Of a stretch of DNA of 64,000 nucleotides, positions 1 through 64,000 are shown one piece after another. The notes under the pieces were generated by a model that had not been told where the DNA came from, did not search any database, and saw only the letters and a program-made list of their open reading frames with translations. Both the position numbers and the translations under genes were made by a program. The DNA is taken from the NCBI GenBank assembly GCA_049322915.1, contig JBMOPW010000014.1, positions 128,001 to 192,000 of the forward strand, in the 5' to 3' direction. Positions within the stretch are counted from its first letter, which is position 1, and each line of letters opens with the position of its first letter. Source of the DNA: Candidatus Zhuqueibacterota bacterium (GTDB lineage: Bacteria; Zhuqueibacterota; Zhuqueibacteria; Thermofontimicrobiales; Thermofontimicrobiaceae).

Positions 1-2
1 GT

Positions 3-419
3 TGCCTGCTGGTCAGGCGGGATGTCATTGAAAAGATTGGGCTGCTGGATCCTGATTATTTCATGTATTACGAGGATGTGGATTTTTGTGTCCGGGCGAA
101 GAAGGCCGGCTTTAAAATTTGCTTCACCCCGAAGTCGGTGATCTGGCATAAAGTAAGTAAAAGCTCAGATAAAAGCGAACGAGATTTTTATAGAATTCGA
201 AATGCGATCATCATCTTGAGGAAGCAGTTTGGTTTCTCAAAGCTAAAAATTGTAATGGTTGTTGCCATCATTTCAATGGAACGTCTGCTCAGAATGCTCG
301 CTCGAAAATTTATCTTATTCGATAAAGATAGTATCACAAAAAGAGCCGTACAGCTTTTTAGCGGGACTTTAAATGGCCTTAGATTTATCTCAACGCTTCA
401 GACGAGATTCGAAAAATGA
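3..419 (+). CDS. Glycosyltransferase family 2, C-terminal part (5'-truncated by window edge)
   Basis: The frame is open from base 3: CLLVRRDVIEKIGLLDPDYFMYYEDVDFCVRAKKAG...VIWH, a typical GT2 (WbbL-like) F-x-Y-x-ED-x-D motif. Confidence 0.85.
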   Translation, partial: CLLVRRDVIEKIGLLDPDYFMYYEDVDFCVRAKKAGFKICFTPKSVIWHKVSKSSDKSERDFYRIRNAIIILRKQFGFSKLKIVMVVAIISMERLLRMLARKFILFDKDSITKRAVQLFSGTLNGLRFISTLQTRFEK

Positions 420-486
420 CGTCGCGTCAGTTCGACTTTTAATTTGGATTCATCACTCACGAAATCGATGAATTTCACAAAAGGTA

Positions 487-1632
487 ATGTTGATGAAGAT
501 TTGCTTCGACGCCAGAGTTATCATCAATGAAAAAACTGGTATTGGAAATTATTCTTTGAATCTATTGAGGTCGCTGCTTGAGTTGGATCAACAGAATCTC
601 TATACAGTCCTTGTAAATAGCCGGCTCGATGACGATCATGAAATCTATACACTGAACTACCCCAATCTGGTCAGAGAGAAGGTGAATATTCCGCCAGTCT
701 CTATTCATCAGCAATACTTGATACCGTTCTTGCTCAGGAAAATTAAACCGGATATCTATCATTATCCAAATTGGGATGTTCCGATATTTCATCGATATAA
801 GACAATTGTCACAATCCATGACTTGACCTATGTGTTGCACAGGAACCTGTACAAACGGTTTTATCATGCAAAGAAACTATATACCAGACTTAATATTTAC
901 TGGGGACTGAAACAGGCTGAAAAAGTCATTGTCGTTTCAAAAAGCACGAAGGAAGATCTGGTCAAATATTTTCAGACACCTGAGCATAAAATTGAAGTCA
1001 TCTACGAAGCGATGAATCATCATTTCCTGAAAAATGGAAGTGCAAAAAATGAAATACGTGTCGATAGTCAAGACCTTTTTCAAAATAATAATTATTTTCT
1101 GTATGTTGGCGAAAGAAGGCCGCATAAAAATCTGGTTCGAATGATTGAAGCGTTCGCGCTGTTCAAGGAGCAGTCTCCGGGCAACTTCAAATTTTTAATT
1201 GGAGGCAAAGATTACAATCATTATGACGAACCGGAAAAAAAGGTGAACGAATTGGGGCTGTCCGGCGACGTTAATTTCATCGGCTACATCCCGGACGAGA
1301 AGTTGAAGCCCCTCTATTCGAAAGCGACCTGCTTCATGTTCGCGTCGATTTATGAAGGATTTGGCATTCCAATTCTGGAGGCGATGTCGTGCGGGACGCC
1401 GGTTATAACCTCCAATATTTCGTCCATGCCGGAGATCGCTGATAATGCGGCGATCAAAGTGAATCCGTATGATGTCGATGAAATCGCGAATGCCATGCTT
1501 GCCGTTGTCCGGGATGAAAACATAAGATCTGATTATGTCGAACGGGGAAAGGCCCGGGCAAGGGAATTCAGTTGGGAAAAAGCTGCAAAACAGACATTAG
1601 CGTTGTACGAAAAAATGAGAGTGGCTGATTAG
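487..1632 (+). CDS. Glycosyltransferase family 4 (GT-B)
   Basis: TIHDL, RPHKN, SIYEGFGIPILEAMSCGTPV (EX7E motif) and FSWEKAA. Confidence 0.92.
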   Translation: MLMKICFDARVIINEKTGIGNYSLNLLRSLLELDQQNLYTVLVNSRLDDDHEIYTLNYPNLVREKVNIPPVSIHQQYLIPFLLRKIKPDIYHYPNWDVPIFHRYKTIVTIHDLTYVLHRNLYKRFYHAKKLYTRLNIYWGLKQAEKVIVVSKSTKEDLVKYFQTPEHKIEVIYEAMNHHFLKNGSAKNEIRVDSQDLFQNNNYFLYVGERRPHKNLVRMIEAFALFKEQSPGNFKFLIGGKDYNHYDEPEKKVNELGLSGDVNFIGYIPDEKLKPLYSKATCFMFASIYEGFGIPILEAMSCGTPVITSNISSMPEIADNAAIKVNPYDVDEIANAMLAVVRDENIRSDYVERGKARAREFSWEKAAKQTLALYEKMRVAD

Positions 1633-1660
1633 CAAGTCGAAAGCCAGAGTTTAGTGGACA

Positions 1661-2818
1661 ATGAGAAAAATTAGAATTCTCCATATTCAGGTTCTGCCAA
1701 TTCTTAGCGGCGTTCAAAAGGCAATGTACGATATTTTGATTCGGTTGGACAGATCGAAATATGATATTACGGTGCTATGCCAATCCGAAGGCGAATTGAC
1801 TGAAGCCTTGAAACGTCAGCAAATTCGTTGCATCATTTTAAATGAATTGAAACGAGAGATCAATCCCTATTTTGATTTTGTGGCGTGTCTCAAGCTTTAC
1901 CGAATATTACGAAATGAAAAAATAGACATAATTCATACCCATTCTTCCAAGCCTGGTTTTGTTGGGCGTCTGGCTGCGAAAGCTGCCGGAATCAAATGTA
2001 TTGTTCATACGGTTCAGGGCTTTGCCTTTCATGAGCAATCTTCAAAGCTGTCGGTGCTGCTGTTCGGGATGATGGAGCGAATTGCCGGTTTGGCGTCAGA
2101 TCGGGTTATCATTGTCAATGACAAGGATCGCTTCGTTGCCGATCAGATGCGATTGGTTCCATCGAAAAAGATAACGACTATTTATAATGGAATTGATGTT
2201 GAATCCCTGAATTCAAAAGTCAGGAATGTCAGTCTCGATGAACTCATTGGCATCAAAAAAAATGGTGCGCTGGTTGGTATGGTCGCCCGTTTGTGGAAAC
2301 AGAAATCGCCACAGGATTTTATTCGTTCCATCCCGATTGTCGTGCGGGAAATACCGTCCGCAAGATTTCTTGTCATTGGTGATGGCCCGCTTCAGCCAGA
2401 GTTAGCCGAATTGAGTCGCGAATTAGGCGTTCAAGATAACGTCAGCTTTTTGGGCTGGCGAACGGATGTCCAGGATATTGTAAAGCAACTCGATGTCATG
2501 GTTTTGACGTCCCTGTGGGAAGGGCTGCCATTGACTCTCCTAGAGGGAATGGCGTTGTCAAAGCCGATTGTGGCAACAAATATCAAAGGCAACAACGAGT
2601 TAGTTGTCCATGAAATTACAGGCTTTTTAGCGTCACCGCGAGACTATCAGAAAATTGGTGAGTATACGTTAACACTATTAAAAAACAAACCGCTTGCAAG
2701 AAGCATGGGAGAACGAGCTTTTATTCGGGTGAAAGAAAAATTCGATATTCGAAATATTGTCGAGCAAATTAACTCGGAGTATCTGAAGCTATTAAAAAGC
2801 AAAGAAAAAGAGCTGTAG
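1661..2818 (+). CDS. Glycosyltransferase family 4 (GT-B)
   Basis: IIHTHSSKPG, VARLWKQK and SLWEGLPLTLLEGMA (EX7E motif). Confidence 0.92.
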   Translation: MRKIRILHIQVLPILSGVQKAMYDILIRLDRSKYDITVLCQSEGELTEALKRQQIRCIILNELKREINPYFDFVACLKLYRILRNEKIDIIHTHSSKPGFVGRLAAKAAGIKCIVHTVQGFAFHEQSSKLSVLLFGMMERIAGLASDRVIIVNDKDRFVADQMRLVPSKKITTIYNGIDVESLNSKVRNVSLDELIGIKKNGALVGMVARLWKQKSPQDFIRSIPIVVREIPSARFLVIGDGPLQPELAELSRELGVQDNVSFLGWRTDVQDIVKQLDVMVLTSLWEGLPLTLLEGMALSKPIVATNIKGNNELVVHEITGFLASPRDYQKIGEYTLTLLKNKPLARSMGERAFIRVKEKFDIRNIVEQINSEYLKLLKSKEKEL

Positions 2819-2855
2819 TCGAATAAAAAATATATTTAGTTAAGAGAGGCAGATT

Positions 2856-3914
2856 ATGATTTTGCTCCTTGGCACGTTGCTGCTTGCCTTTTCTGTTTCC
2901 ATTGGTTTTACACCGATGGTGCGTAAACTGGCTTTCAAAGTGAATGCGTGCGCAGTCCCAAATCATCGAACCATTCACGAGAGCGTCATGCCTAAGCTGG
3001 GAGGGGTTGCAATTTTCATGGCATTTTTGATCGGGCTGAGTATGGTCTTTCTTTTCACCGATCAATCATTCCAACCATTGAAGCGGGAAGCGTTGGTCTT
3101 TTTAGCCGCTTCCGTACTGATTTTGCTATTGGGCATTTACGATGACATCAAAGGCGCCAATGCCTATGAAAAATTTTCCATCCAATTGCTGGCGTCCATC
3201 ATTGTCATTGCCTTTGGCTACAAAGTGGAATCCGTGGTGAATCCATTTGGCGCCCCGATTTCGCTGGGAATTTTCAGCGTTCCATTCACCATCCTCTGGA
3301 TTGTTGGCATCAGCAACGCCGTCAATCTGATCGATGGCCTGGACGGTCTGGCCGCCGGCATCGGCCTGGGCGCGTCGCTCATCATGCTGGGAATTTCCCT
3401 GTATTTCGGCAACATCATGTCCGCATTTCCGGCCGCAATCCTGGCGGGCAGCATTGCCGGCTTTCTGATTTTCAATTACAATCCGGCGAAAATATTTTTA
3501 GGCGATTCAGGTAGTCTGCTCATCGGATTCCTGCTGGCGTGCTTCTCCATCAATGGGACATTTCGCAGCGATTCGGCGGTGGCTATTTATATCCCCATGG
3601 TTGTGCTGGGCATCCCCATTGTCGATACGCTTTTGGCGATGTTGCGCCGGCTGCGCAAAGGCATTCACCTGTTTCAGGCGGACCGGGAGCACATCCATCA
3701 TCGCCTGCTGCAAATGGGCCTGAGCCACCGGCAGGCCGTTCTGGCGCTGCACAGCGTGAGCCTGTTCTGGGGCCTGGTTGGTTTTGGCATGATGCTGTTC
3801 GATTATCACTACAGCATTTTTCTCCTCACCATTGTGCTGCTGTCGATTATTTTCGGCCTGAAGAAACTGGGCTTTGGAAAATATTTCGTGATGAAGACCT
3901 TGCGGCGCTCATAG
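2856..3914 (+). CDS. Undecaprenyl-phosphate HexNAc-1-phosphate transferase (WecA/TagO, MraY family)
   Basis: Polytopic membrane protein with PKLGG, GIYDD, NAVNLIDGLDGLA, IFLGDSGS and DREHIHHRL. Confidence 0.9.
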   Translation: MILLLGTLLLAFSVSIGFTPMVRKLAFKVNACAVPNHRTIHESVMPKLGGVAIFMAFLIGLSMVFLFTDQSFQPLKREALVFLAASVLILLLGIYDDIKGANAYEKFSIQLLASIIVIAFGYKVESVVNPFGAPISLGIFSVPFTILWIVGISNAVNLIDGLDGLAAGIGLGASLIMLGISLYFGNIMSAFPAAILAGSIAGFLIFNYNPAKIFLGDSGSLLIGFLLACFSINGTFRSDSAVAIYIPMVVLGIPIVDTLLAMLRRLRKGIHLFQADREHIHHRLLQMGLSHRQAVLALHSVSLFWGLVGFGMMLFDYHYSIFLLTIVLLSIIFGLKKLGFGKYFVMKTLRRS

Positions 3915-4027
3915 TCCGCAATGGAAGCGCTCTGTCCTGCGGAGAATCAGCGCGTTGAGGCGAGCCGGATGGAGGGTGACAGATAGTGTGGCAATTCACT
4001 GAAAAAGTAAAAAGTGAGACAACGTGC

Positions 4028-4087
4028 ATAGCCCCGACTTTTAAGTCGGGGAACAGAAATTCATCTCTGATTTTCGGGCTTCAGCCC
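4028..4087. repeat. REP-like paired hairpins
   Basis: ATAG-CCCCGACTT-TT-AAGTCGGGG (4028-4051) followed by GGGCT-TC-AGCCC (4076-4087). Confidence 0.55.
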
Positions 4088-4272
4088 ATTGTTAGCGCAG
4101 ACTCACTCTTAGCATGTGAAATTCAATTTTGTTTTACAACGAGATACATTTTTTCAGAATTGAAAAACTTCGACACAACTTATCTTTTGTGTCTTAGAAA
4201 CTTGTATGTTAAAAGTAATAATATGAATGACCAGTTAAAGTTTTGTCGCCTATATTTTTATTCGACATACGC

Positions 4273-4300
4273 GTAGTGAACGGTCGCGACCGTCCACTAC
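4273..4300. repeat. GTAG-type REP-like palindrome
   Basis: GTAGTGAACGGTCGCGACCGTCCACTAC is a 28-bp palindrome with one mismatched pair, bounded by GTAG/CTAC. Confidence 0.65.
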
Positions 4301-4504
4301 AGATACAAAAAATTATCGAATTTATTGTACATGGTTTCGACTGGTCATTCATATTAATAGTTAAAATCTTCGTGGCTGAATAGTCACAAATGGAGAAGTG
4401 ACGTTCGATGCGAACGCTGAACCGGGGGATTTATTCGGGATAGAATTGATGCGCGCCATGGGGCGCGAATTTTGGGCAGGGTAACTCTACATTTTATCAG
4501 TCAC

Positions 4505-7500
4505 ATGAAATCGAATCGATGCACCGGCGCGCCGGGATACCTTACACTTTTGTTGGCATTGTTATTCATTCCGCACCTGGCAACGGCCACGGCGGACTCC
4601 CCGGTTGTGGATATTCTCGAAAGCACACCGGCGCGGATTGTGTTTTCAGTCCGGCCGTTTCAGGTCACCTTTCAGCCGAAAACCGTGGACGGCGTTGTTT
4701 ATTCGCTGCCCTCGATTCCGGGCTATTCTCTTTCGCAGGCGCCCGGCAAACCACAACTTCCTCATTACGGACTGCTGGTCGGCATTCCTGAAAACGCCGC
4801 GCCCTCAATCGAACAGCTCTCGCTTCAAACATCGCAAATGCCCCGGCAGAAAATTTATCCCTCGCCGGCATTGGAGCTCACTGGCGATGCCGGTCAGGAA
4901 TATCTGACCGAAAAATTCACCATCGATGAAGGCCTGTATTCGACCAACAGCTATCACCCGCAACAAGCAGTCACCATTTCTTCCATCGGCTATGTGCGCG
5001 GACAGCGCATTGCCCGGATTGAATTCAATCCGCTTTCGTATAACCCGATCAGCGATGATGTGAGAAAAATTGAATCATTGATATTCGCTGTCAATTTCAA
5101 TGCGCCGAATGCAGATCAACGCGTAACCCCGGCGACGCGGGGGAAGAGCGATCCATTCGATGCCATATCCGGCAGGCTGCTGACAAATTATTCGATTGCC
5201 AGGAACTGGAAAATACCGGGGGCAACAATGGGGGCGCAATTCGCCGAAGCCAAAAACATGATGGACTGGCACGATCCGAATAACACCTATTTTCAACTGA
5301 CAGTGAGCCAATCCGGGATCTACAGATTGGATCAGGCGTACCTGGTCAATAATGGGATCAACGTCGGAGCAATCAATCCGCAGACGATGAAAATCTTCAA
5401 CAGAGGAATAGAAATTCCCCTTTTCGTGAAAGGTGAAGAAGACGGCCGATTCGATGCCGAAGATTATGCGGCGTTTTACGGGAAAAAGAACCCCGGGGAC
5501 AGCACGTACTACGACCTTTACAGCGACGATAATGTCTATTGGCTGACCTGGGACGATACGCCCGGGTCCCGAATGGAAGTGCGCGCCAGCCTTGCTGCAA
5601 GCCGGCACGCACCGCAGGTCTACATTGAAAAAGTCTATCTGGAACAAGAAAATGTTTTTCATGAAGGCGATAATAGCATTGCAACACTCACCACGGATCT
5701 GGTGGACGGAGAGGGCTGGGTCTGGTGCTTTCTGTACGGCGGTGATAATCAGATTGCCAATTTCCAGGTGAGCCAAATTGCCGATACCGCCATTGACTGC
5801 ACGATTAAAGTCAAGCTACATGGCACAACGCGCGACCCGGTTTTTCCCGATCATCACGTGCAGATTGTCCTGAACGACGCTGTTCTGGATGACGTGTATC
5901 TGGACAATACCGAAACATTGTTTTATGCCAAAACTTTTGACAGGAGCCTGTTGCGGGAAGGTGAAAATGAAATCGAAGTGAAATCCGTCGGCGATACCGG
6001 GGCTGAGCTGGACCAGATTTATCTGGATCGGATCGAGGTAGAATATCCGCGCCAGTTGATCGCTGAAAAGAATCAGATCAGATACACATTCGCGCCGTCC
6101 GCGCCGACTTCCGCCCGGTTCGAACTGTGGGATTTTGCAAGCCCGAATCTAAAAGTCTTCGATGTGAGACATCAGGAGATCATCCAGCCGGAGATCATTG
6201 CGCCCGGAAAAAAAATCACTCTGCGCGTGCGCTCCGCCGGATTCGATGACGGCAATTCCGTCGCCATGTACATCAACGGCAAGTGGGTTTTTGGTAACCT
6301 GTCCCGCGGACACAATCTCATGGTGCTCGATGAGCGAACCGGCCAGGTGTTGGACAGGCGTGGTTATGATACATTTGACACAGCAGACGCTGCAGATAGT
6401 CTGGCCGCTTATATTCAGCGCATTCCCCCCGGGAGGCTGGTGCTGGCGGGCATCAAGGACGAGGGTTCTGTTCTGATGAACGAGGCGGCGCATCAGGCGC
6501 TGGAGAGTCTCGGGAGCCAGTTCACCCGCAATGTGAAATTTCGTGATTCGTGGGCGCTGATTGGACGAAAGGGAGCAGCCGCTGGCAGCGTGCCGGAAAA
6601 ACTGACGCCCACTGGTACCGGCGCGGCTGACCTGGTGAGCGTTCAAATTCTCCCCGGCGACGGATCGGAATACTACGTGGCCTTCAATGATTCGCTGGTG
6701 AATGAAAGAACCTATCTGGTTGTCAGCGAAGATTCCATGAGACACCCGGATCGCATGAAAGTTGCCCGGCCGTTCAGCCTGAGGGAGACGGAGCCCGGCG
6801 CGGATTACATCATCATCACCCATGAAAATTTTCTGAGCGGCGCCCATGCGCTGGCGCAATACCGGAGCGAACACAACGACCTCCGAACGAAAGTGATCAT
6901 GATTGACGACGTATACGATGAATTCAATTACGGCATTGTCGATCCCCGGGCGGTCAAAGATTTTCTGTACTATGCCTATAGCCATTGGCGCGAGCCGGCG
7001 CCGACGTATCTGGTTCTGTTCGGTGATGCGAGTTATGATTTCAAAAAAAATTCCGGCGAAACGGCCAAGGAAAATTTCGTCCCATCCTATGGCAGCCCGG
7101 TCAGCGATAACTGGTACGTCTGCTTCGATGGCCCGGACGATTTCCTGCCGGAGATGATTGTCGGGAGGATCCCGGTGGAGACTGCGGATCAGGCGGACAT
7201 CATTCTGGATAAGATTATGATTTACGAAAGCGCGCCCTCTGCCGGATGGAAGAAAGACATGCTGTTCATCACCGGCGGGTTCAATCAGGGGGAGCAAGCG
7301 ACGTTCATGGCGCAGACAAATACGTTGATTGAAAAATACATCGCTGTCCCGCCTTCGCTGTGCCATCCGTTTCAAATCAATAAACTGACAACCGGTTATA
7401 TCGCCGGCGAGAAAAGTCAGGAGATCATTCACGCGTTCGAAACCGGGAAGCTGTGGATCAACTTTCTGGGCCATGCCGGGAGCAATACCTGGGATTTGAT

Positions 7501-10363
7501 GTTCAACCACGAAGACATCGATGAATTGACCAATGAGGATAAATTTCCCATAATCACCAGCATGACCTGTCACACCGGCCGGTTTGCCAACCCGGATATC
7601 ACCAGTTTTGGCGAGCATTTTATTTTCGCGGACGCCAAAGGCGCTGTTGCCTTCTGGGGAACGACCGGCTGGGGCTATGTCTTTCAGGACAATATTTTGC
7701 TGAATCACCTGTTCAAGACGACCATGCTCGATACCTGCCATTTTATCGGCGTGGGAATGACCTATGCCAAGTATAAAATGTGGGAAGACCTGGGGCCGAG
7801 CGTTTACAATAACAATATCATCCATCAGTACACGCTGTTGGGCGACCCGCTGCTGGATCTGGCCCTGCCGGAAAAACCGGATGTGACGGTTCAGGCCGAG
7901 GATGTCGTTTTTTCGACGCCGTCCCCATCGGAGTCGGATTCGTCCATGAATGTCGGCGTCACCGTTCAAAACTGGGGACTGGCTGTGCCGGACAGTTATT
8001 TCGTTGAGGTGTTTGATCACTTCGAAAACAACAGCTCCCTGCTGGTCCGAGCCGCGCTTCCGCCGGAAACAACGCTGACCAGTCGTGTGGATTTTGACTG
8101 GAGCCTGGCCGGAAAAGCCGGGCCGCATCGCCTTCAGGTGACGGTCGATCCAGAAAATATCATTGATGAAGCGTCCGAAGCGAATAATACCTTTGAGAAT
8201 TCAATTTATATCTATTCATCAAAAGTGACAGTCTCCCGGCCGTTTGAATATCAGTTGCTCAATGCGTCGTCGGTGACTTTTCAGGTGAACAATCCTTTCG
8301 GGAATGGGAGCGACACTCCGCGCGCGTATGAATTTGAAATCGACACCACGTTTCTCTTCCAGAGTCTGATGCTGCGTAACATCTCCTCCATTCCGGAAGC
8401 CGATCTGGTGACGAAATGGGACCTGGCGGATTTGTTGGACAATACCTCTTATTTCTGGCGCTGCCGGATCAAAGAGGATGTTACGGTGGGCGACTGGACA
8501 GAATCCTCATTTCGAACCCAATTCTCCAGTCAGGGCACTATCTGGCGCCAAACAGCGCCGGCTCAATTTTTGAAAAACCCGATGAATAATTTGGTCGTTG
8601 CGAAACAAGGCATCATGTTGAAACCGCAATCCTTTGCCATGTGGGTGGAATCTGCCGGGTTTTCGGATGGCAACAACGCCCGGATACTGGTAAATTCCGT
8701 CCCTGTTCTGGAAAATCACCGCGGCCACAATCTGGTCATTATCTCGTCGGCCACGGGCCAGGTGACGCAGTCCATCGCGTTCGATACATTCGAGTCCTCG
8801 GACGACGCCAATGCCATGGCTGAATTCATCGGCGCAGTGCCGCCAGGCTGGTACGTCCTGGGCGCGATTCAGGATGAGGGCAGTATGAACATGACAGAAG
8901 CCGCGTATCAGGCGCTGGAGAGTATCGGAAGCAGGTACTGCCGTGAAGTGGCTTTTCGGGATTCGTGGGCCATCGTCGGAAGAAAGGGCGCGCCCATTGG
9001 CAGCGTCGTGGAAAAGCGAATCCCGTCCGGCCAGGGTATGGCGATTGTTCAGGACACGCTGAAGAATTATAGCACCACCGGCTCCATCACGTCCGGCGCC
9101 ATCGGCCCATCAAACGGCTGGAATGCGGTGCTGTTGGACGTGGAAAAATCGGCTGCCAGTTCAAGTCTGTCTCTGGACGTGCTGGGATTCAATAAAAAGA
9201 CAGCAGTCTGGGACACGCTGCTCGCCGGGCAGTCGGACAATACTATCGACCTGAGTGCCATCGATGCGCGCGTTCATTCCGCTGTAAAATTGCGGGCGAG
9301 GCTTGCCGACGTCGACGGAGTGAATACGCCGGTCTTGAAAAAATGGTCTGTTTCGTACGATCCGGTGGCTGACCCGGCCATTGCGCCGGAGGTGATCTCC
9401 TTCAGCGCAGATTCGGTGCTGGTGGGTGAAGCGCTTCAGGTTTCCGTGGATGTGCATAACGTCGGGATGGCTGCATCGGATAGCGTGTTGTGCCGGCTGA
9501 GTTCGGTTCTGGTGAGCGGAACAGCGCCGGAAGCGCCGCAGGAAAAATATGCGTTGACTGTGCCTGTTGATAGCTTCCGCACCGTGGATTTTGTGTGGAA
9601 CGCCCCGTCTCATCCGGGACGATATGCGCTCAAGTTCGAAATTGATCCGGAGAACGTCGTCAATGAACTGTCTGAAATGAACAATTATTTCTCCCGCGAA
9701 ATTCAGGTGCTTCCGGATACGACCGATCCGCGTTTCACAATCACCTATGATGGCAAGCAGATACTGGACGGCGACTTCATCGCGTACCGGCCGACGATCG
9801 TCGTCAGCATATACGATAACAGCTCGTTGCAGTTCAAAGATGACACCACCCGCGTCCGGCTGGTGCTGGATAATGCGCCGGTTCCCTATGCCGGCGCGCA
9901 GAGCCGGCTCACGGTGCTGGCCGTTCCGAGCGACGGCGACTCGTCGCTGAAAACCCGGATTCGGTTCAATCCGGAATTGTCCGATGGCAGCCATGTGCTG
10001 GAGCTATTCATTCAGGACGCCAGCGATAATCTGATCTACGAGCACGATGAATTTCGCGTCGCCAATGAGCTGCGATTGGTGGATGTTCTGAACTTCCCGA
10101 ATCCATTTTCGGAACACACCGACTTCACATTCTTCCTGACGAAAAACGCGGAGCGGCTCTCCATTAAAATCTACACAATCGCCGGGCGACTGATTCGAAC
10201 GATGGAGGAATTTCATCTGGAACCGGGATTCTGCCAAATCCACTGGGATGGCCGGGATCAGGACGGGGATGAAATTGCCAATGGCGTTTATCTGTACAAA
10301 GTCATCGCCCGAAGCAGCAGCGAACAGGTGGAGACCCTGGGAAAGCTGGTCATGATGAAATGA
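4505..10363 (+). CDS. Large secreted C25 (gingipain/PorU-like) cysteine peptidase with propeptide, two ILEI-type domains, CARDB-like Ig domains and FlgD/T9SS-type C-terminal domain
   Basis: Signal peptide MKSNR...LATATA (ATG 4505; ORF open from 4472). Propeptide PGKPQLP. C25 motifs ADYIIITH, YDEFNYG, LFGDASYD, SDNWY, VGRIPV, catalytic FLGHAG and MTCHTG, YTLLGDP. C-terminal NFPNPF...WDGRDQDG...NGVYLYK. Confidence 0.88.
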   Translation: MKSNRCTGAPGYLTLLLALLFIPHLATATADSPVVDILESTPARIVFSVRPFQVTFQPKTVDGVVYSLPSIPGYSLSQAPGKPQLPHYGLLVGIPENAAPSIEQLSLQTSQMPRQKIYPSPALELTGDAGQEYLTEKFTIDEGLYSTNSYHPQQAVTISSIGYVRGQRIARIEFNPLSYNPISDDVRKIESLIFAVNFNAPNADQRVTPATRGKSDPFDAISGRLLTNYSIARNWKIPGATMGAQFAEAKNMMDWHDPNNTYFQLTVSQSGIYRLDQAYLVNNGINVGAINPQTMKIFNRGIEIPLFVKGEEDGRFDAEDYAAFYGKKNPGDSTYYDLYSDDNVYWLTWDDTPGSRMEVRASLAASRHAPQVYIEKVYLEQENVFHEGDNSIATLTTDLVDGEGWVWCFLYGGDNQIANFQVSQIADTAIDCTIKVKLHGTTRDPVFPDHHVQIVLNDAVLDDVYLDNTETLFYAKTFDRSLLREGENEIEVKSVGDTGAELDQIYLDRIEVEYPRQLIAEKNQIRYTFAPSAPTSARFELWDFASPNLKVFDVRHQEIIQPEIIAPGKKITLRVRSAGFDDGNSVAMYINGKWVFGNLSRGHNLMVLDERTGQVLDRRGYDTFDTADAADSLAAYIQRIPPGRLVLAGIKDEGSVLMNEAAHQALESLGSQFTRNVKFRDSWALIGRKGAAAGSVPEKLTPTGTGAADLVSVQILPGDGSEYYVAFNDSLVNERTYLVVSEDSMRHPDRMKVARPFSLRETEPGADYIIITHENFLSGAHALAQYRSEHNDLRTKVIMIDDVYDEFNYGIVDPRAVKDFLYYAYSHWREPAPTYLVLFGDASYDFKKNSGETAKENFVPSYGSPVSDNWYVCFDGPDDFLPEMIVGRIPVETADQADIILDKIMIYESAPSAGWKKDMLFITGGFNQGEQATFMAQTNTLIEKYIAVPPSLCHPFQINKLTTGYIAGEKSQEIIHAFETGKLWINFLGHAGSNTWDLMFNHEDIDELTNEDKFPIITSMTCHTGRFANPDITSFGEHFIFADAKGAVAFWGTTGWGYVFQDNILLNHLFKTTMLDTCHFIGVGMTYAKYKMWEDLGPSVYNNNIIHQYTLLGDPLLDLALPEKPDVTVQAEDVVFSTPSPSESDSSMNVGVTVQNWGLAVPDSYFVEVFDHFENNSSLLVRAALPPETTLTSRVDFDWSLAGKAGPHRLQVTVDPENIIDEASEANNTFENSIYIYSSKVTVSRPFEYQLLNASSVTFQVNNPFGNGSDTPRAYEFEIDTTFLFQSLMLRNISSIPEADLVTKWDLADLLDNTSYFWRCRIKEDVTVGDWTESSFRTQFSSQGTIWRQTAPAQFLKNPMNNLVVAKQGIMLKPQSFAMWVESAGFSDGNNARILVNSVPVLENHRGHNLVIISSATGQVTQSIAFDTFESSDDANAMAEFIGAVPPGWYVLGAIQDEGSMNMTEAAYQALESIGSRYCREVAFRDSWAIVGRKGAPIGSVVEKRIPSGQGMAIVQDTLKNYSTTGSITSGAIGPSNGWNAVLLDVEKSAASSSLSLDVLGFNKKTAVWDTLLAGQSDNTIDLSAIDARVHSAVKLRARLADVDGVNTPVLKKWSVSYDPVADPAIAPEVISFSADSVLVGEALQVSVDVHNVGMAASDSVLCRLSSVLVSGTAPEAPQEKYALTVPVDSFRTVDFVWNAPSHPGRYALKFEIDPENVVNELSEMNNYFSREIQVLPDTTDPRFTITYDGKQILDGDFIAYRPTIVVSIYDNSSLQFKDDTTRVRLVLDNAPVPYAGAQSRLTVLAVPSDGDSSLKTRIRFNPELSDGSHVLELFIQDASDNLIYEHDEFRVANELRLVDVLNFPNPFSEHTDFTFFLTKNAERLSIKIYTIAGRLIRTMEEFHLEPGFCQIHWDGRDQDGDEIANGVYLYKVIARSSSEQVETLGKLVMMK

Positions 10364-10695
10364 CAGGCGCGTCGGCGATTTATTGAAGCATGTCCCTTCC
10401 TGTTGGCAGTGATGACCTGCTGGATTCCCCCTGTGCAACTTGAGTGACTTCCGAATAAATTACCGGCATCGATCGTCATCCCGCTTTACGGAGACCTGCG
10501 CCTGTCGCTGCAGTTGGCAGTTCGTTCGGCTATCTCGCATCTTTTCCTGCAACGACTCCCGCCCGTTGTCCGCGCTCTGAGCATGTGAAAAAGGGATGAA
10601 GTGCATCGCTTCGGCGCGTTTCAATCCTTGGAAAAACCATCCGATCATGATGAAAAAACATCGTTGCTCAAAATCGAGGAATTCGTATTTAGTCA

Positions 10696-10724
10696 TTGAA
10701 TTTTACAAATCTGTTTTTTATATT
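10696..10724 (+). promoter_or_regulatory. sigma70-type promoter upstream of O-antigen ligase
   Basis: TTGAAT-N17-TATATT. Confidence 0.55.
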
Positions 10725-10907
10725 AGCCACAATTCTTTGGGGAGTTAGCGGGCAATTTCTGTGGCTGCTTCGGACAGGAAATGCGATGCAACCCGTTTTG
10801 TCAGTCGACTGGTTCGGCGTTGAATAAGCCGGGAGATGAGAAAATTAGCCGGGACATTCGGGCTACCCCGCCATGCCCTGAAAACGAAATCATTGTGGGA
10901 GAACGCT

Positions 10908-12104
10908 TTGCAAGTAAATCATGTGGAATCCAACTGGCACACGACCCTATATATTCTGATCCTCATCTTCATCGCTTTTTCGCTGATCTCAATCGCCGGC
11001 ACCCATATCACCCTGGGGCTAATCGCTCTGGTCTGGCTGGCGCAGATGATTCTTTCGCGACAGATGACCATTGAAAAGACGTCGCTGGAAATTGCATTTG
11101 GAATTTTCGTCCTGGCGCTGCTGGTCGCTTCGGCTTTTTCGGCGCAACCGCGGGAGAGTTTCATCAACCTGAAAAATGTGCTGCTCATCAGCGTGGTTTA
11201 TATCGTGTCGTCCAATCTGCTCCGGCAGCGCGAAATCATCACGGCCATCGATGTTTTTGTCGGCGTTGCCACAGTGATGGCTGCGATTGGATTGCTCAGC
11301 ACGGACATTCTCGGCGGCAAGCGGGTGATGGGATTCAAATCCACCACCATGACCTGGGGCGCCATGTCGGCTATTTTCACCAGCATCACCGGAAGCCTGT
11401 TTTTGTTCGTGAAGAATTCGAAAAAGCGGTGGCTTTATCTGGGCGCGTTTGTGATTCAATTTGTGAGCATGTTGTTCTCCTACGTCCGCGGCTCCTGGCT
11501 TGGCTTTCTGGCCAGCGTCCTGATTCTGATCCTTGTGAAGAATAAAAAATTACTCCTCTTTTTCATTGTGCTCATGGTGATCGTCTTCATCGCTGCGCCG
11601 GATTCCATTCAGAACAGAGTATTGAGCATCACGGACATGAACGTCGGTTCCACCAAAGTCCGATTCACCCAATGGGGCAACGCCGTGAAAATTCTCAAAG
11701 ACCATCCCATCGTCGGTGTCGGCTGGATCGATCTGGGCGAGATTCACCGGGCCTATGCGCCGGAGGGTGCGGATTTGAATTATCAGGCATATCGCATCGG
11801 GCACTTTCACAATAATTTCGTGATGATCGCGGTCTGTTTTGGCCTGGTCGGACTGGCGGCAGTGCTGTTCATGGTATTCAAAATATTTCAGATTGAACTG
11901 AAGATACACCGGGCTCTGCATGAGAAAAATTCAGTCCTGTCCGGCTGGGTGATTGGCAGCGTTGCCGCGTATGCCGGATTCTGGGTGAACGGCCTCTTCG
12001 ATTGGACGTTCGGCGATGCGGAACCGGCCACGCTCATCTGGCTGACAATTGGCCTTTCCATCGCCATTGGAAAACGCATCGCAAAGCCGTCCAACGGAAA
12101 TTGA
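10908..12104 (+). CDS. O-antigen ligase / Wzy_C family membrane protein
   Basis: Many TM helices, SYVRGSWLG, HPIVGVG and GHFHNNFV. Probable TTG start at 10908 after GGGAGA (ORF open from 10836). Confidence 0.85.
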   Translation: MQVNHVESNWHTTLYILILIFIAFSLISIAGTHITLGLIALVWLAQMILSRQMTIEKTSLEIAFGIFVLALLVASAFSAQPRESFINLKNVLLISVVYIVSSNLLRQREIITAIDVFVGVATVMAAIGLLSTDILGGKRVMGFKSTTMTWGAMSAIFTSITGSLFLFVKNSKKRWLYLGAFVIQFVSMLFSYVRGSWLGFLASVLILILVKNKKLLLFFIVLMVIVFIAAPDSIQNRVLSITDMNVGSTKVRFTQWGNAVKILKDHPIVGVGWIDLGEIHRAYAPEGADLNYQAYRIGHFHNNFVMIAVCFGLVGLAAVLFMVFKIFQIELKIHRALHEKNSVLSGWVIGSVAAYAGFWVNGLFDWTFGDAEPATLIWLTIGLSIAIGKRIAKPSNGN

Positions 12105-12106
12105 TT

Positions 12107-13372
12107 ATGGGAATTGTTAAAATATTTTCGGTGAGTTTAATCGCAGAAGGCCTGGTGATTCTGACCGGCTTTGTCAACAGCATTATCATCACACGCAACC
12201 TGGACCTGCCTGGCCGCGGCAAATACGCGCTGACAATGAATATCATCACCATGCTGAGCCTCATTTTCGGCGACGGAATTTACCGCGCTAATACGTATTT
12301 GCTGAGCGTCGACAGGAAGAAATTGTCGGTGCTTTTCAGCAACAGCATCGTCGCCATCACCGCCGTAGGCGCGTTGCTGCTGGTCGGTGTGTTGCTGCTG
12401 ACCGAGGGGCTCATTCAAACGCTGGTGCCGGGGATGAACTTCAGCCTGTTGCTTGTGGCAATTTCCAGCGTCATCCCCTATTTGTTCATTCGCAGTTACA
12501 GCGGGCTTTTTTTGGGATTGCAGCATTATTACACTTACAATTTCTTCGTCGTCGCTCCGTTGGTTTTGTACTGTTTTTTCAACGTCGGCCTTTACTTCTG
12601 GGCTGATTTCACGCCGATGATGGTGATGCAGAATTATCTGATCTCCCTGACCGTGATTTTTATTTATTCCACCATAAAGATGTTGCGCGTGGGAACGTTG
12701 CAGTTACGGCCGGATTGGACAGTGGGCAAGGAGACGCTGGCGATTGGCTTCCGATCCGGCGCATCGAGCATTCCGCTGTACCTGCTTTTCCGCGTGGATG
12801 TTTTTCTCATCAACTATTTTCTGGGAATTGACCAGGCTGGTATCTATTCCGTGGCAGTGATACTTTCAGAACTGCTTCAAAAATTTGCCAATACCTCCGG
12901 CACCGTGATCTTTCCCAAGATTTCCGGGAAAGAGAAGTCGAAAAAAAGCAGAAGTCTTTCCATCAGGGTTGTGCTGTTTGTTCTATCCGTCGGTCTTGTC
13001 TTTGGACTGTTTCTGTGGTTCATGGGCGAAAAGATCATCGTCTTTTTGTACAAGGACAAATACCTCGCTGCCGCAGATGTCCTGTATTGGCTCCTGCCCG
13101 GGACGATTGTCATGGCTGCCGGAAAGATATTTCTATTTTCGCTCTGGGGAAAAGGATTCCCTCGGGTAACTGTGATTGTTCCAGTCATTGCGTTTATTCT
13201 GAACACCATTTTAAATCTATCGCTCATCCCAAAATACGGCATGATCGGTTCGGCAGTGAGCACGTCGATTTCGTACATCTTTTTCGGAGTGAGCCTGGCG
13301 CTTTACTTTTTCATTGCGGAGCGATTCGAAATGAGCGGCCAGATAGAGGATGTTCAGGCTGCCGAAGCGTGA
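12107..13372 (+). CDS. Oligosaccharide flippase (Wzx/MOP family)
   Basis: About 12 TM helices, ITRNL..GRGKY, RVDVFLINYFLG...GIYSVA and LIPKYGMIGSAVST. Confidence 0.85.
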   Translation: MGIVKIFSVSLIAEGLVILTGFVNSIIITRNLDLPGRGKYALTMNIITMLSLIFGDGIYRANTYLLSVDRKKLSVLFSNSIVAITAVGALLLVGVLLLTEGLIQTLVPGMNFSLLLVAISSVIPYLFIRSYSGLFLGLQHYYTYNFFVVAPLVLYCFFNVGLYFWADFTPMMVMQNYLISLTVIFIYSTIKMLRVGTLQLRPDWTVGKETLAIGFRSGASSIPLYLLFRVDVFLINYFLGIDQAGIYSVAVILSELLQKFANTSGTVIFPKISGKEKSKKSRSLSIRVVLFVLSVGLVFGLFLWFMGEKIIVFLYKDKYLAAADVLYWLLPGTIVMAAGKIFLFSLWGKGFPRVTVIVPVIAFILNTILNLSLIPKYGMIGSAVSTSISYIFFGVSLALYFFIAERFEMSGQIEDVQAAEA

Positions 13373-13479
13373 CGCGCATCGCCCCGGGCCGGGCGATTGT
13401 TACAGTCGCTTTCCCCGCTGATATTGTGAGAGCGCGCTACCATAGAAAAAAACAGCCGGAGTTGTTGCCCGAATTCCCC

Positions 13480-14607
13480 ATGAATACTGAGAAAACGATA
13501 AAACTCTGTCACATCACAACGGTTCATCCCGTCCGGGATGTCCGGATTTTTTTCAAAGAGTGCGTCAGCGCCGCAAGGTTCGGCTACGACACGCATCTGA
13601 TCGTCCGGCATGATCGGGATGAGACCGCGGATGGCGTTAAAATTCTCGCTCTGCCGCTGGCGCCGGCAAAGGGATTGCGGCGTCCGGTCAATATGTTCCG
13701 CGCTCTGAAACGGGCGCTGGCCGTGAAAGCGGACATCTACCAATTCCACGATCCGGAACTGCTCATCATTGGCATGCTGCTCAAAGTGCTGACGCGCGCG
13801 AAAATCATCTACGATGTTCACGAGGACATCCGGAAACAGACGCTGGGAAAATCATGGATAGCTCCCTGGCTGCGGCGGCCTGTCGCGTTCGGTTTGCATG
13901 CGTTGGAATCGTTGGGCGAGCAATTTTTCGATGCCATTATTGTGGCGGAAGATTCCTACATTCCAAATTTTTGTCGCGCGCCGGTTGTCATTTATAATTA
14001 TCCGATTTTAAAAGAATACCCGCACCGGCAAGGCGCGTCGCATGGCGCCAATCTCATCTATGTCGGCGCTATCACCAGGATGCGGGGCGCGTTTGAAATG
14101 ATCGCAGCGGTCGAGCTGCTGGCGCGGCGATTCCCCGACGTGAAACTGTATCTCATTGGACAATTTTTTCCGGCGTCGCTGGAGCGAGAGGTGAAAGAGC
14201 GGATTGCCCGGGCCGGGCTGGAGAAAAACATTGTCATCACCGGCCGGATGAATTACACCGACATGTTCGGCTATCTGCAAAACGCGGATATTGGTCTGGC
14301 TGTGCTGCATCCGGATGGCAACTACATCCATTCGCTTCCAACCAAGATGTTCGAGTATATGATGCTGGGAAAGCCGGTAGTTGTCTCGCATTTCCCGCTG
14401 TGGGAGGGGATTGTCCGTGAAGCCGGCTGCGGAGTCGTCGTCGATCCGCTTGCCCCGGAAGACATTGCAGAAAAAGTCGCCGTTCTGATAACGGATGAAA
14501 AGCGCCGGAACGAAATGGGCGAGAACGGGCGGAAAGCGGTTTTCGAAAAATTTAACTGGTCGAGTGAAGAGGAGAAGCTGATCGCATGCTATCGAAAATT
14601 GATCTGA
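13480..14607 (+). CDS. Glycosyltransferase family 4
   Basis: HITTVHP..DVRIFFKE, HDPELL, YDVHED and PTKMFEYM. ATG 13480 was preferred over the longer open frame from 13015. Confidence 0.88.
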   Translation: MNTEKTIKLCHITTVHPVRDVRIFFKECVSAARFGYDTHLIVRHDRDETADGVKILALPLAPAKGLRRPVNMFRALKRALAVKADIYQFHDPELLIIGMLLKVLTRAKIIYDVHEDIRKQTLGKSWIAPWLRRPVAFGLHALESLGEQFFDAIIVAEDSYIPNFCRAPVVIYNYPILKEYPHRQGASHGANLIYVGAITRMRGAFEMIAAVELLARRFPDVKLYLIGQFFPASLEREVKERIARAGLEKNIVITGRMNYTDMFGYLQNADIGLAVLHPDGNYIHSLPTKMFEYMMLGKPVVVSHFPLWEGIVREAGCGVVVDPLAPEDIAEKVAVLITDEKRRNEMGENGRKAVFEKFNWSSEEEKLIACYRKLI

Positions 14608-15398
14608 ACGATATTGGCAATGAGCGAACCATCCGGTTCCTGAAGCAAATACAGCCGGATAGTGGAATCTATAAAAACAATTACGAATACGCGTGTTACA
14701 TCGCCTTGTACCTGTTTGCCCATCGGTTCTGCGCCGGCAAAAATGTGCTCGATGCAGCGTGCGGTTTGGGCTACGGAAGCTATCTGCTCGCCACCACAGC
14801 GTGCCATGTCGAGGGAATTGATATAGATGAGTCCCGCATTGCCTATGCCCGGGAAAAATATGGGAGCGGGAGTGTCCGGTACGCTGTTTCGGAAGTGACC
14901 GACACGCCGTTCGAAAACGATAGTTTCGATGTGGTTGTCTCCATCGAGACGTTCGAGCATCTCCGGCCGGAGCAGGCCGTCCTGTTTCTCTCGGAAGTGA
15001 AACGCATTTTAAAGCCTGACGGAATTTTTATCCTGTCCACGCCCAACAAGCCGGTGTTCGACCAGATAACCCGGGTGGAAGATCATATCAACGAAATGGA
15101 TGTGGATTCGCTCCGCGAATTGTTCGCCCGACATTTTACTTCGGTACAAATGTATCATCAGCGAAAGAATGTGCTGAACGACATGAAAGCCTACTACTCC
15201 GTGATCAAAATGGATAGATTCAAACTGCGGCAATTGTTTCCCAGGCGATTGCGGAAATTTGTCAATCGATTCGTCGCCAGGGACGTCACCCGGGAAATCG
15301 ACAGCATTTTGCCGACGGTGCTCGTGCAGAAGGCCGAGTCGCCGGACGAAGTGAAACAGGCGCCCATTCAGCTTGTGGTGTGCAGCCTGCCGAAATGA
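14586..15398 (+). CDS. Class I SAM-dependent methyltransferase (glycan modification?)
   Basis: VLDAACGLGYG, SFDVVVSIETFEH and RILKPDGIFILSTPN. Confidence 0.85.
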   Translation: MLSKIDLNDIGNERTIRFLKQIQPDSGIYKNNYEYACYIALYLFAHRFCAGKNVLDAACGLGYGSYLLATTACHVEGIDIDESRIAYAREKYGSGSVRYAVSEVTDTPFENDSFDVVVSIETFEHLRPEQAVLFLSEVKRILKPDGIFILSTPNKPVFDQITRVEDHINEMDVDSLRELFARHFTSVQMYHQRKNVLNDMKAYYSVIKMDRFKLRQLFPRRLRKFVNRFVARDVTREIDSILPTVLVQKAESPDEVKQAPIQLVVCSLPK

Positions 15399-15547
15399 AG
15401 CCGGCCGGTTCGGGTGCGCGGGTATTTTCGACAGCGCGAATACGCCGCTCAAATGACAATACGGCCCAAAAAGACAGTGGCAATTTACTAATTTTTTTCT
15501 TATCTTCTCATCGCAGAATTAGTATCCATAAGATGGAGAACTCAAAG

Positions 15548-16282
15548 ATGGAATTATTTACTAATATCTATTTGGGAGATAGCAGAGAGGTATTGACTCA
15601 AATACCGGATAATTCAGTGGATTTAATTTTTACATCACCACCATACGCGGATAGACGGAAGGGTACGTATGGTGGCATTCATCCGGATCACTATGTTCAA
15701 TGGTTTTTGCCAATTTCAAAAGAATTGTTAAGAGTCATGAAACCAACCGGGACGTTCATTTTGAATATCAAGGAAAAAGCAGTTGATGGAGAACGTCATA
15801 CGTATGTCATTGAGCTTATTCTTGAAATGAGAAAGCAGGGCTGGTTTTGGACCGAAGAGTTTATCTGGCACAAGAAAAACTCGTACCCTGGCAAATGGCC
15901 GAATCGGTTCAGGGACGCGTGGGAACGATTAATCCAATTCAACAAACAAAAACAGTTTGCAATGTATCAGGAAAGAGTCATGGTTCCAGTGGGATCATGG
16001 TCTGAAAATAGACTCAGCCTGCATTATTCATAGTATTTTTAAAGGAGGCTGGCTAACCTGAATGGTGCTCTTTTTAGAATAAACGTATAAAAACTGAGTT
16101 TCAAAATAGCTTAGCCTTTAGCTAATTGAAAATCTGAATGTTGACTCAAATTCTGAGCAAGTTCATGAATAATTCAGGTTAAAAAACTGAGCGAAACGGA
16201 TAAAAAAAGGGACATATCAAAAGTCGGTAGCGGCTTTGGAAAAAGTAAAAATGGTTATTTACTTAATGAGTTAGCTGTGTGA
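15548..16282 (+). pseudogene. Site-specific DNA methyltransferase (N4-C/N6-A family), interrupted by a 165-bp insertion and truncated
   Basis: GDSREVL, DLIFTSPPY, LRVMKPTG and FIWHKKN. The frame resumes after 16180 as KKLSETDKKRDISKVGSGFGK and stops at 16282. No SAM-binding DPFxGSGT motif is present. Confidence 0.8.
16016..16180. mobile_element. MITE-like non-autonomous element, 165 bp
   Basis: Left end AGCCTGCATTATTCAT (16016-16031) versus reverse complement of the right end AACCTGAATTATTCAT (16165-16180), 14/16 identical. Removing it restores the MTase frame. Confidence 0.7.
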
Positions 16283-16333
16283 TAGCTTTATTAATTTTAT
16301 GATTAATTGAAGTTATACATAATGATAAAAAAG

Positions 16334-17515
16334 ATGAAAGTTAAAAAAGATTTTACTGAGAGACTATTAAATCTCATTTCAGAACCCCAGTTTATTAAAT
16401 TTGAAAATATCTTAAGTGAGCCGAATTTTTTCAAAATTGTTGGAAGAGCACACTATGAAAGATGGCATTCGTGTTTTCTGGGCTGGTTACTCGATCCTGG
16501 TGGATCGCATTTACTGTCTCATTATACTTTATTGAGATTTTTATTAATTTTATTAGATGAGAGATGTTTAAAATCAATTCGTCATCATAATTATTTACTT
16601 CTTAAAATATTACCGACGGTCGAATTCTGGGATGTAGATGTAGTACCGAATGAAAATATTTCTAAGGAAACAAGTATTAGTGGTGTGGGTCGGTTCGACA
16701 TTTTTATTTCCACCAGATACAAAGGTATTGATAATCATGAGGGGAGACTGAATTGTATAATTGAATTGAAAATTGATTCTACTCCTGACGCAAATCAGTC
16801 GAAAAAATATGCAGATTGGTTAATCGACAATCATGAAAATGATGAGAATTTATTAGTATATCTCACACCAAATCTTTTAGATAATTCAAAAAATACTATT
16901 GGGGATGATCGATGGTATTGTATTGATTATCAGCTTCTTAATGATAAATTCTTATTGCCTTTGACAGACCATCCAAACTTGAATGAAAAAGTAAAACCCT
17001 TTATCATTCAGTATATTAAAAACTTGAAAATTAGATATAAGGGAATTAAGATGGCAATAACAAATGAAGAAAAAAAATTGGCGATAGCGCTATATGAAAA
17101 ATATAGCGACATATTCGATTCGATTTATGACGCTTTGGTTATAACGGGTACTGTCGATTACAGTACTTCAGATCTACAGAAAGATGTAGGAAGAGTATAT
17201 GGAAGAATTGCTGTAAAAGTAGATAAAAAAGTAATGTCAAATGATACGGTTAGATTATTATTTCTAGATGTTTTGAAATATTTAGTAGATGAAAATTTAG
17301 TACTAAAATTACCTTTGCCTTGGGGGTCTAGTAATAAAAGGTACCTTATCACTAACGAGACTGTTCCGAAACATCCGAATGGGCGAGATTTTTTTTATCC
17401 CGTCCGCTATTTAGAGTATACGATGGAGAGTCATTTTGCACGTGAAAGGGGATTGAAGGTATTAGCGGATTTATGCAGGAAACTAGAAGTTGAATTTGAA
17501 ATAATTGATACCTAA
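16334..17515 (+). CDS. PD-(D/E)XK nuclease family protein (PDDEXK_4-like) with extra C-terminal domain
   Basis: NFFKI...ERWHSCFLGWLLDP...H, GRFDIFI, IIELKI and QSKKY. The gene is AT-rich. The start is uncertain (16307-16334). Confidence 0.8.
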   Translation: MKVKKDFTERLLNLISEPQFIKFENILSEPNFFKIVGRAHYERWHSCFLGWLLDPGGSHLLSHYTLLRFLLILLDERCLKSIRHHNYLLLKILPTVEFWDVDVVPNENISKETSISGVGRFDIFISTRYKGIDNHEGRLNCIIELKIDSTPDANQSKKYADWLIDNHENDENLLVYLTPNLLDNSKNTIGDDRWYCIDYQLLNDKFLLPLTDHPNLNEKVKPFIIQYIKNLKIRYKGIKMAITNEEKKLAIALYEKYSDIFDSIYDALVITGTVDYSTSDLQKDVGRVYGRIAVKVDKKVMSNDTVRLLFLDVLKYLVDENLVLKLPLPWGSSNKRYLITNETVPKHPNGRDFFYPVRYLEYTMESHFARERGLKVLADLCRKLEVEFEIIDT

Positions 17516-17551
17516 CATATAATAGAAGATTTTACTTATCAAGTACAGTCT

Positions 17552-17755
17552 TTGATCAACATGTTAAATACAATTTTAATAGAACCTTTAGGATACAGAG
17601 CGAAACAAAAGAACGATGAATTTTGGAACAACTATTCTCAGATCCTGAATAAGCTGACTTTTGAATTTGGCAGGGAATTTTGTATTGATGGAATAATTGA
17701 CTGGAAAAAGTTAGTGCAGTTTAACTCATCCAATGATTTGAAGTTACAAGGCTAA
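17552..17755 (+). pseudogene. C-terminal remnant of a type II restriction endonuclease (PmeII/EcoO109I-like)
   Basis: LIEPLGYRAKQKNDEF...NKLTFEFGREFC.DG.IDWKKLVQFNS resembles, from memory, the C-terminus of REases encoded downstream of this MTase type. The catalytic N-terminal part is absent. Confidence 0.6.
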
Positions 17756-17935
17756 AAAACAGTTCGAATGCCCGCGGATAGCCTGTATGACTGGAGAGCG
17801 AAGTTACATAAATCCGCGGTGACTGAGCCCTGTTTGCCTGTTCAGAATGCCGCGCCGTTCGGGCCGCGCAGCCAGATCAGTGTCAGGTTCGGATCGTCAA
17901 CGCTCGATTCAATCAGGAAGCATGTTTCTTTCAGA

Positions 17936-19171
17936 ATGAATATTTTATACATCACACAATACTATCCGCCGGAGATTGGCGCAACGCAAACCCGCGCCGT
18001 GGAAATGGCCAAAAATCTGGTGCAGCGGGGGCATGCGGTCACCGTGCTGACAGAGTTTCCGAATCATCCCACTGGCGTGATCCCTGAAAAGTATCGGTTC
18101 AAATTATTTCAGCGCGAGACCGATTCCGGCATTGACGTCCTCCGAATGTGGGTCTACGCCAGACCCAAAAAGAATTTTGCAACGCGGATGCTGTTCTACC
18201 TCAGCTTTATGGTGACGGCGATTATTGGCGGACTGGCGCTTCGGAAAAAATTCGATGTGGTTTTTGCTACATCACCGCCTCTTTTTGTTGGCGCAGCCGG
18301 TGCTGTCATTTGTTTTTTCCGAAGAGCGAAGTTAGTCCTGGAAGTGCGGGATTTATGGCCGGAGACAGCGGTTATTCTCGGTGAATTATCCAATAAATAT
18401 TTTATAAACCTTTCCGAAAAACTGGAGCTATTCCTATATAATACATCTGAACGCATTGTCACAGTGACGTCCGGTTTTAAGAACCGTATCATCGAGCGGG
18501 CAAAAGTGCCTCCTGAGAAAATTATTGTCATTCCCAACGGCGCCAACACCGAGCTATATCGCCCGGGCGAAAAAGATACGACGGTTCTGCAGAACCTGGA
18601 CATTGACGCAGCGACATTCATCATCGGGTATACCGGGCTCCATGGCTTGATGCACGGATTGGATTTTGTCGTCGAGGTGGCCAATCAGTTAAGGGAAGAG
18701 AAAGATATCTTCTTTCTTTTCATCGGCGAGGGCGTGCGCAAAGCGCATTTAATTGAAACCGCCCGGAAATATGGGCTGGGCAACATGATGTTTTTAGAGG
18801 CTCAGGCTGAGGAACAACTGCCGCGTTATATTCAAACGTGCGACCTGGGATTGACGACCATTAAAAAAACAATCGTTTCCGATCGGGTCATCCCGGTCAA
18901 AGTCTTCACCTACATGGCCTGCGCGAAACCGGTGCTGCTCTGCGTGGATGGCGAGACCCGGGAGATCGTTGAGCAGGCCGGGGCCGGACTCTTTGCCGAG
19001 CCGGAAAATGTGGACCAGCTCAAGGATGCTATTCTTAAATTGAAGAACGATCCGGCGCGATGCAGAACCATGGGGCAAAATGGGCGGCGCCTTGTGGAGC
19101 AGCATTATTCCCGAGCCGCGCTCGCACAGAAATTGGAGCAGTGCCTGCTGGAGGCTTCTGCCGGTCGATAA
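17936..19171 (+). CDS. Glycosyltransferase family 4 (WbuB-like)
   Basis: MNILYITQYYPPEIG, FPNHPTG, ATSPPLF, EVRDLWPE and PVKVFTYMA. Confidence 0.9.
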   Translation: MNILYITQYYPPEIGATQTRAVEMAKNLVQRGHAVTVLTEFPNHPTGVIPEKYRFKLFQRETDSGIDVLRMWVYARPKKNFATRMLFYLSFMVTAIIGGLALRKKFDVVFATSPPLFVGAAGAVICFFRRAKLVLEVRDLWPETAVILGELSNKYFINLSEKLELFLYNTSERIVTVTSGFKNRIIERAKVPPEKIIVIPNGANTELYRPGEKDTTVLQNLDIDAATFIIGYTGLHGLMHGLDFVVEVANQLREEKDIFFLFIGEGVRKAHLIETARKYGLGNMMFLEAQAEEQLPRYIQTCDLGLTTIKKTIVSDRVIPVKVFTYMACAKPVLLCVDGETREIVEQAGAGLFAEPENVDQLKDAILKLKNDPARCRTMGQNGRRLVEQHYSRAALAQKLEQCLLEASAGR

Positions 19172-19189
19172 ACGCAATCAGATAAAATT

Positions 19190-20284
19190 ATGTGGTATTA
19201 TCTTTTCGGATATATTTTCATTCTCACTTTCGCTGTCAGCTATGCGCTGGTTCCTGCCATTCGAACAATGGCTGAAAAGCTGGCTGTTTTAGATCATCCT
19301 GGGGAACGTAAAATTCACACGACTCCCAAGCCTCGAATGGGTGGATTGGCGTTTGTGTCTTCCTTTGTGCTCGTTATTATGCTGCACATTGCCGGTCTAT
19401 ACGTGTTCCGGGACAGCGATTTGATCGCACAGCATTTTCCAATGGTGGTTCGGGTGATGGATCGGCTCAGCAGCGTGCTGCCCAAACTTATGGTGATCCT
19501 GATCGGGGGAGTATTGATGACTGTGATCGGTCTGCTGGACGATTACTTTCGCGAGCAGTTTTCGTACCGGTTCAAATTTCTGGCTCAGTTTGCAGTGGCA
19601 GCGCTGGTGGTTTCATTCGGCATTCGGACGGAGTTTTTGCCCGGCGCCATTCTGGATATTCTCGTCTCGGTGATTTGGATTGTAGGGATGAGCAATTCCT
19701 TCAATCTGCTGGATAATATGGATGGTCTGGCGGCCGGGATTTCAGTGATTTCCGCTCTGTTATTTTTTATCATTTCCATTGTGCAGCAGCAGGTGTTTAT
19801 GGCGTTCATCTTCTGCGCGTTTGCCGGAAGTGTGTCAGGCTTTTTGCCGTATAATTTCAAGCCCGCCAAAATTTTTATGGGGGATACCGGCAGCCTGTTC
19901 ATCGGATTTTTGTTCGGCGCGTTGACGCTTCAGAGTTCCTATCGCGTGCCGGGGAGCCATTCGCTGATTACGGTCATTCTGCCGGTGATCATTCTGAGCA
20001 TCCCGATCTATGATACCCTGTCGGTGATCCTGATACGGATGAGAGAACGGCGCTCGATTTTCATTGGCGACAAATGCCATTTTTCACATCGATTGGTCAA
20101 TCTCGGTTTCTCGGAAAAATGGGCGGTCCTGTTCATCTATCTGATTTCGTTGTGCATCGGGATCGGTTCGCTGCTTTTGCCCTATACGCCGCTGTGGGGA
20201 AATATTCTGATTTTAATGCAAGCAATTTCCATTTATATCCTGATTACCGCCCTGATGGTTGTTGGACGAAATAACCATTGCTGA
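19190..20284 (+). CDS. Second WecA/TagO (MraY family) phosphoglycosyl transferase
   Basis: DHPGERKIH..P.PRMGG, GLLDD, NSFNLLDNMDGLA, IFMGDTGS and HFSHRL. Confidence 0.9.
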   Translation: MWYYLFGYIFILTFAVSYALVPAIRTMAEKLAVLDHPGERKIHTTPKPRMGGLAFVSSFVLVIMLHIAGLYVFRDSDLIAQHFPMVVRVMDRLSSVLPKLMVILIGGVLMTVIGLLDDYFREQFSYRFKFLAQFAVAALVVSFGIRTEFLPGAILDILVSVIWIVGMSNSFNLLDNMDGLAAGISVISALLFFIISIVQQQVFMAFIFCAFAGSVSGFLPYNFKPAKIFMGDTGSLFIGFLFGALTLQSSYRVPGSHSLITVILPVIILSIPIYDTLSVILIRMRERRSIFIGDKCHFSHRLVNLGFSEKWAVLFIYLISLCIGIGSLLLPYTPLWGNILILMQAISIYILITALMVVGRNNHC

Positions 20285-20488
20285 GAGAGAAAAATTTTAG
20301 AGATATTTTTTTCTAATGTATTGATGTTTGATGTCGAGAGTCACATATAAAAAGTGGAGAAGCGAATAATTAATTTATAACATGTGCCGATACATGTAAA
20401 TAACCAACATGAAAACGAGACGATCCATCGTGGAGTAGAGCTAACGAATTACGGTTCAGACCAAAAATAAATTTTAAAGGAGCAATGT

Positions 20489-21463
20489 ATGAGAGCATTA
20501 ATCACTGGTGGCGCTGGTTTTATTGGGTCGCACCTGGCAGAAGAATTACTGCGTCGTGGCGACATGGTGTTTGTCATTGATGATCTGTCAACAGGGAGGT
20601 TGGAGAATGTGGAGCACTTAATGACCAGCCCCCGGTTTAATATTGCTGTGGAATCGATTTTAAATGAAACAGTGATGGATCGATTGGTCAGCGAGTGCGA
20701 TATCATTTATCATCTGGCTGCGGCAGTTGGGGTGGAATTGATTGTGAGCCGGCCGGTCGAGGTGATCGAGACGAATATTTTGGGCACCCACATGGTGCTG
20801 AAGGTAGCGAAGCGCTACCTCAAAAAAGTGCTGCTGACGTCGACGTCGGAAATCTATGGCAAAAGTGACAAGATTCCGTTCAAAGAAAATGATGACCGCG
20901 TATTAGGCCCCACGACAAAAAATCGGTGGAGTTATTCCAGTTCCAAGGCAATCGATGAGTTTCTGGCATTGGCCTATCACAAAGAGAAGGATCTGGAAGT
21001 TGTTCTTGTGCGATTATTCAATACGGTTGGACCGCGGCAAACAGGACGTTACGGGATGGTGATTCCGCGATTCGTCGTTCAGGCGCTCAAGGGCGAACCG
21101 ATTACAGTATACGGCTCCGGAAAACAGATCCGCTGCTTCACCTACGTTTCGGATGTGGTCGATGCCATCATCAATCTGGCGTACAATGCCGAAGCGGTCG
21201 GCCAAATTTTTAACGTCGGTAACACAGAGTCCATCAGCATCAATGACCTGGCTGTGAAAGTGAAAGAGATGACAAATTCCAGTTCCGAGATCGTGCACAT
21301 CCCCTACGACCAGGCGTACGAAGAAGGGTTCGAGGATATGACCATTCGCGTCCCGGATTTGTCAAAGATTAAAACGCTGATCGGTTATCAGCCGAGCGTT
21401 CAGCTAACAGAAATCCTGGAAAATGTCATTGAATATTTTACCAACGAGCGATTGAGGTATTGA
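20489..21463 (+). CDS. NAD-dependent nucleotide-sugar epimerase/dehydratase (extended SDR)
   Basis: TGGAGFIG, STSEIYG, YSSSK (YxxxK) and RLFNTVGPRQ. Confidence 0.92.
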   Translation: MRALITGGAGFIGSHLAEELLRRGDMVFVIDDLSTGRLENVEHLMTSPRFNIAVESILNETVMDRLVSECDIIYHLAAAVGVELIVSRPVEVIETNILGTHMVLKVAKRYLKKVLLTSTSEIYGKSDKIPFKENDDRVLGPTTKNRWSYSSSKAIDEFLALAYHKEKDLEVVLVRLFNTVGPRQTGRYGMVIPRFVVQALKGEPITVYGSGKQIRCFTYVSDVVDAIINLAYNAEAVGQIFNVGNTESISINDLAVKVKEMTNSSSEIVHIPYDQAYEEGFEDMTIRVPDLSKIKTLIGYQPSVQLTEILENVIEYFTNERLRY

Positions 21464-21635
21464 CACGGCGGAGAACTCCTGTCTTTCGATTGCTGGCTAT
21501 CGTGTCCTCTTTAGCAGGCGAAGTCTTCTTCGTCAGATGGGGTGATTTTTATAAATTTGAATGAAGTGCTTTGCCCGTTTGAAATGTGTTGATACGATGT
21601 ATGATGGCGCCGCGCTTCAATTATAGGCTAAATTG

Positions 21636-21681
21636 AAAAAGGGAATTGCAACAGACAGCGGTCTGGCAATTCCCTTTTTTT
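21636..21681. terminator. Bidirectional intrinsic terminator
   Basis: AAAAAGGGAATTGC...GCAATTCCCTTTTTTT between convergent genes. Confidence 0.75.
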
Positions 21682-21768
21682 GTGAATTTTGTTTCTGGCA
21701 GCGTGGGAAAGATGGGCGTTCTGGCCGGTGAAAAGGCATTCTTGAAATCCGGCCGGGAGTGTGCCGGT

Positions 21769-22173
21769 TTATTCAGCCTTCATTTTCGTCGCGATAATGA
21801 GCTTTTCCAATCCACTGAGTTTCGCGATGTCCATCACCTGAACGACGGTCCCGTGAGAGACATGCTTATCCGCTTTCAGGACGAGCGATTTATCCTTGAG
21901 TGAAGGAATCAATTGCTTGAATTTCGCGCTGAGGTCGTTCATGGCTACCTGTTCGTTGTTCAAGATCAGGATGTCGTCGTTGCGTATTTCCAAGATCAGT
22001 TCTTTAATTTTTTCAGAAGCAGCGGAAGCTGACTCAGGCAATTCCAGCTTCATGCCCTGCTGTTCAGTGAAAGAGGTGGAGACCATGAAAAAGATCAGCA
22101 GGATGAATTGCACGTCCACCAGGGATGTGATGTTGATGCTGACTTTGCGATTCCGGGTACTCTTCAGTTGCAT
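21769..22173 (-). CDS. exbD: Biopolymer transport protein ExbD/TolR
   Basis: INITSLVDV.FILLIFFMV, LKADK.V.HG.VV.VMD. Confidence 0.88.
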   Translation of the reverse strand: MQLKSTRNRKVSINITSLVDVQFILLIFFMVSTSFTEQQGMKLELPESASAASEKIKELILEIRNDDILILNNEQVAMNDLSAKFKQLIPSLKDKSLVLKADKHVSHGTVVQVMDIAKLSGLEKLIIATKMKAE

Positions 22174-22180
22174 GGTTGAT

Positions 22181-22831
22181 TCATTCCTCGTTTCTGTTTT
22201 TTAACGGTTGCGCAGGCGATTTAAATCGGTTCAGTTTTCTGATCAGCGTCGATGTAAATTTTTCGATGTCCAGAATAAAATTTTCCGCTTTGTGCGTGAA
22301 GTAATTATACATGAACAAAGCCGGAATACCAATGAACAAACCGGCCACGGTTGTTATCAAAGCTTCTGCGATGCCGCCTGACAGGAGTTGCGCCTGTCCA
22401 ATGCCTTTTTCGGTGATCACTGTAAAAACGCTGACCATACCTAAAACCGTTCCGAGCAATCCCATGAGCGGAGCAATGCCGGCGATTGTTTCCAGCATGG
22501 CCAGTCCCTTTTCCAACTCCCGCACTTCCTGCCGACCCTGCTCCTCGATCAACTCCTTCAGTTCCGCTTTATCGAGATCGCTATTTTCCAGTCCGAGCAT
22601 GATGATGTTGGCGAAGGCGCCTTTGTTCTTGTTGCAAATGGAAATGGCTAAATGAATATCCTCCGGCCGTTGCAGCGTTTCAATGACATTGATGATCTCG
22701 GGAATCAGCACTTTCTTTCTTCTCAACGAAATCGATCGTTCGATAATAATGGCGAGAGCGATGATTGAACTAATGACGAGTGGAATCATCATGATCCCAC
22801 CGCGCTGTAATGTCGTCCAGGCTTCTTGCAT
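22181..22831 (-). CDS. exbB: MotA/TolQ/ExbB proton channel
   Basis: GGIMMIPL...ER, IAPLMGLLGTVLGM and GIAEALITTVAGL. Confidence 0.88.
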   Translation of the reverse strand: MQEAWTTLQRGGIMMIPLVISSIIALAIIIERSISLRRKKVLIPEIINVIETLQRPEDIHLAISICNKNKGAFANIIMLGLENSDLDKAELKELIEEQGRQEVRELEKGLAMLETIAGIAPLMGLLGTVLGMVSVFTVITEKGIGQAQLLSGGIAEALITTVAGLFIGIPALFMYNYFTHKAENFILDIEKFTSTLIRKLNRFKSPAQPLKNRNEE

Positions 22832-23073
22832 CAGTTTCAGTTCCTGTCGTTATGAGTGATAATCGATTATGAGTTTAATAGGCATGACCAATTGGATTGA
22901 TCGATTGAAATATAAACCAGAATAGCTTCTGCTCAGGGCAAATATTCACTTCGCTCTTTCGTCATCGTTGACTGACGGGGAAAACAAAAATTCTACGATC
23001 GTGCCGCATCGTGGCAGGCAATTTCTCTCTTATTTTTTCAGAATTTAGCCTGTCGCGATCTGCGCGCAGTCTT

Positions 23074-23967
23074 TCACCGCTTAATGAAATACGTGAATGA
23101 TGCGGTGACCTCCAGATAATTTTCCGGAAAATCCGCCGGCAAATTTCTGAACGGCGAAGAAATCTGAATGGCTTTCAGGCTTGTCTCCATGAGTGATTCA
23201 TGCCCGTTGTATTTTAAAACCTCCAAATCTTTGACCTCGCCATTTGGCATCACTTTGAATCGCAGTATTGTTTCGCCGCTGATGAGCCCCATGTGCGTGA
23301 ATGCCGGCGGCGGGAACACGTTTTTTTCGACCTTGCGTTTCATCTCCAGCATGTAGGGCGCAAAGTCCCACTCATACGTGTTGAATGAAAAACCGCCCAA
23401 TTCATCTGCTGAAAATTTTGTATTTTCGTACAGCGGCTTCTGAGCGCTTCGCTGTTGCGGCGTCGGGGGCTCTGGTGTTCCATCGGCCATCAATTGCTTT
23501 CGGCTGAATTTTTCATGGGTATATTCCACCAACCCCAGCTCTTCCGGTTCGGACTCGGTTTTGTTTGCCATTTCGGATTCGTCGCGCTGAGACTGGTTCC
23601 TCTGTTGATTCGCCAGAGAGGACTGAGCTTCCGGCACTTCCTTGACATCAAAATCTCCCTCAGAATAAGGATTGCCGATGGGCAAAGAGGGATCGCTGTT
23701 CATATCCCGAGCGCGCGAGTTTTTATCGGAAACCAGATCGGTCTCCGAGGCCGGCGTTTCGTCCGGACTATTTTCAGGCGTCTCGACGAGCTCGAATTCG
23801 ATGCGCTTCTCAGGCTCCATCGCAGCGTTGTCCTGTGCAGGCTCGAGGCTATTAGCAGCTATCGGAAAAAGCTGAATTTCACTCAAATACCTGTAGGAAA
23901 AAAACAGCAGCAAGTGCAAGAGTAGTGAGAGTATAACCGCTATTTTTATCAGATGTTTCTTGAACAT
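23074..23967 (-). CDS. TonB/TolA-like energy transducer
   Basis: N-terminal TM with SLLLH, a polar linker, and a C-terminal TonB_2-like domain (SSPFRNLP). Adjacent to exbBD. Confidence 0.75.
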   Translation of the reverse strand: MFKKHLIKIAVILSLLLHLLLFFSYRYLSEIQLFPIAANSLEPAQDNAAMEPEKRIEFELVETPENSPDETPASETDLVSDKNSRARDMNSDPSLPIGNPYSEGDFDVKEVPEAQSSLANQQRNQSQRDESEMANKTESEPEELGLVEYTHEKFSRKQLMADGTPEPPTPQQRSAQKPLYENTKFSADELGGFSFNTYEWDFAPYMLEMKRKVEKNVFPPPAFTHMGLISGETILRFKVMPNGEVKDLEVLKYNGHESLMETSLKAIQISSPFRNLPADFPENYLEVTASFTYFIKR

Positions 23968-23986
23968 GGCTGTTGTGCAAATCCAT

Positions 23987-24748
23987 CTAAATTGTAATTC
24001 TCAGAAAATCCCGCGCAATGGAAATTTCGCTGTCGAAGATTGTTTTGCATCGAGTTCGGATTTCCATTTCAATTTTATCGAATGGCGGATAAAGATGCGT
24101 CAATACCAGGCGCCGACACCCGGCTCTGGCAGCGATGGTAGCGGCTGCTGTGGGAGTCAAATGACCTGCAACAGGGTGATCGTCGGTAAAGGAGCATTCC
24201 AGAATGAGGATATCGGCACGATGCGCAAGTTCGATAATTTCCTGACAAAATCCCGTGTCCCCGGAATAGACGATGGCTGCTCCGCTTTCGTCCTCAAGCC
24301 GATATCCAATGGCCGCATGGCTGTGATGCATTGGCGCCGTTCGAAGTCGGAACAGCGCCGTCGAAATCTGATCGGATAATAATTCATGAATGGAGAGAGG
24401 GAATTCTGGTGTCAGAACCCAGGTCCCATACGCCTGACTCAATAATCCCATAAACCTGGTGAACGATGATGGGCCATAGAGATGCAATTCCCTGGTTCGC
24501 TGAAAATCTGGTGTGGTGTGGAGCGCCTGAATGAGCGGAATTAAATCCGCTGTGTGGTCTGAATGAGTATGCGTCAAAAAGACATGATTGAGGTCAGTGT
24601 ACATAATACCGGCGCTCAACAAGCGAGTCAATGTGCCGGAGCCGCAGTCGAAAAGAAGGGGTTCAGTTCCAACTTTTATGAGAATTCCAGGAGCGCTTTT
24701 TTCGAGAGACGGTATCCCTGTCCCTGAGCCTAAGAAGGTAATTTCCAT
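23987..24748 (-). CDS. MBL-fold metallo-hydrolase, RNase Z-like
   Basis: LGSGTG, FDCGSG, THTHSDH, YSGDT, LECS, GHLT and LTHLYP. Confidence 0.85.
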   Translation of the reverse strand: MEITFLGSGTGIPSLEKSAPGILIKVGTEPLLFDCGSGTLTRLLSAGIMYTDLNHVFLTHTHSDHTADLIPLIQALHTTPDFQRTRELHLYGPSSFTRFMGLLSQAYGTWVLTPEFPLSIHELLSDQISTALFRLRTAPMHHSHAAIGYRLEDESGAAIVYSGDTGFCQEIIELAHRADILILECSFTDDHPVAGHLTPTAAATIAARAGCRRLVLTHLYPPFDKIEMEIRTRCKTIFDSEISIARDFLRITI

Positions 24749-24764
24749 TCACATTCAATAATTA

Positions 24765-25082
24765 TCATGTTTCACTGTTGACCCAGGCTACATAGTCATC
24801 TGCGCCGGCGATAATGGGCAGCGCAATTATCTCAGGTGTTTCATAACTATGAAGCGCTTTAATTTCCAGGGCTACCTCGTTGAATTTGCTGCGTCGGGTT
24901 TTTAGAATCATCAGGACTTCGTGTTCATGGTTGATTTTCCCCTGCCAGCGAAAAATTGAAAAAACCGGGCTGACCATTGAGCCACAGGCGATCAACTTTT
25001 TTTCTACTAAGGCGCTGGTTATTAGTTCCGCCTCCTGCTGGTTGGCGGCCGTGACAAAGATGACAATGATATCTTCGTTCAT
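24765..25082 (-). CDS. cutA: Divalent-cation tolerance protein CutA
   Basis: LIAC, SIFRWQGKI and LHSYETPEII. Confidence 0.92.
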   Translation of the reverse strand: MNEDIIVIFVTAANQQEAELITSALVEKKLIACGSMVSPVFSIFRWQGKINHEHEVLMILKTRRSKFNEVALEIKALHSYETPEIIALPIIAGADDYVAWVNSET

Positions 25083-25088
25083 TCCGCA

Positions 25089-25394
25089 TCACCTTTTCAA
25101 TTTTCTTCCCAATGCCTTTTCAATCGATTCAATTTTGCCGCGCAGCCGGAATTGTGCGCCCTCTCTGTCGTCGATAGAAATATGCGTGACGACGCGGTTG
25201 GAGTACATGCGCATGGTGATGTGGCAGAGTTTAATGACATCGAACACCTCATCCGTTGTGCCTTCGACGATGGTGCCCATGGCGGTCAATTGATATTCCA
25301 GTCCACTCTGGTCGATGATGTTCAGGATTTCAGCGACATAGCTGCTGACGCTTTCTCCCTTATCAGTCGGAACAACGCTGAATTCAGCTAACAT
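25089..25394 (-). CDS. MTH1187-family thiamine-binding protein
   Basis: AEFSVVP...SVS.YVA, SGLEYQLTAMGT.VEG and IDDR. Confidence 0.85.
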   Translation of the reverse strand: MLAEFSVVPTDKGESVSSYVAEILNIIDQSGLEYQLTAMGTIVEGTTDEVFDVIKLCHITMRMYSNRVVTHISIDDREGAQFRLRGKIESIEKALGRKLKR

Positions 25395-25523
25395 AGTGTA
25401 TGGGGTCCTTTTTTTGAATTTCCGGATTGAGAAATCCGCGACAAGGTTGCTCAGAAGTTAGACGATGCATTGAGTGGGATAGTTTGAAGGTGAAAAAAAA
25501 TAGGTTTGAAAACAGGTAAAAAG

Positions 25524-26459
25524 CTAACGGTTTTCAATGTTCACAGGCGAGGCCAGTAACTGGGTGAGCTTTTGTTTCGTGTCCTCGTCCTCCGGATCGA
25601 TTTTATTGGCAATGATGTATTCGCTGATGGCTTTTTCTTCGAGACCCTGAATTTCGAAAATCCGTCCCAGGAAATAATGGGCGATAAAATTATTCGGTTC
25701 AAATTCCAGAATGGCCTCATATTCCCGAACAGCATTATCCCAATACCCTAACCGCGTGTAGATTTCGGCCAGCCCCAGATGTTCTTCTTTTTGATTGCTA
25801 CCAAATTTGACGGCGTTAGAAAATGCATCGATGGCCAGTTGGTACTCGATTTTGCTTTTGTACACAATGCCGAGAAGGAAATATAGACTGCCCTCGTGGG
25901 GATACAAATCAAGGACGCGCTTGAAGCAGTATTCGGCCCGGTCCAGCATGCCCATTTGATAATACACCTTGCCGAGATGAATGCGCAGCGGCGCCGTATC
26001 GTAACCCTTCTGGATGGCGGTCTCCATGGCTTTGCGCGCCTGGGAATAGTTGCGTTTGATGAAATGGATCAAACCCAGTTCGTAGCAGAGCGACGGCGAC
26101 GGCGAATTCAATTGCTGGGCGTGCGTTAAATTTTCATAGGCTTCATCGATGCGATTCAAATCGCGCAAATTCCTCCCGATGATTTCATAGATTTCCGGGA
26201 GCAGCCTCTGATGCTTGCGCTTTCGATTGCAGATCGCGATGACCTGCTCGTACTTTTTCTGGGCTTCCAATCGCGCGACTTTTTTCCGCCATGAAACTGG
26301 GGATAGCGCCCAAATTTTGAAGTGATGCCATAGCCGGCTTTTTTTCCAGGTAATTTCGAAAAAGAGAAACAGGTTTTTGAAGTGCAACCGCATGTTCCAC
26401 AGCTTGAGGTAAAAGAGCGCCCATTTATTTCGTGAATTATTTTTGTTCATACCCGGCAA
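25524..26459 (-). CDS. Tetratricopeptide repeat protein
   Basis: Several TPR-like units (LG..Y...G....A). The start is uncertain. Confidence 0.75.
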   Translation of the reverse strand: MPGMNKNNSRNKWALFYLKLWNMRLHFKNLFLFFEITWKKSRLWHHFKIWALSPVSWRKKVARLEAQKKYEQVIAICNRKRKHQRLLPEIYEIIGRNLRDLNRIDEAYENLTHAQQLNSPSPSLCYELGLIHFIKRNYSQARKAMETAIQKGYDTAPLRIHLGKVYYQMGMLDRAEYCFKRVLDLYPHEGSLYFLLGIVYKSKIEYQLAIDAFSNAVKFGSNQKEEHLGLAEIYTRLGYWDNAVREYEAILEFEPNNFIAHYFLGRIFEIQGLEEKAISEYIIANKIDPEDEDTKQKLTQLLASPVNIENR

Positions 26460-26512
26460 TTGGATTACAAGCGTTATTGAGAATCGCCCTGATTAATTGG
26501 GAGTGTCGTGAA

Positions 26513-27337
26513 TTACCATGAAGGCATGCGTTTTAAAATTTCTTTCATCAATCGAACGAAGGTATCTTTGATCCGATCTGCTGTTTCCGTGACTTCTTCA
26601 TGACTGAGCTTTTTATCGCCGATGCCGGTCGCCAGGTTGGTAATGCAGGACATGCCAAGGACCCGTATTCGCATTTGACGCGCAACAATCACTTCGGGCA
26701 CGGTTGACATGGTCGCAGCGTCGCCGCCCAGAATGCGCGACATCCTTATCTCGGCGGCTGTTTCGTACGAAGGGCCTTTGGACGTGACCAGGATGCCGGT
26801 CTGAACTTTAATTCCCAGTTCCGCCGCGACCTGTTTGGCTCGCTGGATGAAAATACCGTCGTAAGCCTCGAACAAATCGACAAATCGTTCTTCCGCGGAA
26901 ATTGCGTTATTGCCGATGAGCGGATTGTCGAATAACAAGTTGATGTGATCGGTGATTATCATCAAATCGCCTGGCTGAAAATTTTTGTTAATTCCGCCAG
27001 CAGCATTGGTCACAACGAGATTCCGGACGCCCAATGTTGACAGCAGTCTGATGGGATATGTTGTCTCAAAAGCGGAGTAGCCCTCGTACGTGTGCACCCG
27101 TCCCTTCAGTGCGATGATGGACTGATCTCCCAGTTGGCCGATGATCCATTTCCCGGCATGGCCGGCGACTCGTGGTTTCGGGTAATGCGGTATCTGCTCG
27201 CAGTTGATTGTAATTTTGTTCTGGAGTTCATCGGCTAAAGATCCAAGACCGGAGCCAAGAACAATGGCCGTTGTGGGATTGGATTTTATTTTTGGTTTGA
27301 GAAATTCGAACGATTGATTCAATTTTTCCTGCATCAT
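26513..27337 (-). CDS. punA: Purine-nucleoside phosphorylase (trimeric PNP family)
   Basis: VLGSGLG, GHAG, GRVHTYEG, TNAAGG, GPSYET.AE and MSTVPE. Confidence 0.92.
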   Translation of the reverse strand: MMQEKLNQSFEFLKPKIKSNPTTAIVLGSGLGSLADELQNKITINCEQIPHYPKPRVAGHAGKWIIGQLGDQSIIALKGRVHTYEGYSAFETTYPIRLLSTLGVRNLVVTNAAGGINKNFQPGDLMIITDHINLLFDNPLIGNNAISAEERFVDLFEAYDGIFIQRAKQVAAELGIKVQTGILVTSKGPSYETAAEIRMSRILGGDAATMSTVPEVIVARQMRIRVLGMSCITNLATGIGDKKLSHEEVTETADRIKDTFVRLMKEILKRMPSW

Positions 27338-27558
27338 AAATCACCCCACCCTGTGTTGATAAAATACCCCTGTAGCCGCAGCCCTGACGATTGCCGCATT
27401 CCTCATGTTCGTCGCAGAGATGGCAAACAACGTGACCCGATGATTCAAGGAAATGAACCCGGGCAAAACACGAGCGGCGAAATTTGATTCAATTGGAAAT
27501 TGACCGGGATGCATGATCGGGCAGCGGCTGGAACAATTAGTACAATCGATGGAAACTG

Positions 27559-28107
27559 TTACGTCGGTGGCTGATAGCAATTCCAGCAAACCGGCGCGTA
27601 CAACTCTTTCCTCAATTCGATTTTCGGATCGTCTTTAGTAATTGGGATGCCATGTTCCTTATCGCGATAGCGCTGGGAAAAAAGAGCGGTTTGTTGTTTG
27701 CATTTTTCGCACACGCCCAGCAGCACTGTCACCTTTTCCGCGCAGCCCATCAAATCGATGATAGCGCCAAATGGTTCGGCAAAACTATTCAACTGCAATC
27801 CGGCAATGATGATATGAATTGATGATCGGTGCTTATTGCAAAAATTGATCAGATCCATTTTATCGAAAAGCTGGGCGTCGTCAATGGCCAGCGTGGCGAC
27901 ATCAGGCTCGAGGGAGGATTCAATTTCCGCGACTGATGGAACGGTGACGGCTTCGCTTTTAAAGCCGATTCGGGAGACAATTTTTTCCTGGTGAACCGGG
28001 TAAGCAAAAACCTGCACTTTCTTACCCATTAATTTTGCATCACTGATCAGTTTATACAGTAGCCAGGTTTTCCCCGCCTCCATGGCGCCGGTAATTACTT
28101 CTAACAT
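27559..28107 (-). CDS. Thymidine kinase-like protein (TK1 family, divergent)
   Basis: GAMEAGKT Walker A, IDDAQLF, AGL...EPFG and Zn ligands CEKC/CWNC. Lies in a nucleoside-salvage cluster. Confidence 0.75.
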   Translation of the reverse strand: MLEVITGAMEAGKTWLLYKLISDAKLMGKKVQVFAYPVHQEKIVSRIGFKSEAVTVPSVAEIESSLEPDVATLAIDDAQLFDKMDLINFCNKHRSSIHIIIAGLQLNSFAEPFGAIIDLMGCAEKVTVLLGVCEKCKQQTALFSQRYRDKEHGIPITKDDPKIELRKELYAPVCWNCYQPPT

Positions 28108-28235
28108 AAGATCCCCAAATTAGAGTGTTAATGAACATAATAGCAGAATCTGTACCAGGCTCAACGCTTGAAAACCGAAGAAAGGCGTACTTTAGATAAT
28201 TATAGAAAGGTAAATCGATAGATGCCTGAAAGGAA

Positions 28236-28865
28236 TCAGTGACCGTGCTCTTTTAGCAGCGATCTGATTTTTGTCTTGAGCAAGTCAATTGCCACTAAAT
28301 TATAACCGCCCTCGGGAATGATAATATCGGCATAGCGTTTCGTCGGCTCGATGAATTGCAGGTGCATGGGACGAACGCTGTTCTCGTATTGTTCCAGAAT
28401 CGAATCGAGGGAACGACCGCGCTCATTCACATCGCGGCGAATTCTCCGGATGAGCCGAATGTCATCGGTCGTATCGACGAACACTTTGATATCCATGAGT
28501 TCCCGCAGTTCGGGCGTATGTAAAATGAGAATGCCTTCCAGGACGATGATGATGTGGCCGCCAACAGATTTGGTCTCAGTCTTCCGCGAATGCGATTGAA
28601 AATCGTAAATGGGCACTTCAATCGTCCGCCCGGCTAACAATCCCTTCAGATGGTCCAGAAGCAATGGCGTATCAAACGAATCAGGATGGTCGAAATTTTG
28701 CCGCGTTCGCTCTTCGAACGAAAGGTGGTTCAACTCTTTGTAATAGGAATCCTGTTGCAGGACAGTCACCTTTCTCGACCCGAGCTCTTTGAATATCCGT
28801 TCCGTAACCAGTGTCTTTCCAGAGCCGGAACCTCCGGCGATTCCGATTAAAATGACATCTTTCAT
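28236..28865 (-). CDS. udk: Uridine kinase
   Basis: GIAGGSGSGKT, QDSYY, NFDHPDSFD, LEGIL, RRIRRD..ERGR and EPTKRYADIIIP. Confidence 0.95.
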   Translation of the reverse strand: MKDVILIGIAGGSGSGKTLVTERIFKELGSRKVTVLQQDSYYKELNHLSFEERTRQNFDHPDSFDTPLLLDHLKGLLAGRTIEVPIYDFQSHSRKTETKSVGGHIIIVLEGILILHTPELRELMDIKVFVDTTDDIRLIRRIRRDVNERGRSLDSILEQYENSVRPMHLQFIEPTKRYADIIIPEGGYNLVAIDLLKTKIRSLLKEHGH

Positions 28866-28870
28866 AGAGA

Positions 28871-29278
28871 TCAGTATTTCCCCGGTAACGAGGTTTTATC
28901 AAAAACCATCGGCAGCAATGCGCTCAATTTTTCCTGTCTGAATTGTCCGAAGCGGTTGATCATCACCACATCAATGTCCCCGGCCAGATCCCATAATACC
29001 TGGCGACAGGCGCCGCAGGGCGATGTGATTTTCTCCGAGTCCGAAGCGATGTAAATGGATGTGAATTTGGTCTCGCCTTCCGAAACAGCTTTAAAGATGG
29101 CCACTCGCTCGGCGCAAATGGTCAGGCCGTACGAACTGATCTCGATATTGCAGCCGTGATACAGCCGATTCTCCGCCGTCACCAGCACCGCACCGACGCG
29201 AAATTTGGAGTAAATGGCGTATGCGCGTTCCCGGTTTTTCAAAGCGAGTTGGATGAGCTCATCTTCGGTCATGGACAA
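28871..29278 (-). CDS. cdd: Cytidine deaminase (homotetrameric)
   Basis: YSKFRVGA, GCNIE, CAER and PCGACRQ. Confidence 0.95.
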   Translation of the reverse strand: MSMTEDELIQLALKNRERAYAIYSKFRVGAVLVTAENRLYHGCNIEISSYGLTICAERVAIFKAVSEGETKFTSIYIASDSEKITSPCGACRQVLWDLAGDIDVVMINRFGQFRQEKLSALLPMVFDKTSLPGKY

Positions 29279-29344
29279 TTCATCAGGTTGATTTTAGTCG
29301 AGTATTAATATAGGAAATTATTTATTAAAGGCAACTGTTTTAAT

Positions 29345-29375
29345 AAAAAAATCCGAGAAAATGATTTCTCGGATT
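29345..29375 (-). terminator. Intrinsic terminator after ssb
   Basis: AATCCGAGAAA/TTTCTCGGATT stem with a U-run on the minus strand. Confidence 0.7.
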
Positions 29376-29402
29376 AAAATGGTCCTGCTGGCAGATTGTT
29401 AA

Positions 29403-29846
29403 TTAAAACGGAAGATCGTCTTCAGCGCCTTCCTGGGGTTGAGCATCCGGTGGGAACTCGTCCGAATGAGGAGGAATTTCGCCGCTGTCCGTGGTGCGCT
29501 CGCCTTTCCCTCCTAACATTTGAAAATTTTCCACCACGACTTCGGTGGTATATCGGACGACTTCATTTTTATCCGTCCAACTCCGCGTTTCGAGCCGGCC
29601 TTCGACGAAAATCTGGCTGCCTTTCTTCAAATAGGTGTTGGCTATCTCCGCAGATTTCCGCCAGACGACAAGACGATGCCAGTCCGTTTTTTCCTGCGTG
29701 TTGCCATCCTGATCTTTCCAGACCCTATTCGTTGCCAGGCTGAAATTTGCAACGGCTGAACCGCTGGGCGTGTATTTCAATTCCGGATCCTGACCCAATC
29801 GACCGACGAGAATAACTTTGTTTACAGTGCCTTTACCCATTGCCAT
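29403..29846 (-). CDS. ssb: Single-stranded DNA-binding protein
   Basis: VNKVILVGRLGQDPE, TDWHR, VEGRL.TR and acidic tail DDLPF. Confidence 0.97.
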   Translation of the reverse strand: MAMGKGTVNKVILVGRLGQDPELKYTPSGSAVANFSLATNRVWKDQDGNTQEKTDWHRLVVWRKSAEIANTYLKKGSQIFVEGRLETRSWTDKNEVVRYTTEVVVENFQMLGGKGERTTDSGEIPPHSDEFPPDAQPQEGAEDDLPF

Positions 29847-29890
29847 AGGTAACCTCCTGAGTTAAGTTTTGGTCAATTAAAATTTAACTA

Positions 29891-29919
29891 ATTTTAACAA
29901 AAAATCACCACAATGTCAA
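29891..29919 (-). promoter_or_regulatory. sigma70-type promoter of ssb
   Basis: Minus strand TTGACA-N17-TAAAAT. Confidence 0.65.
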
Positions 29920-30078
29920 GATGTTTTTTTGATTTATCTTATGTTTCGTGAAAAAACTGCATCGGAAATTTTGCTTGAAAGTTACGTTTAAAAATATTAC
30001 TTTCTGGTACTCGAAAATCATGATAGGGGGAAACAGAATCGGGTTTTCATATTTTGACCAATTTAATGCAGGTAGAAC

Positions 30079-30978
30079 ATGAAATTTTTTAGCTGTGGGC
30101 TTATCCTTTTGGTGATGATCGTGAGTTTTGCCGGCGCGGAAGAGTACGAACCGGTCACGATGATAGTGGCTAAATGGGGGAATGGGATCGGCGAGTTCGG
30201 ATTGAGACTCGAAGCAGAGGGCAATTGTCCTCAGTCAATCTCCGTGGACGCGCGAGGCAATCTGGCCATCCTCGATGCAGTGAACAGGCGGATTCAGCTC
30301 TATTCCACTCTGGGCAACTGGTTGAAAAGTATCCCTGTCACCATACAGGCGTTTGATGTGAAGTATGTCGACGATAGAATTTTCATTCTGGATCCTTATA
30401 ATTATTTCATCGAAGAATTCAATCACATTGGAAAGCATCTCCGGAAGGTTGAGATTAACCAAAAAATTGATATGATCGACGGCCTGCGATTTGATGGCAA
30501 TCAGGTGTGCATTCAGACTTATGAACAGAAGCAGTACTGTGTGGGAAGCAGTAATTCGAAGACTGTCCAGATTCAATCGGAGCGCGCCGGGTTATCCGGA
30601 AATAGTCGCGACGTTCGATTTCAAACCCGCTGGTTGAATCAACATGAGGGCGCGCTACTCATTGAAGACGACCAATCGAAAAACAACCGCACCATCCCGA
30701 TTCACTGCGATGAATCCATTGGCTCCATCATTTTTCTGGACACGGATAAATACGGTCATATTTTCATTCGGTTGGAATTGTTCGATCAAGTAGGCAAATC
30801 TATCTTTGAAATCCACAAACTGAATAGCAAGGGCGAACCTGTCTCTAAATTTCGGATTCAAAACAGCAACAGGGTGATGCCGTATCGGCCAATTGCCCTC
30901 GATAGCGAAGGCAATGTCTATTCCATGCAGATCCTGGACCATGGTTTTTTTGTGGTGAAATGGCGAGTGAAAAGGTGA
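30079..30978 (+). CDS. Secreted hypothetical protein, NHL/beta-propeller-like
   Basis: Signal peptide (…SFAGA), KWGNG.GEFG, PQSISVDARGNLAILDAVNRRIQLY and IALDSEGNVY. Confidence 0.65.
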   Translation: MKFFSCGLILLVMIVSFAGAEEYEPVTMIVAKWGNGIGEFGLRLEAEGNCPQSISVDARGNLAILDAVNRRIQLYSTLGNWLKSIPVTIQAFDVKYVDDRIFILDPYNYFIEEFNHIGKHLRKVEINQKIDMIDGLRFDGNQVCIQTYEQKQYCVGSSNSKTVQIQSERAGLSGNSRDVRFQTRWLNQHEGALLIEDDQSKNNRTIPIHCDESIGSIIFLDTDKYGHIFIRLELFDQVGKSIFEIHKLNSKGEPVSKFRIQNSNRVMPYRPIALDSEGNVYSMQILDHGFFVVKWRVKR

Positions 30979-30985
30979 GCATCTC

Positions 30986-32869
30986 ATGAAAATTACATTC
31001 AGTTGTTCCGCAGTTCTACTGGTTATCATGGGCGCGGCTAATTCGCCGGCTCAAATCACACGGGATCAGATTATCACCACAGCAGAAACCTATATCGATG
31101 TGCAATGGTACTGCTCATCGGAGAATATCAACCATTCGGAATACATGGATTACGGCGGCATCCCCTGTGATTTTTCCATCGGCTGGCACACAGGCGAAGC
31201 CTATTCCTATGGCGGAAACGATAAAGTCAGCACATACCTGACTCGCATCGCGGCTGGCGACGGAGCCGGTTCCCACCTGGCTCATTATGAGGCTGCCGGC
31301 GGAACGCCGTGGTGGGCCACAGGGATAGATTGTTCCGCGTTCGTCTCGTGGTGCTGGGAAATTCCCAGGCAGAGCACACGGACGCTCCCCAATTATTCCA
31401 CTGAAATTCCCCGCGATGCATTGTTGGCCGGCGATATTTTGAATGTTCCGGCCAGTCATGTCCGACTGTTTGATAAGCGCGCAGCGGACGGCCGCCCCAT
31501 TGTGTACGAAGCTTCTGGCAGCGCCACAAAATGCGTGCATCGGACGGTGGACTGGGGCAGCTATACCCCGCTCCGGTTCAATGAACTGATGATTGCAATC
31601 CCGGAAATGATTGTAAAAAATGTCGGCAATTATTCCATTGAGGTGAGTTGGAGCGCTGTCGCCGATGCGAGCTCGTATCAGCTCTATTTCAGCACCGATG
31701 GCATCACGTACAGCGATATGGGCGCGACGACTGAATTAGCCCGCACATTCACCAATCTGTTGGATGGCCGGCAGTATTATTTCAGACTCAGCGCCCGCAA
31801 TGCACAGGGTGAAACCAGCGGCGACAGCGAAGTGCTGGGGACGCTGGTGGCCTCTGCGCCGTCGCAGATATTGATTGTCAATGGCTTCGACCGAATGTCC
31901 ACCGGGGATAACTCCCGGAATTACATCGTTCAACACGGCAAGGCGCTGGCCAGTTTGAACCAGAGTTTTGATTCGTGCTGCAATGAAGCAGTGATTCGGA
32001 ATCAGGTGAACCTGAACGATTATCCGGTCGTAATGTGGATGCTTGGCGAAGAGTCGGTGAGCAACAGCACTTTCAATGCCCAGGAACAGGCCAGGGTTCA
32101 GACGTATCTTCAGAATGGCGGTAATCTGTTCGTGTCCGGCGCTGAAATAGGCTGGGACCTGGAAGATAACGGCAACGGCGTCAGTTTTTATCACAATTAT
32201 TTGAAAGCCAGCTATGTGGCTGATGACGCCAATGTGTATCAGGTGAGCGGCGTCGCCGGATCCATTTTCGAGGGACTTGCGTCCATCCATTTCGATGATG
32301 GAAGCCACGGCACGTATGATGTGGACTGGCCGGAATGCATGGCTCCTTATAGCGGCGCTAGCGTGTGCCTGAACTATGACGGAACCGCTTATCATGCCGC
32401 CATTCAGTACGAAGGGACATTCGGAGCAAGTCAGCAGACAGGCCGATTGGTTCACTTCGGATTTCCGTTCGAGACGGTCTTTCCGGATTCCAATCGAAAT
32501 CGATTGATGGAGCGGATTCTTGATTACTTTGACATCCAGTCCTCGGCCGTTCATACAAATGGCTCCGCAATTCAGACAGGCCAGCGCTACGCGCTGCTGC
32601 AGAACTACCCCAATCCGTTCAATGCAACCACCATCATCCGATTTGAAATTCCACAGGGAGTGCAGGCTCAGTTAGTGACTCTCGTTGTGTACAATATCCT
32701 GGGTGAAAGAGTGAAGCAGCTTGTCGCCGAAAATCGGAGCGCCGGGTACTATCAGGTGGCTTGGGACGGAACCGATGATTTTTCGCGTAAGGTTTCGGCC
32801 GGCGTTTATCTGTACAAACTGAGCGCCGGACATTACACTGAGACGAAACGGATGTTATTGTTGGAATAG
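30986..32869 (+). CDS. Secreted NlpC/P60-like peptidase + Fn3 + alpha/beta domain + FlgD/T9SS-type CTD
   Basis: Signal peptide. AYSYGG...GIDCSAFVSWCW...LLAGDIL...HVRLF gives the Cys-His pair. Fn3: VSWSAV...YQLY...LLDGRQYYFRLSARN. C-terminal QNYPNPFN...WDG...GVYLY. Confidence 0.75.
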   Translation: MKITFSCSAVLLVIMGAANSPAQITRDQIITTAETYIDVQWYCSSENINHSEYMDYGGIPCDFSIGWHTGEAYSYGGNDKVSTYLTRIAAGDGAGSHLAHYEAAGGTPWWATGIDCSAFVSWCWEIPRQSTRTLPNYSTEIPRDALLAGDILNVPASHVRLFDKRAADGRPIVYEASGSATKCVHRTVDWGSYTPLRFNELMIAIPEMIVKNVGNYSIEVSWSAVADASSYQLYFSTDGITYSDMGATTELARTFTNLLDGRQYYFRLSARNAQGETSGDSEVLGTLVASAPSQILIVNGFDRMSTGDNSRNYIVQHGKALASLNQSFDSCCNEAVIRNQVNLNDYPVVMWMLGEESVSNSTFNAQEQARVQTYLQNGGNLFVSGAEIGWDLEDNGNGVSFYHNYLKASYVADDANVYQVSGVAGSIFEGLASIHFDDGSHGTYDVDWPECMAPYSGASVCLNYDGTAYHAAIQYEGTFGASQQTGRLVHFGFPFETVFPDSNRNRLMERILDYFDIQSSAVHTNGSAIQTGQRYALLQNYPNPFNATTIIRFEIPQGVQAQLVTLVVYNILGERVKQLVAENRSAGYYQVAWDGTDDFSRKVSAGVYLYKLSAGHYTETKRMLLLE

Positions 32870-33089
32870 CTGTACAATCATTCTGACTATTCAGTCACCA
32901 ATGTACAGAGAAAAAAAAAATCCAAAAGGATCGATTCTCAAAAGCTGAATGTAGTTATAAAAAAAAATTGAATATCTGCTTAATAGATTGAATAAAAAAA
33001 TGGACATCATTGTGTAACGTCGTATCTTGGTGTCTTTGCGGCAATAATACATGCCTGGATAGTTACCAATAATTTTAGGAGGGAGAGAT

Positions 33090-35675
33090 ATGAAAAAATG
33101 GATTACTGCAATGTTATTTATCCTGTCAATATCTTCAATCACGCTGGCGCAGGTGACGGACACGCTGTATGTCGATGATGTCGATGAAGGTTACACCGAA
33201 GGCGGCGGCGACTGGCTGAATTCGGTGGCTGCATTTGGCTCGCGAAGTCGTGTAGTCATCTGCGGACTCGATTACGGACAGTGGGCCAAATGGAATTTGA
33301 CCATCCCAAAGGCTGGCTATTACGCGACCTATTTCATTCTGCCGGCAACGCAAAATGCCCGTATCGGCGCCAAGTACACTGTCAGTCCGTTCGGCTCGAT
33401 TGAATCTGTGCAGTATCTGGATCAAAATGAAAATAGCGGCAACTGGCGGCTGCTTGGCATTTTCTACTTCTCCGAGGCCGGTGATAATTACGTCGAAGTG
33501 ATGAACGACAGCAGCAGCGTCTCCGGTTACTCGCTGCGCGCCGACGCGATTCGCCTCATTGCCTCGACGCCGGAACATAACATCGATTGCGACTATCGGA
33601 ATACACTGTATAATTTCGGTGAAGTGGCCATGGGGAGAAGCAAGGACTGGGTGTTTCAGATTCACAATATCGGCGGAGAGCAATTGACAATTCAAAATAT
33701 CGTCACCTCTTCCGGCATCTATTCCATTGCGCAGCCTTTGCTTCCGGCGACAGTTGAGCCCAAATCCTCGGCCGACATCACGGTTCGGTTCAGCCCAAAT
33801 TTTGAGAAAACATTTGACGATTCGCTGGTCATTCAGACCAATGATGTGGATGAGCCAGAAATGGTCGTCTACGTCAGAGGCCTCGGAACAACGGAGACGG
33901 TGATTATCAACAATAATGATGGTGCTCCGGCATACATGGAACATATCGGCGAATGGGGCTCCAGTTCGGCTCATTTCCAGATGGAGAATTACTATAATCC
34001 CGACAGTCGCTTTGTGGTGAGAAGCACCAATCCCGGCGCCCGATGCGAATTCGTCCCCAATATTCCAATTTCAGGTCTCTACAATATTTACTATGGTGGA
34101 CCGCCAACAACCAACAGCGCCACCCATGCGCTCATCGAGGTGCACCCGTTCGGATCGGCCGTCGATTCATATTACGTCAATCAGAACAGCGCCGGCAGTG
34201 AGTGGAAGCTCATTGGTACGTACTATCTGTTCGAGGGCACGGAAAATTCAGTGTTTATCGTGAATGATGGGACTGGCAGCGGCTATGCCATGCGCTCCGA
34301 CCTGATCAAGTTCACCCATGTCCCGTCCATTGCCGACATTGCACTGCTTTATTCATCGCACGAATTTTTGGACGTCCCCATCAATACGACGAAAAATTAT
34401 TCCCTGAAAATTAGTAATATTGGCAACGCAGATTTGACAATCACCGACATGAATTTTAACTCACCTCATTTTTCGGTCGTCAGTCCGACAACCTTCCCGG
34501 TTGTGGTTCCCAAATTGGATAGCCTGTCGGCAGTCCTGGCGTTCACGCCGCCCGGGGTCAATAATTACCGCGATACCCTGACTATCATCAGCGATGACGT
34601 GGACGAAATGGTGACGCGGTTCATCGTCTACGGCAATGGCATTGGCGAAACGCTGGTCATCGATGACCTCGATACGCTGGCCGGTTTCAGCTATGGCCCA
34701 ACGGACACAACCTGGGTGCTCTCTTCTTCCATGTATGCGCTGAACGGTGAAGCGCGCTATACGTCGAAATACGCGCACCCATACGCCTGGGCCAGGTACG
34801 ATTTCACAGTTTCAGCGACCATGGATTACGAAGTCTATGCGTCGACTGTGCCCAATAGCAGCAACTCCACAAACTATGCGCCGTACGTCATTCACGCGCC
34901 GGGATTTTTGCCGGATACGGTCGTCATCCCGCAGAGCGGTATCAGTTCGGCGAATATCTGGCAGTTCCTAGGGACATATCATTTTATCGAGGGCATTCCC
35001 TCTCTCATCGAAGTGGTGAATGACACAACCATCACATTTCAGGATACCCTGCCGGTGCTGCGCTGCGACGCAATTAAGCTGACGCAGCCGACGCAGGTGA
35101 AACTGTCCACCTTCTACGTGGACTATAGCAAGGATGGAACCGTGCTCCATTGGGAAACGACCACAGAAATCAATCATCAGGGCTTCAACGTGTATCGCGG
35201 TGTTCGCGATTCATTCGATCGCAATCAGGCAGTGAAGCTGAATCAGACGCTCATTCTGGGCGTCTCGCCCTATCAGTTCGTGGATCGAACCGCGGATCGA
35301 AAGACCACCTATTATTACTGGTTGGAAGATATTTCCCTGAGCGGCGTTCGCACGTTGCACGGACCGATTTCAGGCAACCTCGCCAATGGAATGCCATTTC
35401 TCTATGAACTGGAGCAGAACTATCCCAATCCGTTTAATCCGTCAACGATGATCAACTATTCAATCCCGGAGCCAACGCAGGTCGAGTTGGTCATTTACAA
35501 CATTCTTGGCCAGAAAGTAAGGACGCTGGTCAACAAGAGAATGGCGCCGGGATTTTACAACGTGAACTGGGATGGCTTAAATGACGGGGGTCATTTTGTC
35601 GCGACCGGCGTTTACATCGTGAAAATATCGTGCAAGAATTTCTCGCAGACGCGCAAAATGACCATGATGAATTAA
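33090..35675 (+). CDS. Secreted modular protein: three golvesin/CBM-like jelly-roll repeats, two choice-of-anchor-D/ASH Ig domains, FlgD/T9SS-type CTD
   Basis: Three repeats ending W..LG.[FY]...[VI]..ND...R.D.I. Ig units FGEV...I.N.G...L.I...F[ST]P...D.L.I.[TS][ND]D.DE. QNYPNPFNPST. RBS AGGAGG. Confidence 0.72.
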   Translation: MKKWITAMLFILSISSITLAQVTDTLYVDDVDEGYTEGGGDWLNSVAAFGSRSRVVICGLDYGQWAKWNLTIPKAGYYATYFILPATQNARIGAKYTVSPFGSIESVQYLDQNENSGNWRLLGIFYFSEAGDNYVEVMNDSSSVSGYSLRADAIRLIASTPEHNIDCDYRNTLYNFGEVAMGRSKDWVFQIHNIGGEQLTIQNIVTSSGIYSIAQPLLPATVEPKSSADITVRFSPNFEKTFDDSLVIQTNDVDEPEMVVYVRGLGTTETVIINNNDGAPAYMEHIGEWGSSSAHFQMENYYNPDSRFVVRSTNPGARCEFVPNIPISGLYNIYYGGPPTTNSATHALIEVHPFGSAVDSYYVNQNSAGSEWKLIGTYYLFEGTENSVFIVNDGTGSGYAMRSDLIKFTHVPSIADIALLYSSHEFLDVPINTTKNYSLKISNIGNADLTITDMNFNSPHFSVVSPTTFPVVVPKLDSLSAVLAFTPPGVNNYRDTLTIISDDVDEMVTRFIVYGNGIGETLVIDDLDTLAGFSYGPTDTTWVLSSSMYALNGEARYTSKYAHPYAWARYDFTVSATMDYEVYASTVPNSSNSTNYAPYVIHAPGFLPDTVVIPQSGISSANIWQFLGTYHFIEGIPSLIEVVNDTTITFQDTLPVLRCDAIKLTQPTQVKLSTFYVDYSKDGTVLHWETTTEINHQGFNVYRGVRDSFDRNQAVKLNQTLILGVSPYQFVDRTADRKTTYYYWLEDISLSGVRTLHGPISGNLANGMPFLYELEQNYPNPFNPSTMINYSIPEPTQVELVIYNILGQKVRTLVNKRMAPGFYNVNWDGLNDGGHFVATGVYIVKISCKNFSQTRKMTMMN

Positions 35676-35736
35676 CCCTTTTCGTCAAAAATGAATTGCC
35701 GGCAACGTCACGCATTGAAACCATCCGGGAGGATTC

Positions 35737-35931
35737 ATGGAGTGTAAAAATTTTCAACGAAACCTGAATCGTTGCAATTGCAGCTATGAGCCATGCAGTC
35801 GCAAGGGATTTTGCTGCGAGTGCATCGAATATCACCGTCAGGCAGGGGAGTTGCCGGCGTGTTATTTCCCTGATGATGTGGAGCGAACCTACGACCGATC
35901 CATTCGGCGTTTCATTTCGCTCCACAAATAA
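35737..35931 (+). CDS. Small Cys-rich protein (DUF6485-like)
   Basis: MEC...CNCSY.PC.RKG.CCECI.YH...ELPACYF....E.TYDRS, with RBS GGAGG. Confidence 0.75.
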
Positions 35932-36032
35932 TTGAATTCCCTGACCATTGATGAAGGGAATGCTCAGACTGTTGCAGTCACCGACAGTCGAGACGCCGTC
36001 ATGAAAATTCTGAAAAAGGAGCGATCGATTTT

Positions 36033-37202
36033 ATGAGGTATAAAGGAGCACGACTGTTTCCAGTTTTATTTTTACTTCTTCTCTCTTCTTCATTTTGCTC
36101 CCGGACGCCCGGAGAAGCGCCAAAAAATGTGAGTGACATCATCCAACAGGTGGCACAAAAGCATTGTCCGGATAAACGGGTCTCTGTCTTTCAGGTAGCG
36201 GCTCAAAAACAGAGCCATACGATTATTGTCACCGGCGAAGTGTTGTCCGGCGAGGCCAAATCAGAGGTGGTGAATCGTATTCAGTCAGAGACAGACTACG
36301 AGGTGGCCGATAGCATCAAGGTGCTGCCGGATGATTCGCTGAACGGAAAAATATATGGCGTCATCAAAGTGAGTGTGGCCCAGGTCCGAAGAAACAGCGA
36401 CGTCTATTACGAGACAATCAGCCAGGCGACAATGGGCGCGGAAGTGAAAGTGCTGAAACGAAGAGGCGGCTTCTGGGTCTATTGTCAGCTCGAGGATGAC
36501 TATCTGGGCTGGCTGATGGAAAGCGCGCTTGTGACAGGGGACGAGCAGTTCATCCGAAACTGGCGCAGCCTGGACAAAGTCATCGTGACCGCCACCCATG
36601 ATCAAATCTGGGAACAGCCACAGGCCTCCGGCAAAGCAGTCTCCGATGCGGTCTGGGGCAATGTTCTGATCGACCGCGGCAGCAATGGCAACTGGCGCAA
36701 GGTGGAGTTGGCCGACGGAAGAAGCGGGTACATCCCGGCGTCTTCGGTGATGGATTTGAAAAAGATGGAACAGGTTCCGGGCGATCCTGAAATCATGGTG
36801 GAATTGGCCTATCGGTTCATCGGCATTCCCTATTTCTGGGGCGGTCGCTCGACCAAGGGATTCGATTGTTCCGGCTTCACTCAGACATTGTACAAATCCA
36901 TCGGAATCCAACTGCCGCGCGATGCCAATATGCAGGTGAAAATCGGAGAGGAAGTGGCCATCGACGACCAGTTCGGCCAGTTGAAAACCGGCGACCTGCT
37001 GTTCTTTGGAAAAAGCATCGATAAAATCACTCATGTTGGTTTTTATCTTGGCGACCAAAAATTAATCCACTCCGACGGCCGGGTGAAGATCAACAGCTTT
37101 AATCCGCAGGACGAGGATTACAGCGAGTATCGGAGAAATGGCTTGCAGGCGGTGCGCCGGATTTTGAACGAGAAACAGACGGAACCGATCCTGGAGAAAT
37201 AA
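36033..37202 (+). CDS. SH3b + NlpC/P60 (C40) gamma-D-Glu-mDAP peptidase, YkfC-like, exported
   Basis: Signal or lipoprotein leader, SQATMG, two SH3-like segments, GIPYFWGG, GFDCSGF, LPRDA, GDLLFFG, THVG and IHS. Confidence 0.88.
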   Translation: MRYKGARLFPVLFLLLLSSSFCSRTPGEAPKNVSDIIQQVAQKHCPDKRVSVFQVAAQKQSHTIIVTGEVLSGEAKSEVVNRIQSETDYEVADSIKVLPDDSLNGKIYGVIKVSVAQVRRNSDVYYETISQATMGAEVKVLKRRGGFWVYCQLEDDYLGWLMESALVTGDEQFIRNWRSLDKVIVTATHDQIWEQPQASGKAVSDAVWGNVLIDRGSNGNWRKVELADGRSGYIPASSVMDLKKMEQVPGDPEIMVELAYRFIGIPYFWGGRSTKGFDCSGFTQTLYKSIGIQLPRDANMQVKIGEEVAIDDQFGQLKTGDLLFFGKSIDKITHVGFYLGDQKLIHSDGRVKINSFNPQDEDYSEYRRNGLQAVRRILNEKQTEPILEK

Positions 37203-37451
37203 TATTTTGGGCGCTGCGATTGAAATTCAGCGCGACGTGAGCCATATTCAGGTTCTCATGCCCGGATGGCTGGAGCATCGGCGCGTGACAGGCGTTTTTC
37301 TGAATGTAGCCCGGCAAGCGAGATCAATCCGGCGCTGACTGAGCCTCCGAAGTGGTTTCGATCTGAGAGTAAAAAAAATGGAATGGCGAACAGCGATTCG
37401 GTGAATTGTTAAATCGAACGCCATTCCGCCAAAACAATGGAGTCGATACCC

Positions 37452-38594
37452 ATGAACATGACACGAAAGCAATTCTTGAAAGCCAGCGGCAAAGCGATCG
37501 TTGGATTGAGCGCGCTTAACGCCGGCGTCTTACCATTCACTCAACTCACTGGTTCCAGTGACCCTATAGGAGGAGCAATGTTAGAATATAAAATTAAAGA
37601 GCTCAATTTGCGACACACATGGACCATTGCCAGAAATTCATCGGATGTGAAACGCAATGTATTCGTAAAATACACGCGCGACGGAATCACCGGCATTGGC
37701 GAAGCAGCGCCGAATGTCCGTTACGATGAGACGCCGGAGAGCACCATCGGATTGATTCAAAAAGCTGAACCGCTGGTGGAGAAGTTCGATCCGTGGCATT
37801 TTGTCGACATGGGCTATGAAATTCAGAAATTGGATAAGGCGCAGACCGCCGGCAAATGCGCCGTGGATATTGCCATCATGGACTGGGTCGGCAAGAGCCT
37901 CGGCGTTCCCATTTACAAATATCTGGGTCTGGATAAAAACAAGACGCCATTGACTTCATTCAGCATCGGCATCGATACCCCGGAAGTGATGCAGGCGAAA
38001 ATTAAAGAAGCGGAAGAATATCCCATCCTGAAAATCAAGGTCGGCAAGGATAACGACGAGGAAATCATGGATGCGGTGCGGGCCGTGACCGATAAGACGC
38101 TGCGTCTCGACGCCAATGAAGGCTGGAAGACAAAAGAAGAAGCGCTGGAAAAAATTTTGTGGCTGGAAAAAATGGGGGTTGAATTCATCGAACAGCCGCT
38201 GCCGTCGCACATGCTGGAAGAACAGCGCTGGTTGCGCGAGCGCGTGAGTATGCCCATCATTGCCGATGAGGCGGTGAAGAGCGCGGCGGACATTCCCAGT
38301 TTAGCAACCGCATACGACGGCATCAATATCAAACTGATGAAGAGCGCCGGCATTCAGGAGGCGCTGCGCATGATCTGGATGGCGCGTTCGTTGGGAATGA
38401 AAATCATGCTGGGCTGCATGATTGAAAGCAGTTGCGCTATCGCTGCTGCAGCGCACATCAGCCCGCTGGTCGATTTCGCCGATCTGGACGGCAACCTGCT
38501 GGTAGCCAATGACCCGTTCCAGTCCGTCAACGTGGTGAAAGGCCGAATGATTTTGAGCGACGCGCCCGGGCTGGGGCTCGAAGGCGAGTTCTAA
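37452..38594 (+). CDS. L-Ala-D/L-Glu dipeptide epimerase (enolase superfamily, YkfB-like) with Tat-like leader
   Basis: GIGEAAP, KIKVG, DANEGW, IEQP, ADE, NIKLMK, GCMIES and DLDG. N-terminal TRKQFLK. Confidence 0.9.
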   Translation: MNMTRKQFLKASGKAIVGLSALNAGVLPFTQLTGSSDPIGGAMLEYKIKELNLRHTWTIARNSSDVKRNVFVKYTRDGITGIGEAAPNVRYDETPESTIGLIQKAEPLVEKFDPWHFVDMGYEIQKLDKAQTAGKCAVDIAIMDWVGKSLGVPIYKYLGLDKNKTPLTSFSIGIDTPEVMQAKIKEAEEYPILKIKVGKDNDEEIMDAVRAVTDKTLRLDANEGWKTKEEALEKILWLEKMGVEFIEQPLPSHMLEEQRWLRERVSMPIIADEAVKSAADIPSLATAYDGINIKLMKSAGIQEALRMIWMARSLGMKIMLGCMIESSCAIAAAAHISPLVDFADLDGNLLVANDPFQSVNVVKGRMILSDAPGLGLEGEF

Positions 38595-38628
38595 TTTTTT
38601 ATTCAAATTCAATCGAACTGAGACGCAC

Positions 38629-39375
38629 GTGTCAACTATAATTTACGGGAAAAATCCTGTCAGGGAAGCCCTCGAAGCCGGACTGCCGATCCAGAAAATA
38701 TACATCGCGGCCGGCGGCCAGCAGCGCCGGGATCAGCACATTGAGCACCTGGCGCAAAGCCGGGGCATTCCGGTCCGACTGGTGGATCGCAAGAAATTGA
38801 TCGAACTGGCCGGGGAGCAGAACACCCAGGGCATCGTGGCGATTGTCCCTGACTTCGACTACAGCGAACCGGAGAGCGTATTGGATATTGCCCGGCAGAA
38901 GGACGAACCGCCGCTTTGCGTCATCCTCGATGAAATTCAGGACCCGCACAATCTCGGCGCCATCATCCGATCGGCGGAAGCGTTCGGATTTCATGGGATT
39001 TTCATCCCCAAAGATCGGTCGGCCGGCATATCCGATGTAGTTGCTAAAACATCGGCCGGGGCGATTTCGCACATGCCCATCGTTCGGGTCACCAATTTAG
39101 CGCGTCAGATCGATGAATTCAAAGCGCAGGGAATCTGGATTGCCGGGGCTGATCAGGATGCCCTTGCCAGCTACTACGAATCGAATTTGACCGGCCCCCT
39201 GGGCGTGGTCATTGGCAGCGAAGAAAAAGGCATGCGCCGGTTGATCCGCGAGAAGTGCGATTTTCTGGTGAGAATCCCCATGGTCGGTAAAATCAATTCA
39301 TTGAATGCATCGGTCGCTGCGGCGCTGCTGTTTGCAGAGGTGAGAAAACAGCGGACTGTGGGATTTAAGAAATAA
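38629..39375 (+). CDS. rlmB: 23S rRNA (guanosine-2'-O)-methyltransferase RlmB
   Basis: YGKNPVREAL, QGIVA, LDEIQDPHNLGAIIRSA, GSEEKG and SLNASVAA. Confidence 0.92.
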   Translation: MSTIIYGKNPVREALEAGLPIQKIYIAAGGQQRRDQHIEHLAQSRGIPVRLVDRKKLIELAGEQNTQGIVAIVPDFDYSEPESVLDIARQKDEPPLCVILDEIQDPHNLGAIIRSAEAFGFHGIFIPKDRSAGISDVVAKTSAGAISHMPIVRVTNLARQIDEFKAQGIWIAGADQDALASYYESNLTGPLGVVIGSEEKGMRRLIREKCDFLVRIPMVGKINSLNASVAAALLFAEVRKQRTVGFKK

Positions 39376-39391
39376 GGAAGTCTGGTGTTCG

Positions 39392-39428
39392 AAAAAAGGC
39401 GGCCGGCATTCTCAGCCGTCCGCCTTTC
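39392..39428. terminator. Hairpin terminator between convergent rlmB and S8 protease
   Basis: AAAAAAGGCGG...CCGCCTTT. Confidence 0.6.
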
Positions 39429-39445
39429 GTTTGAGGTCATGCGAT

Positions 39446-41725
39446 TTATGGAAGCAGAATCATTTTCTTTGTCTGCGTGAAAGAGCCAGCCTCCAGTCGG
39501 TAGAAATAAATGCCGCTCGATACCGGCTGGCCGGCATTGTCCTTCCCGTTCCATTTTATGTGATAACTCCCTGAAGCCTGTTCCTTCTCCATCAGCGTTT
39601 GAATCGTTTGCCCTAACACATTAATCACCCGCACCGTCACAAAGGACGGAGATTTCAGATAATAGGAAATGACCGTTGTTGGGTTGAACGGATTGGGATA
39701 ATTCTGATACAGCACTGTGGACGTTGGCAGTGTCGGTTCGTCGTCGCGCTGGTCCACCGGGAGATCCAGCAATGCGGCTGCCACATCGATTTTCCCATAG
39801 CCCCATTGATCGTTGGGCATAGTGCCTGTATAGCTATCGTTTCGGCAGGTCTCAATCAGGGAATTCCGCGCCTGAATAGCATCCCGATTCGGATATTTTT
39901 CAAACATGAGCGCGACGACGCCGGCAACGTGAGGAGCGGCCATGCTCGTCCCCTGGGTGAGCGCGTGTTTGTTGTCCGGGCAAATATAGGCATTGGGGTA
40001 ATCGACGCTGCCGGAATTGAAAATTGAATACGTGCCGCTCGGCGGCGCGCTGATCGAATAGCTGGAGGCGATTTTTTCGCCGGGCGCGCAGATTTCCGGT
40101 TTCACGCGGCCATCTCGGGTCGGCCCGGGACTGGAAAAATCCGACACCTCGTTGACCGTCAGTCCGGGGATGTACAGCGAGTTGCCATCCAGATCTGTCC
40201 AGTTCGATTTGGTGACGTAGGAGCCGACAGTGATGGCATTGAACGCTGTGCCCGGCGTGCCGGCAATCATGGTATAGTCAATGTTGGAACTGAAATAGAC
40301 ATCCATAGTGGAGCCGCCCAGCCAGATATCGAACCGGCCAGTAGCGCCAAACACTTTTATTTTCCAGTTGCCGTTCTTGGGCGGCTTATTCGCGTAATAG
40401 TCATAGATCTGAACTAAAACATATTTATCGCCATTCAACGGACTTGGGCCGCCTTTCGCATTAGAAATATAAATCACTCCTTCCGGCGTGTCAAATCCCG
40501 AATCATGACCGCTGGAGACAGGGCCGTAGCTTTCGCCTGATGGGGTGATGATCTGGACGGAATAATTGAAAAGCGCTTCGTACCAGCCATCGAACTGAAT
40601 GATGTCATTCACGTTATCTGCAAGCGGGGTATAGGCCGGCACCGTGAAAATCGATTCGATGGAAGTGGTGCCGCTACCGAAGGCGCCGCTGATGTGAATC
40701 GCTTTCTCGCCATCATTTCCGGCGGAGACAACAACAGCTTTGCCATTGATGCCGGGCCCGACCAGATTATCAATGGCCTGTTCGCCGAGACCTTTACCAT
40801 CGTGCGGGCCGCTGCTTCCACCAAGGCTCAGATTGATGACGTACGGTTTGCCCAACTGTCCGGCGAGACTGTCGATGAAGACTATCGCGTTGATATAATC
40901 GATTTCAGAAAAGCTGATGCTTCCCTGAACCCGGGTTGCCTTGACAATGATGAGATCGGCCTTGGGAGCGACGCCCAGGTAGGTTCCGGCCGCAACGCCA
41001 TTGCCAGTCGCCTGACCGTTGCCGGCGGCGCAGCCTGCGACATGCGTGCCGTGTCCCACAACATCTGATTCATTGATCGTCCCGATGCCATTCAGCGCGT
41101 TATTGATTTCCTGTTCGGTGTACAGCGTGCCGCCATACTGGTCCGGGCCGTCGAGACTGCCATCTCCGTTGGTGTCGCCGGGGTAGCTGAAATCGAGCAT
41201 GGCTTTGATGCGCGTGGTCCCGTTGCTGTTGCGGAAGTCCATGTGCCGCCAGTCGATGCCGGTATCCACCACGCCGATGATGACTCCCTGTCCTGACACA
41301 TTGTATTGCTGCCAGGCTTGAGTGGCTTTGATCTCGCTCAGACTTTCATCCGTGTGAATCGTCAGTTTTTGAGGCAATTGCAGATAGAAAATTCCATCGT
41401 GCCTGACGATGGTTTCGATGGTTGCCAGCGGAACACAGGCGGTGACGATGTCGCCGATCTGCGCCTGGGCCGATACTCCGAGCGCGCGCAGTTCCGTTGT
41501 TGTGAGCGATGTTTTTATCAGCATCGGAATGAATTCAATGGAAGAGGAGGCAGCGCCTTCGGTCAAATGTTTGGTGAGAGCGACTCGCAATTCGGGCCGT
41601 TCCAACATCAGCGCAATTTTGGGGTCGAGTTTTTTATACGCGTCGCCGGACAATTGACCTGCCATCAACGGCACATATAATAGGCTTAAGAATATGGCTG
41701 TAAAAATTTTTGTCTTCAGATTCAT
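39446..41725 (-). CDS. Secreted S8 subtilase with propeptide, jelly-roll insertion and FlgD/T9SS-type CTD
   Basis: Signal peptide. Catalytic triad VVDTGID / GHGTHVAG / GTSMAAPHVAG, oxyanion SAGN, and QNYPNPFNPTT...SGIYFYRL. Confidence 0.93.
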   Translation of the reverse strand: MNLKTKIFTAIFLSLLYVPLMAGQLSGDAYKKLDPKIALMLERPELRVALTKHLTEGAASSSIEFIPMLIKTSLTTTELRALGVSAQAQIGDIVTACVPLATIETIVRHDGIFYLQLPQKLTIHTDESLSEIKATQAWQQYNVSGQGVIIGVVDTGIDWRHMDFRNSNGTTRIKAMLDFSYPGDTNGDGSLDGPDQYGGTLYTEQEINNALNGIGTINESDVVGHGTHVAGCAAGNGQATGNGVAAGTYLGVAPKADLIIVKATRVQGSISFSEIDYINAIVFIDSLAGQLGKPYVINLSLGGSSGPHDGKGLGEQAIDNLVGPGINGKAVVVSAGNDGEKAIHISGAFGSGTTSIESIFTVPAYTPLADNVNDIIQFDGWYEALFNYSVQIITPSGESYGPVSSGHDSGFDTPEGVIYISNAKGGPSPLNGDKYVLVQIYDYYANKPPKNGNWKIKVFGATGRFDIWLGGSTMDVYFSSNIDYTMIAGTPGTAFNAITVGSYVTKSNWTDLDGNSLYIPGLTVNEVSDFSSPGPTRDGRVKPEICAPGEKIASSYSISAPPSGTYSIFNSGSVDYPNAYICPDNKHALTQGTSMAAPHVAGVVALMFEKYPNRDAIQARNSLIETCRNDSYTGTMPNDQWGYGKIDVAAALLDLPVDQRDDEPTLPTSTVLYQNYPNPFNPTTVISYYLKSPSFVTVRVINVLGQTIQTLMEKEQASGSYHIKWNGKDNAGQPVSSGIYFYRLEAGSFTQTKKMILLP

Positions 41726-41737
41726 GATGCAGTCTCC

Positions 41738-42118
41738 CTAATATTTTTGAATTTTCCCCAGTGAATCCGATGGTGTCGCTTTTACGGTTCGTGAGCTTTG
41801 AATGGTTTCCACGAATTTCATTTTTGATAAGTCATATACGGCATGCGCCGGAACAGAAGCTGTATAAATAGTCCCGATGTTCGCCATGATTTTTATATCT
41901 CTATTGGAGAGAAACGCTTTGTGTTCTTCACCAATGGGCTCATTGACCTTGAAAATTACAGGAATGCGCGTATTCAACTGCCCGGCTTGTTTCAATTGCT
42001 GAAGCTGTAATTTCAGCCCGGGGTCCACCTTCTTCTCGAAGTCAGCATCTTTGCATGAAAAAACGCTGACTAAAAAAATCGCAATCAAGTATCGTGACCT
42101 GAAAATGAGATTGAACAA
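41738..42118 (-). CDS. Small lipoprotein resembling a subtilase propeptide (I9-like)
   Basis: GAGGAGG RBS 9 nt before TTG at 42118, lipobox VFS-C, and similarity to the propeptide of the downstream S8 protease. Confidence 0.75.
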   Translation of the reverse strand: MFNLIFRSRYLIAIFLVSVFSCKDADFEKKVDPGLKLQLQQLKQAGQLNTRIPVIFKVNEPIGEEHKAFLSNRDIKIMANIGTIYTASVPAHAVYDLSKMKFVETIQSSRTVKATPSDSLGKIQKY

Positions 42119-42587
42119 AATGAATCGCCTCCTCGATAGTAATGATAGGTGCAGACATGGACGAGAAAGAAGCGTGACATCCGTCGAGTGCAAAAAACGA
42201 TCGATGGAATAGCTGCAATGAAAAAACAATCCTGAGTCAGAAATGCAGAGCAACCCCATCAGTTCTCGCCATAGCCCCATTGCAGTAATTTCGTGCTCAG
42301 AAATTGCTCAGTCACGTGTTTGTTTTCTCATCATGTTGCGCAGTTTGAGTGGTTAATATAACAATATTACTGATAGAATCAAAGTGAAATTTAAAATGCT
42401 ACGATAAAATAAATGTGTTGATAGTCACAGCAGGTCAAGTTTAGCGAGCGCCGGCGAGAATTGCTGCAGCGCTTTTGTAGGATAGTGTGGCAGCGAAGAA
42501 GACCGACCTGAATATTCGGGCAGAGTTTGAATCGATGACAATATGCAGTGCGTGCGGAGAATATTCAGGTCGATTGGAGAAAAGACA

Positions 42588-43712
42588 TCAGATTTTCTTT
42601 TCGTAAAGACGATAGGTCTTATACACACGGGCGCCGATATTTTTGAGCGCAATGTTCATTGGATCGTTGTTTTCAAGGATCCAGGAGAACTCGCCCCAGG
42701 TGTATCCTTTTGCAATACCTTTTTTGTAAGTATCGACGTAGAACACAGCATCGAGTCCCTTGTTCCTGTATTCTTTGATGATGCCCATGATGATGACTCG
42801 CAGCCGGCTTATTTTACGGCTAAAGTAGAGAAGTTTGAAAATGCCGAAAGGAAACAAGCGCCCGTTGAGTTTGTGGAGAGCCTGATTAATGTCAGGGCAG
42901 GCCAATGAAAAACCAATGGGCTGACCATCGTGCTCCGCGAAAAAGACAATATCCTCGTCGATAATTTGCACCAGATTTTTGGCGATATGCTCCAGTTCGT
43001 GCTCGGTGAGCGGAACAAAGCCGAAGTTCTTCTCCCAGGCATGGTTGTAAACATACTTAATTTTTTCGAGCTCGCTGGCAAAGTCTTTTTTGTCAATTTT
43101 TCTGAAGGTGAATTTGCTGCGGCTTTTCATCTTTTCGACGACATGGATGACCCGATCGGGCATGGGGTTGTCCTTGCTCATTTCATAGGCCCATAAATCC
43201 ATGATTTTGCGGAAGCCGTATTTTTCAATTAATGCCTGATAATAGGGTGGATTGTGAGGCATGAGAATCACCGGGGGCGTGTCGAATCCGTCGACCAGCA
43301 GACCGCAGGTATCGTTTTGCGAGTAGTTTTCCGGGCCGCGAATGCAATCCAGTTTTTTGCGCCGGCCCCATTCCATCACAGCATCCAGCAATTTCGAGGC
43401 GACTTCATCGCTCTGTATGGATTCGAAAAAGCCGAAGAATCCGACGTTCTCCTCATGAATTTGGTTGTGGCGATTATTCAGAATAGCGACAACCGTCCCA
43501 ACGGCGCGTTTGCCGGCGCGAGCGATGAAAAATTCGGCTTCGGAATGCTCGAAGAAGGGATTGGTCTTTTTATTGAAAACATCCTTTTGCTGAGAGATGA
43601 GGGGTGGCACCCAGACCGGGTCATCTTTATAAATTGTCCAGGGCAGTTTGATGAAGTCATTCCAGTCTTTTCGGGAAGAGACAACAGAGACAGTGATTGT
43701 ATCAGGGTTCAT
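42588..43712 (-). CDS. GNAT-fold acyltransferase, YghO / bacterial ceramide synthase (bCerS)-like
   Basis: FIKLPW.IY..DP.WVPPL, NPFF, GFFGFFE, GLLVDGF..PP..LMPHNPPYY, YN.AW..NFGF.P, PDINQ and SWILE.N. Directly downstream of the spt-like gene. Confidence 0.8.
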   Translation of the reverse strand: MNPDTITVSVVSSRKDWNDFIKLPWTIYKDDPVWVPPLISQQKDVFNKKTNPFFEHSEAEFFIARAGKRAVGTVVAILNNRHNQIHEENVGFFGFFESIQSDEVASKLLDAVMEWGRRKKLDCIRGPENYSQNDTCGLLVDGFDTPPVILMPHNPPYYQALIEKYGFRKIMDLWAYEMSKDNPMPDRVIHVVEKMKSRSKFTFRKIDKKDFASELEKIKYVYNHAWEKNFGFVPLTEHELEHIAKNLVQIIDEDIVFFAEHDGQPIGFSLACPDINQALHKLNGRLFPFGIFKLLYFSRKISRLRVIIMGIIKEYRNKGLDAVFYVDTYKKGIAKGYTWGEFSWILENNDPMNIALKNIGARVYKTYRLYEKKI

Positions 43713-43737
43713 GAGCTTCTCCACTTTTATGATGATG

Positions 43738-43792
43738 AAAAAAAACCTGCTTATCCCCCATTTTGTGAAACCGGGACAGGTAAACAGGTTTT
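43738..43792 (-). terminator. Terminator-like hairpin between spt and bCerS-like gene
   Basis: Minus strand AACCTGTTTA...TAAGCAGGTT followed by a long T-run. Confidence 0.5.
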
Positions 43793-43829
43793 AATGTATG
43801 AAAAGATGAGGCAGCATGGAATGGGTTAA

Positions 43830-45020
43830 TCACGATGCAATCAATCCTGATTGTTTGCCAATTTTATAAAATATTTCCAGCACATGATCCAGTTCTTCCG
43901 TTGTATGGGTGGCCATGTAGCTCGTGCGAATGAGCGCATGGTCTGGCTCAACAGCCGGGCTGATGACCGGATTTGAAAAAATACCATTCTCGAACAACAG
44001 CTTCCAGAAGTAGAAGGTTTTGAGATCGTCGCCGATGATGATCGGGATGATGGGGGACTGAGTTACGCCGGTATTAAAACCCATCTCCTCAAATCCTTTT
44101 TTCATTTTATTTGAATTCTTCCACAGTTGCTCCAGCCGCTCCGGTTCGGATTTCAGGATGTCCAATGCGGCATTGACTGTCGCCACGGCCGATGGAGGCA
44201 TACTTGCCGAGAAAATGAGGGCGCGGGCATGGTGCTTAATGTAATTGATGACTTTTTTCTCGCCAGCAAGGAAGCCGCCGAGGGAGGCGAATGATTTGCT
44301 GAACGTGCCCATAATCAGGTCGATGCTGTCGTTCATGCCAAAATGCTCGCCGGTGCCGCGTCCGTGTTTCCCGAGGACGCCGCAGGAATGCGCATCGTCG
44401 ATCATGATGCGCGCGCCGAATTCTCTGGCCAGTTTCGCCATCTCCGGTAATTTAACAATGTCCCCCTCCATGCTGAATACGCCATCGGAAACGATCAATT
44501 TGCCGGCAGTATCGCTGTCGTTGGTTTCCAGCACCCGACGCAGATCGTCCATGTCGTTGTGTTTGAATTTATAAGTGCGACCAAACGAAAGCCGGCAGCC
44601 ATCGATGATGCTGGCGTGATTGGCTCGATCGCTGAACACTAGATCGTTCTTGCCGATGATGGTGGAAATTGCACCCTGATTTGTTTGAAATCCGGTGGAA
44701 AAAACCAGCGTCGCCTCTTTCTGGACAAAGTCGGCCAACTTTTCCTCCAGCTCTTCGTGCAGCGTGAGCGTTCCATTGAGAAACCGTGAACCGGTACACC
44801 CGGAACCGAATGTTTCGAGCGCATCGATGGCTGCTTTTTTGACGCGCGGATCCTGAGTCAAACCGAGGTAGTTGTTCGATCCAATCATGATGAATTTTTT
44901 GCCGTCGATCATCACCGTCGAACCGGCGCCCGATTGAATCGCTTTGAAGTAAGGATAGTAACCCTGAGCCTGTGCTTCTTCAACTCGCGTATAGGTGTAA
45001 GCCTTCTGAAATAAGTCCAA
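43830..45020 (-). CDS. spt: PLP-dependent alpha-oxoamine synthase, most likely serine palmitoyltransferase
   Basis: YPYF, GSNNYLGL, GSGCTGSRFLNGTL, NHASIIDG, DDAH, GTFSKS (PLP Lys) and IFSAS. TTG start with AAGGAG RBS. Confidence 0.8.
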   Translation of the reverse strand: MDLFQKAYTYTRVEEAQAQGYYPYFKAIQSGAGSTVMIDGKKFIMIGSNNYLGLTQDPRVKKAAIDALETFGSGCTGSRFLNGTLTLHEELEEKLADFVQKEATLVFSTGFQTNQGAISTIIGKNDLVFSDRANHASIIDGCRLSFGRTYKFKHNDMDDLRRVLETNDSDTAGKLIVSDGVFSMEGDIVKLPEMAKLAREFGARIMIDDAHSCGVLGKHGRGTGEHFGMNDSIDLIMGTFSKSFASLGGFLAGEKKVINYIKHHARALIFSASMPPSAVATVNAALDILKSEPERLEQLWKNSNKMKKGFEEMGFNTGVTQSPIIPIIIGDDLKTFYFWKLLFENGIFSNPVISPAVEPDHALIRTSYMATHTTEELDHVLEIFYKIGKQSGLIAS

Positions 45021-45066
45021 TTGAGTTCTCCTTATGAATGGTTATCTTATCGCATAAGTCAAGGCA

Positions 45067-45095
45067 AATATAAAAATCATTTTAGCCATTGTCAA
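45067..45095 (-). promoter_or_regulatory. sigma70-type promoter of spt
   Basis: Minus strand TTGACA-N17-TATATT. Confidence 0.65.
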
Positions 45096-45135
45096 GATTA
45101 AAAGTTTAGTAACTGTAAAATTAATAAAACTACTG

Positions 45136-45164
45136 TTGCATTTTTTCATTAGAGTTTGTATTTT
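45136..45164 (+). promoter_or_regulatory. Divergent promoter for the SDR (CerR-like) gene
   Basis: TTGCAT-N17-TATTTT with TG just before the -10. Confidence 0.45.
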
Positions 45165-45363
45165 CAGGAGTAGACAGAGAAAAAAATAGAACCCGATGCA
45201 TGTGTCGGATGCGATCAGCGCTGCTGAACGGCCGCTTTATTCCTGCTCTGTCGCAGTGTGCGGGGAGTACAAAGGATAAAATGAAAATGGGCTTTTCAAG
45301 CCGGGCTGGCCGGCTTTGCCAAAGGCAAATTTACGATCTGTAATTCAAGTCAGGGGAAAATTC

Positions 45364-46344
45364 ATGCGCGTGCTTGTCACCGGCAGCAATGGTTTTATTG
45401 GAAGCCATCTGGTCGAACGGCTTGTGAGCCGGAACGATGAAGTGCTCTGCCTCGTTCGAAAGACGAGTCGTCTCACATGGATAGAGCAACTTCCGGTCAC
45501 ATTTGTCTATGGAGATGTGTGTGACTCGGATTCGCTTCGCTCCATTGTTCAGGGCGTTGATTACGTCTATCATCTCGGCGGAGTTGTCCGGGCCAGATCA
45601 GAAGCGGAATTCATTCGGGTCAATGTCGAGGGCACAAAAAACCTGCTGGAGGCGTGCCGGCTGAACAATCCCCGGCTGCGACGATTTGTGCTGGTCTCCA
45701 GCCAGGCCGCGGCCGGCCCGAGCCCTGACAGGACGCCGCTCACCGAAGACGTCCCGCCTCGGCCAATTTCAGCATACGGCCGGAGCAAAATGCAGGCGGA
45801 GTCCGCAGTGATGAGTTATAGGAGATTTTTTCCGTACACCATTATCCGGCCGCCGTCGGTGTACGGCCGGCGCGATGATGATATTTTTGTCATTTTCAAA
45901 GCGGTAAAATTTGGTGTGAAACTGTTGATCGGCTGGAGAAATAAAAAAATCAGCCTGGTTCATGTCGATGATTTAACTCGGGGAATATGCCTGGCGGCCG
46001 AATCGGATCGGGCGGAGAACCAGGTGTTTTCCATCGCCAATCCGGAGGCGTATGACTGGCTGGAAATTATGAACGAAATCAGTCGCGCACTGGGGACAAA
46101 CGCGATGACAATAAGGATTCCTGAATCGTTACTGAGTTTCATGGCCGGGCTGAATGAGAAGCTCGCCCGCGTCCTGCATTCGGAGGCGGTGTTCAACATG
46201 GACAAAGCGAATGAGATGAAACAGGATTACTGGCTGATCAGCAGCGTCAAGGCGGCGAAGTTGCTGGATTTCAAAACTCAAATCGATCTGGAACAGGGAT
46301 TGAGGGATACGGCGATCTGGTATAAGCAACAGGGCTGGTTGTAA
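45364..46344 (+). CDS. NAD(P)-dependent extended SDR, putative ceramide reductase (CerR-like)
   Basis: VTGSNGFIG, VSSQAA.GP, P.SAYGRSK, RPP.VYG and VHVDDL. Transcribed divergently from spt. Confidence 0.72.
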   Translation: MRVLVTGSNGFIGSHLVERLVSRNDEVLCLVRKTSRLTWIEQLPVTFVYGDVCDSDSLRSIVQGVDYVYHLGGVVRARSEAEFIRVNVEGTKNLLEACRLNNPRLRRFVLVSSQAAAGPSPDRTPLTEDVPPRPISAYGRSKMQAESAVMSYRRFFPYTIIRPPSVYGRRDDDIFVIFKAVKFGVKLLIGWRNKKISLVHVDDLTRGICLAAESDRAENQVFSIANPEAYDWLEIMNEISRALGTNAMTIRIPESLLSFMAGLNEKLARVLHSEAVFNMDKANEMKQDYWLISSVKAAKLLDFKTQIDLEQGLRDTAIWYKQQGWL

Positions 46345-46433
46345 CTGAAGCGAGATCGGCCGGCCAATGCCTCGCGGCTCTTTTCTCTATTAGGAATCCG
46401 AATCGAATGGATTCAAATCGTCAGGAAAAATCC

Positions 46434-46892
46434 ATGAAATTTATCGTCGATGTCATGTTGGGCAAATTGGCGAAGTGGCTTCGAATTCTTGGATACGATA
46501 CAGTGTACGATCCCCATTTTACCGACGATGACCTGTTTTTCAGAGCGCATCAGGAGAGAAGAATTTTACTGACAAGGGATAAACAGCTATCGCAGCGGAT
46601 GAACCCGGACTATACTTTTTTTGTCACAGAACTTTTGGCCCCGCAGCAGGTGAAACAGGTAGTCGAACATTTTAAGCTGGACACAACACATGGCATTTTC
46701 ACCCGATGCACTTTGTGCAATTCGCCTGTCACAGCCATCCCGAAACAGACGGTTCAGGGAAAAGTCCCGGACTATGTATTTCGGACTACAGACCAATTTT
46801 ATTTTTGTCCGGCATGTGAAAAAATCTACTGGCCGGGATCGCACACCAAGCAGGTTCGGGACGCGCTGAAATCCTTATCCGCAGGAACATGA
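46434..46892 (+). CDS. Mut7-C RNase (PIN-fold with Zn ribbon)
   Basis: FIVDVMLGKLAKWLRILGYD, RILLTRD, TRCTLCN and CPAC.KIYWPGSH. Confidence 0.88.
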   Translation: MKFIVDVMLGKLAKWLRILGYDTVYDPHFTDDDLFFRAHQERRILLTRDKQLSQRMNPDYTFFVTELLAPQQVKQVVEHFKLDTTHGIFTRCTLCNSPVTAIPKQTVQGKVPDYVFRTTDQFYFCPACEKIYWPGSHTKQVRDALKSLSAGT

Positions 46893-47134
46893 ATATGACC
46901 AATGAAGAAGCATTGCGTGAAGAGCAACGAAAAATGCGGCTGTTGAAAACGCTGATCGACTTGACCACAGCCGTTCTTTACCAGGGCAATCTTTCGGTAT
47001 TTGAGACGATCCAACTGATTCATAACACGAAAAAGGCCGTGTTGAAGTTATTCCCGGACAAAGAGGAAACCTACAATCTCATTTACAAGCCGCGGTTTGA
47101 ACGGATATTGAATGAGCGCCTGCAACAGAATTGA
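46889..47134 (+). CDS. Small helical hypothetical protein
   Basis: 81 aa, ATGA overlap with the Mut7-C gene, and LFPDKEETYNLIYKPRFER motif. Confidence 0.7.
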   Translation: MNMTNEEALREEQRKMRLLKTLIDLTTAVLYQGNLSVFETIQLIHNTKKAVLKLFPDKEETYNLIYKPRFERILNERLQQN

Positions 47135-47161
47135 TCCTGTTCGATCCGTTGGCAACTGCAC

Positions 47162-48238
47162 TCACGCCAGATCTTTCAAAATGTACAGCAACATGCGGAC
47201 TGCTTTTTCCATGTCCGCCACTGCAATTTTTTCATTGGTGGAATGCTCATTTTGCGCGCCAATTCCCAGCACGGCTGTTTGAATCCCTTTGTTGTTGTAA
47301 ATAGAAGCATCTGTAAAACCCGTGATAAAAACAGCTTTGGGTTCCAAACCGACCGATTGAATCGCCCTGCTGGCGATCTTCACAACCGGACTGGTTTCGG
47401 GAATGCTCACCGCATCGCAAAGGATAGTTGTGCGAACTTCAGCTCTGGCGCCAAATTGATTCACTTCAGAAAGGATGATGGACCGCATCCCCTCGGCCAG
47501 ATCGATCGCTTTCTGATGGTTCAAACTTCGGCACTCCGCCGCAAATACGACTTTATCCGGAACCCCGTTTCGAACGAGTCCTCCGGAAATCGTTCCGATA
47601 TTCGCGGTTGTATCTTTATCCAATCGGCCCAGACGGAGCCTGGTGATGGCGCGGGCAGCCGCCTGAATTGCCGAAATGCCCTTCTCCGGTTCCATGCCCG
47701 CATGGGCGCCCTTGCCTGTAATTTCAACATCAATGGCAACGTACGTGGGCCCGCCGATGACAATGCAGTCCAGAACATCGCCGTCCATGAGAAACCCGAT
47801 CTCCGATTCCAATAATGAAAAATCAAGATTCTTCACGCCGGTGAGTCCGACCTCCTCCTGCCGGCTGACCACAAATTCAATGGGTGGGTGACTATCCGCC
47901 CGGATCAATGCCTCAATCACTTCAGCAATTCCGGCTTTGTCGTCCGCGCCGAGGATGGTATCGCCGCGGGAAGAGATAACGCCCTGCACCAACCCAGGCT
48001 CGATACCTACGCCCGGTTTCACTGTATCCGCATGACAGCTCAACATGATTGGCTTGCGTTGTTTCGATTGTTTTGCCGGCAATTTGGCGATGAAATTGCC
48101 GTACGAGTCACGATGGATTTTAGCATGAAATGTGGAAGCAAAATATTTTTCCAGAAATTGCATCATCTGTTCTTCATTCCCTGATTCGCTGTCGATGGTT
48201 ACCATTTCCATGAACAACTTAATCATTCGGTCAGGCAT
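47162..48238 (-). CDS. M20 family metallopeptidase (peptidase T-like)
   Basis: IDSESG.E, CHADTV, LGADDKAG, QEEVG, AHAG..PEKG and EHSTNE. Confidence 0.88.
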   Translation of the reverse strand: MPDRMIKLFMEMVTIDSESGNEEQMMQFLEKYFASTFHAKIHRDSYGNFIAKLPAKQSKQRKPIMLSCHADTVKPGVGIEPGLVQGVISSRGDTILGADDKAGIAEVIEALIRADSHPPIEFVVSRQEEVGLTGVKNLDFSLLESEIGFLMDGDVLDCIVIGGPTYVAIDVEITGKGAHAGMEPEKGISAIQAAARAITRLRLGRLDKDTTANIGTISGGLVRNGVPDKVVFAAECRSLNHQKAIDLAEGMRSIILSEVNQFGARAEVRTTILCDAVSIPETSPVVKIASRAIQSVGLEPKAVFITGFTDASIYNNKGIQTAVLGIGAQNEHSTNEKIAVADMEKAVRMLLYILKDLA

Positions 48239-48410
48239 AGGTTTCTCCGTGGCTAATAGAGTTTACGAATTTAAATCCTTCGTTTTGATTTGGACAAAAA
48301 AAAAATTTATGAGTGAGGATCGGAAAACATACGACAGGCAGCATCCAGCCGCTTTTCGAACTGAGTCGAAAAAATAGCTGGTCGAAAATGCCCGACACCG
48401 GCGAAAGCAC

Positions 48411-51400
48411 TCACCGATCGGATAATTGGCCGGCTAATACCACTGTTTTTTTTATCGTCTCTACCAATCCCTTTTCAGAATGAAGCGCCTCCAGGAACAC
48501 AATGTAAATGCCCATCCGACACATAAAGCCCTCGTCATTGAGGCCGTCCCATTTAATGACAGTGTGGATTCCGGCTGGTTGGTTATTGGCCAGAAATCGT
48601 ACCAGCCGGCCGCGGATGTCGTATATTTTCAGATTGATGTGCGCCAGATTGAACGGCAACTGGATGGAGATAACCGCGTCGTCATCCCTGAGGTCGTAAT
48701 CCGGTGAAAACGGATTGGGGGCGATCATCAACTCCGCCCGCCGGGGCAGCTCATCCGCAAAAATGCTGTTCACGCCTCCCGGCGTACTTCCTGAGCCGGA
48801 CACGCTGGAACTCCAATTGGCGACATCTCCGCTGGGACGGCGCGGATTGATCCGTTCCAGCGATGTGCCTGAACCGCCGCCCCAACTGTCAGCGTAAGCA
48901 ACTTCATCAATGACATTGCCATTGGCGTCGAATATGTAAATGGCGTCCTCGTCATTGTTCAATCCTGGCCATGATTCCGGCGCAATCAGGGTCGCGGCGG
49001 AGAATTCCAACTCCGTTGCGAGAGAGGAATCATCGGCCAGAATCAGAAATGAAGATGGCTGAATCGTCGTCGGCGAAAGGGTCAGAACAATGCGATCGGC
49101 GCTGTCGCTATCGGCCCATGTCCAATGCTGAATGTCGACTGCCTCGGTATGGGGGTTGAAAATCTCGATCCATTCCGGATCGCCGGATAAAGGCGCGTAC
49201 ATGATTTCGTTAATCACCAGCGACTGCGCCGCGAAACCAATACTCAGTCGGGCAGACCGGAAATCGTTGGATGGATTCATATCACTGACGAGCGATAGGC
49301 GCGCGCAAATTGTGATCTGGCCGGGCTGTAACGGAATGTACCGGATAGAAGCGACTGCGGATTCTCCGCGTTCCAGCCTTTGCTCAACGGTGATTGTCTC
49401 CCCGATGCGTTCGTCGGATTGCTGCACCCCATCGCCGTTGAAATCTATGAAGCAGTTCAACTGAATAGTGGCGATTTCAGTTATCCCGACGTTGGTCACC
49501 TGAATCGAAATATCGATTTCATCGCCTGGCCCGGGATGAGTCGGAGAAAATGCAATATCGGTGACTCCCGCATCCACTTCCAACGGCGCGACGCTGTTGC
49601 GCATCCCGGGAGTGCCGCCGGCGAAGTCGATGCAAAACGCCCATTGTGCGCTATCCGCAAAGCTGTCCGCCGGATCGAGTCGCTCCAGAGAAATACCAGG
49701 TTTCGACTCCTGGCCAAAGGAATAAGCCATGCTATCGATGGCATGGTCGGAGGCGTCAAACAAGTGGATCTGATCCGAGCTGTTCGTCAAATCCGGCCAG
49801 GTCGTCGGGACCAGAATGGGACAGGCGATTGTGGGAAATGCGCTGAGCAGGACATCATTCTCAGAGAGGATGGCAAAGCCGTGCGGCTGAATGAAAATAT
49901 CTTCTGTGCACGAGAGATAGCGTTTCGATGCACCGCCGTGACTGAATTTTAGCTCGTTGAGATTGATGGCGATGGAATCCGTGTTGAAAATTTCAAACCA
50001 CTCCGGCTGTCCCGAGGCCGGGTGAAACATGACTTCGTTCAAAACGATCTGGCCGCGGCGGATTGGAGCGCGAAAGGGAAGAATGGTAAAATTATTGACC
50101 AGTTCTTCATCTGTATTGCAAATTAGCAAAGCGATAATTTGAATGAATCCGGGATCGGGAGCAGGCAGGGAATGATAGAAAGAAATGGAATCCCCTGATT
50201 CGATTGTGTGATTTTCGAACAACTGCGTGGTCAAAAGCTCCCCGGTCTGGCCCGATGAATCAACATTTTGATCCAGATAAAGCAAATAAGTGAATTCGGA
50301 AATCGGCTTCAATCCGACATTATGAACAGAGACGAAGAAGGAGAGAGAATCAATTGAGTGAGGCGCCAACCAAAGGTGGATATTCAAATCATAGTCCATT
50401 GGACTGAGGCTATTTTTCGCGCCGGGAGTGGCTCCTGTTTCATCCTGGCAGAGGCCCCAGTTCAGCGGATCGCTGGACTGCCCCTGGCTCCGAATGCGCT
50501 CTAATGAGAATCCCGATTCGCTGCCCCATGACGCTGAATAATTCACGTCATCGATGACATTTTGAGCCAGATCAGTGAGCACAATCCAGTCGCCGCTGTT
50601 ATTGAGAGCGGGAAAGCCATCTGCTGGCGTAATCACAGGGCAGGAGATTTCCGGGAATAGCGTAAAAATGGTGCTGTCTTCGGAGATGATGAGGTACTGC
50701 TTGCTATCGATCATTATGTCCGCCGGCGAGATCTCTACCGGCGCATCCAGATGCGAATCCGACACCTTCCATAACTGCACATTTATTGGCGCATCGCCCG
50801 GATTGAACAATTCGATCCATTCGGCTGTGCTGGCCGAAGGACGGAACATGATTTCGTTAATCACGACTGCGTGACGCGTAAATCCAATTCGGGCTTCGAC
50901 CCGGGCTGAATTATTGGAAATGTTCTGATCCTGGTCAAGTTGAACCCGTGCGTAAAAAAGATGCAGCCCACTGCCCCGGGCTTCCATATCTACGGAGAAT
51001 AGCAGGCTGTCACCGCTTGCCAACATCTCCTGTGGAAAATAGGGCTGACCAATCTGCTCCTCCTCCGTCAGGATTGAATCACTGTTTTCATCCTCAAACA
51101 CCAGCACTTCAAAACCGGCGCAGTTGTCGGTGCCAAGATTTGTTACGGAAATCAGGAGCGAGAAATTCTGGTCAGGACCAATGACTGGTGGGGAAAGTCG
51201 CAGCGCCACCCGTACATCGAAAGCAACCTGCCGGACGCTGTTTGGGGCGCCGGGCGTGCCATTTTCAGTCTGGCTGTTCGCCCAGTTTTCCGGCGCGTCA
51301 TCCCCTGACAGATTAATTTTTTCGTCAGAGAAGCCGGGTCGGTTGTCGAGGCTGTAGCGGTAGACGGCAACCGTATCGCCGGCGCTGTTAATGAGAAGTA

Positions 51401-51797
51401 TCGGCTCGGCAACGCTGTTGGACAGCCCCTGAGACCCGAATGCGCTGTCATCGATAATGAGAATGACCGCACTCTCCGGAATGAGGTCGTCGTAAATCTG
51501 GGAGTTATCCCGATAGCCAGAATCGAGTATTAAGCCGAAGCATCCCGGCGCCAGCCGCATGTCCTCAGCCTCAGGCAATAGGAAATCTTTCTCAGCGCTG
51601 TCACTGATGGCCCAGCCAGTCAAATCAACCGTATCGGTGATGCTGCAATTATAAATTTCGACGAATTCGGTGTAGTATTCGCTGCCGGATGGGTCGAACA
51701 TGATTTCCGAGAGAACTATCTGGCAATGGCCGAAGGAAGGAATAAGTGCGCCAAGTAGTAAGAATAGACTGCTTTGAATGGTGGAACAAAAGCGCAT
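48411..51797 (-). CDS. Secreted lamin-tail-domain repeat protein with CARDB-like spacers and FlgD-type CTD
   Basis: Four [IV][VL][IL][SN]E[IV]M[FY].P....E[FW].E[IL][FY]N units, each ending in GTPG/ATPG/STPG. C-terminal APNPFSP...IYDIRGR...WDG. Confidence 0.82.
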   Translation of the reverse strand: MRFCSTIQSSLFLLLGALIPSFGHCQIVLSEIMFDPSGSEYYTEFVEIYNCSITDTVDLTGWAISDSAEKDFLLPEAEDMRLAPGCFGLILDSGYRDNSQIYDDLIPESAVILIIDDSAFGSQGLSNSVAEPILLINSAGDTVAVYRYSLDNRPGFSDEKINLSGDDAPENWANSQTENGTPGAPNSVRQVAFDVRVALRLSPPVIGPDQNFSLLISVTNLGTDNCAGFEVLVFEDENSDSILTEEEQIGQPYFPQEMLASGDSLLFSVDMEARGSGLHLFYARVQLDQDQNISNNSARVEARIGFTRHAVVINEIMFRPSASTAEWIELFNPGDAPINVQLWKVSDSHLDAPVEISPADIMIDSKQYLIISEDSTIFTLFPEISCPVITPADGFPALNNSGDWIVLTDLAQNVIDDVNYSASWGSESGFSLERIRSQGQSSDPLNWGLCQDETGATPGAKNSLSPMDYDLNIHLWLAPHSIDSLSFFVSVHNVGLKPISEFTYLLYLDQNVDSSGQTGELLTTQLFENHTIESGDSISFYHSLPAPDPGFIQIIALLICNTDEELVNNFTILPFRAPIRRGQIVLNEVMFHPASGQPEWFEIFNTDSIAINLNELKFSHGGASKRYLSCTEDIFIQPHGFAILSENDVLLSAFPTIACPILVPTTWPDLTNSSDQIHLFDASDHAIDSMAYSFGQESKPGISLERLDPADSFADSAQWAFCIDFAGGTPGMRNSVAPLEVDAGVTDIAFSPTHPGPGDEIDISIQVTNVGITEIATIQLNCFIDFNGDGVQQSDERIGETITVEQRLERGESAVASIRYIPLQPGQITICARLSLVSDMNPSNDFRSARLSIGFAAQSLVINEIMYAPLSGDPEWIEIFNPHTEAVDIQHWTWADSDSADRIVLTLSPTTIQPSSFLILADDSSLATELEFSAATLIAPESWPGLNNDEDAIYIFDANGNVIDEVAYADSWGGGSGTSLERINPRRPSGDVANWSSSVSGSGSTPGGVNSIFADELPRRAELMIAPNPFSPDYDLRDDDAVISIQLPFNLAHINLKIYDIRGRLVRFLANNQPAGIHTVIKWDGLNDEGFMCRMGIYIVFLEALHSEKGLVETIKKTVVLAGQLSDR

Positions 51798-52174
51798 GGC
51801 ATTTTCTTTCCCTGTGTAATGGATTCAAAAAGAGGAATTAAGCGCCAAACAATAGGAAGCGATTTCCAGGGATCAGCCTGATGCACTGATTTTCGGCTTC
51901 GTGCAGCAAGGCAATTTATTGTCAAAAAAAGGAGATTGTTCTTGATTTTCGAAACACTGCCATGTTAAAATTACTTAAAATAAAAAATAAAATCAACAGA
52001 TATTTTTTTATTTTCATAGCTGCGGCTGAAAAAAATGGCGAATCAACCCTGGTGATTCTTTGTAAAGAAATGATGCAATCGGCCGATGAAAAGAAAGAGC
52101 GTCGTGCCTTGTTTGAATGAGAATTAGAACGGCTAATGAGAGCGCAAGTGATTGATGATTTTTCAGAGGTGTCT

Positions 52175-52489
52175 ATGAAAAAAAATTGGCTATGGATTGG
52201 ATCATGTTTATTGATAGTGAGTTGCGCCGGTATAAATAACTATGTTAACTCCCCCACCAGCGAAGAGCCCGTCATTTATGGCTCGGATGAGGTGAGTTGG
52301 TGCACCGAGTACAATGACGCAGTGACGAGAAAGAAATTGGTCAGCGGTATGAGTTGTGAGATGGTGAACGACGTCATGGGCGCGCCGATTTCGAAAAAGC
52401 AGCAGTCAAACGATCTGGTCATGTGGGAGTACCAGGACAAGCAGCTATTTTTCCTGCAGGATCTGCTTGTTTCATGGAAAGATAAATAA
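52175..52489 (+). CDS. Small lipoprotein (BamE/SmpA-like fold possible)
   Basis: Lipobox IVS-C and GMS.EMV..VMG.P......WEY motif. Confidence 0.65.
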   Translation: MKKNWLWIGSCLLIVSCAGINNYVNSPTSEEPVIYGSDEVSWCTEYNDAVTRKKLVSGMSCEMVNDVMGAPISKKQQSNDLVMWEYQDKQLFFLQDLLVSWKDK

Positions 52490-52557
52490 TAGAATCAGCG
52501 CTTCGAATTCCATCAAAGGATGTGCATCGAAACGTCACTGAGATGATACCCTCATGA

Positions 52558-52615
52558 AAAATGGATTAATTTGAAATACTCTTGATAAAAGGACAGGTTC
52601 AGATTAATCCATTTT
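52558..52615. terminator. AT-rich inverted repeat / probable terminator
   Basis: AAAATGGATTAATTTGAA ... TTCAGATTAATCCATTTT (17/18 complementary). Confidence 0.5.
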
Positions 52616-52682
52616 ATCCTCGACATGCTTCTTAAGAAAAGAACCCATTCGTTTTCTTCCCTTCGTGAAAGCGAAATTTTTA

Positions 52683-52711
52683 TTGACTTTTAGTTCAAAA
52701 AAAACTATATT
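52683..52711 (+). promoter_or_regulatory. sigma70-type promoter of secDF
   Basis: TTGACT-N17-TATATT. Confidence 0.6.
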
Positions 52712-52878
52712 GCCAGTCGTTTCAAAAAAGAAAGGTTTGCTTTTTTTGAACGGATAAACCAGAGCTGACATGATGATTTAATAATGTACAAGAGCCATGG
52801 AACGCGCTCTTTTATAAAAGCAACTTTGTTCTCTGGAATTGTAATATAACCAGTCTATTTTTTGGAGGTAACTGTCTG

Positions 52879-54951
52879 ATGAGTCGAAGTCTGATGTATC
52901 GATGGATTTTAATTATTGTTTTAATTGTGCTGGCGTTATGGCAGCTTTATCCCACTCTCAATCTTTCTAAACTGATCAAGCAGAAAGATGAGTATTATTC
53001 GAAAGTAGCCGAAATTTCTAATATAAAAAGCAATGATATTGAGAACGCTGTGCTGGAAGAAAACCTTGAAAACGTAATTTTAAGGGCGATTAAGGATTCT
53101 TCAAAAACACAGGAAGGTCGGGATTTAGCTCAAAGAATTATTACGCTGGATGAGAACATTGATAAGACCGAACGATCGGCCATCAAACGTGGACTGGATC
53201 TGCAGGGCGGGACTTATCTTGTTTATGAGGTGGACTTCCCGCATTTCATGAAAAACGTCGCAAAAAATCCGGATGCTGCATTCGAACGAATCATGAAGGA
53301 AGTTGATTTCGAAGCAAAAAGCAAAAATCTGGATTTCTTCGATGTGCTGCAATCACGCTATGTGAGTATGAGCCGCAATCTGAGTGAGGATTTTGGCAAA
53401 CGCGGTGAAGTTGACAGGAAAATCCTCGCTGACCTGCGCAAAGAAACTGAAGATGCAATCGACCGAAGCCTTGAGGTGCTGAGAAATCGCATCGACCAGT
53501 TTGGCGTCGCCGAGCCGTCCATCACAAAACAGGGAAACCGAAGAATCGTCGTTGAACTGGCCGGCATTCAGGATGTGAATCGCGCAAAAACGGTGATTGG
53601 CCGGACAGCCCAACTGGAATTCAAGCTGATGCGCGACGCAGATTATACCCGTTCGCTTCTCATGAAAATAGATGAAGTCGTTAAAAAACGTCGGCTTGGC
53701 TCTCTAGATTCCACTGCCCTGGCAAAGGTCACATCATCGACAGATACTTCGGCCGTTGATTCCGCTGCGATGAAAGAAAAAATTCGCAAAGATAAAGAAG
53801 TGAATCTGAACGAATTGTTTGGCGACGTCACGAATGCTAGTGGCGATGGAGACACTTCGCTGTCGGTTGATACCGAGATGTTTGAAGAAAATCCATTTCT
53901 CGCGTTGTTGGGCAATCTCGGAAATATGATAGCCGCGCCGAAACAGAATATGAGAGCGGTGGATATTATTCTCAACTATCCCGAAGTCCAAAAGATCATC
54001 CCGGAGGAGTCACAATTCCTGTGGCATAATAAAGCAAGAACCATTGGTGATAAGGAATGGTATTACCTCCATTTATTGAAGAAAGCGCCCGAACTCACGG
54101 GTGAATCAATTGCTGATGCTCAGGTTCAGGTGGCCGGTGAAGCAAGCGGTTCCAGCATGACCGGGGCTGGTCAGGCGAAAGTATTGCTGGCGTTGAATTC
54201 AAGCGGCGCCAAGAGATTTGCACGCGTTACAGGGGCCAATATCGGTAAAATTCTGGCGATTGTCCTGGATGACAAAGTCGCCTCAGCGCCCACGGTTCAG
54301 GATAAAATTTCAGACGGCCGGGCGGAAATTACCGGCATGGCAAACATTGATGAGGCGAAAGATCTGGTTGTCGTACTTCGCGCCGGCGCCTTGCCAGCGC
54401 GCCTGGAAAGCATCGAAGAAAGAACCGTTGGACCATCGTTGGGACAGGACTCCATCAAAAAAGGTAATATGTCGGCTATTGCCGGATTGATAATCGTTTT
54501 CATCTTCATGGCGATTTACTATAAAATGTCCGGCCTCATCGCTGATTTTGCGTTGCTGCTCAACATGTTATTTCTTGTCGCTCTGCTCGCTGCATTCCAT
54601 GCGACATTGACCCTGCCAGGCATCGCTGGAATCATCCTGACAATTGGTATGTCGGTCGATGCAAACGTTCTGATAAATGAGCGTATTCGGGAAGAATTGA
54701 GATCTGGAAAAACGATCAGGGCCGCCATTGATACTGGCTATAGTCGCGCCTTCATCACAATTCTTGATTCAAATCTCACGACACTTATTACCGCGCTTGT
54801 GCTTTATCAATTCGGCACAGGTCCAATACAGGGATTTGCAGTGACTTTGATCATTGGTATTATCGTCAGTATGTTCACTGCCATCGTCGTCACACGTTCG
54901 GTGCTTGACTTTATGACCTCAAAATGGGAAATCAAAAACCTGAGTATTTAA
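52879..54951 (+). CDS. secD: Protein translocase subunit SecD
   Basis: GLDLQGG, RIDQFGVAEP, LRAGALPA, VGPSLG, GMSVDANVLI.ERI.EE and DSNLTT. Confidence 0.97.
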   Translation: MSRSLMYRWILIIVLIVLALWQLYPTLNLSKLIKQKDEYYSKVAEISNIKSNDIENAVLEENLENVILRAIKDSSKTQEGRDLAQRIITLDENIDKTERSAIKRGLDLQGGTYLVYEVDFPHFMKNVAKNPDAAFERIMKEVDFEAKSKNLDFFDVLQSRYVSMSRNLSEDFGKRGEVDRKILADLRKETEDAIDRSLEVLRNRIDQFGVAEPSITKQGNRRIVVELAGIQDVNRAKTVIGRTAQLEFKLMRDADYTRSLLMKIDEVVKKRRLGSLDSTALAKVTSSTDTSAVDSAAMKEKIRKDKEVNLNELFGDVTNASGDGDTSLSVDTEMFEENPFLALLGNLGNMIAAPKQNMRAVDIILNYPEVQKIIPEESQFLWHNKARTIGDKEWYYLHLLKKAPELTGESIADAQVQVAGEASGSSMTGAGQAKVLLALNSSGAKRFARVTGANIGKILAIVLDDKVASAPTVQDKISDGRAEITGMANIDEAKDLVVVLRAGALPARLESIEERTVGPSLGQDSIKKGNMSAIAGLIIVFIFMAIYYKMSGLIADFALLLNMLFLVALLAAFHATLTLPGIAGIILTIGMSVDANVLINERIREELRSGKTIRAAIDTGYSRAFITILDSNLTTLITALVLYQFGTGPIQGFAVTLIIGIIVSMFTAIVVTRSVLDFMTSKWEIKNLSI

Positions 54952-55062
54952 CCCAACGAAATTCTAACAGGTTTTGTGAAGATGAATATGGTGATTGGGA
55001 AGAGCAATATTCCGAATTAATGAACTGGTAAAACGAAGCAGTTTAAAATAGAGGAAATAGAA

Positions 55063-55977
55063 ATGCAATTTATTAAAGAAACTCATATTGATTTTATTGG
55101 ATTGAGGAAGGTTGGTTTTATACTTTCTGCCACACTCATCCTGGCGGGACTCCTTTCATTGATAATCAGGGGTGGGATTAATTATGGTATCGATTTTACA
55201 GGCGGTACATCGCTTCAGATTCGCTTTGAAAAGCCTGTTCAGATCGGCGATGTCCGGACAATTCTTACCAGCATCGGCCTGGGTAATGCTGAAATAAAAG
55301 AATTTTCAACCGGAAACGAGTTGCTCATCAGAGTGCAGCAATTGGCAAACATGGAAGATCCGTCGGATAAATTGATCGAAGCCTTTAAACAAAAATTGCC
55401 TGATAATCCCCTCGAGATACGGCAGAAGGAGTCGGTCGGACCGCGAATTGGAAATGAACTGCGTCGAGCTGCTATTTGGGCCGTTCTCGTATCGCTGGGA
55501 TTAATTCTCATTTACATCAGCTATCGGTTTGAATTTAAATTCGCCATCGGAGCCGTGGTCGCCCTGTTCCACGATGTGCTTATCACTCTTAGCTTTTTCT
55601 CATGGTTGAATCTGGAATTCACGCTGTCTGTGTTGGCCGCCTTTCTAACCATTGTAGGTTATTCGCTTAACGATACCATTGTGGTTTATGATAGAATAAG
55701 AGAGAATCTCAAGATCATGAGAAAAGATGATATGCTGACGATTTTCAATACGAGTATCAACCAGACGTTAAGTAGAACTGTATTGACAGGTTCAACGACG
55801 TTGATGGTCGTTATCATTTTATATTTCTTTGGTGGTGAAGTGCTTCATAATTTTTCATTTGCGATGATCGTTGGTATGATCGTTGGAACCTATTCATCTA
55901 TCTTTGTTGCCAGCCCCATCGTCGTAGTTTGGTATAGCAGAACCGAGGGTAAAAAGAGCAAATTATCTCGCAGATAA
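55063..55977 (+). CDS. secF: Protein translocase subunit SecF
   Basis: GIDFTGG, LFHDV, GYSLNDTIVVYDRIRE and GTYSSIF. Confidence 0.97.
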   Translation: MQFIKETHIDFIGLRKVGFILSATLILAGLLSLIIRGGINYGIDFTGGTSLQIRFEKPVQIGDVRTILTSIGLGNAEIKEFSTGNELLIRVQQLANMEDPSDKLIEAFKQKLPDNPLEIRQKESVGPRIGNELRRAAIWAVLVSLGLILIYISYRFEFKFAIGAVVALFHDVLITLSFFSWLNLEFTLSVLAAFLTIVGYSLNDTIVVYDRIRENLKIMRKDDMLTIFNTSINQTLSRTVLTGSTTLMVVIILYFFGGEVLHNFSFAMIVGMIVGTYSSIFVASPIVVVWYSRTEGKKSKLSRR

Positions 55978-56050
55978 CAAGGCTGATGAACTGAAAGTGC
56001 GATCAATGAATTAGAAGAGCCTCTGAATGTTAAAAAATTGAGGTGAGATC

Positions 56051-56389
56051 ATGAATTTGAAAGAAGTTGAGATTGACGGGATTATAATTCTTCAGTTGTC
56101 GGGAAAAGTGATGGGCGGTCCGGATGCCAATTTATTAGGCGAAAAATTGCACGAGTTGATCGACGCGAAAAAGACAAGAGTCATTGCCGATTTAGCCCAG
56201 GTGAGTTTGATGAATAGCTCCGGACTGGGAATGTTGATTGGTGGCCTGACAACTATGCGGAATAACAACGGCGACTTGAAGCTGGCAAATGTCACAGAAA
56301 GAATAAAAAGCCTTCTCATCATCACCAAATTGATCTCCATCTTCGAGACATATGATTCTGTACAGGACGCGATGAAAAGCTATGATTAG
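56051..56389 (+). CDS. STAS-domain anti-sigma factor antagonist
   Basis: DLAQV..MNSSGLGML and GDLKL. Confidence 0.88.
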   Translation: MNLKEVEIDGIIILQLSGKVMGGPDANLLGEKLHELIDAKKTRVIADLAQVSLMNSSGLGMLIGGLTTMRNNNGDLKLANVTERIKSLLIITKLISIFETYDSVQDAMKSYD

Positions 56390-56475
56390 TTAAGTTTAGA
56401 CAACAAAATTAAACATTTAAGAAAATAGATCATCACGCTCGAATTTAATAAAAGATTGAAGAAAAGAATATTTGG

Positions 56476-57818
<1,343 letters not shown>

Positions 57819-58378
57819 TATTTTCGAAGGTGTCGATTCCTGAGACCGAAATCGATATCCCGGGCAGAGTGGCGACAATAACAGTGCGTACCACACCTAT
57901 CGAAAAATTATCCTGGTTGTTCCTGCATTGTAGTAACAGAACGCTTTCAATCCGGGAGTGAATTAACATCAATAAAAAATTAGATGAGCGGTCAATCAAA
58001 ATAATGGTTGACCTTTTTTATTTTACCGACTGCAACCGTGTTTCATTTGGAATTCATGCCTCTAATAGTGGAGTTGAATTAAAACTCAGGGCGAAATCAC
58101 TCCTTTCTGAAATACTTTGTTAATGCTGCAATCAACGATTAGCGTCAGAAGTGGGTTGATTCAGATGGTATACGATAACTTGATTCGCAACAGGAAATAT
58201 GTCTTCGTTTATCGTTTAACATAATAAAAATCAAGCGGGAATTTGTGACATAAATTTTAAATATATCATAATAAAAATTAATAAGGCCTATATAAAATTA
58301 TAATAGCATTTTTATGAAATAAAACTACTGAACTGGCATATATTAGAAAAAAGCTAGAAATAGAGCATAATAGCCGAA

Positions 58379-58406
58379 TTGCAAAATTGAAAATATTTGC
58401 TATATT
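58379..58406 (+). promoter_or_regulatory. Promoter of groESL
   Basis: TTGCAA-N16-TATATT with extended TGn, just upstream of CIRCE. Confidence 0.5.
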
Positions 58407-58418
58407 TACACGACAAAA

Positions 58419-58445
58419 ATAGCACTCTCTTATGAGGAGTGCTAA
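58419..58445. promoter_or_regulatory. CIRCE operator (HrcA binding site)
   Basis: ATAGCACTC-N9-GAGTGCTAA versus consensus TTAGCACTC-N9-GAGTGCTAA. Confidence 0.93.
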
Positions 58446-58509
58446 TAAGAGAAAATGATAATAAAGCTAAGTACATGTAACCATTAACAAATTTAAAGGA
58501 GGAGCGTCA

Positions 58510-58794
58510 ATGAAAATTAGACCTCTAGCCGATCGAGTGGTTGTAAAACCGATTGAAACCGAAGAAAAAAAAGTTGGCGGCATTATTATTCCTGACACCG
58601 CAAAAGAGAAACCTCAGCAAGGTAAGGTTGTAGCAGTAGGCCCGGGCAAAATATCTGATAGCGGACAGAAAATTACCATGGAAGTAAAAAATGGTGATAT
58701 CGTTCTTTATGGTAAATACTCGGGAACAGAAGTATCGATTGACGATGAAGAATATTTAATCATGCGGGAAAGCGATATCCTGGCTATTCTATAA
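58510..58794 (+). CDS. groES: Co-chaperonin GroES
   Basis: [24 protein letters not shown] and MRESDILA. Confidence 0.98.
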
Positions 58795-58825
58795 TTTTAG
58801 TAATCAAATGGAAGCATTATAATAA

Positions 58826-60472
<1,647 letters not shown>

Positions 60473-60485
60473 AATAGCTGAAATC

Positions 60486-60517
60486 AGCCCCGATGTTAAT
60501 GTCGGGGCTTTTTTTTT
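60486..60517 (+). terminator. Intrinsic terminator of groESL
   Basis: AGCCCCGAT-GTTAAT-GTCGGGGCT followed by a T-run. Confidence 0.88.
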
Positions 60518-60520
60518 AGC

Positions 60521-60549
60521 TTGACAAAATTGAATTCTTTTAATATATT
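60521..60549 (+). promoter_or_regulatory. sigma70-type promoter of folB operon
   Basis: TTGACA-N17-TATATT. Confidence 0.7.
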
Positions 60550-60566
60550 AGACACATTATAATAGT

Positions 60567-60938
60567 GTGGAATTATTGATGCAAGATATTCTCAGAATTT
60601 ACAACATGGTTTTCCATGCATATATCGGGCAGGGAAAATTTGAACATCAATTGGGAGATCGCTTCGAAGTCGATGTCGAATTGAACCTGAATCTTTCGAC
60701 TGCCGGAAGCACGGATAACATTCACGATACAATCGATGTCCGAAGGGTATATCGTATCGTTGAAGAAGTTATGACGGAGGGAGAAATTCATTTGGTTGAA
60801 GCGGTGGCGGAACGAATCGCCAATTCTCTGATTGAAAATCTGGGTGTTGCCGAAGTCACGGTGAGGGTCAGAAAGCCAAACGCGTCAATCGGTGGTGTCA
60901 GTGATGGTTTTGAAATTGAAATAACGAGAACTGCCTGA
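60567..60938 (+). CDS. folB: Dihydroneopterin aldolase
   Basis: FHAYIG...E...G.RFEVDV, D....TID, LVEAVAE and VRKP. Upstream of folK. The start may be ATG 60579. Confidence 0.85.
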   Translation: MELLMQDILRIYNMVFHAYIGQGKFEHQLGDRFEVDVELNLNLSTAGSTDNIHDTIDVRRVYRIVEEVMTEGEIHLVEAVAERIANSLIENLGVAEVTVRVRKPNASIGGVSDGFEIEITRTA

Positions 60939-60941
60939 AAC

Positions 60942-61463
60942 GTGGGCGCTTTAGGAATTTATCTGGGCGTGGGTACGAACCAGGGCGACAGAATAGAAAA
61001 CCTGAAGCATTGTATCCACCTCCTTTTGGCCACAGGTTTGATCTCGGTAGAAAAAATTTCATCGGTCTATGAATCTGAGCCGGTTGGATTTCTGCAACAG
61101 CCACAGTTTTTAAATCTGGTTATGGCAATTTCGACAACGCTTGAGCCACTTCAATTATTAGACCTCACTCAACAGATCGAAATTCAAACGGGAAGAATTA
61201 AGACATTTCGGTGGGGGCCGCGGATAATTGATATTGATATTCTCGATTATAGCAACAGAACGATCGAAAATCCGAACCTTAAGCTACCTCATGATCAACT
61301 CCATGTACGGAAATTTGTGCTAATACCACTTTTTGAAATTGCAAATCAGTATTTCCACCCGGTGCTGCATAAACATATCGGTCAGCTTTTAACGGAGTGT
61401 CAGGATAAGTCTCGCTTACAATGGTATATGAATGGAAATAAACTCCTTATCGATGAGACCTAA
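60942..61463 (+). CDS. folK: 6-hydroxymethyl-7,8-dihydropterin pyrophosphokinase
   Basis: LGVGTN.GDR, SSVYESEP, FLN, WGPRIIDIDIL, LPH and RKFVLIPL. Confidence 0.93.
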   Translation: MGALGIYLGVGTNQGDRIENLKHCIHLLLATGLISVEKISSVYESEPVGFLQQPQFLNLVMAISTTLEPLQLLDLTQQIEIQTGRIKTFRWGPRIIDIDILDYSNRTIENPNLKLPHDQLHVRKFVLIPLFEIANQYFHPVLHKHIGQLLTECQDKSRLQWYMNGNKLLIDET

Positions 61464-62098
61464 TGAAGATAAATAATTTAGAGTATATTGCGATTGATGG
61501 AGTCATTGGTGTCGGTAAAACAACGCTCACTCACATGTTGGTGGAAAGATTTAATGGCAAGGCGGTGTTGGAGATCGTCGAGGAAAATCCTTTTTTAGCC
61601 GATTTTTATCAGGACCCGAAACGTTATGCATTTCAAACTCAGATGTTCTTTTTGCTGAGTCGTTACCGCCAACAGCAGGAAATTCCGCAGCGCGAATTGT
61701 TTCAGGAACTCATTGTAGCTGATTATATTTTTGCAAAGGATAAAATTTTTGCATATTTAAATTTGGAAGATAGAGAGTTAGTTCTTTATGAAAAGATTGT
61801 GACGCTGTTAGAAAGGGATATCTCCAAACCTGATCTGGTCATTTATCTCAAATCGACTCCCGAGCGGTTGATGCAAAATATTCAGAGGCGCGGGAGAACG
61901 TTTGAGCGGAACATGTCTTTTTCCTATATCCAATCGCTGAATGCAGTCTATAACAATTTTTTTAATCACTATCGGGAAACACCCTTGCTCATCATCAATA
62001 CCACTGAAATGGATTTTGTCTTTGATAAAAATGATTTTGAAAAAATTGTGGAGTTGATTAAATCAGATATTCAGGGAACCTATGTTCACAACTTTTAA
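61463..62098 (+). CDS. Deoxynucleoside kinase (dAK/dGK family)
   Basis: DGVIGVGKTT, NPFL..FY.DP, Q.FFL..RY.Q, PDL.IYL and RGR.FE. Confidence 0.9.
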   Translation: MKINNLEYIAIDGVIGVGKTTLTHMLVERFNGKAVLEIVEENPFLADFYQDPKRYAFQTQMFFLLSRYRQQQEIPQRELFQELIVADYIFAKDKIFAYLNLEDRELVLYEKIVTLLERDISKPDLVIYLKSTPERLMQNIQRRGRTFERNMSFSYIQSLNAVYNNFFNHYRETPLLIINTTEMDFVFDKNDFEKIVELIKSDIQGTYVHNF

Positions 62099-62101
62099 TC
62101 A

Positions 62102-62290
62102 GTGAGGGTTATGTTTTTCAGATTTCTATTTTTTATTTCATTGATTTATCTCGTGCTAAAACTGCTTCAGCGCCTGTTCAAGCCACCGGAACAAAATGCC
62201 GAGGTACATGGAAATTCCCAAAAACATGATCCGATTGATTTTTCCAAAGAGGATGTTGAGGATGCAGAATTCGAGGAGATCAAAAAATAA
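62102..62290 (+). CDS. Small single-TM hypothetical protein
   Basis: N-terminal hydrophobic helix and C-terminal DVEDAEFEEI, in operon context. Confidence 0.6.
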   Translation: MRVMFFRFLFFISLIYLVLKLLQRLFKPPEQNAEVHGNSQKHDPIDFSKEDVEDAEFEEIKK

Positions 62291-62401
62291 GTAAGAAGTG
62301 ATTCAATTAAAATAGATCCAGTACCAGGATGGTTTTCCCACAGTGAGGGATCGGAAAATAGTCGCTGTGACAGAATTGGGGGGAACTTCCGGAGCAAAAA
62401 A

Positions 62402-63754
62402 ATGAGTGTGAACCAAAAATGGGAGATCTGGGACAAGAATCAAGTTGTTAACAAGTTAAAAATCTATCAGGAAGAGCATCAACGGCTCACAGTTCTTTTC
62501 AACATCACCAGAAACATATCGACAGAACTGAAGCTTGACCGACTTCTTCTCATTATCATGGATGAAGTTCGCAAAGCGCTGAAAGCCGATCGATGCACTG
62601 TGTTTTTGCTCAACGAGAGCAAAGACGAGCTTTGGTCGAAAGTAGCTCACGGAGAGAGGGAAATTCGGTTCCCAAGTAATTTGGGTATTGCTGGCTATGT
62701 GGCGACATCGGGGCGGGTGCTCAATATTCCCGATGCCTATGCCGATCCGCGATTTAACCGCGACATCGACAAAAAAACCGGTTATCACACCCAGAATATG
62801 CTGACTTTTCCCATGAGAAATAAACTGGGAGAAATCATCGGTGTCTTTCAGGTTTTGAATAAGTACAAAGGCTCATTTAACCGTGAAGATGAGCAGATGC
62901 TTGATGCAATTTCGGCCATTGCAGCAACGCAACTTGAGAATGCCCAGCTTTATGAGGAACAGAAGAAAACATTTGAAAGTTTTGTAGAAACATTAGCCAG
63001 CACGATTGATGCGCGCGATCCGCTAACCGCAGGGCATAGCAATCGAATCGCTTTGTATTCTGAGGAGTTGGGAAAGAAATTGAATCTCCATCAGAAGCGG
63101 AAGGAACTGCTGCGCTATGCTGCACTGTTGCATGATTACGGAAAAATTGCAATCAGGGAAGCCGTGCTGTGTAAAAACGGCAGTCTGACCATTGATGAGT
63201 ATTGCCATATTCAGGAACATTCGCTATTTACAAAAAATATTCTGGAGAAAATTAACTTCAGCCGGGATTTCAAAGACGTGCCCCGAATTGCCGCCGCGCA
63301 TCATGAGAAAATTGACGGCTCTGGCTATCCGGATGGATTGAAGGGCGAGGAGATTCCATTTGAATCGAGGATACTTGCTGTCGCCGATGTATTCGACGCG
63401 CTCACTTCCAAGCGCCATTATCGCGATCGAATGGAGTTCGAGAATGTGATGGATATTATCGAGGCAAACACCGGGTCGCATTTCGACCTCAAAGTTGTGA
63501 ATGCGTTGAAAAGCATCAGGCTCGATCGGCTCCTGAAAATTCTGGAGAGGGATACAGTCAGCCAGTTGGAGAATGGGGATTTGAAGTATCTTGCCCATTT
63601 CGATGTGGGGCATCTCCTGGTTGTTGTTCGGCAGGGGCCATTGAACGGTGAAGAAAATAAAATGGCTCAGCTTTTTTATCATTACTATTATCGCACCTAT
63701 ATGAGCAAAAAAGAAGAGATAACCGAGAAAAGATTTAATGTGGCTGGTTTATAG
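62402..63754 (+). CDS. GAF + HD-GYP cyclic-dinucleotide phosphodiesterase
   Basis: GAF: GIAGYV, DAY.DPRF...D..TGY, LNK...F...D. HD-GYP: T.GHS, LHDYGK, HHEKIDGSGYP, ADVFDA. Confidence 0.9.
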   Translation: MSVNQKWEIWDKNQVVNKLKIYQEEHQRLTVLFNITRNISTELKLDRLLLIIMDEVRKALKADRCTVFLLNESKDELWSKVAHGEREIRFPSNLGIAGYVATSGRVLNIPDAYADPRFNRDIDKKTGYHTQNMLTFPMRNKLGEIIGVFQVLNKYKGSFNREDEQMLDAISAIAATQLENAQLYEEQKKTFESFVETLASTIDARDPLTAGHSNRIALYSEELGKKLNLHQKRKELLRYAALLHDYGKIAIREAVLCKNGSLTIDEYCHIQEHSLFTKNILEKINFSRDFKDVPRIAAAHHEKIDGSGYPDGLKGEEIPFESRILAVADVFDALTSKRHYRDRMEFENVMDIIEANTGSHFDLKVVNALKSIRLDRLLKILERDTVSQLENGDLKYLAHFDVGHLLVVVRQGPLNGEENKMAQLFYHYYYRTYMSKKEEITEKRFNVAGL

Positions 63755-64000
63755 ATGACGCAACGCGTGGTTCAATTTGCAATTATATTTTTCATGGTAT
63801 TAGGGGGAAGCTTGCCTCTGTGTCGTGCTCAGGTAAGTTCTCAGGATAGCTCCTTTGTCGGGAAAAAAAATATTAAAACGAACAACAGTGTGGAGAAAAA
63901 AATTGCCTCAAAATCTCCCAATGGTGCGATGATTCGCTCTTTGATAATCCCGGGATGGGGACAATGGTACAACAAGAAAAAATTGAAGGCCGTTGTTGTA
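63755..64000 (+). CDS. Secreted/membrane protein, DUF5683-like (3'-truncated by window edge)
   Basis: Translated by hand: signal peptide MTQRVVQFAIIFF..., then KSPNGAMIRSLIIPGWGQWYN. Confidence 0.7.
   Translation, partial: MTQRVVQFAIIFFMVLGGSLPLCRAQVSSQDSSFVGKKNIKTNNSVEKKIASKSPNGAMIRSLIIPGWGQWYNKKKLKAVVV

Follow-up and report, generated by a model that had tools for sequence, protein, structure and literature searches.

A small predicted lipoprotein encoded directly upstream of a CspB-like S8 subtilase is, as judged from its sequence and modeled structure, a stand-alone homologue of subtilase propeptides, and it probably acts as a tethered, trans-acting competitive inhibitor of the protease next to it. 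The two genes are located on the minus strand of the window, i.e. the whole stretch of 64,000 nt that was analysed, and all coordinates given here are positions in it.

The gene pair and its products

The small gene (41738..42118, minus strand) encodes a stand-alone propeptide-like lipoprotein of 126 aa. It starts with TTG at 42118 and is preceded, with a spacer of 9 nt, by the ribosome binding site GAGGAGG (42128..42134, minus strand). A preliminary description of the stretch had proposed this start and binding site together with a VFS-C lipobox and a length of about 126 aa, all of which agree with the sequence. The TTG start has the support of the four non-self homologues, which are all 126 aa long and begin at the same column. 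An alternative ATG at 42280, giving a longer frame, was rejected as the homologues lend it no support. The stop codon TAG (41740-41738) is followed by 12 nt and then by the protease ATG at 41725, and its last G is the first base of the GGGAG ribosome binding site of the protease gene, as had also been described. The 12-nt gap suggests coupling of the two genes. With its own ribosome binding site, start and stop, the small protein appears to be the product of a gene of its own and not to be cut out of a protease precursor. A candidate sigma-70-type promoter with an extended -10 (42355..42382, minus strand), lying in the gap that precedes the lipoprotein gene, is a weak consensus match (9/12); seven such sites occurred, compared with a mean of 3.9 in shuffles. 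The terminator-like hairpin downstream of the protease gene (39400..39418, minus strand), likewise a consensus match, is weak by itself, since the sequence gave three such hairpins and shuffles gave 4.1 on average. Rfam gave no match within 38000-46000.

The signal peptide and lipobox (42053..42118, minus strand) end in the predicted lipidated Cys22 (VFS-C22), on the basis of a modeled helix at residues 3-20 and of a cysteine conserved in 20/20 aligned orthologues. The propeptide-fold domain that follows (approximately residues 27-108; 41795..42040, minus strand), delineated by hhalign, model and fold search, is composed of a helix and then beta-alpha-beta-beta-alpha-beta, and leads into a C-terminal tail (41741..41794, minus strand). 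Comparison with a same-genus orthologue gave a dN/dS of 0.11 for the window's gene; values were 0.07-0.24 in four of five pairs, the fifth being saturated. A K-(D/E)2 motif resembling the Bacteroidetes surface-export motif (PMC5080379) occurs in five of the 20 orthologues and is absent from the window's lipoprotein.

The neighbouring gene (39446..41725, minus strand) encodes a 759-aa CspB-like S8 subtilase (Pfam Peptidase_S8, E 1.7e-41; best PDB match CspB, 4i0w_B, E 3.5e-33). Its scores with the NCBIfam models CspBA (134.8 bits) and CspC (95.1 bits) lie below the cut-offs of 1250 and 675 bits, and by sequence it is a CspB-like protease, not a Csp (spore germination protein). Alignments place its own propeptide at approximately residues 24-124 (41354..41656, minus strand); autocleavage would be expected after His124, the mature start being taken from the register of the CspB alignment. 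The catalytic domain (39761..41353, minus strand) contains Asp154, His225 and Ser594, invariant in 23/23 aligned orthologues, and, at the sequence level, it aligns through the domain inserted in CspB, the jellyroll of Csp-type subtilases. The C-terminus carries a T9SS type A/FlgD-like sorting domain (39449..39700, minus strand; PF18962 and TIGR04183 above their cut-offs), and two PorU (T9SS sortase) genes above cut-off are present in the genome, in keeping with the parallel to T9SS-secreted proteases drawn previously.

Propeptide homology and family of the small protein

The three blocks that had been matched by eye between the lipoprotein and its neighbour's propeptide are those aligned by BLASTP (21% identity, 132 columns, pairwise E 7e-4), and 7/5000 shuffles reached the local score of this alignment. 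When a profile of 20 lipoproteins was compared with one of 17 neighbouring propeptides (hhalign), the probability was 98.55 (E 1.5e-15, 89 columns), as against 0.33 for the reversed profile and 0.25 for the catalytic domain. The predicted structure (pLDDT 92.3) has four strands and helices arranged as an alpha/beta domain. A fold search with this model (VIA-align, 48,161 chains) returned ProN of Tk-SP as top match (Z 11.3, rmsd 4.5, 86 aligned), and seven of the top nine rows bore titles of pro-domains or pro-forms of subtilases, of subtilisin complexes or of POIA1; the top match alone exceeded Z 8, and unrelated ferredoxin-like folds reached Z 6.9. The proposed similarity to propeptides is thus upheld by both profile and fold. 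Sequence-profile searches of the PDB found no relative of the small protein.

The two best fold matches, ProN of Tk-SP (PDB 3afg) and the CspB prodomain (PF18425, PDB 4i0w; Z 7.5), share with the window family an extra N-terminal helix, but they are cis-acting zymogen parts, whereas the window domain has a gene to itself, complete with start, lipobox and stop. CspB_prodomain (PF18425) matches 17 of 138 relatives at E <= 0.01 (best 4e-9) and not the window protein. Inhibitor_I9 (PF05922) did not match the window protein at E 1 and is absent from the families listed for the 138 members (E 0.01). A free form of the CspB prodomain is already present in databases, since the Atlas contains Bacillota clusters of 93-108 aa automatically named as such.

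The preliminary description regarded the lipoprotein as a duplicated copy of its own neighbour's propeptide, and this part was not sustained. The neighbour's propeptide ranks 22 of 36 with a score of 45, while the median score of the lipoprotein to other small proteins is 111, and the tree likewise speaks against a recent copy. Own-neighbour propeptides rank first in only 4/36 pairs, and seven propeptides of unlinked S8 genes (7 of 19, 12 having been skipped by the motif parser) matched the profile at 98.95, compared with 98.55 for the linked ones. By sequence, the small protein is instead a member of an old, separate and unnamed family, whose clusters at 50% identity number at least 285 and which is annotated as hypothetical wherever named. 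Among the best 150 matches 149 were no longer than 220 aa, three of these being S8 fragments, and no match at E 0.01 came from a search among longer proteins, a negative that counts as weak evidence. The split from true propeptides would be old, predating the spread of the order to which the window belongs. The small genes may have arisen once or repeatedly: the free tree needs five label changes, yet a single clade is not rejected (p-AU 0.726).

Linkage to S8 genes and register of the tail

The two genes occur together in many uncultured bacteria. Of the 62 family members that could be tested, 57 adjoin a same-strand S8 gene; the five members with no S8 gene nearby are three signal-less small genes and two unlinked lipoproteins. 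Outside the phylum sample linkage is represented by one locus (L061), whose S8 protein has a different C-terminal tail, because pattern scans for one subfamily (7 sequences) gave one locus from 31 stretches in genome contigs and one from 104 in metagenomes, and the locus L062 ends at the gene. No match was found at E 1e-8 in 100 relatives of the L061 genome. Trees of the small proteins and the proteases agree (Spearman 0.67, 0/999 permutations) for the 51 of the 57 adjacent pairs with a near-complete catalytic domain, although this agreement, like the proline counts below, is overstated because kin are not independent. Second cassettes of the same genome fall, in either tree, next to cassettes from distant genomes (L037 with L068), and in tandem cassettes each has its own small gene (L033). 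Signal-less small proteins are paired with signal-less S8 proteins at seven loci, which count as one event because all are from one genus.

The lack of preference for the own neighbour's propeptide, the good match of unlinked propeptides and the five members apart from S8 genes would fit a general defence against subtilases that are foreign or paralogous, with linkage merely marking the birthplace of the gene. We consider such a role very unlikely, as linkage holds across classes and divergent S8 clades, tandem cassettes carry their own small genes and the trees agree.

Seen from the protease, the pairing is looser. In 71 genomes of the class with a close protease orthologue, the small gene is directly upstream in 25 and unlinked in one (G017). 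No short-frame match for it was found in the remaining 45, and direct reading of 23 of these loci (in one of them a contig end truncates the upstream side) revealed no small gene. Conversely, a 100% complete genome (G015) has kept the lipoprotein, and no S8 gene closer than a distant paralogue came to light there. Of the earlier proposal of a membrane-anchored inhibitor or chaperone, the propeptide fold, the predicted lipidation, the S8 linkage and a T9SS sortase in the genome are borne out, but an obligatory chaperone or an essential immunity function is weakened, because close protease orthologues often stand without the lipoprotein.

A trans-acting chaperone aiding the catalytic domain in (re)folding within the envelope would have parallels in the CspB prodomain, which restores folding in trans (PMC3567191), and in the Aeromonas protease ASP, which requires an adjacently encoded chaperone (PMC5638518). 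It would also suit the slower change of the lipoprotein relative to the neighbouring protease's own propeptide (dN 0.235 vs 0.442, window vs G001). Nevertheless, we find it distinctly unlikely, given that a full propeptide is kept in all 17 aligned neighbouring proteases, unlike in ASP, and that 23/23 inspected orthologous proteases from other families are without an adjacent partner.

The tail of the small protein keeps the register of an autocleavage junction. In the fold search the final residue of each of three solved chains with the propeptide fold falls on residues 115-116 of the model, and V112, T115 and P116 are in register with the inferred P4, P1 and P1' of the protease junction. The P1 position is reached by 135 of 146 homologues (the 150 best matches minus four that were S8 fragments or a chance match); 44 end exactly at P1 and three stop more than one residue short. 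P4 is hydrophobic in 19/20 orthologues, and a proline within P1-P2' occurs in 11/20 of them vs 0/36 protease junctions. The C-terminal segment is thus predicted to be long enough for S4-S1. A domain repurposed so that it no longer contacts any protease appears extremely improbable for these reasons: the tail almost never falls short of P1, P4 stays hydrophobic and the gene stays beside S8 genes, even though the fold is a common alpha/beta plait, seen in unrelated chains at Z 5-6.9, and the lipoprotein shares only 21% identity with the propeptide of its neighbour.

In the window's order the tail extends past P1, with DS at P3'-P4' in 14/20 orthologues, and so resembles an uncut zymogen junction. 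This would suit a lipoprotein that binds the catalytic domain, either to keep a reserve of enzyme membrane-bound or to change places with the retained propeptide, and that sets active protease free once its tail has been cleaved. After autoprocessing, CspB-type prodomains remain attached and their removal therefore needs a trigger (PMC3567191). Such a storage or timing function is nonetheless unlikely, as the 44 wider homologues ending at P1 have nothing to cut, signal-less versions have no anchor and the protease is itself equipped with a T9SS-type sorting tail.

Known systems and proposed mechanism

The preliminary description held the arrangement to be undescribed. No paper was found on a bacterial S8 propeptide in lipoprotein form, but the arrangement has precedents elsewhere. 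Characterised examples of free subtilase inhibitors with a propeptide fold come from fungi, plants and apicomplexans, and stand-alone inhibitors of MEROPS family I9 include Pleurotus POIA1, the yeast peptidase B inhibitor and Arabidopsis SPI-1 (PMC6993865). Plasmodium SUB1-ProM is likewise stand-alone and located among Plasmodium subtilisin genes, but is eukaryotic and targets a different S8 branch, whereas the window protein is bacterial, has a lipobox and belongs to a two-gene cassette (PMC6993865). POIA1 is, like the small protein, a small, free propeptide fold, and its chain 1v5i_B aligns over its whole length to model residues 50-115 (Z 6.1, rmsd 2.8). The window family differs from the I9 inhibitors in its extra N-terminal helix, in mostly carrying a signal peptide and in the lack of a PF05922 match, both for the window protein and among the families listed for the 138 members.

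SpeB of Streptococcus pyogenes is a C10 cysteine protease with a propeptide fold different from that of the window, and its inhibitor Spi is not known to carry a lipid anchor. As in the window, the SpeB-Spi pair places a bacterial protease gene beside a specific inhibitor, termed a propeptide analogue (PMC2873492), and it is a second precedent next to SUB1-ProM. Tannerella potempins, such as PotC for the S8 protease mirolase, have the layout of the window, with the gene for a lipoprotein lying immediately upstream of that for a T9SS protease; they are co-transcribed with the protease and are nanomolar competitive inhibitors of the linked enzyme, in a report that calls co-encoded bacterial protease inhibitors rare (PMC9890683). 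The parallel drawn earlier with potempins holds for gene layout and not for fold, as potempins are beta-barrels inhibiting via loops (PMC9890683) and the window protein has a predicted alpha/beta propeptide fold. Aeromonas ASP is a subtilase-family protease with a small adjacent partner gene, ORF2, acting in trans, but ASP has no propeptide and folds only with ORF2, whereas the window protease keeps its own (PMC5638518). Myxococcus PopD, weighed as a further precedent, binds PopC and blocks its secretion, in a passage that gives no fold (PMC6434023).

In the inhibitor mechanism that we favour, both genes would be co-transcribed and both proteins would pass through Sec. The protease would fold on its own propeptide and cut after His124, and enzyme that parts from that propeptide while in the envelope, whether ahead of T9SS export or following it, would be caught by the tethered lipoprotein. 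The beta-sheet of the latter would dock on the propeptide site of the catalytic domain with residues 112-115 filling S4-S1, and the tail would be cut more slowly because of Pro116 at P1'. In CspB the last prodomain residues gate the active site, also in trans (PMC3567191).

A wider reading, possible but doubtful, is that the widespread family of free bacterial S8 prodomains forms a portable cassette for protease control, each copy following its protease into the same compartment. In the window's order the lipoprotein would then imitate the zymogen junction in a form that cannot be cut, with Pro at P1' and DS further on. It would oust or replace the retained CspB-type prodomain and thereby determine the time and place at which the enzyme becomes active. 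If so, subtilases would have in it their first I9-like trans regulator from bacteria, one that would also give a handle on the removal of retained prodomains. The family, with its at least 285 clusters, would add a common bacterial class of free propeptide-fold inhibitors, be a source of natural, tight inhibitors for CspB-like proteases and illustrate a route from domain to gene, with a signal peptide turned lipobox, by which immunity proteins arise.

The gene pair and its surroundings

The small gene lies on the reverse strand, with a GAGGAGG ribosome-binding site at 42134-42128, a TTG start at 42118 and a TAG stop at 41740-41738, and the S8 protease gene starts 12 nt past this stop, at 41725 (-); both genes thus sit where the preliminary description had placed them. 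The hydrophobic leader of the small protein ends in VFS-C22, and four homologues from elsewhere, every one of 126 aa, align with it in a common start column.

Directly upstream is a GNAT gene (42588-43724), and a similar frame precedes the lipoprotein at several family loci. Just past the GNAT stop a 14-bp perfect inverted repeat with a 41-nt loop (42504-42572) was found, for which Rfam gave no match. Also upstream are a serine-palmitoyltransferase-like gene (43830-45020; NCBIfam SerpalmtaseCFB 573.5 bits, cut-off 640) and a divergent NAD-dependent epimerase/SDR gene (45316-46344), and the neighbours at 42588-46344 resemble the genes with which bacteria make ceramide (Spt, ceramide synthase, reductase). 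At 36033-38594 an NlpC/P60-SH3 dipeptidyl-peptidase gene adjoins a dipeptide epimerase-like gene of the enolase superfamily, and the two look like an ordinary pair for peptidoglycan recycling.

The protease is a 759-aa S8 enzyme with a signal peptide and its own propeptide, and its triad Asp154/His225/Ser594 is invariant in 23/23 aligned orthologues. Its insertion aligns through that of CspB (best PDB match 4i0w_B, E 3.5e-33), its T9SS type A tail exceeds the cut-off, and two PorU sortase genes in the genome score above cut-off. Since it falls far under the NCBIfam Csp cut-offs, the protease is CspB-like and is not a germination (Csp) protein.

Likeness to propeptides and extent of the family

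An AlphaFold2 model of the small protein, built with 138 sequences (pLDDT 92.3), exhibits a leader helix, a second helix and then a beta-alpha-beta-beta-alpha-beta domain. When the model was compared with 48,161 solved chains, the propeptide structure ProN-Tk-SP was the best match (Z 11.3, rmsd 4.5, 86 aligned) and alone exceeded Z 8, followed by the CspB prodomain (Z 7.5, rmsd 3.5, 90 aligned); POIA1 ranked ninth (Z 6.1), and one unrelated chain reached 6.9. An Atlas structure search likewise led to S8 N-termini. The window protein has no match in Pfam and is hence not a member of Pfam I9, and 17/138 of its relatives touch CspB_prodomain.

Pairwise, the small protein and the protease N-terminus match at 21% over 132 columns (E 7e-4), and 7/5000 shuffles equalled or exceeded the score, a likeness above chance though weak. 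The relation is clear once profiles are used, with Prob 98.55 and E 1.5e-15 for 20 lipoproteins against 17 neighbouring propeptides, versus 0.33 for a reversed profile and 0.25 for the catalytic domain. The alignment with the adjacent propeptide, previously made by eye, and the proposed propeptide fold are both borne out by these comparisons.

The further claim, that the lipoprotein is a copy of its own neighbour's propeptide, was rejected. That propeptide ranks 22 among 36 (score 45, where other small proteins score a median of 111 with the lipoprotein), the own-neighbour propeptide ranks first in 4/36 pairs, and propeptides of seven unlinked S8 genes match the lipoprotein profile as well (98.95). 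In a 78-row tree of small proteins and propeptides, the 17 lipoproteins of the order form one group (SH-aLRT 92) and the order's propeptides another (SH-aLRT 95, 14 rows; one long branch falls outside and deep forks are open); a single origin of all small genes was not rejected (p-AU 0.726). A search of 1.84 billion representatives gave 285 matches, and among the best 150 of these, 149 are <= 220 aa (median 120), with 65 lipoboxes, 37 other leaders and 48 without either by a crude motif rule. Judged by these ranks and scores, the separate tree groups and the family of short proteins, the lipoprotein is a member of an old family of free prodomains. Close homologues of the small protein bear the label candidate division KSB1, and the window probably comes from that phylum. 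Five homologues of 185-220 aa (P0022, P0025, P0078, P0082, P0096) appear to lack a protease domain and to hold two propeptide-like repeats each.

Linkage to S8 genes

The lipoprotein is present in 26/61 relatives, among them 18/20 of the order, with one match apiece. Linkage was counted for all 65 short-frame matches of a phylum search (167 genomes) plus two pattern-scan loci: an S8 gene lies directly downstream of 49/67 small genes and directly upstream of 8/67, with a contig edge at 5/67 and no S8 for 5/67. One locus (L033, G120:C234) carries a tandem pair of cassettes whose small proteins fall on different branches, and another (L061), from a genome outside the phylum sample, keeps the layout with a different protease C-terminal tail. 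Seven signal-less small proteins come after signal-less S8 genes (L039, L040, L058-L060, L077, L080), a reversed gene order, and since all seven are from one genus they count as one event. Three orphans (L057, L076, L081), two on a single G120 contig, are signal-less small genes without S8 nearby. At L037 one leaderless small frame precedes an exported S8; with neither start codon nor leader in frame, it (L037:3978-4301) may be a broken gene, or one that a stop further upstream has cut.

Across 51 pairs the small-gene tree agrees with the S8 tree (Spearman 0.67, 0/999 permutations), and the two have a common nearest neighbour in 47/51 pairs, figures that kin inflate. In both trees L037 groups with L068, of a distant family, which fits a cassette that may move as a unit. 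dN/dS is 0.07-0.24 in 4/5 pairs, the remaining one being saturated.

A close protease orthologue is held by 71/125 class genomes, with the small gene directly upstream in 25/71; in G017 both are present on separate contigs. For 45/71 the phylum search gave no short-frame match, and 23 of those 45 loci, read directly, had no small partner in view, a contig end cutting one upstream side. The protease can do without the small partner, and these counts argue against the suggestion that it is required. Twenty long S8 loci chosen for no strong small match yielded one divergent partner (L098). G015 keeps the lipoprotein, and the S8 search there gave just a distant paralogue. A conserved charged gene of 100-190 aa, its product probably a coiled-coil, often lies 3' of orthologous S8 genes without small partner (L105, L107, L109-L124).

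The C-terminal tail and the putative inhibitor

With the tails aligned at the last strand's conserved Gln/Glu, the protease's inferred P1 (His124) lies eight residues further along. The tail reaches this position in 135/146 homologues, ends exactly there in 44/146 and stops more than one residue short in 3/146. In the structure comparison, residues 115-116 of the model are aligned to the final residue of three solved chains: POIA1, the Tk-subtilisin propeptide and the CspB prodomain. Tails from the window's order continue past the inferred P1, with a hydrophobic P4 in 19/20 orthologues, DS at P3'-P4' in 14/20, and Pro within P1-P2' in 11/20 as against 0/36 protease junctions. Pro at P1', which hinders subtilisin cleavage, occurs in 7/20, the window's among them. 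The final three residues of the CspB prodomain act as a gate to the enzyme's active site, in trans too (PMC3567191).

On balance we favour, as the most likely role, a putative tethered competitive inhibitor of the neighbouring protease: the lipoprotein would catch the enzyme after loss of the enzyme's own propeptide in the envelope. A role as tether or timer is the least improbable of the alternatives, if still doubtful; action as a trans chaperone is unlikely, a broad guard against other subtilases is, by a shade, less probable still, and a repurposed domain is very improbable.

In Plasmodium, a gene among those for subtilisins encodes SUB1-ProM, a free inhibitor that resembles a propeptide and is named alongside SPI-1, POIA1 and the yeast inhibitor (PMC6993865). 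Spi is described as a propeptide analogue beside SpeB (PMC2873492), and Aeromonas ASP depends on a chaperone gene adjoining it (PMC5638518). Potempins, lipoprotein inhibitors with genes directly upstream of T9SS proteases, are alike in gene layout but are described as beta-barrels (PMC9890683); the propeptide-like protein here is not a potempin. A full-text literature search, mostly over the main text of open-access papers, found no bacterial free S8 prodomain lipoprotein. The arrangement had been thought undescribed; within that search this stands for the bacterial S8 lipoprotein form and not for free propeptide-like inhibitors as such, given SUB1-ProM. The lipoprotein-S8 pair is real, conserved and unnamed. 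The lipoprotein, which putatively works like a free I9-type inhibitor, is a new bacterial variant, predicted to be lipid-anchored, of already known free propeptide-like inhibitors.
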